Positions 1 through 64,000 of a stretch of DNA of 64,000 bases are shown here, in pieces. The notes under the pieces were generated by a model, which was not told where the DNA came from, ran no database searches, and worked only from the letters and a program-made list of their open reading frames with translations. Source of the stretch: Octopus vulgaris (taxonomy: Eukaryota); assembly GCA_951406725.2 (NCBI GenBank), contig OX597827.1, forward strand, positions 9,610,001-9,674,000. Reading direction: 5' to 3'. Position 1 is the first letter of the stretch, and each line of letters opens with the position of its first letter. Both the position numbers and the translations under genes were made by a program.

Positions 1-82
1 TATATCCAAATGTTCGTTTCGTTGAAAAAAATATTAATTAAATCTGATTTTAAATTTATAAGAATGTTATTTTTTTACTGCA

Positions 83-350
83 ACTCAACCTTAATCAAGC
101 AAACCTATGATTAACTGCATTCTAGCCATGACCAAGTTTTCAAGTGTTGTGTACCCCGCAGGATGACATTATTCAATGAATTCCATTTATTTTCAACTAA
201 AAATTCTTCAAGCTGGTGCCCCAACATGGCTGCAGTCAAATGACTGAAACAAGTAAAAGATAAAAGATAACAGGTTGATTTCTGGGGTATTTAGCTGCTA
301 TTCCTTGCAGATAAAGTAACCACATAGAAAGCTATCTCGTTGGTTCTGTA
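83..350 (-). mobile_element. Decayed interspersed repeat (family E), with a family-C 3' tail fragment at ~214-270
   Basis: Shares the motifs 'gaaatagcagc(c/t)aaat' and 'catggctggaatg...tgatcatagg' (as reverse complement) with ~900-1180, 27110-27305, 41950-42185 and 43300-43470. Confidence 0.5.
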
Positions 351-625
351 TGAGAATGTAGATTACTGAATAATTTGTAGTATAGAGGATGAGCAGCTGA
401 GGAGCGAGTTATTTGTTATCTTACAACTTCCAGCCTTCAAATCTACCTTGTTTTGACTGGGTACCATGATGTGATTCACTACTGCAAGCTACTGCAAGCA
501 TAGTGGGAAGTATAAGAATTTTGTTACTTAATCATTTCTTGATGATATTTCTGATGAGTACACTACCAAAAGTATTTCAATTAATTTCCAGTATACTCTA
601 AATGCAAGCAGGTTTTAGTGAATAA

Positions 626-856
626 GGTGGCGAGCTGGCAGAAATGTTAGCACGCCGGGCGAAATGCGTAGCCGTATTTCGTCTGCTGTTACGTTCTGAG
701 TTCAAATTCCGCCGAGGTCGACTTTGCCTTTCATCCTTTCGAGGTGGATAAATTAAGTACCAGTTACGCACTGGGGTCGATGTAATCGACTTAATACCTA
801 TGTCTGTCCTTGTTTGTCCCCTCTGTGTTTAGCCCCTTGTGGGTCATAAAGAAATA
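626..856 (+). mobile_element. tRNA-derived SINE family A (Deu/Nin-domain-like), full length
   Basis: A-box-like GGCGAGCTGGCAG, B-box GAGTTCAAATTCC, central GCCTTTCATCCTTTCG.GGT.GATAAA..AAGTACCAG and 3' end AAAGAAATA. TSD aggt(t/c)ttagtgaat at 610-623 and 856-869. Confidence 0.9.
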
Positions 857-1827
857 GGTCTTAGTGAATTATTTGTAACTGTATATATTGGTCGTTGATG
901 CTGAGTCCAAGGTTAGCTGTTATATCAAGTATATTCCAACCATGACTACCTCATCTTTTTGTATACCAGGCAATGTAAAGTATATTACACGATATTTACT
1001 TTCTTATTGGGTTTCGAAGAAGGCCTGCAATGACCATGGACACAGTCCCTTACTCTAGAGTCAAGACCAAATCAAAAAGAAAAGAGGAAAGAAAGAAAGG
1101 GACATTAGGTGTGATTTGAGAAAGATTTAGCTGCTATTTCCTGCAGTGACAGTGACTGCATAGACACTCTGCCATTGGTTCATTTATAGTTTTGTACATT
1201 ATGCTGGTGTTGTGAGTGAAACATCATCATATCATTCATGTTATGAGATTTTGATCAAGACTTTTTTTTTTTTTTGTTTAAATAGGTTGCTATGAAATGG
1301 ATTAAAATGGTGACTTTTCATTCTTCCAAGATGAAAAGCTACTTGTAATAAAAGCAACGTCATGTTCAGTTTAAGAATTATCTCTCATCTGTTTATTACA
1401 CGGAACTTGGATATAAATACCAGCGCTACGGATTCTTAGGGTTACAGAGAAGAGTTAGTTTGCATTAAGTTGAATAGCATTTTAAGCATTGTTTAAGATT
1501 TCTCTGTAAGAGATATATAAGAAAAAATTGTGCAATGTAAGTCTTTCGATTCTTATTTGATAAAAAAAATAAAATGATAAAGAAAAATAATTAAAAGGTA
1601 AAAAAAAAAGATCGGCGGTGGTTGTGAAATTGCTGTAAGCCTTTGAGAACTAACTTCTTGTCATGACTTGTAGGTTCCTTTGAACACAGGGCAAATAAAA
1701 TTCTTGTCACTATTTTCCTAGTTTTCTTTATTGTGAACAAAAAAAAAATAAAGCCTTCAGTCTCTTCTTTAAACTGTTTGATACTTTTATTTTGGATGAT
1801 TCCCAACAAATAAAATAAAGTGTACAC

Positions 1828-1868
<41 letters not shown>

Positions 1869-2340
1869 CGCACACACACACATACACACACACAGGGGTA
1901 AAGCCTATCACTAAGATACAAAAGAATCTAAAAGAAAAATCCTACCATTCTTTGAAATTGTGGTTTTGGAGGCTCACCACAGCAGTGGAGGCCCTATTTG
2001 GATTATAATTAAGTACATTTACCTGTTCATGACAAGATTTCTAATGAAATCCACGGTCTATATGCCTCAACTCATGTTGGAAGTAATTAAGTATTTAGTG
2101 GGCTTCAGCAAAATTTCTAAACTTTTCATTATCAAGCTGGCATTTGGAATTATAACAGAAGTGTCCCTATAAAATTTTGATCAAAGGTTCTGATTTAAAC
2201 ATGATCCTATAAAAACAAAAAAAATCTTTTGCATCATAAAGAGATCTGCGGTGAAATAGCGTTGGTATCAAACAACTCAAGTGAAGAACAGTTCATTCGA
2301 AAAAGCGTTCTACCATCATTTTTCTATCTTTGTCTCATTT

Positions 2341-2723
2341 GGAAGCACTCCGTCGGTTACGACGACGAGGGTTCCGGTTGATCCGAATCAACGGAACAGC
2401 CTGCTCGTGAAATTAACGTGTAAGTGGCTGAGCACTCCACAGACACGTGTACCCTTAACGTAGTTCTCGGGGATATTCAGCGTGACACAGAGAGTGACAA
2501 GGCCGGCTCTTTGAAATACAGGTACAACAGAAACAGGAAGTAAGAGTGAGAGAAAGTTGTGGTGAAAGAGTACAGCAGGGATCACCACCATCCCCTACCG
2601 GAGCCTCGTGGAGCTTTAGGTGTTTTCACTCAATAAACACTCACAACGCCCGGTCTGGGAATCGAAACCGCGATCCTATGACCACGAGTTCGCTGCCCTA
2701 ACCACTGGGCCATTGCGCCTCCA
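2341..2723 (-). mobile_element. tRNA-derived SINE family B, tail type B1, full length
   Basis: Head GGAGGCGCAATGGCCCAGTGGTTAGGG...GGTTTCGATTCCC on the minus strand. TSD ttgtctcattt at 2330-2340 and 2725-2735. Near-identical to copies at 19086, 40598, 48345 and 57089. Confidence 0.9.
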
Positions 2724-2869
2724 CTTGTCTCATTTATACTTAGCTTGACAGCAAATGTTAAATAAAGTTTGTCTCTATATTTGTAAGATCTAATGATAGC
2801 TTGACCAAATACATTGAACATCCCAGAACAGGTTTGAACATTTTAATAAATCTTTTTCCGTTTATCTTT

Positions 2870-3206
2870 CTTCCACATTTAGTCGAACAAATCAGCCCCA
2901 GGACTTATTCTTTGCAAGCTAGTACTTATTCTATCGATCACTTTTGCCAAACCGCTAAGTTACAGGCACATAAACACACCAGCATCAGTGTCAACTGATG
3001 GTGAAGTGGACAAACACAGACACATGAATATACACATACATATATATATATACGACGGGCTTCTTTCAGTTTCCATCTACCAAATCCACTCACAAGGCTT
3101 TGGTTGGCCTGAGGTTATAGGAGAAGACACATGCTCAAGGTGCCACACAGTGGGACTGAACCTGAAACTGTGTGGTTGGGAAGCAAGCTTGCTACCACAC
3201 AGCCAC
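2870..3206 (-). mobile_element. SINE family C (internal microsatellite), lacking the 3' tail
   Basis: Matches the family C head (GTGGCTGTGTGGTA...GGTTCAGTCCCAC) and body on the minus strand. Confidence 0.8.
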
Positions 3207-3325
3207 TAAGAATATATATATATATATTTCTCTTCTCTTCTATATATATATATATATATTTCTTTTCTTCATATATATGTTTCTCTTCTCCAAGTAAGTT
3301 TTTATTTTTTATATATATATATATA

Positions 3326-3428
3326 TCATCACCATCATCATCATCGTTTAACATCCGCTTTCCATGCTAGCATGGGTTGGACAGTTCAACTGGGGTCTGG
3401 CAAGCCCGAAGGCTGCACCAGGCCAGTC
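3326..3428 (-). mobile_element. RTE-type 3' tail fragment (family D)
   Basis: catcatcatcgtttaac.tccgctttccatgctagcatgggttggac. The same motif occurs at 30021-30121 and 6487-6607, and resembles the LINE 3' end at ~58400-58450. Confidence 0.7.
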
Positions 3429-3627
3429 ATATATATATATATATATATTATAGGTATTAATATGTGTGTTTATATACATATGTACATACACACACACACA
3501 CACACACGTATATAGAGAGAGACTGAGAGAGAGAGAGAACAGGGGAGAGAGACATATGTACATACATACATGCATATATGCCTGCGTACATTTGTGTGTA
3601 TGTGTGTGAGAGAGACAGGGGGAGAGA

Positions 3628-3664
<37 letters not shown>

Positions 3665-4168
3665 GATGTGTTTGTCTTTATTACAAATCAATTAAAAGCC
3701 CAATACATTGAATTAGTTAGAGTAAAGCATCTAAACCAATTCCCAGCCTTTTAACACCACTACACAGATGCCACCAATCAGCTTCGGAGACAATACTTTT
3801 GTCCACACACTTAGCAAGACACTAACAAAGACAGAATGTTCGGTTCGGTTCGTGTCACTTTAGCGATAGGTGTGGTAGCCTAATCAACTTGTACAAATTA
3901 TTGATCTCAGATGTTCCAGTTGTAAAGGGTTCGGAAAAGAGAAAGAAAATAATATGAAAGGATTGTTCATTTTCTTGTGGTAGCACTTTAAATCTATGAA
4001 ATGCTCTTTTTCAAGTAGACCTTTTGTTCGGTGGTCATAAAACAAGACATCCTATATTCCCTGTCAGTTATATTTATGGATGACTACCCTTTAAAACAAA
4101 CATTTTATTGATAATTGAACCCTATTGTAACCTTACCAACAACAAAGAAATCACCAACAGTGAAAGCA

Positions 4169-4755
4169 TTATCATCGTCATCATCGTCGTCGTCGTCGTC
4201 GTCGTCGTCGTCATCATCGTCGTCGTCGTCATCATTATTATTGTTGTTGTTGTCAACGTCCCCATCACCCTCACCACCATTATCATCATTATCATTATCA
4301 ACATGTTATCATCTCCCTCGTCTCCATCATCATCAGCATTGTCATCATCGTCGGCGGTGTCGGCGTCGGCGTCATCATCGTCATCATCATCATCATCGTC
4401 GTCATCATCATCATTATCGTCGTTGTCATCATCATCATCGTCGTTGTTGTCGTCGTCATCATCATCATCATCATTCTCGTCGTCATTGTCATCATCATCA
4501 TCATCGTCGTCATCATCATCATTATCGTCGTTGTCATCATCATCATCCTCATTATCGTCGTCGTCGTCATCATCATCCTTCTCATAATTCATATGTCATG
4601 ACATGTTCTGCAATTGTCATTGCTGATAGCTCATCAACGTCATCATCCTTCTGATCACAATGACCAAAAGCATCATCCACCACAAGACCACCACCACCAC
4701 CACCATCATCATCACTATCCCCTTAACCCTCCTGCCCATCATCATCATCATCATC
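4169..4755. repeat. Compound (TCA/TCG/CAT/CAC)n trinucleotide tract with an internal block duplication
   Basis: Seen directly. It generates the poly-S/H/D/M ORFs. Confidence 0.9.
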
Positions 4756-4875
4756 AGAAACCTTGTCAATGGTTGTCGTCGTGCACTCATTGTCTTAGCA
4801 AATACTTTCACTAGTTAAACTAATACACACACACAGACACACACACACACTAACCTAACCTAACATGAACAAATG

Positions 4876-4917
<42 letters not shown>

Positions 4918-5435
4918 CCCTTATCTCTCTGTGATCCATTATATATATCCTCTCGCTCAGTTGTTACAGTGAATATACTTTATAAACAGATAACGGTTGC
5001 TATGGTATCAACATAAAAGCAACAAAAGAGCTGCCAACTGATATAAGCTGCTCCAATGGTTACATCAAAGTGTCTGATCTGTCATATAAATCATATCAAA
5101 ACTATCGTAATCAGAGCATGGTTGATATCATAGCCTGTGTATAAAAGTATATTAACCCCCGCTACACACTTAGCTATATCTTCTCCATACAGAAGGTTTC
5201 CCTGAGAAATTTTAATTAACCATATCAATGAATGTTTCTTAGTTGAAGTTTCTTATTCTTTCAAGTCTTCAAAGATCTGATAAGTCTGAGTATGGCTATG
5301 CTTTTCTGAAGAATACGCACACAGATATAGATATATATATGCATATAACTGCATGTATGTATATGTATATACATACACATGCATGCACACACATTCACTC
5401 ATACTCACACACATACACATACATACATGTGTCAA

Positions 5436-5725
5436 TATATATATATATGCTTATATGTGTGTATACAAATGCAAATGCTAACATTATATATACATATATA
5501 TGAAGTAGCATATACACACACACACTCATATATATATATATATATACATATTATATACATGCATATTATTATACATATATATATATGCTTATATGTGTGT
5601 ATACAAATGCAAATGCTAACGTTAAATATACATATATATGAAGTAGTATATACACACACACACACTCATACATATACATATATATATATATACATATTAC
5701 ATATTATATATATATGCATATTATT

Positions 5726-5768
<43 letters not shown>
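5436..5768. repeat. Tandem duplication of a ~140 bp microsatellite-rich unit, followed by (TA)n
   Basis: 'tatgcttatatgtgtgtatacaaatgcaaatgctaac...tgaagtag' occurs twice, at ~5446 and ~5584. Confidence 0.85.
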
Positions 5769-5769
<1 letters not shown>

Positions 5770-6156
5770 CTTATATCTTTCTATCTATATAAATGAAATG
5801 AAAAATGAACAAAGAGAAATAATGGAGTGGACACTGGTATATATTTGAACAACAAAGACAAATAAACCCATTTCAAACACTGTATAGGATAGATTCTTGT
5901 TTTATTGAAATTATCTCTGCTTGCAGAGAAGACACTAAGCTCACTTGGTGGCAGCTAGGACCAACTGCAAATGCAAAGGGAAGATAAGCTCCAGAATTGA
6001 GACTCCCCCAAAACAGAGTCACCATTAAGTGTATGATATTCTGTTAATCTGAAGACAGGAGGAGTGATGTATACATGAGTTTCTTCATCAATGAGCATCA
6101 TCAGCACAGTTGTTGCCCTTGTTTATCTCTGGTCATCACTGTCATTCTCATTCTGT

Positions 6157-6481
6157 GGCGGCACAATGGCCCAGTGGTTAAGGCAGCAGACTCGCAGTCG
6201 GCGGATCGTGGTTTCGATTCCCAGACTGGGCGTTGTGTGTGTGTTTATTGAGCGAAAACACCTAAAAGCTCCACGAGGCTCTGGCAGCGGGGGATGGGGG
6301 GTGATGGTGACCCCTGTTGTACTCTTTTGCCCCAACTTTCTCTCACTCTTTCTTCCTGTTTCTTGAGTAACGCTGCGATGGACTGGCATCCCTTCCAGCT
6401 GGATGGAACACATACGCCACAGAAACCCAGAAACCGGGCCCATAAGCCTAGCTAGGCTTGAAAAGGGTGCATAAATAAATA
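6157..6481 (+). mobile_element. SINE family B, tail type B2
   Basis: Family B head followed by GCTGCGATGGACTGGCATCCC...AGAAACC.GG, ending in (ATAA)n. Confidence 0.8.
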
Positions 6482-6837
6482 ATTTCTGTCATCCAACGTC
6501 TGTCTTACATGCTGTCATGGGTTGGACAGTTTGACAGGAGCTGGTAAACCAGAGAGCCGCATCAAGCTCCACTGTCTGTTTTGGCATGGCTTTTCTAGCT
6601 GGATGGCCACCAGTAGATCAAGACATTAGACATATACAAAAACAAGTGGAGCACATTTATGGCTGAAAGTAATTTGTATAGATGAGCTAAAAGAAATAGA
6701 GTTTCCAATGATATGTATAGGAATAACAATAATGAAGAAATGCTTATCATAAAGGTTGCAAATTTTGGCATAAAACCATCATTTTCAGCAGCAGGGGAAG
6801 TCGATCAGATTGACCCCTGTGTTCCACTGGTATTTGC

Positions 6838-8134
6838 CTCATACATAGGTATAAGTTTCAACCACCTATCAGCAGTAATGAAACAAATGGTTAACAACAT
6901 TAATAGCTGCGTCTCCAATTTATCTGCTGACAAAGACTAAAGCCACCTCACATTGTAATGCTGCATTAGAAAAGTCCAACTTCAAGAATAGTATATACTA
7001 CATTGAACCAAATACAAACAGACCAAGAAGATGCAGAGGAAAATCTTGTGGTTCAACCCACCTTATGGCATGAATGTAACAACTAATATTGCTAGGAAAT
7101 TCTTAAAACTAATAGACAACCACTTTCCATATTCACACAAATACCACATGATCTTCAACAGAAATACTGTTAAAGTTAGGTATAGTTGCCTCCCCAATAC
7201 AGGGTCAATAATGCTCACTCACAATAAACATAAACATATCAGAAACACTCCCAAAAGTCAATGCAACTGTAGATCCTCTAACTGCTGCCCTCTAAACAAC
7301 TGTCTCGAGAAAGAACTCGTATACAAAGCCAAGATCACAGACCTCAATGGAATAGTAAAGACATATATTGGAATGATGAGCAACTCATTCAAGGAAAGGT
7401 ATACACAACATCTGATGTCATTCAGAGACAATAAAACATGCAACATTTCTGTTAAATATGATATGGACATTGAAAGAATGTGGAATAAGCACCGCCCAGA
7501 TAGTATGGAAAATTATTGTGAAAGCCAAAATATACAGAGGACGGGTACCAAATCTAAACTCTGTATTACTGAAAGACTAAACATTATACAATCAATAGAT
7601 AGCATCATAAACATTAGGGATGAAACCTTCTCTCCCTGCATATGAAAGCAATATTTTACACTCAAATATTTCAAAGAAGAGCTCCTACCTGTGACAGTAA
7701 TCCCACCAGATTCCTAACTCCACACAAAGAAGAAATATGCCCTAATGACGAACTACCTCAGCACACAAGTACAAGATCACCATGCCCTGAACAAAAATAA
7801 AATAATGCAAACAAACTGACCACATAAACATTTGCTCAAAAGACAAATCGAAGGGATATAAACATCCAAAAGATGCCACCCAAGAGAAACATCCCTTGAT
7901 TCATTGATTCATTTTTTTTATTCACGTGAATTTATGAGAACTCCTATGAACTAAGCAAGACTGTTTTCCAAAACGGAGGCAAACAACTTTCTCCATGTGA
8001 GTGGCTTGAAAAATTAAGACACTAAGATATTCTCTACCTTTCTTAACATGAAACCAATGGTAGCCTTAATTCACAAATAAAAAATATAATTCCACCAATG
8101 CAGTGTTGACCACTCATTTTCATTGTTTGACTTA
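6838..8134 (+). mobile_element. Degenerate 5'-truncated Penelope-like retroelement: RT thumb, Cys-rich linker, C-terminal GIY-YIG endonuclease and 3' region
   Basis: Translations YIGISFNHLSAVMKQMV (like the SNHPP thumb motif), WFNPPY..NV.TN..FL.LID.HFP..IFNRNTVKV.YSC.PN, CNCR....CPL..C, LVYKA...TYIG..SFKERY..H. Stops and frameshifts are present, and the 3' end abuts (TA)n. Confidence 0.85.
7031..7645 (+). pseudogene. GIY-YIG endonuclease ORF remnant of the PLE
   Basis: 204-aa ORF with the VY...YIG motif and a putative catalytic R in FKERY. It has no native start and is disrupted upstream. Confidence 0.8.
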
Positions 8135-8150
8135 TATATATATATATATA

Positions 8151-8508
8151 TACTCTTTTACTCTTTTACTTGTTTCAGTCATTTGACTGCGGCCATGCTG
8201 GAGCACCGCCTTTAATCGAGCAACTCGACCCCGGGACTTATTCTTTTGTAAGCCCAGTACTTATTCTATTGGTCTCTTTTGCCGAACTGCTAAGTAACAG
8301 GGACATAAACACACCAGCATCGGTTGTCAAGCACACACAAACACACACATGCATTTATTCAGTTTCCGTCTACCAAATCCACTCACAAGGCTTGGTTGGC
8401 CCGTGGCTATAGTAGAAGGTACTTGCCCGAGGTGCCACGCAGTGGGACTGAACCCGGAACCATGTGGCTAGTAAATAAGCTACTTACCACGCAGCCACTC
8501 CTGCACCT
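8151..8508 (-). mobile_element. SINE family C, inserted in (TA)n
   Basis: Tail (TACTCTTT)2, body and head are present, and both flanks are (TA)n. Confidence 0.85.
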
Positions 8509-8529
8509 ATATATATATATTATAGATGG

Positions 8530-9300
8530 TATATAAAGATTTGACCAGAAATGCCTCCCCACATACTCATAATATGATGATCCTCACTCATGCCTGACAT
8601 TGAGGTTTTTCTGAAGTTAGAATCACATCAATTCAAGCCATGCTTATTAGGAACCAACTATGATGGGCTGGCCATCTCATCCATTTAGATTATGAGTGAA
8701 TCTCCAAGCAAACGCTTTAATGTGTTATGGTGAGCATACACAGAGAAAGAGAAAAGTTGTAAGTTGAAAAATGATAGAAATTAAATTTGAAATGTTTTAA
8801 ATAATGTTACAAAAATTTTAAATCACGTACAGTAGTTAGGGAAGTGTGGAGAGCTATGACTTGGAGCAGTGCTAAAGATTCTGAGCACGACTAAATTAAG
8901 CAGACTCCAATGAAAAGTCCACAAAAATGTGATTAATATCATTTTGAATGTTTCTTATTCTTTCTTTAAATGTTCCTCATGCCCAAAAGTTTGCATGTCT
9001 CATGCTGATATGAGATCATTCCAGTGTGTCCACACAAACAAGGCACGTACGAACTATTGGAATTTCATTCCACATAGCCAAATTCAGTACTACTTTTGTC
9101 AAAAAACTTGCAAGTCATGTGGAAGATTGAAGCAGCACTTAGACATTCATAATAAACAAGCAGAAAACGGAGCCAATTCTGAAATGAGACATTGCTGCAA
9201 GTATTTGTAATCAGCTCTTCAAACTGTCTTCAAGACTCAAAAGTCATTTAAGATTTCACACCAGGAATGAGAAATTATAGGTACAAGAAGCTTTGCAATG
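8530..9300 (+). mobile_element. Decayed RTE-clade LINE 3' part with three C2H2-like fingers
   Basis: SIQAMLIRNQL*WAGHLIHLD..*ISKQ at ~8628-8711 (RTE 'QLRWAGH..R...R.PKQ' motif), followed by three Cx2Cx12Hx3H-spaced motifs at ~8965-9259. Confidence 0.7.
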
Positions 9301-10186
9301 AACAGGCTGTCACATTATATATATATATATATATATATATGTGTATATATATATATACATACATACATATATATATATATAATGCCTTGTGAGTGGATTT
9401 GGTAGACGGAAACTGAAAGAAGCCTGTCGTATATATGTATATATATATATATTTATGAGTGTGTGTGTGTGCTTGTAATATATATATGTGTGTGTGTGTG
9501 TGTGTGTCTATGTATGTATGTATATATATATATATATATTTAAAGAGAGCAAGACAGAGTCAGAGAAATAGAGAGAGAAAGATAGACAGACTGACAGATA
9601 ACCAGACAATTTATATATGGAGGTGATACAAGTGACTTGTTATTTCTATTGTCGGATATTATATTTGAGACTTGATATATTAAAAGACGGTGATTCAACT
9701 TGTTAAGATATATGGATATGCATAACAGAGCTTCGCTATTTTTAATATGTTTTTCATTTTTCTCACTTTCTGTTTAATGTTCTAATTTGGAAGATTTAAA
9801 AATACTTACAGGAAAGTAGGCAAGAGATAAAAGGCTATATTTGCTAAACTATACATCAATAGCTGCATATAGACACACACAACTAACACTGAGATACAGA
9901 GATTCAAGACCTCATATAGAATCAAATATAGTTGTACATGGTTAATAAGAGCTCATAACATATACTAATGTGGACAACTAGAATAGAACTTTAGAGAGCT
10001 AAGTAGCACTACGTACTAATACAAACATATTTACACACAAATTGAAGCTCAATTAAACAGACATATATAGGCAGGCTTTTATGATCATTCAGAAATGTTC
10101 ATATGCGCACATACATAGCTCTTGTGTCTCTGAATATGTGTGTGTGTGTGTGTGTATGAGTCTATGTTTAAAGATATTTAACTTTA

Positions 10187-10221
<35 letters not shown>

Positions 10222-10232
10222 ATATATATATA

Positions 10233-10270
<38 letters not shown>

Positions 10271-10271
<1 letters not shown>

Positions 10272-10393
10272 CATTATATAAAAGGGCTTAGTAAAATAAA
10301 TTATTTGCCGCATACTGAACTCATTAGAAATAGCAGAAATGAGTTCAGTATGCGGCAAAGTAATTTATTTTACTAAGCCCTTTTATATAATGT
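10271..10393. repeat. Near-perfect inverted repeat with 55-56 bp arms and a 12 nt loop
   Basis: 10271-10325 is the reverse complement of 10338-10393 apart from one indel. Confidence 0.95.
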
Positions 10394-10484
10394 AATAATT
10401 TGAATTCGCCTTAAATGGTCCCTTTGCATACTGAACACTTGGTGAAATTGATTAATAATTAATTAATTTTACCCTCAATTGTTG

Positions 10485-10520
<36 letters not shown>

Positions 10521-10522
<2 letters not shown>

Positions 10523-10785
10523 AGGCGCCATGGCTCAGTGGTTAGGGCAGCGGACTCGCGGTCGTAGGATCGCGGTTTCGATTCCCAGACCGGGCGTTGT
10601 GAGTGTTTATTGAGCGAAAACGCCTAAAAGCTCCACGAGGGTCCGGCAGCGGGTGGTGGCGATCCCTGCTGCACTCTTTCACCACTCTTTCTTTTGTTTG
10701 AAGGCTAAACCAATGCGAAGCGCATTGTGACCAGCGATGTTTCACAACATCTGATAGCCTGGTCGGTCACGGTGATCACGGTGAT
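10521..10785 (+). mobile_element. SINE family B, tail type B3, inserted in (TA)n
   Basis: Family B head plus the tail ...caacatctgatagcctggtcggtcacg.tgat. Both flanks are (TA)n. Confidence 0.85.
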
Positions 10786-11330
10786 ATATATATATATGTA
10801 TATATATAATAATTATTATTTGAGGGAATAAAATCCAAACTTACAAGGAAAAAGAATTCAATTTAGAAATACTAAATCAAATTCCACACAATATAATATA
10901 TATAAAATATTAGAAAAAAACCACCTTTTATCAATTCAAAATTGATAATTAAATTACCCCATCAAGAAAATTACATATAATAGAAAAGCTAAAATTAAAA
11001 TAACAATTAAAAAGTAAAGATTAAGTAAATTACAAGAATAATATAATATATATAATATAATATAATGTATATAATAGGTAGAAAAACGTACTGTGTAGTT
11101 TCAGTCTACTAAATCCACTTACTATGGTAACTATAGTAGCTAATCTAAAGATATAGTAGAAGATCTTTGCCTGAGGTACCATGCAACAGTACTAAGCTCA
11201 GACCATAACCATATATTCGCAAAGTGAACTTCTTTATCACACTGCTATGCTGGTTTCTCTCTGTATATGTGTGTATATCTCTGTCTGTCTCTTTCTCTCT
11301 CTTCCCCTCTCTCTTTATATATATATATAT

Positions 11331-11623
11331 ATCACGTGACCGACCAGGCTATCAGATGTTGTTACACATTGCTGGTCACAATGCGTTCGCATTGTTTTAG
11401 CCTTTGAATGACGCCCCCCCCCCCGCTGGCTAAGCAAGCAGGCCAACAGAAGAAAGAGTGGGAGAAAGAGTGGTGAAAGAGTACAGCAGGGATCACCACT
11501 CCCTGCCGGAGCCTCGTGGAGCTTTTTTAGGTGTTTTCGCTCAATAAACACTCACAACGCCCGGTCTGGGAATCGAAACCGCGATCCTACGATCGAAACT
11601 GTGATCCTACCATTGCGCCTCCA
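11331..11623 (-). mobile_element. SINE family B, tail type B3 (head partly rearranged)
   Basis: Reverse-complement homolog of 10521-10785. Confidence 0.85.
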
Positions 11624-11646
11624 CACACACACATATATATATATAT

Positions 11647-11878
11647 CTTATCAAAATACATCTTCAAAATGTAATCACATGTGAATCATTGACAATTTTT
11701 TCTCTCCATCTTCCTTTTCTATAGGACTTTCCTCTGTCTCCTGTTACTGAAGAAGAGCTTTGCTCAAAATGTAAAAACCACCTTTCTTTCCTTCCCTGAG
11801 CCTCTGCTAATACTTTACATGTACCACAGACTCGCGTTGTTGTGTGTTTTGTGTTTGTTCTTCGTTTTTTAGGGATTT
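11647..11878 (+). mobile_element. PLE pseudo-LTR-like non-coding element in (TA)n, with a decayed hammerhead motif
   Basis: CTGAAGA-A-GAGC-TTT-GCTC-AAAA-TGTA at 11747-11773. The downstream sequence resembles the reverse complement of 58517-58650. Confidence 0.6.
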
Positions 11879-12129
11879 ATATATATATATATATATATAT
11901 AAATATAAGGCGGTGCTCCGGCATGGCCACAGTCAAATGACTGAAACAAGTAAAAGAGTAAAAGAGAGTATATGTATTGTGACAGAGGCAGTATTAATAC
12001 TTAACGATAATATTTATCCCCACTTAAACAAAAATGTTCTGTTAAAACAAACTATACTGTGTCAGATACCACGAGAAAGTCCACATTCAAGTGGATAAAT
12101 ATTACACCTCCCTCTCTCTCTCTCTCACT

Positions 12130-12181
<52 letters not shown>

Positions 12182-12191
12182 GTATATATCG

Positions 12192-12755
12192 ACAGTAATA
12201 CTTCACTTTACAGGGGCCTGATTTATGAGACTTGAGGTTTACAAGTTTCTAGGTTTATGAGTTTTACTTTTCAAGCACAAGATCCAAATTTTGAACGAAG
12301 TGCAAAAGTTTCTATTACCATAACAAATGCTTTTCTGTGCTATTGAGAAATTTATAGAGAGTGAAACAATGTTTCTTCTAAGCAAACAACTCTAGACTTG
12401 TTTTTTTAAAAATAACTCTACAAGTCCGTCTATGAGTGCTTATAAATCGGCAGTTAGGTCTACAAGTGATAGTGTGTGTGAGTCTAGTGTGAGTGAAAGT
12501 GATTCAGAAAATGATAATAATAATAGTATTTCTTATAATAAATGATCTTGACATTCTTTTTACTTAACGTAAAATATTCTTTACATTCCACTGTTGTTTT
12601 TTTTGCTATCTATTTACGAGTTATAGGTAAGATATTTTTTCTGGGAACGAATTACAATTTATAACATTGCTACTATAGGAAATTATTGCCCTGTTTTACG
12701 AGTTTTCACTTTACAAGTGGTCTGTGGTAGTAAATTAATTCATATATCGTGGCAT
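12192..12755. mobile_element. Decayed Tigger/pogo-like non-autonomous DNA element
   Basis: Begins CAGTAATAC.TC. Subterminal 'ctgggaacgaatta...aattaattcatatatcgtgg' resembles the right end of the 39876-41160 element. Confidence 0.5.
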
Positions 12756-12796
12756 ATATGTATGTGTGTGTGTCTGAATATATGTCTGAATATATG

Positions 12797-12846
<50 letters not shown>

Positions 12847-13939
12847 CTATATGCTTATTTAAACTGATTGTGAATAGGCATGGTTTTTATACTTAATTGC
12901 AGGTACATGAAGAGAGAACAAAGATTAACTAGTGTATATATCTTCATATATATGCCCTTCTATATATACTTAGGTGTTCACAAACACCCACAAAGTTTCA
13001 CACACAAGTACACACACATACACACAAATACACACATACACAGAGTTATAATTACATGCATGTATATACAAGTACAAATGAGTAGATATTAATGGATCAT
13101 TAGAAAGAAAACAATTTGGAAAGGCACACACACACATATATATATATATATATGTGTGTGTGTGTATGTATATATATATATATATATATTAATGTCAGTA
13201 AAAATGAAGACTAGGATAAGATTGGTAAACTGGTTGTTACTTTAGTCAGTTGAAACTCAAGTACTGCTGCCAGTTAAACTTATACAATTAAATACAAAAA
13301 CAGACTCTCAGAATGTAGAGGTTATCCGTGACGATAGAGAATGGTGTTACAAGATGAATAATTGACAAGAAAGAAGATAGAAAACTCAAAGAAGTAATTG
13401 TCAAAAATATACGTGACTTTGGAGCTGGAAATTCACAAAGTAGCATATTCAGCAGAAATTTAGTTCAATATGCGTGCCTTAACCATCATAAGGAGTTCAA
13501 CTTGAAACACAAATTCTTTGACTTTGGTCGGCACTACAGAATTTCAGTGATGTATATGTAGTCTAAGAGTCATCGTATTACAGTAGCGTGGTATGTCTAG
13601 GATGTTCAGGGTGGCTGGTGGAAGTAAAAATTATTGTTTTTACCAGAAGAATTTAATCATCTCTAGTAAAGTGGGATTAAATTGCTACATTTAAATATAT
13701 ATTAGCACGTATGCATACACTCGTTTAGATGCACTCACAGATTCTTGAAATTGTTCAATATGCTGTTGTAAGAGTTCATTTGTGTGTATGTATATATGTA
13801 TAGTGTGCCCCACAACATATGTCTCTGTCTATTTATCTATCTATCTATCTATCTCTCTATCTATCTATCTTTCTCTCTGTCTGTCTGTCTGTCTATCTAT
13901 CTACCTATCTTTCTGTCTGTCTGTCTGTCTATCTATCTC

Positions 13940-13976
<37 letters not shown>

Positions 13977-14109
13977 ATTTAATTTACTATACATCTATAT
14001 ATACTGGCATATAGATATACACAGATATATACTGTTTACATATGACTATTAGTATAAACTGTATACATATGCACGGGCATAAGTAAAAAAAAATATATGT
14101 ATATGTATT

Positions 14110-14390
14110 TATATGTGTGTTGTGTGTGCGTGGTGTGTGTGTATGTGTGTGTGTGTGTGTGAGTGTGTGTTTGTGTGTTTGTGTGTCTGTGTTTGTACCC
14201 CCAACATCGCTTGACAACTGATGCTGGTGTGTTTACATGCCTGTAACTTAGCGGTTCAGCAAAAGAGACTGATAGAATAAGTACTAGGCTTACAAAGAAT
14301 AAGTCCTGGGGTTGATTTGCTTGACTAAAGGCGGTGCTCCATCATGGCCACAGTAAAATGACTGAAAAAGGCAAAAGAGTAAAGAGAGTA
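14110..14390 (+). mobile_element. SINE family C, 3' half
   Basis: (TG)n followed by the family C body and the AAAAGAGT tail. Confidence 0.8.
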
Positions 14391-15158
14391 TTTATGCATG
14401 TATGGTAATAACCATCTCTATGGGTATATGTATATGTACATCATGTGGTCATGTGGTTGACCACACTATTAGATGTTGTTACACATTGCAGGTCACAATG
14501 TCTTTGCACCATTTTAGCTTGTGGATAGTGCCATGTATCCTGGCTAGGTGAGTAGGTCCCCTGTCCCCTTGACCAGAAGACTTACTCTGTCACAGTGTTT
14601 CCCATTTGTAGCTGGGTAGACTCTAGTAACATGAAATGAAGTATTTTGCTGAAGGTCACAACACAAAGCTCAGTTTGAGAATTGAACCAATGATCTAAGG
14701 ATTATGGGTATGATACTAACCACTACGCCATCAACCTTCAAATGTGTAAAAATATACGTGTGTGTGTGTGTGCGTGTGTATGCATATATAGGTACAGGAC
14801 ATCACCAACAGTAAACAACATGAAATACGAAAACAAATGAGTTGAATTCGCAGACGAGAGAAAAAATGGAAAACAGAACAAGTAACACAAAGAACGACCC
14901 TTCATCAGTTGTCGGCTGTCTATCTACTCCTCATTTTTGAGCAATACATATATATATATATATGTTACACACATACACATATATATATTGGTTTCAAATT
15001 TTGACAAAAGGCAAGAAATTTCAAGGGAGGGGCTAGTCGATTGCAATGACCCCAGTAATCGAACTGGTACTTAGTTTATCGACCTTAAAAGGATGAAAGA
15101 CTAAGTCCACCTCAGCAGATCAAAGATAACTTCTTGAGGCTCCAGAGAGTTACAAACT

Positions 15159-15220
<62 letters not shown>

Positions 15221-15234
15221 TGTATGTATGTATG

Positions 15235-15270
<36 letters not shown>

Positions 15271-15371
15271 TAATCAGCAGATGGTCTATTTGTAGAATTT
15301 ATTTATTACATTTTTTACATATATATATTCATTGATTGTGTCCTATGGGTTATATATATATATATATATAG

Positions 15372-15535
15372 GCGCAGGAGTGGCTGTGTGGTAAGTAGCT
15401 TGCTAACCAACCACATGGTTCCGGGTTCAGTCCCACTGCGTGGCATCTTGGGCAAGTGTCTTCTGCTATAGCCCCGGGCCAACCAATGCCTTGTGAGTGG
15501 ATTTGGTAGACGGAAACTGAAAGAAGCCTGTCGTA

Positions 15536-15580
<45 letters not shown>

Positions 15581-15783
15581 ATGTGTTTGTGTGTCTGTGT
15601 TTGTCTCCCTAGCATTGGTTAAAAAACGATGCTGGTGTGTTTACGTCCCCGTCACTTAGCGGTTTGGCAAAAGAGACCGATAGAATAAGTACTGGGCTTA
15701 CAAAAATAAGTTCCGGGGTCGATTTGCTCGACTAAAGGTGGTGCTCCAGCATGGCCGCAGTCAAATGACTGAAACAAGTAAAA
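15372..15783 (+). mobile_element. SINE family C, full length and young
   Basis: GGCGCAGGAGTGGCTGTGTGGTAA, B-box-like GGTTCAGTCCC, internal (TA)n(TG)n and 3' body. CpGs are retained. Confidence 0.9.
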
Positions 15784-16238
15784 TATACATACATACATAC
15801 ATATACATATGTGTGTAGCGTTAGTAATATGTATTTAATACAGATACTAAAGTTTAGGAGAAGAAAAGAGAAGAAAACTTCAAAAAACTTTTTAAAATAA
15901 TTTTAAATTGATTAAGCAAAGGTAAAAGTCGAATGAGTCAGGTGAATAGTTAAGACATTAAAATCGAAAACAAACACAATAGCAAAATCGATATTGGTGA
16001 AAAGAAAAGACAATAAGGGTAATAATGGCTTAATAGCTTGAAAAAAAGTAAAGGATAAAAAATGGGGGAAAAAAATACTGTTTGAAAGATTCGATAACAT
16101 TCTTAAAGAAAATAAGATAAAAAAAAATATATATATATTTTGTATATGTATATATATATATACATGTATATATATACATACATATATATATATATATATA
16201 TATTGTATATGTATATATATATATATAAATGTATATAT

Positions 16239-16336
<98 letters not shown>

Positions 16337-16449
16337 ATATATACATACATACATATGTACACATGTATATATCCATATATAGATGTACATACATACGTGC
16401 ATACATACATACATACATACATACATACATACATACATACATAAATATA

Positions 16450-16496
<47 letters not shown>

Positions 16497-17231
16497 TGAG
16501 GCATGGCCTCAACCGGATGGCTGAAACAAGTAAAAGAGTAAAAGAGTATATTGAAGGGAGGAGAAAATGGAAAGAAGAATGTTGAGGAGTGTGTAGCAGA
16601 GTAGTCTGTGTGTGTGTGTATGAGTGTGGAAAAATATGTTCATGTGTGTATGTGTGTGTGTGTGTGTATGAGTGTGGAAAAATATGTTCATGTGTGTATG
16701 TGTGTGTGTGTGTGAATCAACCTATTGAGTTGATAAGATGATAGGGAGCTGAGATTCAGATAAAGGGGTGTAGTGAATGCCAGGAGAAGATGCATTCATT
16801 AGAATGAAGGCAAGTGTTGGGAAGAGGCATTTGTGTGTAAGGAAGAAGAAGAAGAAGAAGAAGGAAGTATGGGATGTGGTCAATGACAGAATGAAGGAAG
16901 ACAACCAAAGACAGAGAAGCCTAATCGATAATTGTGATGATGAATAAGACATGACTGTTGGACAAGAGATGGCAGATGATCACAAAAAAAAAAAAAAATA
17001 ACAATAGCAACAAATCACACAAAAATTTGAGAAAAAGAAAGCCAAACAAAATGGTTAGTGTGTGTGTGTCAGTTGGTGCATGTTCTTGTCTAAGTGAGTG
17101 AATGTGAGAGAGAGAGAGAAAGTGCTAGAAAGAAAGTAACACACACACACACATACACACACACACACACACACACTCACTCACTCACATGCCCATGCAC
17201 ACACATATATATACACATATGTATACGTATA

Positions 17232-17263
<32 letters not shown>

Positions 17264-17341
17264 CATACATACATATGTACACATGTATATATCCATATAT
17301 AGATGTACATACATACATACATACATATATATATGTATATA

Positions 17342-17373
<32 letters not shown>

Positions 17374-17567
17374 GTTAAATGATAAAAAGAAAAGGAAAAG
17401 CTATGTATGTGTGTGTATATATGTGCGTGTAAGAGAGAGAAAGTGTATGTGTATGTGCATATATATATATATGCACATACACATACATATATATATATAT
17501 ATATATCTGTATCTATCTATCTATCTATCTTATATATATATATATATATATATAGATAGAGAGAGAG

Positions 17568-17942
<375 letters not shown>

Positions 17943-18646
17943 TATGGTGGTAAAGACAGTCAATAGCAGCTATATTTGCTGATGCCAATGAGCAGCATGG
18001 CAGAAAGATGAAGAGAGTCCATTGGTGGTAGTAACATGAAAGACAAACAAGAAAAGTCTCTGTCTAAGAATAAAACAAATACATGTATGTAAAAAAAAAA
18101 AAGAAAAAAAGAAATCAAAGAATAGATAAAAATCAGAAAATAGTGTTTAAAAAAAAAATAAAAGAAATTTTCACTCAATAATGAAACAAAGAACCAAAAA
18201 GAAAAAAAAACCCCTCAGAACGTAGTAATCAACTCCTCTTCTGGAAAGGTAAAGATAGAAGGAAAAAATAAGACACGAGAAAATGGAAATGAAATGATAT
18301 TATTTGATTTAGTGCAGTTGTTAGTGAGAAAGATGCGCAACCAATCATTTCGACTTAATCTCTAATAAATTTGATAGAATAATCAACACTTCACATTTAT
18401 CAGCTACCTTTAAAAAAAACCCAAAAACTATTCCAACAATTTGTCTAATATTATATATAGCTAAGTTATAATATCATATTCCATTTTGTAATACCTGTGA
18501 CTCCTTAAATTTTTTGTCATTTAAAAAAAAATATATTTATTTATTTTATATTTTATTTATATATTATTTTTCTTGATAACATCTATTATTTTTCTTGCTA
18601 ATATTATAATTATTATTCAGTTGTTTTATATTTATTACATGGTTTC

Positions 18647-18992
18647 GTGAAGGCGCATGGCTCAGTGGTTAGAGCGTCGAGCTTATGATCGTGAGGTTGT
18701 GGGCTCGAATCCCGGACCGGGCTGCGTGTTGTGTTCTTGAGCAAGGCACTTTATTTCACGTTGCTCCAGTTCACTCAGCTGTAGAAATGAGTTGTGACGT
18801 CTCAGGTGCCAAGCTGTATCGGCCCCTTTGCCTTTCCCTTGGATAGCACTGGTGACGTGGAGAGGGGAGGGACTGGTATGCATGGGTGACTGCTGGTCTT
18901 CCATAAAAACAACCTCGCCCAGACTTGTGCCTTGGAGGGTAACTTTCTTGGTGCAATCCCATGGTCTGTGTCATGACCGAAGGGGGTCTCCG
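18647..18992 (+). mobile_element. tRNA-derived SINE with a variant (type-2) head and a distinct 3' module (B4)
   Basis: TGGCTCAGTGG A-box, GGCTCGAATCCC B-box and TTGAGCAAGGCACTTTA core. TSD attacatggtttc at 18634-18646 and 18993-19005. Confidence 0.85.
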
Positions 18993-19085
18993 ATTACATG
19001 GTTTCACTACACTACAAAGCAGAGCTCAGTCTGCCTTGGGTATGTGTTGTGGCTTGTTTTAGTGTTGCTATATTAGCTGTAAGAG

Positions 19086-19467
19086 GAGGTGCAATGGCCC
19101 AGTGGTTAGGGCAGCGGACTCGCTGACATAGGATCACGGTTTCGATTCCCAGACCGGGCGTTGTGAGTGTTTATTGAGCGAAAACACCTAAAGCTCCACG
19201 AGGCTCCGGCAGGGGATGGTGGTGATCCCTGCTGTACTCTTTCACCACAACTTTCTCTCACTCTTACTTCCTGTTTCTGTTGTACCTGTATTTCAAGGAG
19301 CCAGCCTTGTCACTCTCTGTGTCACACTGAATATCCCCGAGAACTACGTTAAGGGTACACGTGTCTGTGGAGTGCTCAGCCACTTACACGTAAATTTCAC
19401 GAGCAGGCTGTTCCGTTGATCGGATCAACCGGAACCCTCGTCGTTGTAACCGATGGAGTGCTTCCAC
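19086..19467 (+). mobile_element. SINE family B1, full length
   Basis: Homologous to 2341-2723. Confidence 0.9.
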
Positions 19468-19474
19468 ATTTGCT

Positions 19475-19545
19475 TTGTTGAAATTGATTTACTTAGGATG
19501 TGTGAGGTGCCCAGCAGTGCTATTTTCTATATATTATATATTTTT
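19475..19545 (-). mobile_element. Tiny C-terminal remnant of an R4/Dong-like non-LTR element
   Basis: Minus-strand I*KIALLGTSHIL resembles the 'QK..LLGT..IL' C-terminus of restriction-like-endonuclease non-LTR ORFs. Confidence 0.4.
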
Positions 19546-20004
19546 GTAAGTCCTAACACCCAGAAATTAGCACTGTTAGGCCCATTACCACTAAGGCTAC
19601 AAGTTGGTAGAGTCATCAGCATGCCAGACAAAATGCTTACTAGTCTTTCAACTGTCTTTACGTTCCGAGTTCAAATTCTGCCAAGGTTGATTTTGCTTTA
19701 TATTCTTTCAGGGTTGATGAAATAAGTTCATCTACCCATTAAGTACTCTGGTTGATATGATCAACCAGCCCCTCCCCCTCAAAAAAATACTGGCCCTGTG
19801 CCAAAATTTGAATGTGTAATTATTATTTACCATGATTATTATTAATGTGACATGCTGCCAGGCAAAATACATAGGAACATTTCTATTGACACTTTACATT
19901 CTGAGTTCAAATACTACTGAAGTTAACTTTTATCTTTTGGAGTCATTAATAAGTACCAGTTGAGAAATTAAGTTGATGTAATCAACACAGTACTTATATA
20001 TATA

Positions 20005-20234
20005 TAAGTTAAACAATGAAAATGAGTGGTCAACACTGCATTGGTGGAATTATCTTTTTTATTTGTGAATTAAGGCTACCATTGGTTTCATGTTAAGAAA
20101 GGTAGAGAATATCTTAGTGTCTTAATTTTTTTGAAGCCACTCACATGGAGAAAGTTGTTTGCCTCTGTTTTGGAAAACAGTCTTGCTTAGTTCATAGGAG
20201 TTCTCATAAATCCAAGTGAATAAAAAAAATGAAT
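20005..20234 (-). mobile_element. Copy of the PLE 3'-terminal ~230 bp, inserted in an old SINE
   Basis: Reverse complement of 7907-8134 with about six substitutions plus short homopolymer indels. Confidence 0.9.
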
Positions 20235-20881
20235 TGCTGGCCTTGTGCCAAAATTTGAAACCATTATTATCATAGTTTACAGGTAGTGAGCTGGTAGAGT
20301 TGCTAGCATGCTAGATGAAACACTTAGAGAGGTATTTCATATGTCTCTAAGTTCTAAGTTCAAATTTCACCAAGATCGACTTTGCCTTTCATCCATTCAG
20401 GGTCAATGAAATATGTACCTGTTGAGCACTGGGGTCAATGTAATCAACTTACCTGTTTCCCCATGTTGCTGGCCTTGTGCCAGAATTTGAAACCATTGTT
20501 ATTATTTTCTTTGTTTTGTTACAGTTAATCTAACATTGTTATTTATCCTAACTGATGAAAGTTTTGTGATGAATATCATAGAATTGTTGTGTTGGCAGCC
20601 TCCAGAGGAGTGAAACATGTAAGGGAACTTTTCCAGTAATTCAGATGACACTTTCAAAACAAATCACTTTATTCCATTGTGCTACTACTGCTCCCCAAAG
20701 TGGTGAAAAATCCCATTGTCCATATCAGTGAGCAATTCCTCTCTACTGCATACATGTATATCAAAATTAAATTTGGTCATTGGGAATTAACTATCGTTAT
20801 TATGGATACTGTTAAAGCAGCAAGCTCACAGAATCATTAGCATGTTAGACAAAATGCTTAGTGGTATTTCATCGGCGAAAA

Positions 20882-21113
20882 GGCGGCGAGCTGGCAGAAA
20901 CGTTAGCACGCCGGGCAAAATGCTTTGCGGTATTTTGTCTGCCGTTATGTTCTGAGTTCAAATTCCGCCGAGGTCGACTTTGTCTTTCATCCTTTCGGGG
21001 TCGATAAATTAAAGTACCAGTTATGCACTGGGGTCGATGTAATCGACTTAATACCTATGTCTGTCCTTGTTTGTCTCCTCTGTGTTTAGCCCCTTGTGGG
21101 TAGTAAAGAAATA
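20882..21113 (+). mobile_element. Young SINE family A nested in an older family-A-like SINE
   Basis: TSD ggtatttcatc at 20863-20873 and 21114-21124. The host continues on both sides. Confidence 0.9.
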
Positions 21114-21563
21114 GGTATTTCATCTGACTTTACATTCTGAATTCAAATACCATAGGGGTCAACTTTCCCTTTCGTCCTTTTGCGGTCAATAAAATAAGTA
21201 ACAGTCGAACCCTGGAGTCGATGTAGTCAACATACCCCTTTCCCTGGACTTGCTGGCTTTATACCAAAATTTGAAACCATCATTAGGGATATTGTTCAGG
21301 CAGTGGTCTTGCAGAATCACTTGACAGACAAAATTCTTCATGGTATTTCATTTGTCTTTATGTTCAGAGTTCAAATTCTGCCATGGTCAACTTTACCATT
21401 TATTCTTTCAGGGTCAATAAAGAGGTACCAGTTGAGTGCTCGGGTTGATGTAATTGATTATCCTCTCTGCCAAAATTTCAGGCCTTGTACCTATAGCAGA
21501 AAGGATTATTAGGGACATAGTTTCAATTCCTGGTTGAAACCATTTCACTTAACTCTGCTATAA

Positions 21564-21782
21564 CCCTTTCATTACTGTATTTATTTTGAGATGCTCTGTT
21601 TTTCTTTCAATTCCCTTAAATATAACCAAGAATTTAGTAAAATAACTTTGTTATCATTCAGCTAGTGTTAGGAACATAACTTGTGACTAAGTTTGGTAGA
21701 AGATTTTAATCCAAAACTTATGAAAATTAGACATTTGTACTTAGAGCCAGAGCCGGTTTCAGCCGGGTTGGTAGCGAAAGGG
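21564..21782. mobile_element. piggyBac-type MITE family 1 with an ATAA TSD
   Basis: TIRs CCCTTTC.TTAC / GTA.CGAAAGGG. Reverse-complement homolog of 35898-36117. Confidence 0.85.
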
Positions 21783-23001
21783 ATAATTACATTTGGGAAT
21801 GCCATGAAGGCTGTCTGACTTTCCTATCTCTTCATTTTGCTCGTACAAAACAAAACTCGCTGAAATTTTTGACTATTCATTTAAACATTTTGTTTTATAA
21901 CTCAGACAAAAGGGTAAGACAGTACAAACAACCCTTTGCAAGGTCTTCAAGACTAGCTGGAGTAAAGGAGGAAGGTATTTTTAAACAAGAAACAAGACCC
22001 AAATGCATATAACAGAGTACTTTGCTAAAGGCACCTAAAAACTAGACTGAGTTAAACCTGGAGATCAATTATGTCTACCACCCAAGCAGTTCATGAACTC
22101 AAAATACATGTTCTTGAGTAAACCACTTCATTTCACTTCACTCCAGTCCACTCAGCTGACAAAAATGGGTAATCCTGTGATTGACCAGCATCCTGTCCAG
22201 GTGGGAAAGTGGGAAACCAGTCCTTATGAGTCAGCATGACTCGAGACGTTAACTTTACCTTTATTTGTACCTGTCTCTTTATCATTCTTCAACCTCTCAT
22301 CACCTGGCATAAAGCCACCGCCTCAGTTCAGGCAGTGCATAGTGAAGGTCACTTGGAGAGCTTGCAGATGCCTATGCCATGGAAAAGCATCCCTTCCCAG
22401 CCCATACCAATTTTGGAGGTTCTGCAATGGTTGTGGTGGTGGTAGTTTGTCAGCATCTTATGACCATGCTTTAACAAAACGATTTTTTCTTTTTAATGTG
22501 TTTATTAGAATATTTTCTATTGATTTTATTTTGTTGCCTCATTCTTTGTGAGTTTACATTCTAAAAAAAAAAAAAAAAATCAATAAAAACTTACTTACAG
22601 TAATTCAAAGAATCAATCACTTAATTCAAAGCTTCCTCTAAAATATTTAATAAACTTCTCACCTTTACATTAATAAACTGAATAAGATATTGTCATAGAT
22701 TCAATAAAGTGGTCAGCTGATATTTCATGCTTGGAGATACGATATTTTGATCATAGCCAAAAGGTTAAGAAGCAATTTAAGTTTGAAAGATGAGAAGAAG
22801 CAAAATAGACAGAGGCATTTTGCCAAAAGAGTGATATAAGATATCAGCAAGTACTTATTGCCAATAAAGTCAGTAAATTAGCTAGACCCTTATTAATTTT
22901 ACAGACACCGTTATAAAATATAACAGAGCCTTTACATAGTTACTCAATCTACTAGAAAGAACAGCCAAATTTCCCTTAGATCATGCTCTACTTCTTTAAA
23001 A

Positions 23002-23746
23002 TTCTTTAGCATTCAGATTGTTCTATCAAACGTAATATTTATTCACACATCGTCTTGAGTTTATTCTGCATTATCCTGTAGCCTTGAAATTTTGATTATG
23101 TGACTGTGTAATTTTTAGTCTGTGGAGGTGCGTGGCTTAGTGGTTAGGGTGTCAGCATCAAGATCATAAGATAGTGGTTTCGATTCCTGGACCAAGCGAC
23201 GCGTTGTGTTCTCAAGCAAAACACTTCATTTCACGTTGCTCCAGTCCGCGCAGCTGGCAAAAATGAGTAACGCTGCGATGGACTGGCGTCCTGTCCAGCT
23301 GGGGAACAAATACACCATTGAAACCAGGAAACCAGGCCTGTGAGCCTAACTAGGCTTTAAAAGGGCACATTTATTTATTTGTGGAGGCGCATGGCTTAGT
23401 GGTTAGAATGTCAGGACCATGATTATAAGATTGTGGTTTTGATTCCTGGACCGGGCGACACATTGTGTTCTTGAGCAAAACACTTCATTTCACGTTGCTC
23501 CAGTCCACTCAGCTTGCAAAAATGAGTAATGCTGTGATGGACTGGCGTCCCATCCAGTTGGGGAACACATACACCATAGAAACCAGGAAACTAGGCCCAT
23601 GAGCCTGGGTAGGCTTTGGAAAGGTGCATTTATTTTATTTTATTATACTTTTTAGTCTAACATTGTAGGTAGGTGTGAAATGCCTGCTTGCACTTAAAAC
23701 AGGAAGAATATTTTGGCTGGATATGACCAGTTTAAAAGCTAAAAGG
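23002..23746. mobile_element. piggyBac-type MITE family 2, interrupted by a SINE dimer
   Basis: 23002-23121 and 23649-23746 together match the reverse complement of 29181-29401. It ends AAAAGG-TTAA. Confidence 0.7.
23122..23648 (+). mobile_element. Head-to-tail dimer of a SINE (type-2 head, B2 tail)
   Basis: Two ~258 bp units starting at ~23122 and ~23381, within one TSD tttttagtct (23112-23121 and 23649-23658). Confidence 0.85.
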
Positions 23747-25767
23747 TTAAATGTTTTATAACTAAGTCAATGCTGGATGATATAGTGTAAGATACCCTGC
23801 AGCAGGTTTTACATAATCAGGTATATTTTGAGGATAATCAGTAGCAACAGGAAAAAAATTTGCAGATGTAGGTATGTGTTTAAGTTTGCTTGGTAACTCC
23901 AAGGTTTCAGGTTCAGTCCCACTGAGCAGAACCTTGGGCAAGTGTTTTCTATTGTAACTCCTTTATGATCAATGACTGCCTTGTTAATGAATTTAGTAGA
24001 TGGAAACTGTGTGGTAACCCATCAGGTGTGTGTGTGTGGCTTTTGTGCTTTTGTTTCTCTCCCGCACTCTGCACAGCTAGACATCAAGGGTTTATTTGTT
24101 TGACTAAACCTTTTTTAGGTGGTGCCCCCAGCATGATCACAGTCCAGTGACTGAAACAAGTAAAAGATAGAAGAAAGATTTACAACATTAAGAACACTAT
24201 TTAAAGTATCTTTGATTTTTAGAAACTGCTGTACCCAAGAGAAATCAAACACATATTTAGGTGTAGACTAAAATACTAAATATCGTGAACCATAAAGAAT
24301 TTTTGTCAGCTTTAATTACTTTTGTAATGAGAAAAAGTCATCAACATTAATGACAATTCTTGTCAGAGAAGAAAGGGAGAGAACTGTAAATTTGATGTTG
24401 ATAAAAAAAATTAAATGGAAAAATGTGAAATATCTTTTAATCACTGGTTGGTTATAATAACATTATCCTTAATTTTTCTCCTGATATAAAATTTTACCAT
24501 GAAAACATAAATGAAAAATAAATAAAATATTCCTTATAAAAATTTAAAAAATAAGAAAAAACATCTCATGGAAGAAATAATCAAAATATCATGCAAAGAT
24601 AGCGAAAAGTTCCTGTGTTATATTTTCTTATAATTACATAATTTATTTAAGACTTCACTTCAGTTAGATTATTCTATTAGATAATGGCTGTCTTGAGTAG
24701 AACAGTCTGATCTCAAGAGAATATTTTCCAAAAGAAAATGTTAAAAATATACCAGCCAACAAATGATTAGAAGTGCAACTGTTTTTTCTTTCTTTCTTTC
24801 TTTTTTTGTCAATTTGTTATTGAAAAACTAAATAGAATGATTGCAATGAATTTTAGTTTAAGAAAATAGGAAAGGTTAATCTATGTAAGATAAACTTTGT
24901 AAACAGAATCAGGATCAGAATTAGTAAGACTTTGGTACGCCTTTAATGGGGTGATCAACAACAGAACAAAAACTTGTTTTTTGTTTAAAAAAAACTTTAA
25001 AAATTCTTAATAAGAAAAGAATTTGGGGGAGAAAGAGAGATTATAATGAAAAAAACAGTAATGAGTTTCTCAAATGGAATTGGAAAATAAAGGGTAAAAA
25101 TTCATGATGGATGACAAAAACAAAAGAAAATGAACTTTCCTGATATTATTTAAAACAGGAAAAGAGAAAAAAAAATATGCTAAAGAAATATATGCAAGGT
25201 AATTTCAATTGAGAATGTCAATTGTATGAAGAAATGTAAGAAAAAAAAAGGATAAAGTGAAATACTGATGTCTAATAGTAGAAGAAAAAAAGATTAATTT
25301 GGAAGAAGAAAAACTAAGTTGGTAAAAACTATATGGCACGAGGTAAATAGAATAATGAAGAACTTAGATACATACTGGTACTGGTTGAAAACCTAATCAC
25401 CACGAAATGTTTATTTCGATTAGGTAGCATAGCGAAGAATTTGTTTTGATTTAGGTATAAGAAATAGTAAACATGAAGGCTGGTTCATTCATTTTATGCA
25501 ATGAAATAGAAGGTCATGAGGTATAGTTTTATTTTGTTACAAACTACTAATTAATACTAAAAAATACGAATAATAAAAAGTAATAAATTTTCCTTACATA
25601 TTTTATTATTCAAGGATATTATTCTAAATGGCTGAAACCAAAATCAAGTAAAATGCTGAAATATACTCTGAAAAATATACAAATTGTAAGCTGTTGGTAG
25701 AAAAAGTTCAACTTGATAAATCTTAATATTCTCTTCTCTTAATTCTACAATTACTATTCTTACTTAA

Positions 25768-25986
25768 CCCTTTAGTATTTAAACCGGCCATATCCGGCCA
25801 AAATAGCTAATCGATTTTATGTTTAAACTGACCAGATCCAGGCTATCACACCTACCCTACAATGTTATTCTACATTAAGTAATTACACCATCAAGATCTT
25901 GAAGATTTGAGATAATGCATGATTAATTCAAATCAATGGGAATCAATAGGCATTATGTTTGATTGAATAATCTGAACAATAAAGGG
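25768..25986. mobile_element. piggyBac-type MITE family 2
   Basis: TTAA-CCCTTTA...TAAAGGG-TTAA. Homologous to 29181-29401. Confidence 0.85.
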
Positions 25987-26068
25987 TTAAACTCTTTCAA
26001 CACTCTCTTCACTTTTCTACTTGTCATCTGACAGTAAAACCTTCATCCAGCCCTTAAAAATATATATG

Positions 26069-26952
26069 GAAGCTGGTTGGAGGCACAGATCCTGTCCTTG
26101 GATGTTATCCTTAATCTATTGCCTAGCTTAACATTATCTACTGAACTCTGGTTAGCTTAAAATGTTCTCCCTGTTGCAAGCATCAGGTCACTAGGCTGAA
26201 GATAACTTTCTCTTGCCTTCAATCCAGGGCTATCATAAGGTACCTATGGGTCTGGGTGTTTCACTTAAAAAAAACTCATGCCCTATGCACCAGCATAACT
26301 AAGTTTCATCTCCATCATATCACCCTTATTACTAAGACAAATAGATGTCACAAGATTAAGAAAACCCTTATTTTTCGGACGAGAAGAATTCTCAAAAGCT
26401 ATCTGTGCTGCTTTTCATTTTCAGGTTTATATAAAGAAAAACAAGATTGTTTAGGGCTGACAGCTCACCTAACACATTCATATCATTCTTCTATATGTTG
26501 GGTAATGAATTTCATATTGTAAAGGTAGATTCCGTTCAGGATTTCTTGAAAGTCATGAAATAACTAGTCAATTGGTAAATTAAACAGAAGATTGGTGATG
26601 TAATAAAATATCAAAATACCTAGCTAAATGCATTATAAAAGAAGTGGAGACAGATATAGCTCTATGGTTTAGAAATTTGCTTTGCAATTGTGTAATTTTA
26701 AATTAGCTTCCAAGGCAGGGTGTCTTGAGCAAATGTCTTTTATAATGACCTGTGAAAAACCAGACCCATGGCATTGAAATTTGGTAGATGGAAACTGCAT
26801 GGAAGCTGGTTGGAGGCACAGACCCTGTTCTTGGATGTTATTCTTAATCTATTGCCAAGCTTAACATTATCTACTGAACCCTGGCTAGCTTAAAACGTTC
26901 TCTCTGTTGCAAGCATCAGGTCACCAGGCTGAAGATAACTTCTTCTTGCCTT
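26069..26952 (+). repeat. Pair of ~155 bp direct repeats (26069-26220 and ~26799-26952)
   Basis: atggaagctggttggaggcacaga...ggctgaagataactt...ttgccttc occurs twice, at roughly 90% identity. Confidence 0.9.
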
Positions 26953-28351
26953 CGAATAGTCTTAGGAACTCCGAAGAAAAAGAATCATGAATGCTGCCTT
27001 TCTTCCTCTGACATAACCATTTAAAAAAAAAACAGAAAGTAACCTTTACAAATCAGTACAATATGCTAATGAGGGAGTGTATAAAATTGCACAACCTGAA
27101 AGAAATAACATCCAAATCTATTTCAAATGATACATTACTGCCTTAAAAAAACAAATCAGGGATTCATTGCTCCAAATAGTCCTAGATGCACTATGTCTTA
27201 AAACAAAAGCTCAAATGATCATGGCTGGAATGCTTCTGATCATATATCAGCTCAATAGGAGCTGACCAAAAGGTAAACTACAACAGTAATAGCTATAACA
27301 ACAACACTTTCCAAGTGAAGAAAATGAAACTAAAATACCTATAGAGTTTTTGTTGAAAATTTTTAATCAAAACTCAGCATTCCACAGTAGAAAATATTAA
27401 GCAGATATCTCAAATTCTTGAAGTTGGGTCTTTTGAGAGCTGTTACCTTGCCTTGATTTCATAGAATAGAAAAGAGAAGATGGGAAATAAATTCCCTCTT
27501 GAATAAGAGACCAGTTCATGGCAAAGAATTCTCATTAGTGCTAATGAATTTTATTCTCAGCAGAACGAATTCTTTTTGGTTCACTACATTAGATCTGTAA
27601 GCCTGTACTTAACTATATGTTCTTCAGCTAGAAGTCATCCCTGAGAAATGTTGAAATTAGCCAACATTACATGCATCATTTCCAGATGATTTAGTTTTGA
27701 TAGCTCACAGCTCAGTGAATGGGCATAATTTAGAGTAAAAAGTACTGTACTTGCTTGATACATTTTTTTTTTTTCCTACAGAAGAAAAATTTTTTTCCCA
27801 CCCTTGATTTATGAACAGACATACTTCTTATATTCCTACCCCTTTATCCATTTGGTCATTTCACCTCAACAAAGAAATTCTTCATTTATGAAAAATAACA
27901 AAAATAAAAAAAAATAAATAGAAAAAAGAAAAAAAAGAAAAGAGAAAGGAAGGAAGGAAATTAAGCCTATAGCGTAATATTTGAGAAACATAACATATCA
28001 AACAACATATTCTTATAATGAATTCTCTTTGAAGGCCAAGTTATAACCTCTTCGAGATGTTATGGTATAGTAAAAAGGATAGATTGATTATATGAGTAAA
28101 GTTATTTAAGATAACTAGTTTACTTAGTTGTATATCATAATGGGTAATAAGTTGGCTATGACATAAGCAGAGTGAGTCACTGGTTGATTCTAGTTGATTC
28201 GTTAATATATTTAGTAGTAAGTAATAAGTCAGCTCAGCTCTATAGCAAGCTAGGAGAGTAATGACTTACACGAAATAGTTCCTATATTGGTTAGGAAGCA
28301 GAATGTCTAATAGTTTGACAAGAGCAATAGATGCTAAAGCTGCTTTGAATA

Positions 28352-28950
28352 CACTTTTACTCTTTTACTCTTTTTATTTGTTTCAGTCATTTGACTGCGG
28401 CCATGCTGGAACACCGCCTTTAGTCGAGCAAATCAACCCCGGGACTTATTCTTTTGTAAGCCCAGTACTTATTCTATCGGTCTCTTTTGCCGAACCGCTA
28501 AGTGACGGGGACGTAAACACACCAGCATCGGTTGTCAAGCAATGCTTGGGGGACAAACACACACACACAAACACACACACATACACACACATATATTTAT
28601 ATATACACATATATATGACAGGCTTCTTTCAGTTTCCGTCTACCAAATCCACTCACAAGGCATTGGTTGGCCCGGGGCTATAGCAGAAGACACTTGCCCA
28701 AGATGTCACGCAGTGGGACTGAACCCGGAACCATGTGGTTGGTTAGCAAGCTACTTACCACACAGCCACTCCTACACCTATAATATATATGACAGGCTTC
28801 TTTCAGTTTCCGTCTACCAAATCCACTCACAAGGCATTGGTCGGCCCGGGGCTATAGCAGAATACACTTGCCCAAGATGCCACGCAGTGGGACTGAACCC
28901 ACAACCATGTGGTTGGTTAGTAAGCTACTTACCACACAGCCACACCTGCA
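28352..28950 (-). mobile_element. SINE family C with a duplicated head module
   Basis: The head occurs twice (~28617-28778 and ~28790-28950), separated by a short (TA)n, and there is a single body and tail. Confidence 0.9.
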
Positions 28951-29180
28951 TAATTTATGTATCATTCAGAATATAAGACAGACATTAAAACCAAGTAATT
29001 TTTATTTGGATTCATTCATATCCTGTTAAGCAATCAAGTATTGTTTAGTTTAGAGTTATTTCTCTCTCTTTCTTCGTTTTCTTTTTTGTTTTTTTTTTTT
29101 ATTTGCTTGAGTCTGGAGGAAAGGGTAGCAACCTCCAAGACTGGTGAACTAGATCTTGATGTTGTCAGTATTTTGTTTAA

Positions 29181-29401
29181 CCCTTTAGTGTTTAAACCGG
29201 CTGTATCTGGCCCGAATATTCTACTCATTTTATGCTCAAAACTGGCCAGAACCAGTATCTCACACCTATCCTACAATGTCATTCTAAAAATAAACAATTA
29301 CATCTTTCAAATCTTGAAGCTACAAGATAATACCAGATTAATTTTTTTAAATGTAAATAAATAAGGATTACTTATGACATATTAATTTGAACGCTAAAGG
29401 G
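29181..29401. mobile_element. piggyBac-type MITE family 2
   Basis: TTAA-CCCTTTAGTGTT...AACGCTAAAGGG-TTAA. Confidence 0.9.
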
Positions 29402-30384
29402 TTAAAGACTATTGCATGTCAACACCTGCAGGAAAGGTATGAGCCGATAGCAGATTCAAGAGGATCAATGTTCCAAGGAGAGGTGAGTGAATGTAGAAAC
29501 TAGTGCGGGGTCTGGGTGGACTTGTACACAACAAGAGCAACATGACAAAAAGTGGAGAAATGGAGGAAAAATGCAGGGCTTATAACCCTGTCATAGGTTC
29601 TCTGAGATTGGAGGAAAGAAAAGAGAAATTTATTCTCAAACTAGAAACCAGGTCTGATTGCTTTCAGCAGAGCAGATTTGGCTAAAGGCACCTAGGAGGG
29701 AGAGAGTGGGATCAAACCAGATAACAGAATAAGTTCACAACCCAAGTATAAGAATGGCTCCACGTCCAGGAATGTTCACAGTTTCTGGCTTTGAAATTGT
29801 GCTCACAAGTCTTTAATTGGATGCAAGCTGTGACAGAATATAATTGCTCAAAGTGCCGCACAGTGGAAGTGAACTTGAATGCACTTCAATGCCTGCATCC
29901 ACAGTTAGATGAGTGTTTTAAATAAAATGTAAGGGTATATATAAATTAATGATAAGTAAATAATGGATTATAAGAAGGTGCTTTGTGTGTTCAGTAAAAT
30001 GTAGAGTGTATAAAGATTAACATCATCATCATTATCATCATCATTTAACGTCCGCTTTCCATGCTAGCATGGGTTGGACGATTTGACTGAGGACTGGTGA
30101 ACCAGATGGCTGCACCAGGCTCAGAAATAAAAAATTTGATTCTAAAGAAATAAATGAGAAGAGGAAATGAAATACAGGGATTGTATAATTAATGGGAAAC
30201 AGAAATAAAGTTTTAAGGGAGTGGAAATAAATTTAGAGTATGTGGAATTAGTAGAAAGTAAAAGTAAAATTTTAGGGTATGTGATATTAATTAGAAGTGG
30301 AAAAATGTCTGGAATTGATTGGAAGCGGAAGTAATATTTAAGGGTATGTGAAATTAATAGGAAGTAAAAATAAGATATAAAGTA

Positions 30385-30775
30385 TACTCTTTTACTCTTT
30401 TACTTGTTTCAGCCATTTAACTGTGGCCATGCTGGAGCACCGCCTTTAGTCGACCAAATCGACCCCAGGACTTATTCTTTGTAAGCCTAGTACTTATTCT
30501 ATCGGTCTATTTTGCCGAACCGCTAAGTGACGGGGACGTAAATACACCAGCATCAGTTGTCAAGCGATGTTGTGGGGACAAACACAGACATACAAACATG
30601 CACACACACATATATACATATACATATATACGACGGGCTTCTTTCAGTTTCTGTCTACCAGATTTACTCACAAGGCTTTGGTTGGCCCGAGGCTGTAGTA
30701 GAAGACACTTGCCCAAGGTGCCACACAGTGGGACTGAACCCGGAACCATGTGGTTGGTAAGCTAGCTACTTACCA
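30385..30775 (-). mobile_element. SINE family C
   Basis: Tail, body, microsatellite and head are all present. Confidence 0.88.
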
Positions 30776-32346
30776 TGTGTATTTAAATAAAAAGTGAAAA
30801 TATTCTGTTATTGTGAAATAATAAGATAGAAATATATCAAACATGATTTTTGTAAGAGGAATGTTGTGATAGAAAAAGTTTAAACTGAGCAATGAGGATT
30901 TTGTTGCTGTTATTGAATAACACTAGTCAGTGCTCTTTGAACAAAATAAAAATGGTATTTTGACTGAGGTATTCACAGAAATATACTCATGCTAAAAGCC
31001 AACAACACAGCCTTTGCATGGTTGCTTGACTTGCGGAAGAATTACTGCTAAGTTTTCCTCAATGTAAACATTTCTTCTTAAAGAGAAAGGATACATTTGG
31101 TATGTAGTTTTAGATGCACTTTTCCTTTCATCATTTGTTTGTTTCCATCAATGGACTGCAGCCATGCTTGGGCACTACATTGAAGAGTATAGTTGGACAA
31201 ATCGGTCACAGTACTTTTTTTGAAGTCTGTAACTATTGAAGTAAGTACTGTTTTTTTGAAGTCTGGTACTTATTCTATCGATCTTTTTTCTGAACTGTTA
31301 AGTTACAAAGACATATAAAAAGAACCTACACCGATTATCAGATGGGAAACAAACACAAATTAACACACACACACACACACACACACATACACACACATGT
31401 ATGTGACAGGCTTCCACAAAGTTTATGTCTATCGAATTCCCTTACAAAGCATTGGTTGGCCTAAGTCCATAGTAGAAGACACTTGCCCAAGGTGTTATAA
31501 ATTAGGACTGAATACAAAACCACAAGGTAGAAAAATCAGTTGCTCAATCAAACAGCTACATCCGCTTCTATACACAGTCATGCTTGCACTAATACACAAC
31601 AATTCCATTGCCTATATCCATTGCAAAATAGCCTCGCTAACCAAAGCTTTGGCTACTTTTGAGCAAGCATCAACTTTGTTAGGGCAAGTTTTAGAATAAA
31701 CAACAATGATGATGATGATGATGATGATGACATGCTGGTCTACAACACCAAGATGTATAGTGCGATAGTCTCAAGTTAATTTCATTCATTTGATCAGAAT
31801 TCTGGTTGTTGTTGGAATGCATTTAAAACATTACATTTCAAAGATGCTTGGAAGTTTATTGATGGAAGTTTATCAAATATATCAAGCAGAATGAGTCAAC
31901 ACATAAACCCTCCTTTAATAGTTAAAGGATTTTATTGTCTTATATGTTGGATCCTTTAAACTTGCACTCATCGGCTTAAAATGAGAAAGGTTATCCAGGT
32001 ATTAAGTATAGCAACTTTCTAGTGCTTTGAGATGGCATTTGGTACTGGGGATTATTATGGTGTAGCAATGCAACAGAGGAATTCTACAAAAAGATTCAAA
32101 TGTTTGACATCAAGAATTTAGTAGTGATATAAGCATGTTCAAAGAGGTGAATTTCGAACTGTTTATGTTAAACTTGGAATACTGAAATTATGATGATGAC
32201 AAAATCCTCACTAAGTGTAAACATGACTATATCAGCACAACACAAAGTACAGTAAATACGTTGAGAGTTCATCCTCACATCTCATTGCTATCCTCTTTAT
32301 TTTCTCCCTAGCTGCTCCCACCACTCTTATATAATTTTGAGTAACC

Positions 32347-32577
32347 TATTTCTTTACTACCCACAAGGGGCTAAACACAGAGGGGACAAACAAGGACTGA
32401 CATAGGTATTAAGTCGATTACATCGACCCCAGTGTTGAACTGGTACTTAATTTATCGACCCCGAAAGGATGAAAGGCAAAGTCAACCTTGGCGGAATTTG
32501 AACTCAGAACGTAACGGCAGGCAAAATACGGCTACGCATTTCGCCCGGTGTGCTAACGTTTCTGCCAGCTCGCTGCC
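32347..32577 (-). mobile_element. SINE family A, full length
   Basis: TSD ttttgagtaacc at 32335-32346 and 32580-32591. Confidence 0.9.
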
Positions 32578-33529
32578 TTTTTTGAGTAACCAGGTATCTC
32601 TTCTATGGTGAAGACGTCTGTGCTTGTCTCTCTATCAATACTTTAGTCTCTTAACATCTGGCATAATACCACCTTCCCCATCAAATACTACCCCCTTCTT
32701 AGTCAAGGTGATTTTATTCCTGTTCCTTTTTTTGTGCCTTGCAAGTTATTTAATGACTTTGCTAGTGGCAAAAAAAAGTAAATCTCCTAGTACACACTGT
32801 AAAGTGGTTGGCATTAGGAAGAGCATCAATTCGCAGAAACCATGCCAAAGCTGACACTGGAACTTGGCATAGCCCTATAGCTTGTCAAATCTTAGCGTCA
32901 GCCTTGGCATGGTTTCAATGTCTTGATGTTCTTCCTAATGCCAACGACTTTACAATTTGTAGTGGGATCTTACCTTGCCACCATGAAAAACAGATGATGA
33001 TGATGATGATGATGAGTGGTTTCCTTCATATTCAATCTTCCATAAAAACATGTCTGGCCATGGTGAAACATTACCTTACTTAGAAACAGGTGAGGGTTGG
33101 TGACAGTAAGGGCATCTAGGCTTAAGAAATTCGCCTCAAGCATGGAAAAATGAATGTTAACAAGGAATATGATGACGATGACGATGATGATGATGGTGAT
33201 GATGAGGATGATGATGATGGTGGTGGTGGTGATGGTGACGATGATGATGATGATGATGATGATGATGTTGTTCTACTTATTGAAGTTAGCACACCATACA
33301 AAAACTTCTTAAATTGTATATTTGATACAGTTATAATGTCCTAATATTGGAGAAATGAGAAAATGGTTATTGAAAATTTACCACTGAGAAAAAGTAAAAA
33401 ATAGAATTAGGAAAAATAAAATGAGAAAATAAACTTATCTGGATTTGAACCCATGCAGTTATCTAAAATGCTTAAATATAATTTGGGTGATGGAAAATTC
33501 TGAAATGACAAATATTTGATTAAATACTT

Positions 33530-34993
<1,464 letters not shown>

Positions 34994-35897
34994 CAAAATT
35001 CTGAATTGCATTTTGATAACTTTTTTTTATTTTTTGTTTTTTTCTGTTGCTCTGAAATAAATCATTCTTTACCAATATTGTGTACTTTTGTGCAAATATA
35101 TATTTTTTTAAAGTGTTTATTCGATCCGAAATTATGTATTGAAAAACATTTTTTTTTTTTTTTTTACAGTAAAGTGGTGTTTTATTTGTTAATTAGTAAA
35201 TTGATAAACAGGTCATATAATTGATGATATATGAACAATAATATAATTAAAATTATATAAATGATATAAAGAATGAGGTTATTTTTTGTTGAGTTAAATG
35301 TAAGAAATTATATTGATGACTTTACACATTTTTTGTTGTTGTTGTTGCAGTGGGAAGTGAAGAATGAAAAGATGTTCTACCTAATTTAATTAATAAGAAT
35401 AAAAATTATAATTGATGTAAAATAAGGGCACTAGACTTGATTTTTTTCTTTATTCATTATTTTAGTTGGTTTATTTATTATTTTTGTGGGTGTTTGTTAT
35501 ATTTAGAATAATTTTGCTTTTTCTTTCTCTTACCATTTATTCCACTTTTGGCAAAAGGACTTCCTTATGCATTCTTATATATTGCTCTGACCGAGATCAA
35601 TATATGGCGCCATCTTACAATGGAGATTGATCCCAAATAACTGGGTCCTGAAAATCTTGTTCCCTGCTATGAGTAGGCCTATTATAGCAGGCAGAATCTG
35701 AATTCAATACACAAAGAGCTGCATCAGATACCATGAAATGTCACATCTGATTTTCTAGAAATTCTATCTTGACTGCTACTTTGCTTATCAAACTCAAAAG
35801 GATGAAAAGCAGAGCTGACCTCAATGGTACTTGAATCAGAGTACCAAGAGCCAGAACAACTGCTGTAAAATATTTTATCTGTTGCCCTATCGGTTAA

Positions 35898-36117
35898 CCC
35901 TTTCGTTACCAACCCGGCTGAAACCGGCTCTGGCTTTGAGTACAAATGTTTTGCTTTCATAAGTTCTGAACTAAAATCTTCCACCAAACCTTAGTCACAA
36001 TTTATGTTCCTAACCCTAGCTTAATGATAACTAAGTTATTTTACTAAATTCTTTGTTATATTTAAAGTAATTGAAAAAAACACAGAGCATCTCAAAATAA
36101 ATACAGTAACGAAAGGG
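35898..36117. mobile_element. piggyBac-type MITE family 1
   Basis: Perfect 12 bp TIRs CCCTTTCGTTAC / GTAACGAAAGGG with TTAA on both sides. Confidence 0.92.
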
Positions 36118-36993
36118 TTAACAACCTTGTGAATTTGTCATTTTAGTTTCAAAGTCAGCTAAAACACCATCTGAAATTCTGAGATGAAAATTGATCATCA
36201 TTATACACTGGTATAAAGTGGCAAAATAGCAGAATGACCTGCTTGTGTGGACAAAATGCTTAGCAGCATTCCTTCTGACTTATTATGTTCTGAGTTCTAA
36301 TCCTACTGAGATGAACCTTACTAATCATCTTTTCAGGATGGAGTTGGTGGGGTGGAGAGAGTCGATAAAATAAGTACCAGTTAAGTCCTGGGGGTCAATG
36401 TGATTGATTATTTCTCTTCCCTTAAAGTTGCTGGACTTGTACCAAAGTTTAAATTCATTACTACACACTGATATATTTGAATTTGTGTCCTCCTCTTTGT
36501 TGTTGTTATAATCATATTTTGACCATTGTATTTCCCAACTTTCTTCAGATGTCTTTTGTATTTGGTAGCATTCTTGGAATTTCAATTGGAACTCTTTATT
36601 TAATCCACAGGTATAGATAGTCTTATTCCATTGTCTCTGCTAGAAATGTTTTCCAATTAGTTATGTACCTCCATGTGATGTTACTTGCTGCATCAATGAG
36701 AGTATATATCAGTGTACAAATCATTTTTATGTTGGTATAAGGCTAACAATTTTGAGGGGAAAAAAAGCAAGATTATTACATCAACCCCAGTACTTGATTG
36801 GTACTTTATTTCATTGACTCCAAAAGATAAACAGAAAAGTTGACGTCAGCAGGATTTGAACTCAGAACTCAAAGAGTTGGAAGAAATGCCATCAAACATT
36901 TTGTTCCACATGCTAGTGGTACTGCAAGCTTGATGTCATTATATCAGTGCATAATTAAGGCAGGACTTTATATAAAAATATTAACCAACTATA

Positions 36994-37403
36994 GGCGCAG
37001 GAGTAGCTGTGTGGTAAGTAGCTTGCTAACCAACCACATGGTTCCGGGTTCAGTCCCACTGTGTGGCATCTTGGGCAAGTGTCTTCTGCTATAGCCCCGG
37101 GCCGACCAATGCCTTGTGAGTGGATTTGGTAGACGGAAACTGAAAGAAGCCTGTCGTATATATGTATATATATATATGTGTGTATGTGTATGTGTGTTTG
37201 TCCCCCTAGCATTGCTTGACAACCGATGCTGGTGTGTTTATGTCCCCGTCACCAAGCAGTTCGGCAAAAGAGACTGATATAATAAGTACTGGGCTTACAA
37301 AGAATAAGTCCCGGGGTCGATTTGCTCGACTAAAGGCGGTGCTCCAGCATGGCCGCAGTCAAATGACTGAAACAAGTAAAAGAGTAAAAGAGTAAAAAGA
37401 GTA
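36994..37403 (+). mobile_element. SINE family C, full length and young
   Basis: Near-identical to 15372-15783, with a (GTAAAAGA)n tail. Confidence 0.9.
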
Positions 37404-38732
37404 ACACTTGAACAAATCTCTCAGTTTTCCACCTTTATTAGAAATTTTTATTAACACCTCTGTCAAAATCAGTGAACTTGTCAGAGTGTGATGGCAGACT
37501 TCATTTTCAGAAGTAACTGATAAACATATCAAAGAATTGAATAAATTATTAAAAGTATTTGTGTTTATCATTTTAATTGATTAAAAAAAATATAAATAAA
37601 CATGACTAACTACAATACAATACAATATTTCTGTAACCATGTTCTTTGACTTTCAATGATAGTACCCTCATGTCATATTTGGTTAGAATCCAATATCTGA
37701 GGAATCTGGTGTCCTTCCACATCAGCAACTTTTACAACATAGCAAGATTTCTAGAAGAGTTCAATGTTTAATTGCTGTGAAGAATGAAGAATGTAATGTA
37801 ACAGACCCTTGTCTTTTAATGCAGCAAATCCTTTAGAGAGAAGGACAACATGCCTTGTGGTATTTGCTCTCTGAATTCAAATCCCGCCTTTCAGTCTTTT
37901 GGGGGTTGATAAAATGAAGTACCGGCCCATGGCAGCGGATTGGTGGGACTGTTTGAGTACAAACAAGATGCCTTGTGGTATTTGCTCCAGCTCTTTGCAT
38001 TCTGAGTTCTTGGGTGGCAGACTTAATCTATCACCTATTGTAACACCTCCACGTCGTCCTTGGGTGCCTTTAGCAGCATTCACTCTGTTGCAAGAATTCA
38101 GGCCAGGTCATTGGTTTGAGAATATCTTTCTCCCTTACTCCTACCAGTCTTGGAGGTTCTGAAACAAAAAAATAAAGGGTCATGGGTACTGCCCTTCCCA
38201 CCATAGGTAAAAGGTTAAAAAAAAATTTTAAAAAAACAGGAAAAAGTCTAAGAATAAGAAAGATAAAGTCGTGTGGTTATTTTGGCTCAGACAATGGGAA
38301 AGGACAGAAAATATAGGATTCTTCAACCTTCACAGCAACTGCATTATCAAAATCTTCCAAGTTTATACCTTGATCTATAACTACCAAAGTTAATTTTCCA
38401 TTAGTAATTTTAAAATTTATTTTGAAATTTGCCTAATGAGGATTATTTCGTATTATCTGTAAGTGTTTCTAAATCTGTTAATCTTACTAAATCTTACTAA
38501 TCTTACTAAATACCTATGAAGAGTGTAAAATACCCGAGCTTATGATCAGCAGTTTTTTATAGTCCTTCTTACAATGTATGGTCCTTGTTAGTATACTTAT
38601 GTGAGAGACACTTGTAAGCAATGTTATCTAAACTTATTCCTTCCTTGACAACCTTGACAACCTTGTAATAATCATTGATGTATTTGGATTTAATCCCATG
38701 CCATAACAGTTCACTCTTTTCATTGTTATGCA

Positions 38733-39012
<280 letters not shown>

Positions 39013-39199
39013 ATCTAGAATTTTAAAACATTCTCTCTTCAATAATGGAAACCACTTTTACTTAATGGTGGAATGCACTCAGTGTCAGAATCCTCTTCCA
39101 TAGGTTTCATTTTTCTCAGTGCATTTTATAGTCAATTGGTAGAAGTCAAGCACACACACAAGGGGGCAGAGGAAGTGCTTCAAAGTTACACTCAAGGCC

Positions 39200-39500
39200 T
39201 TACAGAAGTTCTTTCAGATCAACCCCCAATACCTAGGAAATACAGCCACAAGGCCACCCTGCCTGGCGTAGCTGCACCTATGAAGAGGATTGCAGGAGCA
39301 CAAGAAAAATGTGAGCTGTGCAAGTTCAAAGCCAATTCCTTGCCTTCATTCCCAGCAGATCATCAATTCCCAAAGTGCAGCAAAACCTTCTGAGCATGCT
39401 TTGGTCTGATTGGCCACAACTGGATGCACTGTGACCCATCTTCTTGTCCCATGTGATGTCCTGGTCTTCATCAAAATCGACTGATGAACATTATTATTAC
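39200..39500 (+). mobile_element. Decayed RTE/BovB-like LINE 3' end with a single C2H2-like motif
   Basis: FPKCSKTF*ACFGLIGHNWMH resembles the RTE C-terminal CP.C.R.FRARIGL.SH.R.H. A short 3' UTR and an (ATT)n tail follow. Confidence 0.6.
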
Positions 39501-39924
39501 TAAGAGACTCTAAACAGACACACTAAATGTGGGTGATGAGAGAAAGGGAGACGAGTAAGTAAAAAATGTCTTAGTGAAGGTGACATGTGACAAATAAGCT
39601 CTGAGGGGCAGAGGCTACGGTAGTCATATTTGAAAAGGCGGAATAAGGTAACAGCATTTTTATAGGGTCACAATGTTTTGGCAAGTGACTTCATGTCATT
39701 CTGTCAAGTGAACATTTTTCTTAGATGCAATTTCATTTAACTGTGTAAATAACAGCATTCCACCACCAAGATATTCCTCACCTGGAATAGCAGTTTAGCT
39801 GTCCATAACAGAGACATCAGACTGACATTCCTCTACTGGGAACATACAACAGTCTAATATTCCACAACAGAGATACAGTAGAACTTCGCAGTATGAGTCC
39901 ACCATTTTATGAGTAATTGTATGA

Positions 39925-40155
39925 GGTGGCGAGCTGGCAGAAACGTTAGCACGCCGGGCGAAATGCTTAGCAGTATTTCATCTGTCGCTACATTCTGAGT
40001 TCAAATTCCGCCGAGGGTGACTTTGCCTTTCATCCTTTCGGGGTCGATAAATTAAGTACCAGTTATGCACTGGGGTCGATGTAATCGACTTAACCCCTTT
40101 GTCTGTCCTTGTTTGTCCCCTCTATGTTTAGCCCCTGGTGGGCAATAAAGAAATA
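39925..40155 (+). mobile_element. SINE family A, full length
   Basis: Family A motifs, with the flanking repeat tatgagtaatt. Confidence 0.9.
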
Positions 40156-40301
40156 TGTATGAGTAATTTGCTATACAAGCTGAGAACTGTGTGAATTTTT
40201 GACTTGAAGTACAAGTAGAAATTTGCAGTATGAGAACACAAATCATCCCATCTTTAAGGTAATTCAGTTAATAAAGCCAATTTACATATTTCTTTTGCAA
40301 T

Positions 40302-40408
40302 CTGATGGCTTCGACACATTTTTTCCTGTGTCCTTATATATTTACGAAGGGGTCCCCTTTGTAAATATATAAGGACACAGGGAAAAAAAAATGTGTCGAA
40401 GCCATCAG
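40302..40408. repeat. Palindrome with ~51 bp arms and a 1 nt spacer
   Basis: ctgatggcttcgacacatttttt...gaagggg-t-cccctttg...atgtgtcgaagccatcag. Confidence 0.95.
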
Positions 40409-40597
40409 GAAGCGTTGATGCTTCCTAGGGCTAAACAGCGGTGGTGTAATTCCCTTCTGTCACGTTAAATTGACAGTATACAACCATTCTATCGCCCCAC
40501 CACCGTACATATCTCTATGAGATATTTAGAAATTTAATATTTCTGATTTTGCATTCTCTTTTTTATAATTGTCATTTTACTTGTAACTACACCTAAG

Positions 40598-40978
40598 GGA
40601 GGTGCAATGGCCCAGTGGTTAGGGCAGCGAACTCGCGGTCGTAGGATCGCAGTTTCGATTCTCAGACCGGGCGTTGTGAGTGTTTATTGAGTGAAAACAC
40701 CTAAAGCTCCACGAGGCTCCAGCAGGGGATGGTGGTGATCCCTGCTGTACTCTTTCACCACAACTTTCTTACTCTTACTTCCTGTTTCTGTTGTACCTGT
40801 ATTTCAAAGGGCCGGCCTTGTCACTCTCTGTGTCACGCTGAATATCCCCGAGAACTGCGTTAAGGGTACATGTGTCTGTGGAGTGCTCAGCCACTTACAC
40901 GTAAATTTCACGAGCAGGCTGTTCCGTTAATTCGGATCAACCGGAACCCTCGTCGTCGTAACCGATGGAGTGCTTCCA
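40598..40978 (+). mobile_element. SINE family B1, full length
   Basis: TSD taactacaccta at 40584-40595 and 40979-40990. Confidence 0.9.
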
Positions 40979-41408
40979 TAACTACACCTATTCTGTTTCA
41001 AAACCCATAAAAAAATTATTTTTGAGTGGTTTTGGTAGGCTGGAACAGATTAATTATATTTTAGTTAATTTCAAGAAGGAAAACTGATTTGTAAAATAAG
41101 TAAATTGTAGGACAAGCTTGGTCACGGAACGAATTAAACTCATACTAGGAGGTATCACTGTACTAGTCTGACATTTCAATACCAACACACCAGTCTTACA
41201 CTACTCTGCTAACAAACCATACCACTCTACAAAAAGTCATTTGACATGAAAGAAATACCAGTTAAAATTTTCTCAATTCATACTCCATCACCATCTTTTT
41301 TTTTTTAAAAAGGGAAAGGTACATCAGTTAATATAGTCCTAAGTATATCCAAACTGATGAAATAGACATGTCTGGAACACCTTTGATCATATACCTCCAC
41401 TGTCATGT

Positions 41409-41568
41409 CAACAACAATAACAACAACAACAACAACAACAAAGACAGCAATGAAGATGCTGACTACTGCTGCTGCTGCTACTACTACTACTAGCAATAGT
41501 AGTAGTAGTAGTAGTAGCACTGCTACTACTACTACTACAACTACTACTACTACTACTACTACTACTAT

Positions 41569-41602
<34 letters not shown>

Positions 41603-41618
41603 GCTACTACTACTACTT

Positions 41619-41650
<32 letters not shown>

Positions 41651-41699
41651 ACTGCTGCTGCTACTGCTGCTACTGCTGCTACTGCTGCTGCTGCTACTG

Positions 41700-41762
<63 letters not shown>

Positions 41763-41797
41763 TCGCTCCCACTGCTGCTGCTGCTGCTGTTACTACC
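41409..41797. repeat. (AAC)/(ACT)/(GCT)/(AGT)n trinucleotide tract
   Basis: Seen directly. It is the source of the poly-T/A/S/V ORFs. Confidence 0.93.
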
Positions 41798-42239
41798 CAA
41801 GGACATCATTCAACTGAGAAACTTAACAGCAAGTATTATTGGTTCCGAGCTAAATGTCTAGTAGAAACGGTGTGTGCTGACTAGAGAAAGGCATTCTTAG
41901 TTATCATTCATAATATTCCATACCTTAACAAGTTACATGCAATCACCACAAGCCAGTGATAGGATCTCCATGTGGTCGTTCGACTTTTCAGAAATAGCAG
42001 AAATAGAAATCACGCTCAAATCTTACTTAGACATCTTTAAAAAAACGTTGGCAAGAACACGTTTGATATGGTAGTTTAAAATGATCTATGTCTATAAAAA
42101 CAGTATGATCATGATTGAGATGCCTTTGATCTTAGATCTGCTTGATTAAGACTGCCTTGAGGCTAAACAGAGGTGTTAATAACAATTACTAATGGCTCTT
42201 TCCCAGGGTCACCCGATGTTTTAGAAATAATCTTTAATA

Positions 42240-42491
42240 TTCTACTTGTTTCAGTCATTAGACTGCGGTCACGCTGGAGTACTACCTTCAATTCTTGGTC
42301 AAATGAATGAGCCACCCAGTACGTATTTTTTAAGCTGGATATTTGTTCTATTGGTCTCTTTTGCCAAACCAGTAAGTCACGGGGATGCAAACACACCAAC
42401 AGCAGTTGTCAAGTGGTGGTGGTGGTGGTGGGAAGGGCAAACACATATATATCTATGTGTGTATGTCTTTGTGCTTAAATTTGTCCCACTA

Positions 42492-42577
<86 letters not shown>

Positions 42578-42792
42578 CATATATATATATATATACATAT
42601 ATATATTATATATATATATATACATAACAGGCTTCTTTCAGTTTCTGTCTACCGAATCCACTCACAAGGCTTTGGTCGTCCTGAGGTGAAAGTTGAAGAC
42701 ACTTGCCTAAGCAAGGTGCTATGCAGTGAGAGTGAACCTGGAACCTTGTGGTTGGAAAGCAAGCTTCTTGCCACACACCCATGCTTGCACCT
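42240..42792 (-). mobile_element. Older SINE family C with an expanded internal (TA)n
   Basis: The family C body and head flank ~130 bp of (TA)n. Confidence 0.8.
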
Positions 42793-45357
42793 ACAATAAG
42801 CAAAATTCCCTCAGATCTTTAGTCTTAGGTCTGTCATAAGGCAGCAAATTAATCAGAACTAAGATTTTCCCAGTTTCTATGACATAGAAGCAATTGAAAG
42901 TTCAAGACTTCTCTCTGAATTGGATGTTAGTCCATCACAGGGTTAAAACCTCTGAGCTGTTGCCAATACTCATTTGATTGAGAATGTAAAACTGACTCTT
43001 GAACAGGACACCAAACTGTTGCTGGCTTAACTCTGCATTACTCCCATGTTGTCGGTGATACTCATTTCACTGAGAATACAAGACTATCCTTGAATAGAAC
43101 ACCAGTCCTTTGTAAGGTTAACCCTTTGACCTTCCCCACCAAAGACTGTTGCTGGTATTCGTTTTCAGCTGAGTGAACTTGTTGAACACGAAATTGAGTG
43201 TTTTACCCAAGAAAATAATTTGGTGCTCAGTCTGGGAATTGAAATCTTAACCTTTATGATCAGGAGTTCATCCTAACCTAGAGGCCACACAACTTCACAA
43301 ATCTGCTTTCCTCAGATCTTAAGAATAAGAATGTCATATTAAATAAAATAAAGTTGCCTTACATACACCAGACCTGACAAGAAAGCAGGTCCTGCCATAG
43401 CTAGAAAGGGTTTTGTCATAGGACTATTCAAACAGTGTTGACCTAGGGCTAAATACCCGTAGCAACAAAATCTGTTAAATGACTAGTAGTTGGACACTCC
43501 ATGGGTGTGACACCTGATTGTTTAATCCTGATGACCAATATGAAAAGTAGAAATGAAGAGTATCTTCTATTTGTGAAGGAAATCTTCAGGAAACAATCTT
43601 TAGAGAAATGACAATTTTATAAATATATGAAGGATGTAAATGGAAGATGAAGGTGAAGTTAAAGGGTGGATGGGAGCTGAATATGTTTTAGGTATGGGTC
43701 ACACTTAATGAAATAAATAATGAGAATGAAAAAAAAAAAATTATTTGAGACAAAAAAAATAAATAAAATTACTGATATTTAATAATAAAAAATATATAAA
43801 AAACATTTTTTTTTTCGTTTAATTCAGATTAAAAATTGGAAAGAAGTGAGTCAGAAATTACTTTGTCAGTCTATATCACGACATACTGAAATGGAGAGTG
43901 AAATAAATAGTAGATAGCAGTAGACAGCTTGATAGAGATAATTGATTAACAACAGAACAGAATGGAATTAGTTTTACAGTAGCAGACGGTAGCCAAGGTT
44001 ATCAATAGATATAACATCAGAGATATAGTTTTAGAGCTGTAGATATACTTGTGTGTGTGACAAAAGAAATCAGTTAATTTTTGGTGGAATGAGTTCACAA
44101 ATTACTTTGATTTACGTTCAAGCCATTTCGGTTATGTTGCTGAAAATATTTTAGCGAGAGAATAAATGTCACGGCTTCTCAACAAGAACAACAAGAACAA
44201 GAACAACAACAACAACAAGATTCAGAGTAATAATGGCTTTGTGCCAAAATATATTTTGGTACCAGGCCAGCAATTCTAGGGGATGGAGGAAATCAGTTAT
44301 ATCAGCCCCAATACTTGACTGTTACTTATTTTAGCAATTCTGAGAGAATTAGTCAGCTACATCAACACTAGTTCTTTACTGGTACTTGTTTTATCAACCA
44401 AAGAGGGATGAAGAGCCAAGGAGCTGGCCACAGCTGGATTTGAACTCAGAACATAAAGAGCTGGAACAAATGTCATGTGGTTTTTTGTCCAATGTTCTAA
44501 TGTTTCTGCCAAATACAGGCCCAAATCTAGGAATTTGTGAGAAGGATATTAGTTAAGTGGTTCCCCAATGCATTTCTGTTACTTTAATTCACTGAATCCA
44601 GAAGGACAAAATACAAATGTGATCTTGGTGATATTTGAACTCATAAAATATAAAAACATGACTTGAAAATGTTAAAGCATTTTGTTACATGTTTCTAATG
44701 ATTCTACAACAATGCTCTGTAAATTACGTTAATTTATACATTTATAAATTAATTACATTAAGTGACCATTCTTTGGAATATGACAACATACACAAAGACA
44801 GTGAGAAATCAAACCTAATATGCCAGATACTGTCATCAAAGGCTACAAGAAAAGAAGGATCTCTTATTTGAAGCATCTGTCTCAAAAGACAAAAAAATAT
44901 ATTGCTAAAAGAAATGCAGAAATTATTCAAATATAAAAATCAGGAAATAGAAATAACTAAAATTTGAGGAACTAAAACCCAAAACAATCCCTATAATAAT
45001 AGGGATTGTTTTTGTATCTCAAGATACCTATTAATAGAGGTACCTTGGGAATGGCTATAAAAGATGTGGACAGATTTAATCAGTACCCTGTAATTTACAG
45101 AAAGATGCCGAATATAACACCCTTAGGCATTGAACACATATTTTATAATGATTTACCAATACAATTTACAGTACAACACCAAAACAAAACACTGTACATA
45201 CTCAAGACACAAAGGAGTCTGCATCATAGCAGAGTGAAAGGAAGCACTAAAATAAACTCCTTAACAAGGGTTTCAAATTTTAACACAAGGCCAGCAATGT
45301 TTATAAGGGTAAGTGTGTTAGTTGATTAGAGTGCTCAAACGGTATTTATTTTATTGA

Positions 45358-45539
45358 CCCTTATTCACGCCATGTAAAATTAATCTTGCATCATTTCATG
45401 GCTTTGAGATTTCAATGATGTGATTGTTTATTTTTAAAATGACACAATAAGGTAGCTATGAATGACCATATCTGACTAGTTTGGACATAAAATAGGTAGA
45501 ATATTTTGGCCGGATATGGCCGGTTTAAACACTAAAGGG
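45358..45539. mobile_element. Truncated piggyBac-type MITE family 2 inside an old family-A-like SINE
   Basis: Ends ...ccggtttaaacactaaaggg-TTAA. Host SINE sequence lies on both sides. Confidence 0.75.
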
Positions 45540-45903
45540 TTAAAGAATGAAAGGTAAAGATGACCTTGGCAGAATTTGAATGCAGAACATAATGAATCAG
45601 GAGAAAAGCTGTTGAGCATTTTGTGTTGTGTACAAATGATTGTGTCAGTTTGTTACCTTAAACTACTGAATAATAATAACTATAGGGAATTCTTCGACTG
45701 GTTACAAAGTTCCAAGACTTTGGGGACAGCACAAAGGTGACATAGAAATGGAATCAACAAACAAGAAACAACGAGGTTAAGGTTAAAAAAGGTGAGATGA
45801 CTAAAAGAATAAAAACACATTAATAAACAATAATGGATTGAAATAAAAATATAGGGCAACAAAATAATTATGAGAAAGGAACCCCAGAATAGTTAAAACA
45901 ACC

Positions 45904-47983
45904 AATGAGCAATGAAGGTTACATTCTCTAACTACTATGCTTTCTGAGCATAGTGGCCAGAATAAGAATATAGGGGAAAAAAGTTCAGTGAGATCTTATT
46001 GCTGTTAGTGACAAAAGGATTCCCTCTCTAAATGAAGCACAGGTTGTACAGAGATGTGTTAGGCTACCCCAAACAGAAGTTGCACCAAAAGAAAATGCCA
46101 GTTTACAATCAGATAATTTAAGCTTGTATAATCATATCAATTTTACTACTCTACATCTAGTCTATGCTATAAAGTAGTTGATAACAAGAATAAGGAAGAC
46201 ACATAGGTCAAAATTATGTTGAAACATTCGCAGCAAAGATTAACTGATTTCATTCAGATATTGCTTTGTGCCATATGATAAAAGACTGTAACAAGAGTAC
46301 AAACACTGTGAGACACATCAAATCCATGCCAGCATGAAAAAAAGGTTCCAGACCCTATGATGGTAAGAACGATTGGGTCCATGCAGTTGATACATCTAAC
46401 GTTACAGTCTTCCATTCTGAAACTAGTATTATATGAATATTCCTTGATTTTACTCATTTCTGTGAGTAAAATTAAACTCAATTTGATTTTTAGTTGTTGA
46501 TTTTTACCAAGAAAGCATCTAAAATATGAGTAGGTAACAATAATAAAAAAATGTTATTCTTTAATTTTATATTTATTTATATTCTTTCTTTATTTTTTGT
46601 TTTTTTATAACAGTAACAAATGTGTCTGCTATGTTACTTTCCATGAAATATTTAGAAGATTAACTGTTGCCATCAGTACAGGAAAATACAGATGATGAAA
46701 GTAGAAGAGTTTAGACTAAAATGTAGATTATAAAAGATGATAGCTTAGATTAAATGCAGTTTTGGTTTGTGCTTGGATGGGATAAATCTAATGTCTTCTT
46801 TCTAGTGAGATAAACCACAGAAGTTCTAAGCAAAAACAAGCCACTATGCCAAACATTCATTGATCTGGAGAAGGTTTTTGATTGGATATCAAACTCTGTA
46901 ATCTGGTGATCTTTAAGAAAACCTGGTTAGAGATGATTGGTTTGGGAGAGCCATGTGTCATGTATAGAGAGGCTGTTTGCAAGATGAGAGTTTTAACAAA
47001 GTGTTTAGTGAAGAATTTAACAGTGGCGTGGTTCCCAGCCCACTTCTGTTTATTAAGTTCTTCAAGGAGTAACAGTTGAATTTTTAAAAAACCTGCTGAC
47101 TATGGAAACTTTTCTGTGTACTGTCTATTAACTGATAACCTAAATCTCATAGCTGAACCTGTTGATGAAGCAGAGAATAAATTCCAGGTGTAAAATTAAA
47201 AGCTTATAGCCAAGAGTTCTGTTAGTAAACCTATGAAAAACATGAGATTTTGTTAGCAGTAAAGAAAGATAGGATGTTATTGCCATCTGGAAAGTAGTCA
47301 TGTGTAACAGGTAACAGGTAAGAATTCTACATTGTATCTTCTAATTGTTGTTTGTTGTTTGTTCCTTCTCGAGCCATGCCTAGCTCATAAGGGTCGGTTT
47401 CCTGGTTTCTTGGCGTATAGGTTCCCCACCTGGACGGGACGCCAGTCTGTCACAGGTGAGCTGCAAGATGCAGGAGGAAAGAGTGAGAGAAAGTTGTGGT
47501 GATAGAGTCAGCAGAAGTTTCACCATTACCTTCTACCAGAGCCGCGTGGAGCTTAGGTGTTTCGCTCATAAACAGACACATCGTCCGGTCTGAGATTCAA
47601 ACCCGTGATCCCTTGACCGCGAGTCAATTGCTCTAACCACTAGGCCATGTGCCTCCACAACATTGTATCTTCTATGTATACTATGGATACACAAGGAGTG
47701 CAGTGGAATCATACGCAAGATGATAGAGAAGAAAAAGTATTTATGTAGATGTGCAAGAGTAGTTTATAGTAAATGCACTAATGAAATAAATTATTCGAAA
47801 TACTACAGGGTTTAATTTCCATTAAGTCAGTGAGCTAATGAGCAATGAAGGTTACATTCTCTGACTACTATGCTTTCTAAACATAGTGGCCAGAATAAGA
47901 ATATAGGGGATAACAGTTCAGGGAGCTCTTATTGCTGTTAGTGACAAAGGGATTCCCTCTCTAAATGAAGCACAGGTTGTACA
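45904..47983 (+). repeat. Pair of ~147 bp direct repeats (45904-46050 and 47837-47983)
   Basis: aatgagcaatgaaggttacattctct...aaatgaagcacaggttgtaca occurs twice, at >90% identity. Confidence 0.9.
47344..47659 (-). mobile_element. SINE with a family B head, a B2-like tail and an (AAAC/AAC)n end
   Basis: TSD acattgtatcttcta at 47329-47343 and 47660-47674. Confidence 0.85.
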
Positions 47984-48344
47984 ATGCATGAGAATAAAGG
48001 GGATGGTAATGTAACATAAGTACTAAATGCCAAAACTGTGAAAGCTAGAAAGAAATAAAGGGAGCATGTTCCAGAGAACGCTTAAACTTAGTGCACGTAA
48101 ATGACGGAATACAAATGAGCTAAGAGAGGAACTAGGTATCAGAAAATTTAGTTGCAATGTGCAAGAGAGAAAATTGAGTTTTGTATGGACTATGCAATTT
48201 ATATGGAGGGTGTTTGTTTGGAAAGGAAGAAGCAAGCGACCTGGATGGAAGGGATTTTTGGAAGGAAAAGACCAAAGAAGGAATGAAAAATAGTGGTTAA
48301 AGCTGACATTAGGATGCTGAACCTCGTGAAGATAATAAGGGATT

Positions 48345-48729
48345 GGAAGCACTCCGTCGGTTACGACGATGAGGGTTCCAGTTGATCCGAATCAATGGAA
48401 CAGCCTGCTCGTGAAATTAATGTGTAAGTGGCTGAGCACTCCACAGACACGTGCACCCTTAACGTAGTTCTCGGGGATATTCAGCGTGACACAGAGAGTG
48501 ACAAGGCCAGCCCTTTGAAATACAGGTACAACAGAAACAGGAAGTAAGAATGAGAGAAAGTTGTGGTGAAAGAGTACAGCAGGGATCACCACCATCCCCT
48601 GCCGGAGCCTCGTGGAGCTTTTAGGTGTTTTCGCTCAATAAACACTCACAACGCCCGGTCTGGGAATCGAAATCGCGATCCTATGACCGCGAGTTCGCTG
48701 CCCTAACTACTGGGCCATTACGCCTCCAC
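48345..48729 (-). mobile_element. SINE family B1, full length
   Basis: TSD aataagggatt at 48334-48344 and 48730-48740. Confidence 0.9.
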
Positions 48730-49084
48730 AATAAGGGATTACTACACATGCTGAAACATTCAGCTGGAGAAGATTCAGCCTGTTTGTGCTAATATGGAAT
48801 AATGGACACAAAATGAATGTTGTTGAGAATGATGATAATGATGATGATCATGATGATGATGACGACGATGATGATGATTATGACTCATTTAATGGTTTTA
48901 GTAGACAGTTAAATCTGATGCTTGTGTGGCCCTGTGGTAAGAAGTTTGCTTCTCAACCACATGCTTCTGGGGTTGGTCCCACTGTATGACACCTTGGGAA
49001 AAGTGTCTATTACTATAACCTTAGGTCAACCAAAGCCTCATGAGTGGATTTGGTAGGCAAAAGCCAAAAGAAACACTTTTGATC

Positions 49085-49358
49085 TGGCAAGGTTTCTACA
49101 GCTGGATGCACTTCGTAATGCTGGATACCACTCTGAGAGTGCTGTAGGTGCTTTTTATGTGCCACCGACATGGGAGCCAGTCAGGTGGCACTGGCGTTGA
49201 CCGTGTTCGGATGGTGCTTTTTACATGCCATTGGCACAGGAGCCAGTTGGGGGTGGGGGACTTGCATCAACCACATTCGAATCGTGCTTTTTACATGCCA
49301 CCAGCACGGGGAGCCAGTCAGGTAGCACTGGCATCAGCCACAACTACAATTACCATTT
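49085..49358 (-). mobile_element. Family D internal fragment containing 3 x ~68 bp tandem units
   Basis: gtgcttttta..tgcca...gcac.ggagccagt is repeated at ~49148, 49214 and 49284. Confidence 0.65.
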
Positions 49359-49394
<36 letters not shown>

Positions 49395-49400
<6 letters not shown>

Positions 49401-49703
49401 GGATCACGTGACCGACCAGGCTATCAGATGTTGCTACACATCGCTGGTTACAATGCGCTTTGCATTGTTTTAGCCTTCAAATGATGCCACCCTGCTGGCT
49501 AAGTGAGCAGGCCAACAGAAGAAAGAGGGAGAGGAAGTTGTGACGGAAGAGTACAACAGAGGTCGCCACCACGCCCTGCCGGAGCCTCATGGAGCATTTA
49601 GGTGTTTTCACTCAATAAACACACACAACACCCGGTCTGGGAATCGAAACCGTGATCCTTCGACCGTGAGTCTGCTGCCCTAACTACTGGGCCATTGCGC
49701 CTC

Positions 49704-49705
<2 letters not shown>
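49395..49705 (-). mobile_element. SINE family B, tail type B3, in microsatellite
   Basis: Homologous to 11331-11623. Confidence 0.85.
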
Positions 49706-49746
<41 letters not shown>

Positions 49747-50090
49747 TTGAATTACTAAATCATACTTTTTGATACAACTTTGGCTTTACAGTTGTAAACT
49801 TAAGCATCATGACAAACATAGATACAGATACACACATTCACACATACATGCACATGCTTTTATGATGAGCTTCTACACAGTTTCCTTCTAACAAATTTTA
49901 CTCTCAAGTTATTGATCATACCCAAGACAACAATAGAATACACTTGCTTAAGGTGCAGAGAAGCAGGCTTGAACCTGAAATCAAGTGGTAGGAAAGCAAG
50001 TTCTTCACCACATTACAATCCCTGAATAAATTCTTATTGGAGGCAAACCATTATGATGTTTGAGAAAGATGAGTGAGTCAAGAAGAGACT

Positions 50091-50188
<98 letters not shown>

Positions 50189-50379
50189 ATAAAACAAGTT
50201 TGAAATGAGAAGTGAGGAAAATTATGCAGTCAGTCTGATTGAGACAGAGTGATAAGAAAGGAAAGACAGTAGTAGAGGTTATGTATGTAATTGTGTTTGT
50301 GTGGATATGTGTGTGCATAAGGACATATACATACACTTATATATATATATATATAAAGATATATGTATATATATATATA

Positions 50380-50436
<57 letters not shown>

Positions 50437-51715
50437 ATATATATACATACATTTATATATACATACATACATGCATACACATTTATGTATGTATATATAC
50501 ATGCGTACGTACATCTGTATAACCAGAGAGAATGAGAGAGAGAAAGAAAGAGAGAGAGAGAGAGAGATGGGGAATTGTGCAATAAAGATGCAAAAATATC
50601 AGGGTGAAAAAAACCCAGTTTATTCCAAAATTGAACCTTATCTAAAAAGGAACATAATAATTGGATAGGCTGATTTCTTCCTGAAAATAATAATAATAAT
50701 AATTAAAAAAAAAGAACAAGAAAAGAAATCTAATTCTTCCAGAACAATTAGATGTTGCTTCATTATTTTTGTAGTGAAAAAGACACAAAAAATACATCAG
50801 CAATTCAATAAAAACACAGAAAAAGAAAAAAAAAATAGCTAGTATAAAAGAAAAAAAAATGATGGTAGATTTTTGAAGAGTAAAATCTAAACTGGAAAAC
50901 ATTTGTGATTTATTTCAATATTTACTCGAGGAGTGGATGATCTGACGTATCAAGTGGTCTAAAAGAGGAGATCAACTTTGTCAGAGTAATGTTGTAAATT
51001 GTGTCAACAATAGAGTTTTGTTGTAAACAAGTTCAGATTTCAGATGTCAGAGAAAAGTAGACAGTAGCAGTGAAAAAAAAGTCAATAATGAAGTTAAGAA
51101 GAGTAAATAGTAGTAGGTTATGTTGGGTCGCACAGCTAGTCACTCTACAAAGTATACATTCATGTGGAAAGAATCCTTTTGATAGAGAAGAAGAACGATG
51201 ACATTATGTATGAAGAGGTCAATATATAACAAAATCAGAAAATAATTGCAAATTGGTGATTCAGACTTATATATTCAAGAGAAAAAGAGAGAAAGAGACA
51301 GAGAGAGAGTGAGTGAGTGAGAGAGAGGGAGAAAGATAGTAAAGAAAAAAAAACTGAGGCAAAAAATGTCAATAGCTTGAACAGAACGGTTAGTTTGAGG
51401 AACATATCTGGCAGACAGACGAATAGAAAATAGAGCTTGACTAAGAACTAGATAATACATACAGATTGGAATTGGCGCAGCAGATACTGACAAACCTGAA
51501 GTAAAGAGCTGATCAATTGAGAGAGAGAGACAGAGAGACAGAGAGAGACAGAGAGAGGGGGGAAGGAAAGAGACAAAAAGAGAAAAAGAGATAGAGATAA
51601 AGAAATAGACTACTTTGAGTGAAATTTACCAAATGAAATAACTACACATGATGAACTCCTGGGGGAAACATAATATCATAAACGATTGTAGAAATGATAT
51701 AACAAAGTATCATCA

Positions 51716-52873
51716 GGCGAGCTGGCAGAAACGTTAGCACGCCGGGCGAAATGCTTAGCGGTATTTCGTCTGCGTTACATTGTGAGTTCAAATTCCGCCG
51801 AGGTCGACTTTGCCTTTCATCCTTTCGGGGTCGATAAAAATTAAGTACCAGTTACGAACTGGCGTCGATGTAATCGACTTAATACCTATGTCTGTCCTTG
51901 TTTGTTCCCTCTGTGTTTAGCCCCTTGTGGGTAATAAAGAAATAGGTATCTCGTCTGCCGGTACGTTGTGAGTTCAAATTCCGCTGAGGTCGACTTTGCC
52001 TTTCATCCTTTCGGGGTCGATAAAAATTAAGTACCAGTTACGAACTGGGGTCGATGTAATCGACTTAATACCTATGTCTGTCCTTGTTTGTTCCCTCTGT
52101 GTTTAGCCCCTTGTGGGTAATAAAGAAATAGGTATCTCATCTGCCGCTACGTTGTGAGTTCAAATTCCGCTGAGGTCGACTTTGCCTTTCATCCTTTCGG
52201 GGTCGATAAAAATTAAGTACCAGTTACGAACTGGCGTCGATGTAATCGACTTAATACCTATGTCTGTCCTTGTTTGTTCCCTCTGTGTTTAGCCCCTTGT
52301 GGGTAATAAAGAAATAGGTATTTCGTCTGCTGCTACGTTGTGAGTTCAAATTCCGCTGAGGTCGACTTTGCCTTTCATCCTTTCGGGGTCGATAAAAACT
52401 AAGTACCAGTTACGAACTGGGGTCGATGTAATCGACTTAATACCTATGTCTGTCCTTGTTTGTTCCCTCTGTGTTTAGCCCCTTGTGGGTAATAAAGAAA
52501 TAGGTATTTCGTCTGCTGCTATGTTCTGAGTTCAAATTTCGCCGAGGTCGACTTTGCCTTTCATCCTTTCGGGGTCGATAAAAATTAAGTACCAGTTACG
52601 AACTGGGGTCGATGTAATCGACTTAATACCTATGTCTGTCCTTGTTTGTTCCCTCTGTGTTTAGCCCCTTGTGGGTAATAAAGAAATAGGTATTTCGTCT
52701 GCTGCTACGTTCTGAGTTCAAATTCCGCCGAGGTCGACTTTGCCTTTCATCCTTTCGGGGTCGATAAATTAAGTACCAGTTACAAACTGGGGTCGATGTA
52801 ATCGACTTAATACCTATGTCTTGTCCTTGTTTGTTCCCTCTGTGTTTAGCCCCTTGTGGGTAATAAAGAAATA
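51716..52873 (+). repeat. SINE family A-derived tandem array: one head plus 6 x 186 bp units
   Basis: The B-box GAGTTCAAATT recurs at 51784, 51970, 52156, 52342, 52528 and 52714. Probable outer TSD gtatca(t/c)cag at 51707-51716 and 52875-52884. Confidence 0.95.
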
Positions 52874-53116
52874 GGTATCACCAGTCTCTGAGCCGACTCA
52901 ACTTTCATCTGTCTCAGCAGACTGAAAAGGAATCAGTCATAAATCAGCTTCTTCATTCTCTTATTGATTTATTGGCTTCAATCGTGTCATTAAACTATGA
53001 CCATATTTGGGCATTGCCTTCATTCATATGAATCTCAGTATTAATTTAAGATTTGAACTTAGTTTAGCAACCACTATATATATTGAATGGCTAGTTATCA
53101 TTTTTTTTTACATAAA

Positions 53117-53520
53117 GGTGCAGGAGTGGCTGTGTGGTAAGTAGCTTGTTTACCAACCACATGGTTCCGGGTTCAGTCCCACTGCGTGGCACCTTGGGCA
53201 AGTGTCTTCTACTATAGCCTCGGGCCGACCAAAGCCTTGTGAGTGGATTTGGTAGACGGAAACTGAAAGAAGCCTGTCGTATATATATATGTATATATAT
53301 GTATGTGTGTGTGTGTTTGTGTGTCTGTGTTTGTCCCCCTAGCATTGCTTGACAACTGACGCTGGTGTGTTTACGTCCCCGTCACTTAGCGGTTCGGCTA
53401 AAGAGACTGATAGAATAAGTACTGGGCTTACAAAGAATAAGTCCCGGGGTCGATTTGCTCGATTAAAGGCGGTGCTCCAGCATGGCCGCAGTCAAATGAC
53501 TGAAACAAGTAAAAAGAGAG
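53117..53520 (+). mobile_element. SINE family C, full length and young
   Basis: Near-identical to the copies at 15372 and 36994. Confidence 0.9.
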
Positions 53521-53627
53521 AAAGAGAAAGGGAAACAAATCAAGGAACTGGTTTACATCAGTATATGCATATAGGCATATGTATGTGCCTGTGCATGCAT
53601 GTGTGTGTGTGTGTGTGCAAGAGTGTA

Positions 53628-53948
53628 TAGGCACGTGGCTTAGTGGTTAGGGTATTTGGCTCGCGATTGTAAGGTCGTGAGTTCGATTCCCGGCGATGCG
53701 TTGTGTCCTTGAGCAAAACACTTTATTTCACATTACTCCAGTCCACTCAGCTGGCAAAGATGAGTTGTACCTGTATTTCAAAGGGGTCAGCCTTGTCACA
53801 CTTTGTGTCATGCTGAATCTCCCTGAGAACTACGTTAGGGGTACACGTGTCTGTGGATTGCTCAGCCATTTGCACATTAATCTCACGAGCAGGCTGTTCC
53901 GTTGATTGTATCAGCTGGGACCCTCATCGTCATAACCAACGGAGTGCT

Positions 53949-53950
<2 letters not shown>
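53628..53950 (+). mobile_element. Chimeric SINE: type-2 head plus B1 tail
   Basis: The head resembles 23122 (ttgagcaaaacact...ccagtccactcagctgg) and is joined at 'gttgtacctgtatttcaaag' to the B1 tail. Confidence 0.8.
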
Positions 53951-53986
<36 letters not shown>

Positions 53987-54434
53987 CTATTGTTACTTTG
54001 GAGTAATCCTAATTTTTAATATTGCCAATATATATATATATATGTGTGTGTATGTGTGTATGTATGTATTATTGCAACTCTTAGCATTGAAACCAGTGCA
54101 TGTAACTTTAAAAATGAAAGCCACATAATTGAAGAAGTTATAGACCAGTCATTTATAACAGATATGTACGAATTATTATAAACTCTTCCAACAATGAAAA
54201 TGCTTAACTACAGGTAAATTGACTCAAAATAAGTGAAAACAATGCAATAATTACACACAAGACCAGAGATAAACAGCATGTGTGCAAACCAAAGGTAAGT
54301 AATATTAATGCAATGGAGGCTAAACATGTTACTGCAAAACACGTTCATGTAAAAACTGAGCTAACATCAGTAATATTTGTAATAACTTTGAGATATTTAT
54401 GTCAGAGAACTAAACAAGATTAATCAATGCATAT

Positions 54435-54890
54435 ATTCTTTTATTCTTTTACTTGTTTCAGTCATTTGACTGTGGCCATGCTGGAGCTCCACCTTTAGTT
54501 GAGCAAATCAACCCCAGGACTGGGCCTTTAAAGCTAAGCCTTGCACTTATTCTGTCAGTCTGTTTTACCAAACTGCTAAGTCACAGGGACTTAAACACAC
54601 CAGCATCGGTTGTCAAGAGATGGTGGCGGGAAAAACACAGACACACAAATATATACACACACCTACATACATACATATATATATATAATATATATACATA
54701 CGTACACACATACATATATATATATACACGACAGGTTTCTTTCAGTTTCCATCTGCCAAATCCACTCACAAGGGTTTGGCCGGCCCAAGGCTATAGAAGA
54801 AGACACTTGCCTAAGGTGCCATGCAGTGGGACTGGACCTGGAACCATGTGGTTGGTAAGCAAGCTACTTACCACACAGCCACTCTTGTGC
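54435..54890 (-). mobile_element. SINE family C
   Basis: Family C motifs on the minus strand. Confidence 0.85.
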
Positions 54891-55044
54891 CTAGGACATC
54901 ATCATTTGAAGAATGCCTCAACCCAGTACTTTAAATAAAATACAATTTTACTACTTTAAAATGAATTATCAAAATTATATCAGCTATCAATAATGAAGTC
55001 ATTTTATCTATTTATTCGTTTATTTATTAAAATATATTTTTTCA

Positions 55045-55146
55045 TGCATAGGAGTGGCTGTGTGGTAAGTGTCTTCTGCTATAGCCCCGGGCCGACCAAT
55101 GCCTTGTGAGTGGATTTAGTAGATGGAAACTGAAAGAAGCCTGTCG

Positions 55147-55184
<38 letters not shown>

Positions 55185-55401
55185 GGTGTTTGTGTGTCTG
55201 TGTTTGTCCCCCTAGCATTGCTTGACAACCGATGCTGGTGTGTTTACGTCCCCGTCACTTAGCGGTTCGGCAAAAGAGACCGATAGAATAAGTCCTGGGC
55301 TTACAAAAGAATAAGTCCTGGGGTCGATTTGCTCGAATAAAGGCGGTGCTCCAGCATGGCCACAGTCAAATGACTGAAACAAGTGAAAGAGTAAAAGAGT
55401 A
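55045..55401 (+). mobile_element. SINE family C with an internal deletion of the B-box region
   Basis: 'gtggtaagt' is joined directly to 'gtcttctgct', consistent with AAGT microhomology. Confidence 0.85.
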
Positions 55402-56257
55402 TGCTACATTTTCATGAACAATAGTGTTGATGATTAGGTTTCCAATGAGCTACTCACTAGTTCACTGCATTTATGATGGTATGAGCAATGTGGACAACAA
55501 AGGACTTTCTGTGCAACTCAAGCGGAACAAACAATGTGAAGTATTTTTTGTTGGAAAACACTAGTTTATCGGTTTTCTCACTCATGTTTACATCTTCCGC
55601 TGCTATGCACCAGTACAATATGGACATGTACATACGTATATATCCACATGCATACAAATACACATACATATATATATATATATATTTACATCTATCTCAA
55701 AGTATATGTAATATAATATATATATGTATATAATATGATATGTTAATATGTATATATATATATATTCCTTTTTTCCTTTTTCTTTTTATTTGTTTCAGTT
55801 ATTTGAATGTGGCCATGCTGGAGTACTGCCTTTAGTTGAAGAAAATGACCCAGGACTTTTTCTTTGGAAGCCTAGTATTTATGTTATCGGTCTCTTTTGC
55901 CGAACCGCTGAATTTCGGGGACATAAACACCCGAACAGCGGTTGTCAAGCAGTGATTTTAAGGTATCAAGCTGGAACAATGTTTAGTCAAAAGTGCTTAT
56001 TGCTACTTGATAATACACTTGGTCTTATAAATAAACTGACTCTAATTGTTGCACCAATGCGTGAGATAAATTAAAGTGGTAAGAAGTTTGCTTCCCAACC
56101 ATATCGATCTTGGGTTCAATCCCATCGCTCAGCACCTTAGAGAAATGTCTTCTGCTATAGCCCCAGACTTACAAAAGCCTTTGTGAGTGGAATTGGTTAA
56201 TGGAAACTGAAAAGAATTTTGTCATGTCAGCATGAAAGTTAAATGATAATGATGATA

Positions 56258-56415
56258 TGAGGTCTGATCAAAAAGCATCAGGATTGCTACCATGGCAACG
56301 GAGCTAAAGTATGCAGGGTGAAGCCACTTGGCTACTTGGCAGAGACTTGCTCATTTCCATTGTGCATTGGCTCTTGAAACTGGATTCAAATCTGAATTTG
56401 TAACTTCTGATTAAA
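56258..56415. mobile_element. Possible mariner-type terminal fragment
   Basis: TA-tgaggtctgatcaaaaagcatcagga resembles mariner TIR starts. No partner TIR was seen. Confidence 0.35.
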
Positions 56416-56439
56416 ACAAAAAAGAATATTCTTTCATTC

Positions 56440-56835
56440 TATTCTTTTACTTGTTTCAGACATTTGACTGCAGCCATGCTGGAGCACTGCCTTCAGGGGT
56501 TTTAGTCAAACAACTTGACCCCAGGACATATTGTTTTCAAGACTAGTAATTATTCTATCAGTCTCTTTTGCTGAACTGCTAAGTTATGGAGATGTAAAAA
56601 CACCAACACACCCGTTGTCATCCAAAGAAGGGGGACAAACACAGACAAAATGACACATACAAACACACACACACACACAACCATCTTCTTTCAGTTTCCA
56701 CCTACCAAATCCACTCACAAGGCTTTGGTCAGTTCAAGGCTATAGTAGAAGACACTTGTCCAAAGTGCCATGCAATGAGAGAACCATTGAACCTGGAACC
56801 CTGTGGTTGAGAAACAATCCTCTTACCACTGAGTC
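56440..56835 (-). mobile_element. Older SINE family C
   Basis: Family C motifs, CpG-decayed. Confidence 0.8.
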
Positions 56836-57088
56836 ACATTTTCTGTCCTATTTTTCAGTTTTTATCACCAAAACTCAGGACACCCAGAAGAAAGAAGGGC
56901 CAGTCATATAAATCCATCGGAGGAAGCAGCTATTAAGAATGATAGATATATTGTGAAGATGTCCATTAAGGATATGAAAACAGGTGAAATAGTCAGGCCA
57001 GTGAAGTGTTGAAAATATGTACTGTGGGACATTCACCAGTTGCTTGAATGACCAGTTAGGTTGTACAGAAATAGGTTGTTCCCGATAT

Positions 57089-57472
57089 GGAAGCACTCCA
57101 TTGGTTACGACAATGAGGGTTCTGGTTGATCCGAATCAACGGAACAGCCTGCTCGTGAAATTAATGTGTAAGTGGTTGAGCACTCCACAGACACGTGCAC
57201 CCTTAACGTAGTTCTCGGGGATATTCAGCGAGACACAGAGAGTGAAAAGGCCGGCCTCTTGAAATACAGGTACAACAGAAACAGGAAGTAAGAGTGAGAG
57301 AAAGTTGTGGTGAAAGAGTACAGCAGGGATCACCACTACCCCTTGCCGGAGCCTCGTGGAGCTTTTAGGTGTTTTCGCTCAATAAACACTCACAACGCCC
57401 GGTCTGGGAATCGAAATCGCGATCCTATGACCGCGAATCCGCTGCCCTAACCACTGGGCCATTGCACCTCCA
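57089..57472 (-). mobile_element. SINE family B1 inserted in the RTE
   Basis: TSD tgttccc(g/a)ata. Confidence 0.9.
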
Positions 57473-57849
57473 CTGTTCCCAATAACTGGCGTAATCAATA
57501 GCTAAATTAAGTAAATGAAATGCTCTTGAAAGAAGCAACTGCCACAGCAATGAAACTGATGACCAAACTATGAATATAACAGAAAATGAGATAGCATAAT
57601 TAATCAATGATTAAGTTTGCTTAGATGTGATGCAGTTCATGTTTGTGCCAGAAGAGGATGCCATTGATTCCCTCCTCTTCACGAAACAACAACAAAAGAA
57701 ATTCTTAGTTAAAACCAAGCTACCACAACTAGCATTCATTGCCCCCAAAAAAGCCTTTGTTTAGATGTAATGCTCTGTAGTTTGGTGGTTAGTAACAAAA
57801 TTAGGTGTATATAAATAACTTATGGGAGGCCTCCTGCATGACATGTATA

Positions 57850-58081
57850 TAATTCTTTATTGCCCACAAGGGGCTAAACATAGAGGAGACAAACAAGGAT
57901 GGACAAAGGGATTCAGTTGATTACATCGACCCCAGTGCGTAACTGGTACTTTATTTATCGACCACTTAAAGGATGAAAGGCAAAGTTGACCTTGGCAGAA
58001 TTTGAACTCAGATCGTAATGGCAGACGAAATACCGCTAAGCATTTCACCTGGCATACTAATGTTTCTACCAGCTCGCCGCC
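57850..58081 (-). mobile_element. SINE family A inserted in the RTE
   Basis: TSD tgacatgtata. Confidence 0.88.
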
Positions 58082-58516
58082 TGACATGTATAGAGACACT
58101 GTCAACAAAATGAGAGTTGTCAAGAACTTCTGTAATGAATTTGGTGAGCAGATAGGTGTCCACCAAGGCCTCAGAGCTGTGAGAAAAACTTGCAACAAAG
58201 AGGACTGAACAGGTATGTCAATTGATGTACATGGAAGATGCTAGTTGGGTGAAGTCACGACTGTTAATCCAAGTGGAAAGAATCTGAGGAAGAGGAAGGC
58301 CAAAGAGAATACTGGATGAAGCAGTAAGAGGAATATGAAACTCACAAAAGAAGTGACAAGAGACCACAACAATTAACAAGATGCTGCAATGGAGAACATA
58401 CATCCAATCTACGCAAGCATAAAAAAAACTGAGTGAAAGATGATTCTGATGATAATAATCAAGCAGTATTTATCTATATATGTGTGTGTACTTATCTGTG
58501 AATATATATATATATT

Positions 58517-59033
58517 TAGAAAAAAGGGAGAGTTTACGAAAAAAACAAAAGACGAAGACAGGTGGTGTACAAAACAAACAGATGTATTAGTATAATGTTC
58601 AGGAATTGAAAAAGTCTTTAACATTTCGAGCCTATGCTCTTCTTCAGAAAGGGACACAGAAAAAACAAGGAGAGAAAAAAAAGTGTGTGTAGTGGCTAAC
58701 GATCTATCATGGCGTCTGACTCGGACAGTTATAGCCAATTTATAGGGTTACCTAGGTTTTTGCATCTATAAAGCACTTAGTTTTACAGTGTCTCATCAGA
58801 TCGTAATGGCCGATGGCTGATAACTTCTCTCTCAAAAGAAGATCCGTTTTGAAGAGAGGTTATAGGCCATCAGCTATTAGGGTCTGATGAGACGTTGTAA
58901 AGCTAAGTGCTTTATGAACATGAAAATCTGGGTAACCCAATAAACAGGCCATAACTAACTTTATCTAAATACTCTACTGCTCTACAACTTAGAGTGTGCT
59001 TCTCTTTAGGATTTATGATTTACTGACAATAAA
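58517..59033. mobile_element. Composite PLE pseudo-LTR-like insertion in (TA)n, with an inverted duplication (58727-58956) and three hammerhead-like motifs
   Basis: CTGA(A/T)GA cores at 58641-58647 (-), 58793-58799 (-) and 58884-58890 (+), each followed by a hairpin and GAAA/AAAA. Both flanks are (TA)n. Confidence 0.7.
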
Positions 59034-59039
59034 TATATA

Positions 59040-59207
59040 TAGGTTCCAGCATGGATGGGTAGTAAGAAGTTAGGTGCTCAACCACATGGTTCTGGACTCA
59101 GTACTATGGTGTGGCACCTTGGGCAAGTGTCTTCTGCCATAGACTTAGAATGACCAAAGCCTTGTGAATGGATTCAGGAGATGAAAACTGAAAGAAGTTT
59201 GTCATGC

Positions 59208-59240
<33 letters not shown>

Positions 59241-59460
59241 GCAAATATCTATGTATCAGTATCTTTTAGTTTGTGTTTGTCTCTCACTGCTGCTTGACAA
59301 CTGGTACTGGTTTGTTTACATCTCCATAAAGGAGGGTGGTATAGAATAAGTACCAGGCTTAAAAAAAAAAAACTGGGGCACTCTGATTCAACCCTTCAAG
59401 GCATTGCCCCAACATGGCTGTTGTTGAATTACTAAAGCAAGTAAAAGAATAAAAGAATAC
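59040..59460 (+). mobile_element. Old SINE family C
   Basis: Decayed head, (TA)n, body and AAAAGAAT tail. Confidence 0.7.
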
Positions 59461-59468
59461 ATACATAC

Positions 59469-59522
<54 letters not shown>

Positions 59523-59688
59523 ATATATGGGTATATCTACAGATACAGACATATACACATACACCATACACATATAGGTATATATAGTATATATACATAC
59601 ACACAGACACACACACATGAATATATTATATATTTTATATATATGTACTTACATGCATCTATGTGTATGCGAAAGTACATATATATAT

Positions 59689-59743
<55 letters not shown>

Positions 59744-60902
59744 CACACAGATGGATAGTAACAGACAAGGAAATACATGACTACATGACTAGATATAGAC
59801 ACACATGCACACATACACACTCACGCTCATTTGCATATAAGAAAGCGAAAGTAGATATGACTTAAAGTTGCTTCAAGAGAAATATCGGTAGCATTCGAAT
59901 GAAAGGATTTATTGTTGGCTGGGAGTGGGTGACACATGAAAGCTATCAGTTAGAAGTTACATTAGGAGAAGAGGTATCATTAGTTTGGGTTTGAGGCGAT
60001 AAAGAATTGATAGTAACTTGAGGTTACCTGAAAAGAGGTATCGACTAATATACAGCAGTTGGGAAGCGAGAGACTGCCAATGTTTATATCTGGAAGCGAA
60101 ATGGAAAAAAAAAAAAAAAGAAAAAGAAAAAGAAAAAGAAATTAAACAAAAGTGAAGACAGAAATACTGAAAGGCACAGAAAGATGATTTGACAGGAGAA
60201 GGAAATGGAAGAAATCGTTTTTAACAATCTAGACAAGGATGGGTGGTGGGGGTCACATTTGTGTCAAAGGAGCATTGTCATATAGCAGTGGGGTTCTTGT
60301 AAAGTTAGTGACCTGTCTTACATATTCTTTGTATCCTATACTGTACGTTGAAAAACCTGATAGCTGTTAGAGCTTGAGGATGTAAAAATGGAGAGAAGCT
60401 TCAATATTAGGCTACTTCAAGTTGAAAATCTAGAGATGTACAAAAAATATTGTTAATAATATAAATACTGTCCGTATTTTTTTTTTCAAAATACTTTTAT
60501 AATTTGTTTTTTTATTTTAGATGATATATTCTAATGGAATAGGTTACAATTTTGAGAAAGGTGTAGGTTTTATGACAAACCAATATGTCTATGGATATAC
60601 ACTAACACAACTGAGTTGGATGTGCTTATACATATGTATTAAAGAATGTGTGAAAAATACATTTGTAAAGATATATATATATATATACACACACATGCTT
60701 AAGACTGTGTGTAGAATTAATATGTTTGCACAGGCATGGCTGAGTGGTAAGAAGTTTGTTTCCAAACCACACGGATCTGGGTCCAGTCCCACTGTATGGC
60801 ACCTTGGACAAGTATCTTCTACTATAGACTTGGGCCAACCAAAAGCTTCTAAGTGAATTTGGTAGATGGAAACAAAACCTCTGAGTAGCTCCAGCAGTTT
60901 CT

Positions 60903-61134
60903 TATTTCTTTATTGCCCACAAGGGGCTAAACACAGAGGGGGATAAACAAGGACAGACAAAGGGATTAAGTCGATTACATCGACCCCAGTGCATAACTGG
61001 TGCTTAATTTATTGACCCCAAAAGGATGAGGGGAAAAGTCGACCTCGGCGGAATTTGAACTCAGAACGTAATGGCAGACGAAATACTGCTATGCATTTCG
61101 CCCGGTGTGCTAACATTTCTGCCAGCTCACCGCC
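60903..61134 (-). mobile_element. SINE family A, full length
   Basis: 17 bp TSD tagctccagcagtttct. Confidence 0.9.
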
Positions 61135-61453
61135 TTATAGCTCCAGCAGTTTCTGCAATGGACAAGGTATTTCTGATGTTTGTTTCACTTCGTTTATTTC
61201 ACCTGTTATTTTTTTAACCAGGGTGGTAAGAAGAAATATTGAAAGTGGGAGATGCAAACCATTTGAAATAAATGTAGGTGCTGTCATGACTGTGAGGTTA
61301 AGAAGCTTGTTTCCCAACCATGGGATCTTGGTTTCAATCCCACACATGGAACTCTTGGACCTTTTGTCACTCTGGTAAACATTAATAAAAGTATACATAT
61401 ACTCATATTTTGAGTTCTATTTTTCCTGCTTGCACCAACATACCTACACACAC

Positions 61454-61572
<119 letters not shown>

Positions 61573-61714
61573 GAAATGGTGTTCAAGATGAATTGAACCA
61601 AAATATTTTGGTTCAATTTTTCCTGCAGAGTTCGGATAGATAAATGTAACCAGTAATAAAGAATTATCCAAAATTCTGACTGCCTCATTTTTCTTACATA
61701 TATATTCTTTTCAT

Positions 61715-61980
61715 TCCTAGTACTTATTCTATTGGTCCCTTTTGCCAAACTGCTAAGTTACAGGGGACTTAAACACTAACATCAGTTGTCAAGTGATTGT
61801 GGTGGGGGGACAAACACAGATGCACAAGCATATACATATGTATATGACAGGCTTCTTTCAGTTTCCAACAACCATATCTGCTCACAAGGCTTTGGTCAGC
61901 CCGAGGCTATAGTAGAAGACACTTGCCCAAGATGCCATGCAATGGGACTGAACCTGGAGCCATGTGGTTGGCAAGCAAGC
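61715..61980 (-). mobile_element. SINE family C fragment
   Basis: Body and partial head. Confidence 0.75.
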
Positions 61981-62793
61981 TATATATATATATATATAAA
62001 TATATATATACATACACATGTATGTGTGTGTATGAGTGTATGTATGTGTGTGTGTGCATAGGTATGCTTATATGTATGTATATAACTGTCCTAACGACAC
62101 TTCTCTCTCTTCCTCACTCTCAGTAAAAGGCTAAGAGCCACAAAAATTAGATTCTTTCCTCATCATGGCAGCTGTACTTACCAAACTTCAATCACATTTT
62201 TCTATCCATATTTGAACTCATAATCAAAATTCTGTTATTCCCGTTATAACTGTTTTTATACCTGATATGAATGAAGGAATGAATGAATGAATGGGTTTGT
62301 GAAAATCCGGATATCCAGGTATTAAAGTAATGATGGGACAAGAATTTTTATAGCTTCATATGCTCCTAACTATAAAAGAAAAAAAAAAACCCCAAAAAAC
62401 AAGAATTGTTTAATGCTTTTGTGAACAATAACACTATTCATTATGTTACAGGTTTCCAACAAGCTAGGCACTGGTTTACTGAATTTCCTATGGCCAGATT
62501 GACAAAAAGTGTCTGTGCATTTCAACCTGAATAAATACCATTAATATTCAAATGTACTTTCTTACCTATACCTTTTACTTGTTTAAGTTATTGGAGTGTG
62601 GCCATGCTATATCACTACCTTGAAGGGTTTAGTCAAACAATTCGAACCCAGTGCTTATGTTATTTCAAGCCTACTATTTTATACTATTGTTCTCTTCTTC
62701 TGAACTGCTAAGTTATGGGGATGTAAACAAACCAGCATTGGTTGACAAGGACACTGGCACACATACACATGCATATATTTAAATATGCATGTG

Positions 62794-63145
<352 letters not shown>

Positions 63146-63325
63146 TGTATAGTTGTCTAGAAATTCATTTGTGAGAAAGACATGCACTTGTATATATTTT
63201 TCTATCAAGTGGGTATATTAGTCAAATTATACAGTATCATAGAACCACTTCTGCTGATCTCAACAATGGTCAGCTGAAATCATTCTAAAATACTGTATAC
63301 TTCGATTAATATATGTACACGTTTC

Positions 63326-63357
<32 letters not shown>

Positions 63358-64000
63358 CACACAGGCAACACACACATTTATAGACACATACATGCATATA
63401 TACATATATATATGCACATGCACGCATCCGCACAGACACTCACACAGAAACACACACACACACAGAGATACACAAACACACAGACACACACACAAGCACA
63501 CACAGATACACACACAAATACACAAGCACACACACAGTTTTCATCTAACAAATTCACTCACAATGCATTAGTCAGGGGCTAATGAAGAAGATATTTGCTA
63601 AGAGTACAGTAGGATTGAACCCAAAACCATATAGTCGCAAGCCAAGCTTTTCAGCAATACAGAAGTGTGTATCATTTGCTAGTGAAGCAAACTTAAGTGA
63701 AAATAATTTGTGTTTTTCCAAAGGTACAAGACAATATGATTAGTTTGTCAAGTAGATTTGTATTTTAAACCAGCAGTTATCCAATTCTTTTAAAGAGAAT
63801 TACATTATTATTACATTGATTTTTTTTTTCTTGATATAATAGTTTCAAATTCTATGAAAATATTGAAGAAAAATAAAGAAAAGAAATGTATATAAAGTAA
63901 GACATGTTGTTGCACCCCGATCAGTATAAGAAAAAGTAAAATTTTAGTCCAGTCCCTTTCATCAGGGAAGTTTAATAAAGATATAGAGAAAATCTTTGAA

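Follow-up and report, generated by a model that had tools for sequence, protein, structure and literature searches.

Introduction

In crocodilians, a target preference of the three SINE families SINEU-1, -2 and -3 has been ascribed to Tx1-Mar LINEs, as described in the portions of the report used here (PMC4494074). The octopus SINE described below shares with these families a target preference with an ascribed Tx1 partner, a preference that is partial in some of the SINEU families (23% and 13% of copies target-flanked in those portions), and tandem insertion at the target. The SINEU target, however, is another element (Mariner-N4_AMi), and tandem SINEU copies have a TSD between them and retain their heads (PMC4494074, same portions), whereas the octopus SINE carries the motif within itself, has most of its insertions at unrelated GGTA sites and forms dimers with a single head. 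For R1 and R2, an RNA 5′ end homologous to the target leads to seamless junctions by cDNA annealing, and otherwise to extra bases (PMC2718515, in the part consulted). The same correspondence is seen here, homology going with seamless junctions and its absence with extra bases, although R1 and R2 are autonomous rDNA elements, while the octopus SINE is a passenger whose homology arises from being its own target.

Two other systems are also related. Squamate SINE-derived satellites are tandem repeats of part of a SINE that expanded locally (PMC10702118, in the part consulted); unlike them, the seeding dimer in the octopus has a fixed junction set by the insertion motif, and the arrays are short and dispersed, with 2-7 units in our sample of fetched loci. 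ZmSINE2 and ZmSINE3 with LINE1-1_ZM are L1-clade LINE/SINE pairs of plants and algae with a common structured tail, and the consulted text of that source describes no self-targeting (PMC3472496). The octopus SINE is similar in that its 3′ end may be shared with an L1/Tx1-type LINE, its tail aligning in part to LINEs that are not its exact partner. Surveys of octopus repeats list SINEs and L1-Tx1 elements, with nothing on targets or dimers in the parts consulted (PMC13282606, PMC8967140), and we found no description of a self-targeting SINE in our literature searches; Ohshima and Okada 1994, Repbase, SINEBase and supplements may describe dimeric forms.

The self-targeting reported here is genuine and amounts to a variant of Tx1-type target bias. 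The present analysis contributes its motif, a comparison of sense and antisense sites as a control, the relative ages of the parts of dimers and a dependence on subfamily. It bears on how the 5′ ends of non-LTR insertions are joined and on the origin of SINE tandem repeats, since the family supplies natural insertion events by the tens of thousands together with internal controls, namely a homologous sense site against a non-homologous antisense site, and a subfamily with a second motif.

A young SINE nested in an older relative

Within the window (the whole stretch of 64,000 nucleotides that was analysed, from Octopus vulgaris contig OX597827.1), a young SINE copy interrupts an older relative (Table 1; element positions are numbered from the first G of the head). 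As the first-pass annotation had proposed, the insert is bounded by an exact 11-bp TSD, which begins at host position 48, the very position at which the units of the array elsewhere in the window are joined. The 3′ part of the host is 74.6% identical to the young copy and has 11 private changes in 84 sites, compared with 0 in the insert; between host and young copy, 127 of 174 aligned positions are identical. Extra bases like those at the 5′ junction of the insert are present at many other 5′ junctions of this SINE. In a search for an empty-site allele or ortholog, where repeats swamped the signal, one public run under the same species label contained the 5′ junction of this locus exactly. At least five old relatives lie around the locus (19593-21500) in the same orientation, several of them head to tail, and old tails seem to attract further copies.

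Table 1. SINE features of the nested locus and of the remaining young loci in the window.
Feature	Position	Strand	Remark
Outer TSD of old host SINE, left copy	20799..20813	+	13/15 bases match 21282-21296
5′ part of old host SINE (about positions 1-47)	20814..20862	+	~75% identity to young heads
Inner TSD GGTATTTCATC, left copy	20863..20873	+	host positions 48-58
Eight extra bases GGCGAAAA	20874..20881	+	5′ junction of insert
Young SINE copy, 232 bp	20882..21113	+	'U' tail (T variant), poly(A)-less, terminal AAAGAAATA
Inner TSD, right copy	21114..21124	+	exact match to left copy
3′ part of old host SINE	21125..21281	+	older and different tail
Outer TSD of host, right copy	21282..21296	+	
Solo young copy	626..856	+	T tail, GGT target
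Solo young copy	32347..32577	-	T tail, GGT target
Solo copy	39925..40155	+	C tail, non-GGT target
Solo copy	57853..58081	-	C tail, non-GGT target
Solo copy	60903..61134	-	C tail, AGAAA target
Array	51716..52873	+	one head and six head-less units joined at position 48

The SINE is 231 bp long, non-coding, high-copy and flanked by TSDs of 11-23 bp, in keeping with a tRNA-derived SINE (SINE2). An exact 32-base tail pattern has 54,122 matches genome-wide (2.8 Gb, 227 contigs), and GGT follows 35,326 of them, a figure in which solo ends and tail-to-unit junctions are counted together. Two main tails are present, 'U', which ends in AAAGAAATA, and 'V', which is older and has AT-rich TSDs. ARAGORN found 0 tRNA genes in the head and Rfam gave 0 matches; A- and B-box-like motifs were spotted there by eye only, and the element may correspond to a named octopus SINE (OK/OR1/OR2) and resemble the Nin-DC or Deu type. 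In a common head variant (30/83 solo U copies; for example, those at 626 and 32347), C replaces G at position 48, and this variant is therefore without the target motif in its own head. Near-exclusive site specificity like that of SINEU-3 is not seen, with 43 of 56 elements being solo among loci that were not picked by tail.

Solo copies prefer N|GGTA(T) targets

From the sequence of the window alone, GGT had been noted directly after four of the seven young loci (626, 20882, 32347 and the end of 51716), and this count stands; at a background of 0.011, it corresponds to p=5e-7. The remaining three (39925, 58081 and 61134) are not followed by GGT. The tails divide along the same line, with T in the loci followed by GGT and C in those that are not.

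We have, as had been suggested, built a logo of TSD 5′ ends from a sample that comprises the window and 180 fetched loci (1.45 Mb). Of these loci, 81 were selected by their exact tail, another 90 through an exact match to a 58-base head (a selection that enriches the youngest subfamily) and 9 flank the window. In all, 140 solo or array ends were screened, the TSD being located with positions 5 onward only; 81 had a TSD, 59 had none by this rule, and 75 remained after six low-complexity cases were dropped. The predicted GGT bias is present in this sample. The upstream TSD copy has G in 53, G in 59, T in 59, A in 62 and T in 44 of the 75 cases at successive positions, and begins with GGT in 41/75, compared with a background of 1.1%. 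Of the ATA|GGT preference put forward at first, the ATA does not survive, since it precedes the TSD in 1/75 targets and is the element's own end; at position -1, A is not enriched (22/75, p=0.71) and G is depleted (4/75, p=0.002). Solo targets resemble the SINE's own site only to about +6 or +7, and beyond the motif C is found at +8 in 9/75 and G at +9 in 15/75.

A quite different source of GGT would be the element RNA itself, if read-through of an array past AAAGAAAUA supplied the bases and microhomology then primed reverse transcription with no endonuclease preference. The few ends that have GGT downstream only (L006, L030, L038) would fit such a source, as would the large number of exact tails followed by GGT given above. 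Yet GGT is present in both TSD copies in 37/75 cases, and mismatches between the copies are not one-sided, either at positions 1-4 (16 vs 10, p=0.33) or at positions 5-13 (6 vs 4); where the copies differ, neither is nearer to the motif. The TSD also begins at a fixed base, without extending into the A of the tail. For solo copies, the GGT in both copies and the symmetric mismatches largely refute an RNA-supplied GGT, and we consider this explanation very improbable overall. The logo of the upstream copy, the lack of ATA and the symmetric mismatches therefore define the target as N|GGTA(T) with a fixed 3′ end, and the GGT preference belongs to the target and not to the element. The motif, the fixed 3′ end and the TSD lengths are direct observations, and a preference of this kind, together with an invariant 3′ end and a TSD, is one mark of a Tx1-mobilised SINE.

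It is quite probable that a Tx1-type endonuclease nicks at GGTA. Its cut in the bottom strand would lie immediately to the left of this motif, and the terminal A of the poly(A)-less tail would be where reverse transcription begins.

The target depends on subfamily

The preference had been attributed to the SINE generally, and this holds only in part. GGT follows 89/150 ends with T tails (T at 220), compared with 7/50 ends with C tails (p=1e-8), and it is mainly a trait of the younger subfamilies. We reject the idea that one base in the tail determines the target, since linked subfamily markers predict GGT equally well or better; the tail base is still associated with GGT in five of six strata. 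Among T-tailed ends, GGT is found in 54/70 with A at 171 and in 29/78 with C at 171. C tails are older, with 0.041 private changes per site, compared with 0.022. Decay alone is insufficient to account for the spread in GGT, and therefore the subfamilies probably differ because the carrier, or its specificity, changed with time.

Copies with a CAA tail have AGAAA targets in 9/34 cases. A second head-less junction class is present at AGAAA near head position 15, in 6/45 units with CAA tails, compared with 2/316 with other tails, and all 7/7 checked AGAAA-junction cases that were anchored on the head have a single head.

Nested copies that keep their heads

The head of the SINE itself satisfies the target preference at position 48, as had been noticed from the window. 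Nested insertions were counted genome-wide by a 5′ junction pattern (the exact 11-base site, 1-12 bases and a 15-base head). There are 158 such head-keeping junctions at position 48 in the sense direction, 132 at the antisense GGTAC and 6 at a SINE site that lacks GGTA; a few of the matches are tandem head repeats at one locus, and the site is found again behind the tail in 24/30 inspected matches. Nesting at both GGTA sites is thus directly observed, and the expected enrichment of nested positions is evident against the non-GGTA control and absent against the antisense site. With 111,574 exact sense sites genome-wide, the rough head-keeping rates per site are 0.6% for sense, 0.2-0.6% for antisense and 0.3% for generic GGTAT sites. 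These rates are similar, and therefore the nested form seen at 20815 is recurrent but needs only the motif. At unrelated or antisense GGTAC sites, the 5′ end would be joined without homology, and the outcome would be a complete copy flanked by a TSD, such as that at 20863-21124.

Some nested copies have further peculiarities. SINE copies at the antisense GGTAC of another copy form inverted pairs in L148 and L180. The head plus TSD (64-65 bp) is tandemly repeated at nested insertions, eight times at G000:C10:17,996,023-17,996,506 and also in L209. At L309:159-277 (G000:C13), a complete 5S rRNA sequence (105.7 bits in Rfam) is joined to a full SINE copy, and this chimera has been inserted jointly at position 48 of another SINE copy.

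Dimers with a single head

Among loci not picked by tail, 13/56 U elements are followed by another unit that begins at position 48, with a single head, compared with 3 unselected head-keeping nests against 142 U elements. Head-less dimers at position 48 outnumber head-keeping nests by a factor of roughly ten. The shares of head-less junctions were taken from fetched loci and not from a direct genome-wide count of tail-to-unit junctions; when scaled up, they amount to about 30,000 elements, or ~27 times the generic per-site rate, as a rough product of small counts (13/56, 5/43). Around whole dimers there is a single outer TSD, which corresponds in type to the last unit. As a warning for repeat annotators, the many 'dimeric' consensus sequences of this SINE probably arose by insertion and do not represent families.

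The age order within dimers is directly observed. In U-V dimers, divergence is 0.051 in the last unit vs 0.027 in the first (14 up, 4 down, n=23, p=0.002), and in U-U dimers it is 0.024 vs 0.014 (19 up, 6 down, n=34, p=0.006); true nests go in the same direction (0.079 vs 0.014, n=19). Private changes in the heads amount to 27/608 in U-V dimers, 23/608 in solo V and 63/2656 in solo U copies (p=0.008), and hence the heads of U-V dimers are diverged like those of solo V copies and beyond those of solo U copies. The two partners of U-U dimers differ about as much as random copies do (0.081 vs 0.085, n=36), with 4/36 pairs being near-identical. Heads and last units that are older than the first unit favour insertion in place with loss of one head, which we infer with good confidence to be the main source of dimers. 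Self-targeting accordingly explains most dimers, as had been proposed for nesting, although it does not make head-keeping nests commoner at position 48 than at the antisense site.

Read-through masters would offer another route, in which pol III transcribes from an inserted head through the tail into the 3′ half of the host, and the dimeric RNA is re-transposed whole or recombined into solo copies. The heads of dimers, as diverged as old hosts, are at odds with this, and so is the barely correlated divergence of first and last units (rho 0.19-0.29). The single outer TSD around whole dimers would be expected of it, and the first unit is indeed donor-type at positions 61-63 in 15/19 cases and host-type in 2/19. 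Some dimer heads also carry the donor-type variant (3/19 U-V, 5/23 U-U), and the mutations of a founder would look private when the sample is small. In multimers, however, the donor-type head variant is rarer (10/59) than in solo copies (30/83, p=0.014). With the age order, the old heads and the rarer donor-type variant, read-through masters are weakened as the main reading, and we regard them as quite improbable.

The simplest seamless model, in which the first unit keeps the whole TSD of the host, was rejected, since the expected host signal is absent both at 61-63 (2/19) and at 48-60. First units share four host variants at 48-60 with 1.9 expected (p=0.13), and with no sharing beyond chance, the annealed stretch has left no direct trace. 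The dimers agree with the placement of a young unit in an old copy and a crossover at some point within positions 1-60. Last units have fewer changes than expected at positions 49-60 (3/186, against 11/188 for solo V, p=0.054), an observation for which site selection or an RNA extension would account equally well.

The main rival holds that the Tx1 endonuclease recognises a long, head-specific site, the spare head being lost at insertion or by later deletion between heads. It could account for the excess of head-less dimers over the generic GGTAT rate (~27-fold) and for the unusually intact positions 49-60, and the Tx1-Mar/SINEU case is a precedent in the portions of PMC4494074 used here. A long site is nevertheless hard to reconcile with solo targets that match the SINE's site only to about +6 or +7, and with a head-keeping rate at position 48 that is about the same as at antisense and generic sites. 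An inspection of 35 of the 54 matches to interrupted exact position-48 sites revealed no LINE and no LINE 5′ junction. For these reasons, we consider a long head-specific site unlikely.

We instead find it reasonably probable, as a joint explanation, that younger subfamilies insert preferentially at N|GGTA(T) after a Tx1-type nick, and that annealing of the new cDNA to the matching host head removes the spare head in most insertions into another copy. At position 48 of another copy, annealing between the cDNA and the host head would give a seamless head-unit-unit dimer, and it would raise the success of the event by about an order of magnitude or more above what the motif alone predicts. We lean slightly towards such homology-assisted completion as the cause of the position-48 excess, and the CAA-tail/AGAAA junction class counts as a natural replicate for this explanation.

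A wider reading, offered tentatively, is a self-reinforcing loop, in which the shared head may boost the integration of cDNA into other copies and produce tens of thousands of seamless dimers, while subfamilies switched carriers or targets (AGAAA or AT-rich, then GGTA) and each head motif set its own junction class. If true, this would amount to homology-boosted retrotransposition of a passenger on the scale of a genome, and would lead directly from a SINE to a tandem repeat.

Arrays

Self-targeting had also been suggested as the explanation for arrays, which stands for the seeding of dimers and fails for the growth of the array at 51.7 kb. Its six head-less units are 185-186 bp long, each beginning at position 48, and an outer TSD, GTATCA(T/C)CA, is found at 51707-51715 and 52875-52883. 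The units have in common an extra AA that is seen in 0/209 other loci, together with a pair of variants that occurs jointly in no other locus, and their first bases grade from one subfamily into another. Because the units carry locally private variants, the growth of this array is ascribed to local duplication instead of six insertions, which points to a seeding dimer followed by local expansion. The motif would be kept at the dimer junction, so that re-insertion or unequal exchange would be possible there, as in this array.

Local tandem expansion of part of a SINE, the hallmark of SINE-derived satellites, is found in the 51.7 kb array and in L064, L070 and L076, and not in most dimers. Other arrays are mixed: units are 8-17% apart in L028, L050 and L067, as repeated insertion predicts, and runs of identical units are present in L056 and L076. 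Near-tandem pairs of other repeat families are also present in the window, at 23113-23640 and 28609-28947, with periods of 259 and 174.

The tail and its LINE relatives

The SINE tail has no poly(A). Its last 54 bases give a local alignment with the 3′ end of a LINE whose domains are RVT_1 and zf-RVT, a layout by which it may be called Tx1-type. TATC follows 4/4 copies of this related LINE family that have the tail. A second family with a Tx1-type tail aligns over 55 bases and more closely, and its targets are mixed; neither family is the exact partner. The partner had been expected to be identifiable by the shared 3′ tail, and this search yielded only related Tx1-type tails.

Several routes to the partner were followed. 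Tails without a SINE body, sought in the fetched DNA, gave no partner LINE. A LINE-type tail followed by the site had 27 matches, and 20/20 inspected were SINE variants; a U tail with foreign upstream bases had 82 matches, and 12/12 inspected were SINEs. Relatives of a short Tx1-type tail, at 25 loci and in 20 longer stretches, had mixed, mostly purine-rich targets and no intact RT beside the tail, and a protein search for the partner returned a single abundant LINE family. In these genome searches, no LINE with the SINE tail or at the SINE site was found, nor one that targets GGTA.

Two observations on the LINEs can be added. A poly(A)-less Tx1-type LINE is abundant, with 25,967 first-look candidates and several ORFs over 1,100 aa (L292, L174, L155, L062), and it is likely a (TATC)n-targeting family. 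At L234-L244 (G000:C21:42,753,776-42,757,475), a tandem array is present, the 144-bp units of which correspond to the 3′ end of a family with a Tx1-type tail.

Follow-up and report, generated by a model that had tools for sequence, protein, structure and literature searches.

Tandem arrays built from SINEs have been described in reptiles and molluscs, and the comparisons made here follow the covered parts of the cited papers. The squamate reptile satellites sSat1-3 were reported to reach hundreds of units and to lean to subtelomeres, and unequal recombination and same-locus insertion were invoked there in general terms only, as far as the covered text goes (PMC10702118). The blood clam Scapharca broughtonii was reported to contain TSD-(SINE)n-TSD arrays with 3% of the copies involved, and the covered text gave no target-site mechanism (PMC11481361). 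In crocodilians, SINEU-3 and Tx1-Mar LINEs were described as sharing an in-repeat target and stacking tandemly (PMC4494074, covered part). Two experimental systems bear on the insertion step, and in the text covered the R2 'anneal' 5′ junctions were reported to arise by pairing of the cDNA with the homologous upstream target, giving a seamless join with no duplication (PMC11331408), followed by the report that pairing of RNA and target at priming helps priming in SART1/R1Bm (PMC7265360). A SINE targeting its own head was not described in the covered text of the squamate, clam or SINEU papers (PMC10702118, PMC11481361, PMC4494074), and the covered main text of a paper on octopus repeats contained no mention of nested, dimer or satellite (PMC13282606). 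The literature searches returned no description of the self-nesting SINE system reported here, most subscription papers being outside the searched text; what is added here is the genome-wide share of the junction, the age asymmetry of the last units, the chimeric nature of the heads and a test of flank seeding.

The locus lies in a window of 64,000 nucleotides of Octopus vulgaris (contig OX597827.1, forward strand), to which all plain coordinates refer. A 1,158-bp array at 51716-52873 was found to contain one SINE head followed by six units of 185-186 bp, and TRF called 51760-52878 with a period of 186, 6.0 copies and 97% matches; the one head and six units read in the earlier note were thereby found to be real. 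SINE positions are numbered after the 233-nt monomer at 624-856, and the junction between units corresponds to position 50. The head (51716-51759) was confined to unit 1, as the earlier note had also read, and alignment with other copies showed it to be truncated by about 5 nt at the 5′ end, followed by the presence of an A-box-like motif at 51723-51733 with one mismatch to the consensus. The units were found at 51760-51944, 51945-52130, 52131-52316, 52317-52502, 52503-52688 and 52689-52873 (185, 186, 186, 186, 186 and 185 bp, respectively), and each spanned the internal GGTAT to the SINE 3′ end AAAGAAATA, unit 1 corresponding to positions 50-233. The usual unit of the SINE arrays was found to be 184 bp; the proposed 186-bp unit holds at this locus and not as the usual size, the 186 resulting from a local +AA. 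Units 2 and 3 both begin with GGTATCTC. As a small correction to the earlier reading, unit 1 reads ATTGTGAG and not GTTGTGAG. The 5′ part of unit 1 contained the 1-nt deletion and G73 haplotype of a young subfamily. The patchy variants were recovered as described: units 1 and 3 contained ctggCgtcga, units 2-4 contained gcTgag, and SINE position 73 was G in units 1-4 whereas it was C in units 5-6 (the C73 haplotype of unit 5).

The B-box consensus is GWTCRANNC, and the predicted B-box-like motif GTTCAAATTCC, an inexact match to it, was found at 51786-51796 and again at 51972, 52158, 52344, 52530 (with one change) and 52716. The region 51833-51862 contained locus-private variants, namely +AA in units 1-5 and a change of GCAC to GAAC or AAAC in all six units, followed by the presence of the tail segment ATACCTATGTCT at 51882-51893, which is complementary to the tail/target junction and occurred in all six units. 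The terminal unit 6 was without the +AA and is likely the remnant of a host copy, as last units genome-wide are older. One probable TSD brackets the whole array, in agreement with the earlier reading; it is imperfect and 11 bp long, with AGTATCATCAG (51706-51716, by sequence reading and TSD scan) on the left and GGTATCACCAG (52874-52884, by sequence reading) on the right matching at 9/11 positions. That the six units are an artefact of assembly is scarcely credible, since the differences between any two units (3-10 columns) form a nested pattern and the genome contains such arrays by the thousand. Nucleosome phasing as the cause of the period was ruled out, because the target position sets the period, which is the length of SINE between the target base and the 3′ end.

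SINEs of octopus were reportedly described by Ohshima and Okada in 1994. The element found here is a SINE by its 233-nt length, its non-coding and interspersed nature (101,678 exact 3′ ends in the genome) and its TSDs, which were found at 52/78 monomers with variable length and a median of 16 bp. Its tRNA-like head contained A and B box-like motifs with mismatches, and neither ARAGORN nor Rfam returned a tRNA match for it; the central region presumably resembles the Meta domain. Besides the array, six near-full-length copies were found in the window, and the family occurs in public sequence runs labelled as four organisms. Public contigs over the left flank and first unit were tried as an allele or empty-site test and were uninformative, being swamped by other SINE copies. 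The SINE tail was also found on elements whose ORF is zinc-knuckle-like (Pfam zf-CCHC E=0.0013, below the cut-off), and the tail-pattern searches returned mostly SINEs (28/30 and 12/14) or ORF1-type elements, with no reverse-transcriptase-coding partner seen among them. Two sister SINE families were found to have the head and body in common up to about position 168 and to differ in their tails, and they often form the last unit of an array (L289-L318 and many arrays).

The exact junction returned 7,650 forward matches genome-wide and 0 when read backwards, so that the locus is not a one-off duplication, and 26,119 of the 101,678 exact SINE tails (26%) were followed by GGTATYTCRTC, the sequence at SINE position 50. 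Of the exact 3′ ends of this SINE, which has more than 100,000 copies, about one in four thus adjoins a single base within another copy, and the genome contains thousands of short head-to-tail arrays with the same junction base. A sample not chosen by junction (800 kb from eight contigs plus the window, 864 kb in all) contained 104 tails, 34 of which ran into SINE sequence, 31/34 at position 50 (6 of these 31 from the window), and arrays accounted for 21/71 elements, the present array included. Among the matches listed, the junctions were spread along contig C1. Most array loci were picked by exact junction patterns on this contig, which biases them to young copies. The 153 sampled arrays were found to contain two (100 arrays), three (37), four (11), five (2), six (1) or seven (2) units, and the longest array seen, in a targeted fetch, contained 11. 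The description of the SINE as turning into a satellite was therefore overstated, 137/153 arrays having 2-3 units, and the arrays are short and dispersed, whereas long arrays define a satellite proper.

Like the sSats, the octopus arrays contain tandem units shorter than the SINE and one longer terminal unit, and their uniformity rises with unit number; unlike the sSats as described in the covered text, they mostly contain 2-3 units, are dispersed and have one common junction which is an insertion target (PMC10702118). In the present array itself the units were shorter than the full SINE and one terminal unit was extended, and its four middle monomers correspond to the sSat threshold of at least four, which was reached by only 3 of the 153 sampled arrays plus L335. 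The clam arrays, in the text covered, likewise come from a mollusc and consist of several SINE units within a single TSD pair, one unit having a complete head and the repeats being head-truncated, and some include a different family; their first and middle units are also truncated at the tail, whereas the tails are complete here and about a quarter of the 3′ ends are joined (PMC11481361).

The tails outside the junctions indicate why position 50 is used. Among the 70 tails of the 864-kb sample that were not joined to a SINE (12 of them belonging to an ORF1-type array and not to the SINE), 25 were followed by GGT and 13 by GGTAT, compared to a background of 0.0007 per position. Where the TSDs could be aligned and the right copy started with GGT, the left copy also started with GGT in 20/29, and so the motif was mostly present before insertion. 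A candidate drift of right TSD copies towards GGTAT (25 vs 4 positions) was set aside, as misaligned rows were included and a clean hand count gave about 9 vs 3 (p=0.15). The SINE head holds the GGTAT-like site GGTATTTCGTC, and the SINE prefers GGTAT-like targets, position 50 in its own head being one of them. Two-head nests, consisting of an old head, a short duplication, a new copy and the old body, returned 81 exact matches. One of these was found in the window (20820-21234), where a full SINE (20880-21113) interrupts an older copy of a sister family at position 50, with duplication of GGTATTTCATC. The best 12 matches to one family with the zinc-knuckle-like ORF and the same tail all ended at position 50 (12/12; 11 scored, L380 by eye), so that a precise target is common to the SINE and longer same-tail elements, as in SINEU. 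The flanks, the nests and the same-tail elements ending there together indicate that position 50 is a real insertion target. For SINEU-3, the covered text gives a Mariner element as the target and tandem copies that sandwich a TSD, whereas here the element targets its own head and a second head is mostly missing (PMC4494074). A second hot spot was found at SINE position 17 (AGAAAC), where both SINE tails and an ORF1-type group insert (L029, L080, L168, L389, L394).

The earlier note had proposed a different seed, namely that a monomer flanked by GGTAT was duplicated locally through microhomology with the internal GGTAT and then expanded by unequal exchange. At the present locus the flank is GGTATC, units 2-3 begin with GGTATC, a rare variant is common to all six units and the 3′ halves are nearly identical; arrays with a GGTAT flank were also found to have more uniform last units (median 4 vs 8 differences, p=0.0004), a comparison confounded by subfamily age. 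Against this stands the finding that the flank was present in 21/72 arrays and 15/78 monomers (p=0.18), with 51/72 arrays without it, and that the sixth base of the flank was present in 0/12 junctions of 9 other arrays. The GGTATC junction occurs 168 times genome-wide, and 0/12 other parsed main-tail loci with this junction contained a GGTATC flank (three run into further units), and the present array contains two subfamily haplotypes. Flank microhomology is accordingly a very improbable seed for the arrays, and the match between the GGTATC flank and the starts of units 2-3 is probably a coincidence, although flank microhomology may have made a local contribution at this locus.

The best explanation, to which a probability of roughly 0.7 is given, is that the array began with the reverse transcription of a new copy into position 50 of an older copy, the two heads merging, and that local duplication and unequal exchange followed. 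The serial self-insertion named as an alternative in the earlier note is thus the best fit as the seed. The older SINE copy would be the host and the GGTAT-like site at its position 50 the target, and the new copy would enter by target-primed reverse transcription with the enzyme of a LINE. The new cDNA would then join the homologous head of the host, by analogy with the R2 'anneal' junctions, or alternatively a second head would be lost soon after insertion, a course that would produce much the same chimera. In the covered text, R2 and SART1/R1Bm are autonomous elements of rDNA or telomeric repeats studied by experiment, whereas the element here is a non-autonomous SINE and the step is read from sequence (PMC11331408, PMC7265360).

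The heads and the last units carry the evidence for this seed. An old head directly upstream was found in only 9/153 sampled arrays, and the single heads are chimeras, which resemble the host at the 5′ end and the donor from about position 36 onwards. The 37 arrays ending in a sister family were found to be host-like at head position 21 (T in 17/37 vs 11/72, p=0.001), followed by donor-like states at position 38 (1/37 vs 33/52) and at position 45/50 (8/37 vs 1/52). Rare variants numbered 46 at head positions 6-28 compared to 30 expected if young (p=0.005), and 23 at positions 29-49 compared to 21.5 expected. The load of rare variants in first and last bodies was 0.0127 and 0.0184 in 50 dimers (p=0.007), 0.010 and 0.020 in 22 longer arrays, and 0.008 and 0.018 in 12 two-head nests, and the rare junction variant (168 matches genome-wide) was common to the junction and the head site at 5/24 loci. 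The older last units, the chimeric heads and the sharing between junction and head site together favour an insertion made in place, in which the heads merged.

Within the young sister subtype, the position-21 marker discriminates weakly (T in 4/17 monomers vs 9/24 arrays), and an estimated 60% or so of the heads are host-like there, which leaves room for retroposed multimers; a good part of the heads could be donor throughout. Such multimers would arise by read-through, with Pol III starting from the inner head of a nested copy and an RNA of head plus n bodies inserted whole elsewhere. A T4 run was absent from the array and first occurred at 53101, and with a B-box-like motif in each unit read-through may be possible as judged from the sequence. 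TSDs were found to bracket 32/50 dimers and 11/22 longer arrays, part of the heads are donor-like throughout, and young homo-arrays exist, a multimeric source fitting equally well the near-identical homo-arrays of the young subfamily (L081, L102, L124, L159). However, a TSD around the array is equally expected if the TSD of the host was kept, and read-through predicts neither the older last units and host-like 5′ heads nor the variant sharing between junction and head site at the 5/24 loci, and a genome search of the private variants found no sibling of the present array. Read-through retroposition is therefore considered unlikely as the source of the array.

An RNA-level origin was also weighed, in which a circular RNA covering positions 50-233 would be the template for reverse transcription, or the enzyme would repeatedly jump templates, going from position 50 to the 3′ end. 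The head is predicted to fold into a long hairpin (z -2.75) whose loop ends just before position 50, and the tail segment is predicted to be able to pair across the junction (-14.6 kcal/mol). Such a process predicts units that are identical at insertion, whereas the units of dimers were found to differ by 7.7% compared to 9.8% for random pairs; many arrays end in a sister family, sharing in the present array is hierarchical, and the same base serves other element families as a DNA target. The circular or jumping template was judged to have very little probability, and the preferred seed remains insertion of a new copy into position 50.

Growth to six units by unequal exchange, the step proposed after insertion, would be local. 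The combination of +AA with GAAC returned 5 matches in a genome search, all at the present locus, and GAAC was found in none of 17 other +AA loci, so that variants private to the locus and common to five or six units indicate that the copy number grew locally. Sharing among the units is nested and two site pairs fail the four-gamete test, and the stepwise local exchange proposed in the earlier note accounts for the patchy variants, the locus-private sharing and these four-gamete failures. Adjacent middle units had 21/58 rare sites in common whereas random pairs had 23/4,390, and divergence within arrays was 7.7% in dimers and 4.7% in arrays of four or more units, compared to 9.8% between loci. 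The last unit of the sampled arrays was distinct in its 3′ third (9.0% vs 4.6% in the 5′ third), and long arrays contained a near-identical internal run with private indels followed by a distinct last unit. Local duplication and unequal exchange fit the growth of the arrays. The young-subfamily haplotype of unit 1 was present in 27 sampled units, 24 of them within arrays, and units 5-6 contained another haplotype; two subfamily haplotypes at the 5′ ends of the units indicate that at least two sources contributed to the present array. In the 3′ half, units 5 and 6 differ at only 1 site, compared to the usual 9%, and unit 6 is so like unit 5 that the host is hard to see, the seed here being taken from the genome-wide pattern. 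The ATACCTATG variant was enriched among first units, a result that was set aside, as the junction search pattern selects that subfamily. Two other arrays (L252/L253 and L256/L257) were found to contain a rare +AA common to adjacent units. Three dimers (L006, L023, L024) contained 5′-half rare variants in common and 3′ halves of different subfamilies, as if at most about 90 bp of target had been duplicated.

The tail segment may also bear on target choice. A tentative and rather doubtful reading is that the SINE is RNA-guided and self-homing, with ATACCTATGTCT forming a pairing that spans the 3′ end of the RNA and the GGTAT target, which would steer insertion into the SINE's own head. Copies with the ATACCTATGTCT variant were found to have a GGT flank in 23/30 cases compared to 54/172 (p=7e-6), and related elements using position 50 or position 17 contained GTACC or GTTCT near their tails, as seen by eye. 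The segment may instead do no more than lengthen a stem in read-through transcripts, or may be the mark of a subfamily mobilised by a LINE of higher specificity, with different subfamilies depending on different endonucleases. If RNA guidance were true, the arrays would feed back positively by offering sites for insertion together with read-through RNAs that end in the target sequence, and a tail segment that guides target choice would represent natural RNA-programmed non-LTR insertion. Insertion at position 50 would also show concretely how a dispersed retroposon can become tandem repeats of fixed phase, a step left general in the covered text of the SINE-satellite papers (PMC10702118, PMC11481361), and the chimeric heads record at thousands of natural loci how a 5′ junction forms when cDNA and target are homologous.

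Other tandem arrangements were observed. A tandem comprising 12 or more elements, each about 1.7 kb long and carrying the zinc-knuckle-like ORF and the tail of the SINE (L133-L135, G000:C3:20.07-20.10 Mb, minus strand), was found, and no SINE host was seen at its ends. Three loci (L213, L223, L230) contained SINE heads in tandem, with a period of about 65 bp and up to 4 extra heads, upstream of a full copy, and three others (L165, L182, L203) contained full SINE copies head to tail, each inserted in the TSD of the previous copy. In the window, two-copy tandems of other repeats were found at 23113-23640 (period 259) and 28609-28947 (period 174).
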